Virus record (IMG/VR): IMGVR_UViG_3300029928_000117
Location: 1-5,456 of that record
Direction: 5' to 3' (one strand)
Length of the DNA: 5,456 bases
Source: a virus
Program-made: the position numbers and the translations under genes
Notes under the pieces: generated by a model
Seen by the model: only the letters and a program-made list of their open reading frames with translations
Told to the model about the DNA's origin: nothing
The model's database searches: none
In this document: one piece after another, positions 1 through 5,456 of the stretch
How the letters are laid out: each line of letters starts with the position of its first letter
How positions within the stretch are numbered: the stretch's first letter is position 1

Positions 1-93
1 GTTATCAATTCTGCAGATGTTCCTCTTGTCTTTCCATGGCGTGCATACAGATTTATTTGGAATGAGTTTTATAGGTTTGAACAGCTTGAGGAA
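1..93. repeat. Terminal redundancy, copy 1. It is identical to 5364..5456 and marks the overlap of a circular 5363-nt genome.
   Basis: Base-by-base comparison by eye: gttatcaattctgcagatgttcctcttgtctttccatggcgtgcatacagatttatttggaatgagttttataggtttgaacagcttgaggaa occurs at both 1..93 and 5364..5456. The reading frame is continuous across the implied junction. Confidence 0.97.
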
Positions 94-1443
94 GAGATAC
101 AGGTTTGCCAGTATTTGAATGCTGGTAACGATGCAGATTCTACTAAGATTTCCAATGCAGATTATGATAAGCTTTTGAAGCGTGGTTGGAGACGTGATTA
201 TTTTACTTCTGCCCTACCCTTCCAGCAGTTCGGTACTAGTCCTGCTTTCCAGCTCGAAGGTGTTTTGCCTGTTGAGTTCTATTACCCTGATACTTCTGTT
301 AATTTGAGTTATCATGTTGATGCTCCTCCTACAGGTAATACTTGGTCTCCTTTTTCTGGTACTGGTACTGTTAATTTTCCTTCTTATTCTAAGCAAGGAA
401 GTATTGATTATACTGTTGATCCTGCGTCTTGGACTTTTAATAGAAAAACTTCTGGTGAGTATAATGGTTCTGGTACTTCTACTGTTCATTTTACTCCTAG
501 GTATCCCGATTTTGCTGTTTGGCAAGATGTTTCTGGTGAGTATAATGGTACTCCTAATTTCAATTATTCTTCTGATGGTGAGATTCAGGGTTCCCGTACT
601 CCTACTTCTACTTTTTCTTTTACTTCTTATCCCAAAGGACGTGTGGATCTAAGAGATGCTGTTACTTTTGATATTTCTGATATTCGTACCAACTTCCAAA
701 TTCAAAAGTGGATGGAAAGAAACGCTCGTGGAGGTGTCCGTTATACTGAGTATCTTCAATCTCATTTTGGTGTCTCCCCTTCTGATGCAAGGCTTCAGCG
801 TCCTGAGTTTGTTGGTTCGTTTAGGTTGAATTGGATTGTAAGTGAAGTTCTTCAGACTTCGGCAACTCAAGATGGCAGCACTGCACAAGGTAACCAAGCA
901 GGACAAGCTATTTGTATTGGTTCTGGATCTCTCGGTACTTATAAGGCTTATGAGTTTGGTTATTATATGATAATGGCTTCAGTTATTCCTAAAGCCCAGT
1001 ATCAGCAAGGTTTGCCACGTTGGTTGTCTAGACGTACACGTTTTGATTTTTATTCGCCTGAGTTTGCGCATTTGTCGGAGCAAGCTGTTTTGAATAAAGA
1101 GCTTTTTGTCTCTGGTAACACTGAGACGGATAATGATATTTTCGGCTTCCAAGGAATCTGGAATGAGTTAAGGTATCTGCCTTCTCGTGTGTCGTATCAT
1201 ATGAGGTCTGATGCTCCAGATTACAGTTTTGATTATTGGCATCAAGCAAGGTTCTTTAGTACTACTCCGATTTTGAACAAGGAATTTTTGGAGATAGGTT
1301 CTACTGATTCTGGAAAAGCTGAGCTGATGCGACCTTTTGCTGTCCAGGACGAAAACCCGTTCATAATGCACTTTGGTTTCAACCTGAGAGCCAATAGACC
1401 TATCCCTTATTTGGCAGAACCCGGTCTTGTTGACCACTTCTAG
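1..1443 (+). CDS. VP1: Major capsid protein VP1, C-terminal 480 aa. The 5' part lies at 4938..5363. The full gene is join(4938..5363,1..1443), 1869 nt, 622 aa.
   Basis: - Frame +1 is open from base 1. Codons 1..114 read VINSADVPLVFPWRAYRFIWNEFYRFEQLEEEIQVCQY without a stop, so the TTG 'start' at 115 in the track is an artefact.
- Hallmark microvirus capsid motifs: IRTNFQIQKWMERNARGGVRYTEYLQSHFGVSPSDARLQRPEFVGS.
- Strong preference for T at third codon positions, typical of ssDNA microviruses.
- Stop TAG at 1441..1443. Confidence 0.95.
   Translation, partial: VINSADVPLVFPWRAYRFIWNEFYRFEQLEEEIQVCQYLNAGNDADSTKISNADYDKLLKRGWRRDYFTSALPFQQFGTSPAFQLEGVLPVEFYYPDTSVNLSYHVDAPPTGNTWSPFSGTGTVNFPSYSKQGSIDYTVDPASWTFNRKTSGEYNGSGTSTVHFTPRYPDFAVWQDVSGEYNGTPNFNYSSDGEIQGSRTPTSTFSFTSYPKGRVDLRDAVTFDISDIRTNFQIQKWMERNARGGVRYTEYLQSHFGVSPSDARLQRPEFVGSFRLNWIVSEVLQTSATQDGSTAQGNQAGQAICIGSGSLGTYKAYEFGYYMIMASVIPKAQYQQGLPRWLSRRTRFDFYSPEFAHLSEQAVLNKELFVSGNTETDNDIFGFQGIWNELRYLPSRVSYHMRSDAPDYSFDYWHQARFFSTTPILNKEFLEIGSTDSGKAELMRPFAVQDENPFIMHFGFNLRANRPIPYLAEPGLVDHF
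355..633 (+). repeat. Diverged triplicated coding module inside the VP1 variable insertion, plus an exact 19-nt direct repeat.
   Basis: - Three copies of a 12-13-codon module:
  - 355..390: SGTGTVNFPSYS
  - 469..507: SGTSTVHFTPRYP
  - 598..633: TPTSTFSFTSYP
- Exact 19-nt repeat ttctggtgagtataatggt at 450..468 and 531..549. It encodes SGEYNG twice, 27 codons apart. Confidence 0.8.
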
Positions 1444-1508
1444 TTAGAATTAACTAGGTGTCTAGTAAGAATTAACTACACTATCCGTAGTGTAGTTAAT
1501 GTTAACTA
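1441..1508. repeat. Cluster of four TTAACTA motifs (three direct, one inverted) directly downstream of VP1.
   Basis: - tagtNagaattaacta occurs at 1441..1456 and 1463..1478 (15/16 identical, 22-nt period).
- The inverted copy tagttaa is at 1493..1499.
- A further direct copy ttaacta is at 1502..1508. Confidence 0.75.
1471..1500 (+). other. Perfect hairpin with a 13-bp stem and a 4-nt loop, in the VP1-downstream intergenic region. Candidate complementary-strand priming site or mRNA 3' stabiliser/terminator.
   Basis: attaactacacta (1471..1483) is the exact reverse complement of tagtgtagttaat (1488..1500). The loop is tccg. No T-run follows, so it is not a canonical intrinsic terminator. Confidence 0.6.
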
Positions 1509-1586
1509 TTACGCTATATGTGGTGTATCGTTGATTCATCCCGATGGCATGTTTAAAACAAATTTCACATTTTGAGGTAAATACTT

Positions 1587-1994
1587 ATGAACGAAACAAT
1601 TACTTATTTGAGGAAGCATTTTAGAGCTATGGAACAAGGTGAAATCCGTGGCGAAGAGCCTTCTAGCACTCCTTCTCTAGTAGATAAGAGAGGTTATTTG
1701 TCATTAAAGAAACAAGTGGAGCGTGCTTTGCAAGCTGGTCAGCGTCTTGAGGCTTATCGACGTGGTGAATATGCGATCTCTGATACAGATGGCTTTGTAG
1801 AGCCTTCTCCGATAGATCAAGTTGTTGATCCTAGCGTTGATATCCCGATTATCGCGTCCGATCTAATTACCAAAGCTGAGCAAGTCCAGAACGCGAATAG
1901 CGATGACGGCGCGAAGCAGAGTCAGAGCAATGAGCAATCTGGAACTTCTCAGCCAGCAACTGAAGGCGTTGAGCCTGAAGGCGCTAGCAAATGA
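1587..1994 (+). CDS. Hypothetical 135-aa protein with an acidic, disordered C-terminal half. Possible internal scaffolding protein (VP3-like).
   Basis: - Start signals: ATG at 1587 with GAGGT (1574..1578) 8 nt upstream.
- T-ending codon preference over most of its length.
- Location immediately after VP1, in a genome that otherwise lacks a scaffold candidate.
- Charged helical N-terminal half (LSLKKQVERALQAGQRLEAYRRGEY), then a Pro/Asp-rich segment and a Ser/Gln/Glu tail.
- I do not see the ECDIN-type motif I associate with classical gokushovirus VP3, so the function is tentative. Confidence 0.45.
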   Translation: MNETITYLRKHFRAMEQGEIRGEEPSSTPSLVDKRGYLSLKKQVERALQAGQRLEAYRRGEYAISDTDGFVEPSPIDQVVDPSVDIPIIASDLITKAEQVQNANSDDGAKQSQSNEQSGTSQPATEGVEPEGASK

Positions 1995-1996
1995 GA

Positions 1997-2019
1997 TGGA
2001 GCTACTCGATGTAGCTCCA
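1997..2019 (+). other. Hairpin with a 9-bp stem and a 5-nt loop, 3 nt after the stop of the 135-aa ORF.
   Basis: tggagctac (1997..2005) pairs perfectly with gtagctcca (2011..2019). The loop is tcgat. Confidence 0.55.
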
Positions 2020-2089
2020 GCGAAGAGACTGCTGGTAATGCCCTTTCTACAAGCGACAGCATACCAGCTTTCGACTGTCAACTGGCTCT

Positions 2090-2111
2090 CGCGCGTGCGC
2101 GTGCATGCGCG
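2090..2111 (+). other. G+C-rich hairpin that is also a 22-nt perfectly alternating pyrimidine-purine (Z-DNA-prone) tract.
   Basis: - Sequence: cgcgcgtgcgcgtgcatgcgcg.
- 2090..2098 pairs with 2103..2111 (8 Watson-Crick pairs plus one G.T). The loop is gcgt.
- Strict Py-Pu alternation over 11 dinucleotides.
- It sits in an otherwise A+T-rich genome and is followed by an A/T-rich stretch. Confidence 0.6.
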
Positions 2112-2116
2112 GTTAA

Positions 2117-2140
2117 TATATCTTGATAATTATTATGCCA
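2117..2140 (+). promoter_or_regulatory. Candidate Rep nick site / viral-strand origin core (tatatCTTGATAATTATTATgcc).
   Basis: - CTTGATA at 2122..2128, followed by an A/T-rich run.
- This resembles my memory of the phiX174 origin core, CAACTTG^ATATTAATAAC (7-nt identical core, 11/15 over CTTGATA plus 8).
- It lies in the largest non-coding region, next to the GC hairpin.
- Weak on its own, because CTTGAT also occurs at 3946, 4100 and 4397. Confidence 0.25.
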
Positions 2141-2209
2141 GTTGACACGACTTATGGAGTCGTAAGACTGGAACGTATTTTTGACATCGTTCCAAAAAGG
2201 AGTAAAAAA

Positions 2210-3157
2210 ATGAGTTTTGATATAAATCCGTATATATCTGGTGCTGGTGCTTTGGCTGGTTTTGTGCAAGGTCAACAGAATCTTGCTTTTCAGAAAGAAC
2301 AGTTTGCTTATCAAAAAGAATTGCAAAAACAGATTTTTGAGCGTGAAGATAGTGCAGTTCAAAGAAGAGCTGCAGATTTGCAAAAAGCTGGCTTATCAAA
2401 GACTTTGGCTGCAGGTGATTCCGCTAGTGCTGGATCTGTTGTTAATACTACTGCTCCGCAGAATGATACTATGGCTCGTGTTATAGAAGGTATATCCATA
2501 GCTAAGGCTTTTTCAGAGGCTAAGCAAGCAGAGGCTTCGGCTTCTAATGAGGTTAAGCAAGGTAATCTGATTGATGAACAAGTTAAGTCTCAGGCTACTA
2601 ATCGTGCTTATACAGAAGCTCGTACACTTTTGACTACTGGATCTTATGAGATGCTTGGTATTCAGAAGCAACAGGCTGAAGCTATGATTTCAAAGGCTAA
2701 TGCAGAGACTGATTCTATAATGTTAGGAATGGGTTTTACTCGTGCGCAGATAGAGAAAGCTAAAGCTGAAACTGACTATATTACTGCACAAACTACTTCT
2801 GTTAATAATACTAATTCTTTGTTTGGTTTGCGTGAGGAAAATTTGAAGTTGCAGAATGAGCAATTGAGATTGTCCAATTTAGGTCAAGGATGGTCTAATA
2901 AGTTGTCTGAAGCTAGGTTGATTGCACAACAGAATGATAATGACGCTTTTAGTGTTCGTAAGGAATTGATGGAAGCTCAGTTAGCTGGACAACTTCTTGA
3001 CAATTCTCGACAGCGCATGGAAAATGTTTATATGAACTCTTTCGGTCAGAAGATGGGTACATCCACTAATAGTATGTGGGAAAAGTTTTTTGGTTCTGGT
3101 GAGAAAGGACTTGCTGTGGCTGTTGGTGATAAAATGTATAAATGGAGAGGTTATTGA
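2210..3157 (+). CDS. VP2: Minor capsid / DNA pilot protein VP2 (phiX174 H-like), 315 aa.
   Basis: - Start signals: ATG at 2210 with AAGGAG (2197..2202) and a 7-nt spacer. The track's upstream TTG at 2123 has no SD and lies in the intergenic region.
- The N-terminal region FQKEQFAYQKELQKQIFEREDSAVQRRAADLQKAGLSKTLAAG matches the conserved VP2 pattern (...AvQR...DlkaAGLNP.La).
- The rest is a long Ala/Gln/Glu-rich helical protein with internal KA.AETD.I repeats, consistent with a coiled-coil pilot tube.
- Stop TGA at 3155..3157. Confidence 0.85.
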   Translation: MSFDINPYISGAGALAGFVQGQQNLAFQKEQFAYQKELQKQIFEREDSAVQRRAADLQKAGLSKTLAAGDSASAGSVVNTTAPQNDTMARVIEGISIAKAFSEAKQAEASASNEVKQGNLIDEQVKSQATNRAYTEARTLLTTGSYEMLGIQKQQAEAMISKANAETDSIMLGMGFTRAQIEKAKAETDYITAQTTSVNNTNSLFGLREENLKLQNEQLRLSNLGQGWSNKLSEARLIAQQNDNDAFSVRKELMEAQLAGQLLDNSRQRMENVYMNSFGQKMGTSTNSMWEKFFGSGEKGLAVAVGDKMYKWRGY

Positions 3158-3158
3158 T

Positions 3159-3278
3159 ATGTCTTCTACTCTATCGGCTTTATCAGTTTTGTTTGTTTGT
3201 GGTTTGTGTTCATTAGGTCTTGGTTATTTGTTGTATCGTGCAATAATTAACATTATTCGTGAGATTAAAAAGAAATAA
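3159..3278 (+). CDS. 39-aa single-pass membrane peptide (MSSTLSALSVLFVCGLCSLGLGYLLYRAIINIIREIKKK). Candidate lysis or membrane-targeting protein.
   Basis: - Start signals: ATG at 3159, one nt after the VP2 stop, with GGAGAGG (3144..3150) upstream.
- One hydrophobic helix followed by a basic tail.
- T-ending codon preference.
- The track's 62-aa version (from 3090) overlaps VP2 and lacks an SD. Confidence 0.6.
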   Translation: MSSTLSALSVLFVCGLCSLGLGYLLYRAIINIIREIKKK

Positions 3279-3353
3279 GTACGCTATGGATAGTGTGGAT
3301 TCGTTAATTGACATATTATCCATTATATCCAAAATAATAGTTTCGGAGGTAAT

Positions 3354-3563
3354 TTGTTGAATCTTAAAGAGTTATTAGAAAATAGCCATTTCTCTAATTC
3401 TTTAAAAAAGAATTGGCGTAAAATTAGTTTTGTTTTTGCTAGTGTGCTGATTCTCGTATGTCTTTGGTGCTGTTATGGCTGTCAAGGACTCGCTAATGCC
3501 AACGGCGATAATAATCAGATTGTAATTTCAAAGGAGCATTCTAATGTATCGCAGGAAGCGTAG
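3354..3563 (+). CDS. 68-69-aa membrane protein with a Cys cluster (KKNWRK-ISFVFASVLILVCLWCCYGCQG...). Function unknown.
   Basis: - There is no ATG in the ORF. TTG is at 3354 and 3357, and GGAGG (3345..3349) is 7 nt from the TTG at 3357, which is therefore the more likely start.
- The layout is a positively charged segment, a ~20-residue hydrophobic helix, then CCYGC. This is signal-anchor or lipoprotein-like, but the lipobox is non-canonical. Confidence 0.5.
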   Translation: MLNLKELLENSHFSNSLKKNWRKISFVFASVLILVCLWCCYGCQGLANANGDNNQIVISKEHSNVSQEA

Positions 3564-3582
3564 AAGAAGAAGGAGACGATAA
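3544..3582 (+). CDS. 12-codon poly-arginine mini-ORF (MYRRKRRRRRRR). Either a remnant or duplicate of the N-terminus of the J/VP8-like DNA-binding protein, or a short coupling ORF.
   Basis: - Start signals: ATG at 3544 with a perfect AAGGAG (3531..3536) and a 7-nt spacer.
- The stop TAA (3580..3582) abuts the next ATG (TAAATG).
- At 12 aa it is shorter than any J-type protein I know, and its purine tract also supplies the SD of the next ORF. Confidence 0.3.
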   Translation: MYRRKRRRRRRR

Positions 3583-3738
3583 ATGTGTTCTCTTGGAGAA
3601 AATTTTGGTGTATGTCGTGCTGAGGTCAAGATGATTTTGGCTTCATGTCGTTATAGAGATTATAAGCGTGATGGTTATTGTGATTTCCAAGCGCGCTGGA
3701 ATGCTAAGAGGTGTTTGCGTGAGCAGAAGAAGGCATAG
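3583..3738 (+). CDS. 51-aa basic protein with Cys at residues 2, 11, 22, 33 and 44 (MCSLGENFGVCRAEVKMILASCRYRDYKRDGYCDFQARWNAKRCLREQKKA). Function unknown.
   Basis: - It is below the size cut-off of the supplied track; I found it by manual translation.
- Start signals: ATG at 3583 with AAGGAG (3570..3575) and a 7-nt spacer.
- 26 of 51 codons end in T, matching the bias of the bona fide genes.
- Stop TAG at 3736..3738. Confidence 0.45.
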   Translation: MCSLGENFGVCRAEVKMILASCRYRDYKRDGYCDFQARWNAKRCLREQKKA

Positions 3739-3799
3739 AAGAAGAAGAGCTAGAACTTCTTTTAATTATCGTGTTAATCGTGGTGGTATAAGATTGTGA
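3701..3799 (+). CDS. Small Arg-rich DNA-binding / packaging protein (phiX174 J-like, gokushovirus ORF8/VP8-like), 32 aa. An alternative start at 3671 would give 42 aa.
   Basis: - Manual translation: MLRGVCVSRRRHRRRRARTSFNYRVNRGGIRL.
- An Arg run plus a C-terminal RGGIRL is the pattern I recall for microvirus DNA-binding proteins.
- The stop TGA (3797..3799) abuts the Rep ATG (TGAATG), which suggests translational coupling.
- Neither ATG (3671 or 3701) has a good SD.
- The ORF overlaps the 51-aa ORF in another frame. Confidence 0.6.
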   Translation: MLRGVCVSRRRHRRRRARTSFNYRVNRGGIRL

Positions 3800-4675
3800 A
3801 TGAAATGTACATCCCCGATTATGGTTACTCGGAGAGATGGTAGTAATAGAGTCAAGATTGGATCAGATGGTTTGTCTTATGACTTAGTTCCTTGTGGCAA
3901 GTGTTTTGCTTGTCGTAAAGAGCGTTCGCAAGCTTGGGGCTTGCGCTTGATGCTGGAGTCTATAGAGCATAAGGATAATGTTTTTCTGACATTGACTTAT
4001 GATGAATTAGATGTTCCGTATGTTACTGATGGCGTTAATTTTTATAAAAGTCTTAAGAAAACAGATTTGCAGAAGTTTTGGAAACGGCTTCGAAAGGATC
4101 TTGATTATAAGATTTCTTATTACGCTGTAGGTGAGTATGGAGATGAGACAGGACGTCCGCATTATCATGCAATTGTGTTTGGTTTGTCTGCTTATGAAAG
4201 GCAGATTGTCCAGGATAATTGGACTCACGGACATGTTGAGGTTGATAGTGTAGATTTGGCGTCTTGTTATTATGTAGCTGGTTATTGCCAGAAAAAATTA
4301 TATGATACGGATTTTCCTGATGTTGTACAAAAACCGTTTTCTTGCATGTCTAAAGGTCTTGCTAAGATTTTTGTGGAAAACAATTGGAAGCAGATGCTTG
4401 ATGATGGTTTTATACGTTACAAAGGAATAAAGTATCCCATACCGCGTTATTTCTGGAAGATGATGTTGTCAGATGATTCTATACCGCTTTCTGAGTTTGA
4501 TTTGCAGAGCTATAAGTTCCATCAGAGGACTAAGGCTATGGATCTAATCGATTATAAATATAGTCGGTTAGGCGTTTTTGATGAGGTTTTGCGTGGTCAA
4601 TTAGAGGATAGAGCCCGTGAAGCCCGTGCTTGTGCCAATAAGAGTTTGGCGCGACAAAGGAGAACAAAGTTATGA
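3800..4675 (+). CDS. VP4: Rolling-circle replication initiator VP4 (HUH endonuclease, phiX174 A-like), 291 aa.
   Basis: - PCGKCFACRKERSQAW Cys cluster (aa 31-46).
- Motif I: FLTLTY (nt 3983..4000).
- HUH motif: GRPHYHAIVFG (HYH at nt 4160..4168).
- Motif III: YVAGYCQKK, with two Tyr spaced Y-x3-Y (Y158 at 4271..4273, Y162 at 4283..4285), as in the phiX174 A protein. Confidence 0.96.
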   Translation: MKCTSPIMVTRRDGSNRVKIGSDGLSYDLVPCGKCFACRKERSQAWGLRLMLESIEHKDNVFLTLTYDELDVPYVTDGVNFYKSLKKTDLQKFWKRLRKDLDYKISYYAVGEYGDETGRPHYHAIVFGLSAYERQIVQDNWTHGHVEVDSVDLASCYYVAGYCQKKLYDTDFPDVVQKPFSCMSKGLAKIFVENNWKQMLDDGFIRYKGIKYPIPRYFWKMMLSDDSIPLSEFDLQSYKFHQRTKAMDLIDYKYSRLGVFDEVLRGQLEDRAREARACANKSLARQRRTKL

Positions 4676-4938
4676 TGTTAAATGTTTATTCTATTTATGA
4701 TAAGGATACTGGAAAGTATGGTCAGCCTTTTTTTGCAGAAACGGATGCAGTTGCTAAGAGACAGTTTCTTATTGGTTGCAAGTCTTTACCTAAAGAGATT
4801 CTGGTTGCTCTTAAGTTTTTCCGTATAGCACATGTTGATATGGATACTATTGATTTCTCAAATGATTCGGAATTTATCATGTCAGGTGATGATGTTTTAG
4901 ATTATTTGGAAAATGAAAATAAAAAGGAGTCTAATTAA
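4672..4938 (+). CDS. 88-aa VP5-like non-structural protein (chlamydiamicrovirus ORF5-type).
   Basis: - The start overlaps the Rep stop as ATGA. AAGGAG (4657..4662) lies 9 nt upstream.
- The N-terminus VYSIYDKDTGKYGQPFFAETDAVAKRQF fits the remembered VP5 family pattern (v.tvyD.k...y..PFf......A.R.F).
- Its position between VP4 and VP1 is typical.
- The stop overlaps the VP1 start (TAATG). Confidence 0.6.
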   Translation: MMLNVYSIYDKDTGKYGQPFFAETDAVAKRQFLIGCKSLPKEILVALKFFRIAHVDMDTIDFSNDSEFIMSGDDVLDYLENENKKESN

Positions 4939-5456
4939 TGGCTGGTGTTTTTTCTAAAGTCGGCGGTTACAAGCCGTCAAAGAATGCCTTTTCTTTAAGG
5001 CATTCTAATTTGTGTGATATGGGTTTTGGTGATGTAGTCCCTATTGACTGTATAGAGATGGTCCCCGGTGATGTTTTCCGTAATGACGTTAACATAGTTG
5101 GTCGACTTTCTAACTCTCTTTCATCTCCAATGTTGGCTGATATGGATGTTATTGTTGAAGCGTTTTTTGTCCCTACTCGTCTTTTGATGGGACATGATGC
5201 TAATTTTGACACTCCAGTTGGTGAGCGTAATTTTGAGGAGCTTCTTGTTGGAGGTAAAGATGGAAATGAAGATTTGTCTGTTCCCGTCTACGGTCTTCCT
5301 AATAAAGAGTTGAAGTTTGGTTTCGGAGGTATTTCAGATTACATTGGTATACAGCAAAATGTCGTTATCAATTCTGCAGATGTTCCTCTTGTCTTTCCAT
5401 GGCGTGCATACAGATTTATTTGGAATGAGTTTTATAGGTTTGAACAGCTTGAGGAA
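4938..5456 (+). CDS. VP1: Major capsid protein VP1 (phiX174 F homologue), N-terminal part. It runs off the window end and continues at position 94 through the circular junction.
   Basis: - Start signals: ATG at 4938, preceded by AAGGAG (4924..4929) with an 8-nt spacer. The start overlaps the upstream stop as TAATG.
- My translation has no stops: MAGVFSKVGGYKPSKNAFSLRHSNLCDMGFGDVVPIDCIEMVPGDVFRNDVNIVGRLSNSLSSPMLADMDVIVEAFFVPTRLLMGH...PWRAYRFIWNEFYRFEQLEE.
- Conserved microvirus capsid N-terminal motifs are present: F.L.H...DMG..VP.....V.PGD, FFVP.R, and Y..IWNE(F)YR.
- The ORF is absent from the supplied track because it has no stop inside the window. Confidence 0.93.
   Translation, partial: MAGVFSKVGGYKPSKNAFSLRHSNLCDMGFGDVVPIDCIEMVPGDVFRNDVNIVGRLSNSLSSPMLADMDVIVEAFFVPTRLLMGHDANFDTPVGERNFEELLVGGKDGNEDLSVPVYGLPNKELKFGFGGISDYIGIQQNVVINSADVPLVFPWRAYRFIWNEFYRFEQLEE
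5364..5456. repeat. Terminal redundancy, copy 2 (identical to 1..93).
   Basis: Same 93-nt string as at the window start. The offset of 5363 nt gives the genome unit length. Confidence 0.97.

Follow-up and report, generated by a model that had tools for sequence, protein, structure and literature searches.

In solved gokushovirus capsids, the C-terminal residues of the DNA-binding protein VP8 are anchored in VP1 and its basic N-terminus binds DNA, and this C-terminal anchor is the only structurally conserved part of the DNA-binding-protein family (PMC11281519). An E. coli gokushovirus has been resurrected in a host from synthetic DNA (PMC7062461). Here we analyse a 5,456-nt stretch of viral DNA (IMG/VR record IMGVR_UViG_3300029928_000117, positions 1 to 5,456; hereafter the window). 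An ORF at 3719–3799 of the window resembles gokushovirus VP8 and phiX174 J (PDB 8DES chain E, SpV4 VP8) in its length of 26 amino acids, its 11 Arg residues, its RGGIRL end and its position next to VP4; it differs by a GTG start and a 20-nt overlap with the preceding gene. Further upstream lies a second Arg-run ORF of only 12 codons (the mini-ORF), which is like VP8 in composition, and relatives' mini-ORFs share exact N-terminal words (MYR.K, MRFRRRRR) with the family; it differs in having no C-terminal anchor. The uncultivated gokushoviruses L103 and L155 (matches IMG/VR locus L227) also carry extra small Arg-rich ORFs with MRFRRRR.. N-termini, ATGA-coupled to VP8, but theirs lie 3′ of VP8 and are longer (23–51 aa); no description of such tandem Arg-rich ORFs beside VP8 was found in the literature searched.

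Two other systems invite comparison. T4 gene 60 and the window share a short coding segment that runs into a stop, then a gap, with similar codons flanking it; in contrast, the gap is 175 nt here versus 50 nt in gene 60, no take-off hairpin is predicted here, relatives conserve neither the frame nor the gap, and the downstream VP8 has a start of its own. The attenuation leader peptides hisL and pheL contain runs of a single amino acid, and the mini-ORF is similarly a short ORF (12–16 codons) dominated by one amino acid and placed upstream of genes consuming that amino acid. However, there is no terminator/antiterminator here and no space for one, and the position of the mini-ORF relative to VP8 varies by lineage.

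A preliminary description of the window had interpreted the two Arg-run tracts as a VP8/J gene split or partly duplicated around a 175-nt segment. There are indeed two Arg-run ORFs, and an old duplication or fission is a fair reading of them, but VP8 itself appears complete, with its own start. Thus, the VP8 (DNA-packaging) gene of this small ssDNA phage reads as unbroken, and a split or recently interrupted VP8/J gene is not supported. We favour instead, with a probability of roughly 0.6, a reading of 3531–3799 as a stable run of three separate small genes, the first of which would encode a peptide that helps to neutralise the packaged DNA.

Reading frames and signals between 3357 and 4675

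The features of the locus are as follows.

3357..3563, plus strand: conserved lipoprotein-like small ORF, 68 aa from TTG 3357
3531..3536, plus strand: Shine-Dalgarno (SD) sequence AAGGAG of the mini-ORF, 7-nt spacer to ATG 3544, duplex −7.9 kcal/mol
3544..3582, plus strand: oligo-arginine mini-ORF MYRRKRRRRRRR, 12 codons plus TAA (3580–3582), no C-terminal capsid anchor
3561..3572, plus strand: first copy of the 12-mer TAGAAGAAGAAG, read CG-T AGA AGA AGA AG-G in the mini-ORF frame
3570..3575, plus strand: SD AAGGAG of the 51-aa ORF, 7-nt spacer, −8.8 kcal/mol
3583..3738, plus strand: 51-aa ORF MCSLGENFGVCRAEVKMILASCRYRDYKRDGYCDFQARWNAKRCLREQKKA, ATG 3583, TAG 3736–3738, putative lineage-specific accessory gene
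3706..3713, plus strand: SD-like AAGAGGTG of VP8, 5-nt spacer to GTG 3719, inside the 3′ end of the 51-aa ORF
3719..3799, plus strand: VP8 (J-like DNA-binding protein), GTG start, 26 aa, (M)SRRRHRRRRARTSFNYRVNRGGIRL; TGA 3797–3799 abuts VP4 ATG 3800
3736..3747, plus strand: second copy of the 12-mer TAGAAGAAGAAG, read CA-T AGA AGA AGA AG-A in the VP8 frame; its TAG ends the 51-aa ORF
3800..4675, plus strand: VP4 replication initiator (PF23343, phrog_942), directly 3′ of VP8

The downstream tract had been described as lacking a convincing SD. This proved incorrect, because AAGAGGTG stands 5 nt before GTG 3719 and its anti-SD duplex of −7.1 kcal/mol compares with those of the 135-aa ORF at 1587 (−6.9) and the 39-aa ORF at 3159 (−7.1). 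The alternative starts ATG 3701, ATG 3671 and GTG 3668 have SD duplexes of only −2.4 to −2.9 kcal/mol. GTG 3719 aligns with the ATG of the MSRRR... VP8 proteins of two relatives, L094 and L177, and the window VP8 is colinear with their ATG-started sequences (MSRRRRRRTKSYYRYKINRGGIRLD and MSRRRRRTKFRSSFKYRVNRGGIRL, respectively) and full length against relatives. Upstream of 3719, the VP8 frame scores as non-coding (−0.33 versus +0.13 for the 51-aa frame). Our choice of GTG 3719 over ATG 3701 as the probable start rests on SD strength together with alignment, and on these grounds VP8 would start independently, from a signal of its own.

The frame ends in ...RRRHRRRRARTSFNYRVNRGGIRL, and the protein is small and basic, as expected of the family. 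Within its C-terminus, NRGGIRL, every sequence of a 24-sequence alignment (A3) keeps the residues R, G, G, I and R, as expected for the capsid anchor. A family profile built on A3 matched PDB 8DES chain E, a gokushovirus protein of solved structure named “putative DNA binding protein” and ending ...MRGGIRL, with E = 4.4e-5; the profile was needed, as the single VP8 sequence gave no match in PDB or PHROGs. ORFs ending ...RGGIRL lie directly upstream of VP4 in most relatives, the position that VP8 occupies in the window. In variant P0131, the 51-aa frame loses two stops, each through a change at the third position of a VP8 codon, where it can be synonymous.

For the mini-ORF, the sequence bears out the perfect AAGGAG at 3531–3536, the 7-nt spacer, the ATG at 3544 and the stop after 12 codons given in the preliminary description. 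Nine of its 12 residues are Arg and one is Lys, as in a basic N-terminal arm. It ends in ...RRRR and has no C-terminal anchor motif; it is therefore arm-like only and not a VP8 member in the structural sense. The preceding lipoprotein-like ORF overlaps the mini-ORF by its last 20 nt and contains the mini-ORF SD within its codons, and its TAG stop (3561–3563) is the “TAG” of the first 12-mer copy. Its motif CQGL[AVI]NANG is invariant in the window, L094, L095 and L096 and recurs in the prophage L180, with a variant, CQGLVPLN, in L177; gene callers record it as 68 aa in L005, L012 and L013. Scanning IMG/VR for the motif gave pattern matches, none of them confirmed.

The SD of the 51-aa ORF is built from Arg codons of the mini-ORF (AGA AGG AGA), and the mini-ORF TAA abuts ATG 3583. 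The ORF thus has its own AAGGAG-7-ATG, as originally reported, and its third-position T content (0.51, versus 0.52 in the large genes) agrees with that report as well. Its codon-usage score is +0.27 in frame versus −0.54 and −1.06 off frame, and exceeds that of every off-frame control window. Cys residues fall at positions 2, 11, 22, 33 and 44. Judged by these features, the 51-aa ORF looks coding, yet it is an ORFan: it was called in 13 of 13 related contigs and the exact protein is recorded on 14 contigs, with no homologues beyond its own cluster. An HMMER scan of 1.84 billion representatives returned as extra matches only long repetitive proteins (770–2677 aa), which we took as spurious, and a weak Pfam match to ESF1 (E = 0.008, below cut-off) was treated as chance. 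A single-sequence AF2 model is a helical hairpin (pLDDT 75.7), and a fold search with it gave no match at E below 7.9. In relatives, the same slot holds unrelated ORFs; pairwise and all-against-all comparisons of these middle-slot ORFs revealed no mutual similarity at E below 0.25.

The Arg-run tracts do share an exact 12-mer at 3561–3572 and 3736–3747, 175 nt apart, as had been noted, and with mismatches allowed the repeat grows to 20 nt at 85% identity. The 12-mer itself consists of a single T followed by (AGA)3AG. Under a dinucleotide-shuffle null, 0.08 matches of this length are expected; when both Arg-rich peptides were recoded synonymously, a shared string of at least 12 nt arose in 3.7% of recodings with the Arg usage of the genome and in 9.1% with that of the tracts. 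The repeat is (AGA)n low complexity, with P = 0.04–0.09 under synonymous recoding. It is also unconserved: in five related lineages, the longest string shared by mini-ORF and VP8 is 7–8 nt, and variant P0131 has Gln in place of the TAG at 3736, for which T3736C is the simplest cause and would shorten the exact repeat. Deleting 3561–3735 in silico yields MYRRKRRRRRARTSFNYRVNRGGIRL, so the claim that a 175-nt deletion joins the tracts in frame stands as arithmetic. The join is in frame by construction, however, because both tracts read AGA as Arg and aligning AGA on AGA joins the Arg frames. The hypothetical deletion junction would read ...AGGAAGCGTAGAAGAAGAAGAGCTAGAAC... / ...CGTAGAAGAAGAAGAGCTAGAAC....

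Thirteen independent assemblies from different samples (source samples include ERZ27300192, ERZ808242, ERZ26858472 and SRR29834431), 92–100% identical genome-wide, all carry the 175-nt segment; none is a 175-nt deletion variant, which speaks against the mixed population that had been suggested. Positions 3544–3755 are identical in 13 of 13. Because variation across 3300–3800 is nearly absent, close relatives give no synonymous/non-synonymous signal, and a recombination sweep, not selection, could be behind the invariance. Neither the 26-aa VP8 nor the 12-aa mini-ORF was annotated by gene callers in any of the 13 related contigs.

Mini-ORF counterparts in other lineages

Relatives were found through VP4. 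The exact 291-aa form of VP4 is not on record because gene callers used ATG 3821; the 284-aa form led to related contigs. In metagenome and IMG/VR scans with VP4 alignment, all relatives among the matches listed were at most 46% identical. An INPHARED megablast with the whole window gave only a 41-nt VP1 match, and an IMG/VR scan with window-specific VP4 peptides found nothing.

Counterparts of the mini-ORF, 10–23 aa long, are present in nine other lineages (L094, L095, L096, L177, L021, L173, L103, L117 and L119), all adjoining VP8 or a neighbouring basic ORF. The sequences are (TTG)YRRRRRRRRIR in L094, MRRRRRRYGRRRRRF in L095, MRRRRRKSYKRRRY in L096 and MRFRRRRRSFRRRRR in L177. An equivalent of the SD-7-start arrangement is present in L094, L095 and L177, and the SD of L096 is weaker (−7.1). 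Our scan recovered 11 such ORFs on plus strands, the window included, and no oligo-Arg mini-ORF on minus strands (695 kb) or in 192 kb of further genome loci. By design it left out ORFs with a GG[IV]R[LFM] tail, so that the counterparts of ten relatives are tail-less. A DNA-pattern scan of IMG/VR for a lengthened form of M[YF]RRKRRRRRR gave 0 matches.

L094, L095, L096 and L177, whose VP4 is 45–52% identical to that of the window, likewise have a mini-ORF and, apart from it, a complete VP8; across the ten mini-ORF lineages, VP4 identity to the window is about 34–52%. Shared architecture of this kind was what the preliminary description had named as an argument for a stable arrangement, and its proposal of a recent insertion is not supported. 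Between the window and L094 mini-ORFs, 9 of 10 aligned codons differ, and 7 of those changes are Arg to Arg; Arg is kept via switches between CGN and AGR codons. In L117, Arg is mostly CGT-coded, so conservation of the mini-ORF is not only an SD effect. Part of it may nevertheless act at the RNA level, since the last mini-ORF codons are also an SD in three of five close lineages. The mini-ORF is dispensable in some lineages, as the closest prophage relative, L180 (VP4 48%), has none; this prophage also hints at a host among the Spirochaetota.

The mini-ORF resembles the N-terminal arm of microvirus DNA-binding proteins, namely VP8 starts of the form MYRTK.. and MYGRKRR.. and starts of the form MRFRRRRR.., and for the L177 mini-ORF there are matching N-termini among full-length DNA-binding proteins, for example MRFRRRRRRSFRTRRR.... 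This resemblance makes an old partial duplication or fission a fair evolutionary reading. Free contigs that bear a mini-ORF measure 4.7–5.5 kb, whereas the 79 IMG/VR relatives have a median of 4.41 kb; the difference (p = 8e-4 by Mann-Whitney test) takes contigs at their assembled length, whether complete or not, and ignores kinship.

Proposed organisation and competing explanations

In the reading we favour, the run would comprise a free-standing 12-codon oligo-arginine mini-gene (3544–3582), a 51-aa lineage-specific accessory gene (3583–3738) and a complete VP8 gene (3719–3799) with a GTG start and its own SD. The mini-gene may have originated as an old truncated paralogue, the basic N-terminal arm of a DNA-binding protein. 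If translated, as we suppose, it would yield an oligo-Arg peptide devoid of the RGGIRL capsid anchor, and this peptide could add positive charge that condenses the rather large 5.46-kb ssDNA genome at packaging. Its last Arg codons (AGG AGA) would double as the SD of the next gene, and the abutting TAA|ATG junction may pass ribosomes from the mini-gene to the 51-aa ORF. The shared 12-mer would be a by-product of AGA-coded Arg runs. A part in DNA neutralisation would be the most likely function of the peptide.

It is conceivable, though in our view unlikely, that the mini-ORF is translated only as a coupling device between the lipoprotein-like gene and the next start, with AGG AGA serving as SD and the peptide itself having no role. 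Such coupling would account for the mini-ORF stop abutting or overlapping the next start in the window, L094, L095 and L096 (TAA|ATG, ATGA, TAATG), for the ATG 5 nt past the stop in L177, for last Arg codons that form AAGGAG or AGGAGG 5–7 nt from the next start, and for L180 doing without the mini-ORF. However, a coupling ORF need not be ~75% Arg, and the CGN/AGR switches keep Arg well upstream of the SD part; moreover, L117 and L119 use mostly CGT and have their next start 24 nt downstream with its own SD, the L103 mini-ORF is positioned after VP8, and the N-termini match bona fide DNA-binding proteins. That the mini-ORF is an arginine-sensing leader peptide, with scarcity of Arg-tRNA and ribosome pausing tuning the accessory ORF, the Arg-hungry VP8 and VP4, seems very improbable to us. 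The single-amino-acid run (9 Arg in 12 codons, compare the his and phe leader peptides) and the position upstream of VP8 in the five lineages nearest the window fit this idea, whereas 3000–4000 contains no terminator-like site, Rfam gave no match, the predicted RNA structure is unremarkable (z = −0.66), and in L103 the mini-ORF comes after VP8. An attenuator also has no room, since the next ORF begins on the adjoining base.

We likewise doubt strongly that the mini-ORF has no function and is left over from a duplication of the VP8 5′ end, with its purine run kept only as ribosome-binding site or enhancer. The Arg runs are AGA-rich low complexity, and L180 retains only AGA AGA AGG AGA, with no start codon, as its VP8 SD region; but start, strong SD, stop, a length of 10–23 aa and Arg content are kept in ten lineages at VP4 identities (about 34–52%) where synonymous sites should be well mixed, and comparable ORFs are absent from the 695 kb of minus strand and the 192 kb of genome loci. 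Recent splitting of VP8 by a 175-nt insertion, or a coexisting repeat-mediated deletion variant that supplies a functional 26-aa VP8, has only a slim chance of being correct. In its favour, the exact 12-mer flanks the segment and the deletion gives a textbook VP8, and in L173 TAG plus one codon separates an oligo-Arg ORF from a VP8-like tail in the same frame, which looks like genuine fission. Against it stand the segment's presence in 13 of 13 assemblies and the exact 51-aa protein on 14 contigs, the same layout at 45–52% VP4 identity with inserts that are unrelated and of other lengths, a downstream VP8 complete with SD and start, and a 12-mer that is expected in 4–9% of synonymous recodings and absent in relatives. 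Translational recoding, which the preliminary description had itself ranked last, we regard as next to negligible, whether as a ~175-nt bypass in the style of T4 gene 60 or as readthrough of TAA 3580 that fuses the Arg leader to what follows. AGA codons do occur at both sites, and the mini-ORF and 51-aa ORF share one frame with only TAA between; but the frame relation of the tracts differs by lineage, mini-ORF and VP8 being in the same frame in L094 and L095 and offset by +1 in the window, and frame sharing with the middle ORF is found in the window only. Gap length varies too, from none in L096 through 175 nt in the window to over 360 nt in L177; no stable take-off hairpin or other unusual structure is predicted (RNA z = −0.66, DNA z = −0.14 for 3520–3810), and VP8 starts independently. 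As to matched take-off and landing codons next to a stop, the sense codon that precedes the mini-ORF TAA is CGA, 3583–3799 contains CGT only and no CGA, and the AGA runs at both sites do not adjoin the stop.

Possible implications for packaging and gene gain

More speculatively, and with less than even confidence, we suggest that a subset of gokushoviruses with larger genomes has a second packaging peptide, a directly translated 10–23-aa oligo-arginine “free arm” split off or duplicated from VP8, which would condense ssDNA without being anchored in the capsid. New accessory genes would then have landed repeatedly in the gap between mini-gene and VP8, in the present case a twin-Cx10C helical-hairpin ORFan.

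Where VP8 starts with GTG and stands beside an extra oligo-Arg gene, it is easy to mistake the pair for one broken gene. That the slot between these Arg genes is variable suggests a hotspot of gene gain in these minimal genomes. The general picture of microvirus biology is unchanged by these findings. If the free-arm reading is true, the mini-gene would rank with the shortest phage genes that have a function. If it is functional, some microviruses would divide the neutralisation of DNA charge between an anchored VP8 and a free oligo-Arg peptide, which would be relevant to the way T=1 capsids accommodate larger genomes and would offer a very small, testable genetic system.

Gene layout and the VP8 start

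The window (5456 nt) is a gokushovirus-type microvirus genome with every gene on the + strand.

Features of the window
4938 to 1443, across the window ends, +: VP1 major capsid protein, from ATG 4938 (Pfam Phage_F, phrog_514)
1587-1994, +: 135-aa ORF
ending at 3157, +: VP2 pilot protein, with a string of small ORFs 3' of it
3544-3582, +: mini-ORF MYRRKRRRRRRR, ATG 3544, stop TAA 3580-3582; AAGGAG 3531-3536, 7-nt spacer
3583-3738, +: 51-aa Cys-containing ORF, ATG 3583, stop TAG 3736-3738; AAGGAG 3570-3575, 7-nt spacer
ending at 3799, +: downstream frame, end ...RRRHRRRRARTSFNYRVNRGGIRL, stop TGA 3797-3799
3561 and 3736: exact copies of the 12-mer TAGAAGAAGAAG
3800-4675, +: VP4 replication initiator (PF23343, phrog_942)
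4672-4938, +: VP5 (PF20577)

Re-reading the sequence placed the two Shine-Dalgarno (SD)/ORF pairs, the downstream tail and the 12-mer where the preliminary description had reported them. To that description the gene for VP8, the J-like DNA-binding protein, appeared split or partly duplicated around a 175-nt segment, with no convincing SD downstream. However, GTG 3719 is preceded by AAGAGGTG, which forms an anti-SD duplex of −7.1 kcal/mol with a 5-nt spacer, a strength comparable to that of other genes in the window; ATG 3701, ATG 3671 and GTG 3668 are essentially without an SD (−2.4 to −2.9 kcal/mol). The mini-ORF, the 51-aa ORF and VP8 are distinct ORFs, every one of them preceded by an SD, and the last two overlap by 20 nt.

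Among the matches listed for distant relatives in IMG/VR (VP4 30-45% identical), most loci carry a small Arg/Lys-rich ORF ending ...RGGIRL directly 5' of VP4. M1 and R-G-G-I-R are invariant in a 24-sequence VP8 alignment, and the VP8 profile matches PDB 8DES chain E, a gokushovirus “putative DNA binding protein” ending ...MRGGIRL (E = 4.4e-5). The capsid protein encloses the C-terminal residues of VP8/J in a hydrophobic pocket, while VP8/J touches DNA with its basic N-terminus (PMC11281519). Four intermediate lineages (VP4 45-52% identical) were read in three frames; in all of them VP8 is complete and starts independently.

VP8 and its start signal in the four intermediate lineages
L094: MSRRRRRRTKSYYRYKINRGGIRLD; ATG
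L095: MRRRIHRRRRNKSSYRYRVNRGGIRLD; GGAGGAG, then ATG
L096: MRRRIRLRRARSRYNYRVRRGGIRL; AAGGAG, 7 nt, ATG
L177: MSRRRRRTKFRSSFKYRVNRGGIRL; AAGGAGG, 7 nt, ATG

GTG 3719 aligns with these four ATGs, giving (M)SRRRHRRRRARTSFNYRVNRGGIRL of 26 aa, and the VP8 frame 5' of 3719 has a non-coding codon-usage score; on this sequence evidence, VP8 of the window is intact. In relatives, the RGGIRL codons (CGN GGA GGT ...) also form a GGAGGT SD for the gene 3' of VP8 (e.g. at 2905-2925 of L103 and 608-628 of L155, two related loci), so that the anchor motif overlaps the next gene's ribosome-binding site. VP4 of the window probably starts at ATG 3800 (MKCTSP..., stretch 3800-3823), which abuts the VP8 stop, and its MxCxxP N-terminus is kept in relatives; ATG 3821, the gene callers' choice, is without an SD (+0.3 kcal/mol).

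Close relatives and the split-gene reading

Searches of INPHARED and IMG/VR found no close relative. In its 284-aa form, VP4 falls in a nine-member cluster defined at 90% identity or more. The close relatives compared are 13 contigs, drawn from separate ENA and Logan samples: two are identical to the window and 11 show 92-96% identity genome-wide. Despite 666 variable sites (∼12 per 100 nt), 3544-3755 is unchanged in all 13, and C3756G (Thr to Ser in VP8) is the sole change within 3544-3799; also seen is an insertion of 3 nt that separates the VP8 stop from the VP4 ATG. The arrangement, being shared by 13/13 contigs, is not an assembly artefact. None lacks the 175-nt segment, leaving the suggested deletion variant without any sign, and the near-identity of these genomes here means that frames under selection cannot be told from them.

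Diversity is very low in 1400-2200 and 3300-3800 (0-8 variable sites per 100 nt, compared with a genome-wide ∼12 and a maximum of 45 in VP1 and VP5), and these blocks may stem from recombination sweeps or from constraints that overlap. In 3000-3300, where VP2 ends and a 39-aa membrane-like ORF lies (3159-3278), only 3-4 of the 13 aligned by BLAST; most of the others seem to have a substituted or strongly diverged segment there.

The 12-mer is low-complexity sequence: it is T + (AGA)3AG, and when both Arg-rich peptides were synonymously recoded, 3.7-9.1% of trials shared a 12-mer or longer. Since AGA encodes Arg in both tracts, deleting the segment necessarily joins them in frame. A recent insertion fares no better, as matching architecture, which the preliminary description had itself named as evidence against one, occurs in four lineages. 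The relation between the frames of mini-ORF, middle ORF and VP8 varies among lineages, and the gap from mini-ORF to VP8 ranges from 0 to >360 nt. Predicted folds of 3520-3810 show nothing unusual (RNA z = −0.66, DNA z = −0.14), Rfam has no family match at the locus, and a scan of 3000-4000 found no terminator-like site. These results speak against bypassing, readthrough fusion and classical attenuation, and neither a split gene nor a deletion polymorphism nor bypassing finds support.

The oligo-arginine mini-ORF and its neighbours

The four intermediate lineages each have a separate oligo-Arg mini-ORF upstream of VP8, with a strong SD.

Mini-ORFs of the intermediate lineages
L094: AAGGAG, 7 nt, TTG; (M)YRRRRRRRRIR*
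L095: AGGAGG, 7 nt, ATG; MRRRRRRYGRRRRRF*
L177: GGAGG, 7 nt, ATG; MRFRRRRRSFRRRRR*
L096: MRRRRRKSYKRRRY*

As in the window, ORFs lie between mini-ORF and VP8 in L094 (58 aa), L095 (65 aa) and L177 (49 + 86 aa); in L096 the mini-ORF is immediately 5' of VP8 and an 84-aa ORF precedes it. We searched every locus in the data set for short ORFs (8-24 aa) that consist of at least 50% Arg, lack the RGGIRL tail and have an SD duplex at −6 kcal/mol or stronger. Eleven were found on + strands, the window counted (L177 and L178 are copies of one genome; L021, L173, L103, L117 and L119 are further examples), and all 11 adjoin VP8 or the neighbouring basic ORF; none was found in 695 kb of minus strand, or on either strand of 192 kb of extra genome loci. 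The mini-ORF is not universal: it is missing from the closest prophage, L180, found in a Candidatus Ornithospirochaeta avicola MAG.

The N-termini of the mini-ORFs recur in full-length DNA-binding proteins: VP8 of relatives opens with MYRTK.. or MYGRKRR.., and MRFRRRRRRSFRTRRR.. starts 32-42-aa proteins of IMG/VR microviruses. These matches are consistent with a mini-ORF that arose when the basic arm was duplicated or truncated. L173 (2244-2345) has MFRRKRRRRR, TAG, one codon and MHHRSPKKHIKYYRVTRGGVRL in one frame, with a weakly basic VP8 tail, and looks like a true fission. Extra Arg-rich ORFs lie downstream of VP8 in L103 and L155; the former has MRFRRRRR... 3' of VP8 (2833-2994), and the latter three tandem Arg-rich ORFs 5' of VP4 (508-896; IMG/VR locus L227).

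The 51-aa ORF has gene-like codon usage (+0.27 in frame versus −0.54 and −1.06 off frame), a score that exceeds all off-frame control windows and falls at the 10th percentile of the in-frame ones, with third-position T of 0.51 and a perfect SD. The exact protein is on record for 14 contigs. Variant P0129 carries Y32F and D34E; in variant P0131 both in-frame TAGs are read as Gln, lengthening the ORF to 60 aa, and a T-to-C change at these sites would be silent in VP8 because the T's are third positions of its codons (CAT, GCT). Very large searches found no homologue outside its own cluster, and no family match rose above threshold. A single-sequence AlphaFold model predicts a helical hairpin (helices 4-24 and 32-50, pLDDT 75.7) in which Cys11/22 and Cys33/44 would be spaced three helical turns apart. 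With its twin Cx10C pattern, this + strand ORFan may resemble CHCH-type hairpins; a fold search found no structural neighbour of the model. Slot ORFs of L094, L095, L096, L177 and L180 resemble neither the 51-aa ORF nor one another. Judged by sequence, the middle slot is coding in every lineage, with lineage-specific content.

Further upstream, a conserved ORF (3357-3563, +) carries a signal of lipoprotein type, in which the n-region KKNWRK and a hydrophobic core are followed by Cys and QGLANANGDNNQIVIS. In relatives the lipobox is canonical (LSSC, LMSC, LASC), and Pfam and PHROG gave no match; the product could be a lysis or exclusion lipoprotein. In L180 the mature N-terminus is nearly the same, with VP4 only 48% identical, which hints at a spirochaete host for the window phage. 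The conserved tiny ORF MDSVDSLIDILSIISKIIVSEVIC (3286-3360, +) has counterparts in L095 (SLIDRLSIISK) and in L177 and L180 (ILVDRI(S/Y)IIYI); a clade-wide motif flagged in a promoter scan (TTGACA..ATTATAT, 3308) is its coding sequence.

Probable translation of the cassette and a possible role

Stops and starts abut at TAA|ATG (3580-3585) and TGA|ATG (3797-3802), and a lipoprotein-like ORF, mini-ORF, accessory ORF, VP8 and VP4 would form a translationally coupled cassette. In the main rival to a peptide role, the mini-ORF serves only by being translated, for coupling and SD supply; AAGGAG 3570-3575, the SD of the 51-aa ORF, is indeed built from mini-ORF Arg codons. Between the window and L094, however, 9/10 aligned mini-ORF codons differ, seven changes being Arg to Arg with CGC/AGA and CGT/AGA switches, and L117 uses mostly CGT for Arg, with the next start not adjacent. 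These switches and the CGT usage establish, at the sequence level, conservation of an Arg-rich reading frame and not merely of a purine-rich ribosome-binding site.

The papers searched, an incomplete set, do not describe oligo-Arg mini-ORFs that stand free next to VP8. We regard the mini-ORF as a variant of J/VP8-type DNA-binding peptides. Free contigs that carry a mini-ORF measure 4.7-5.5 kb, versus a median of 4.41 kb in 79 IMG/VR relatives among the matches listed (p = 8e-4, a value that ignores phylogeny and completeness), and we count this larger size as support for a peptide that neutralises ssDNA. The product of the mini-ORF would most likely be a free oligo-Arg peptide, adding to anchored VP8 in the neutralisation of ssDNA.
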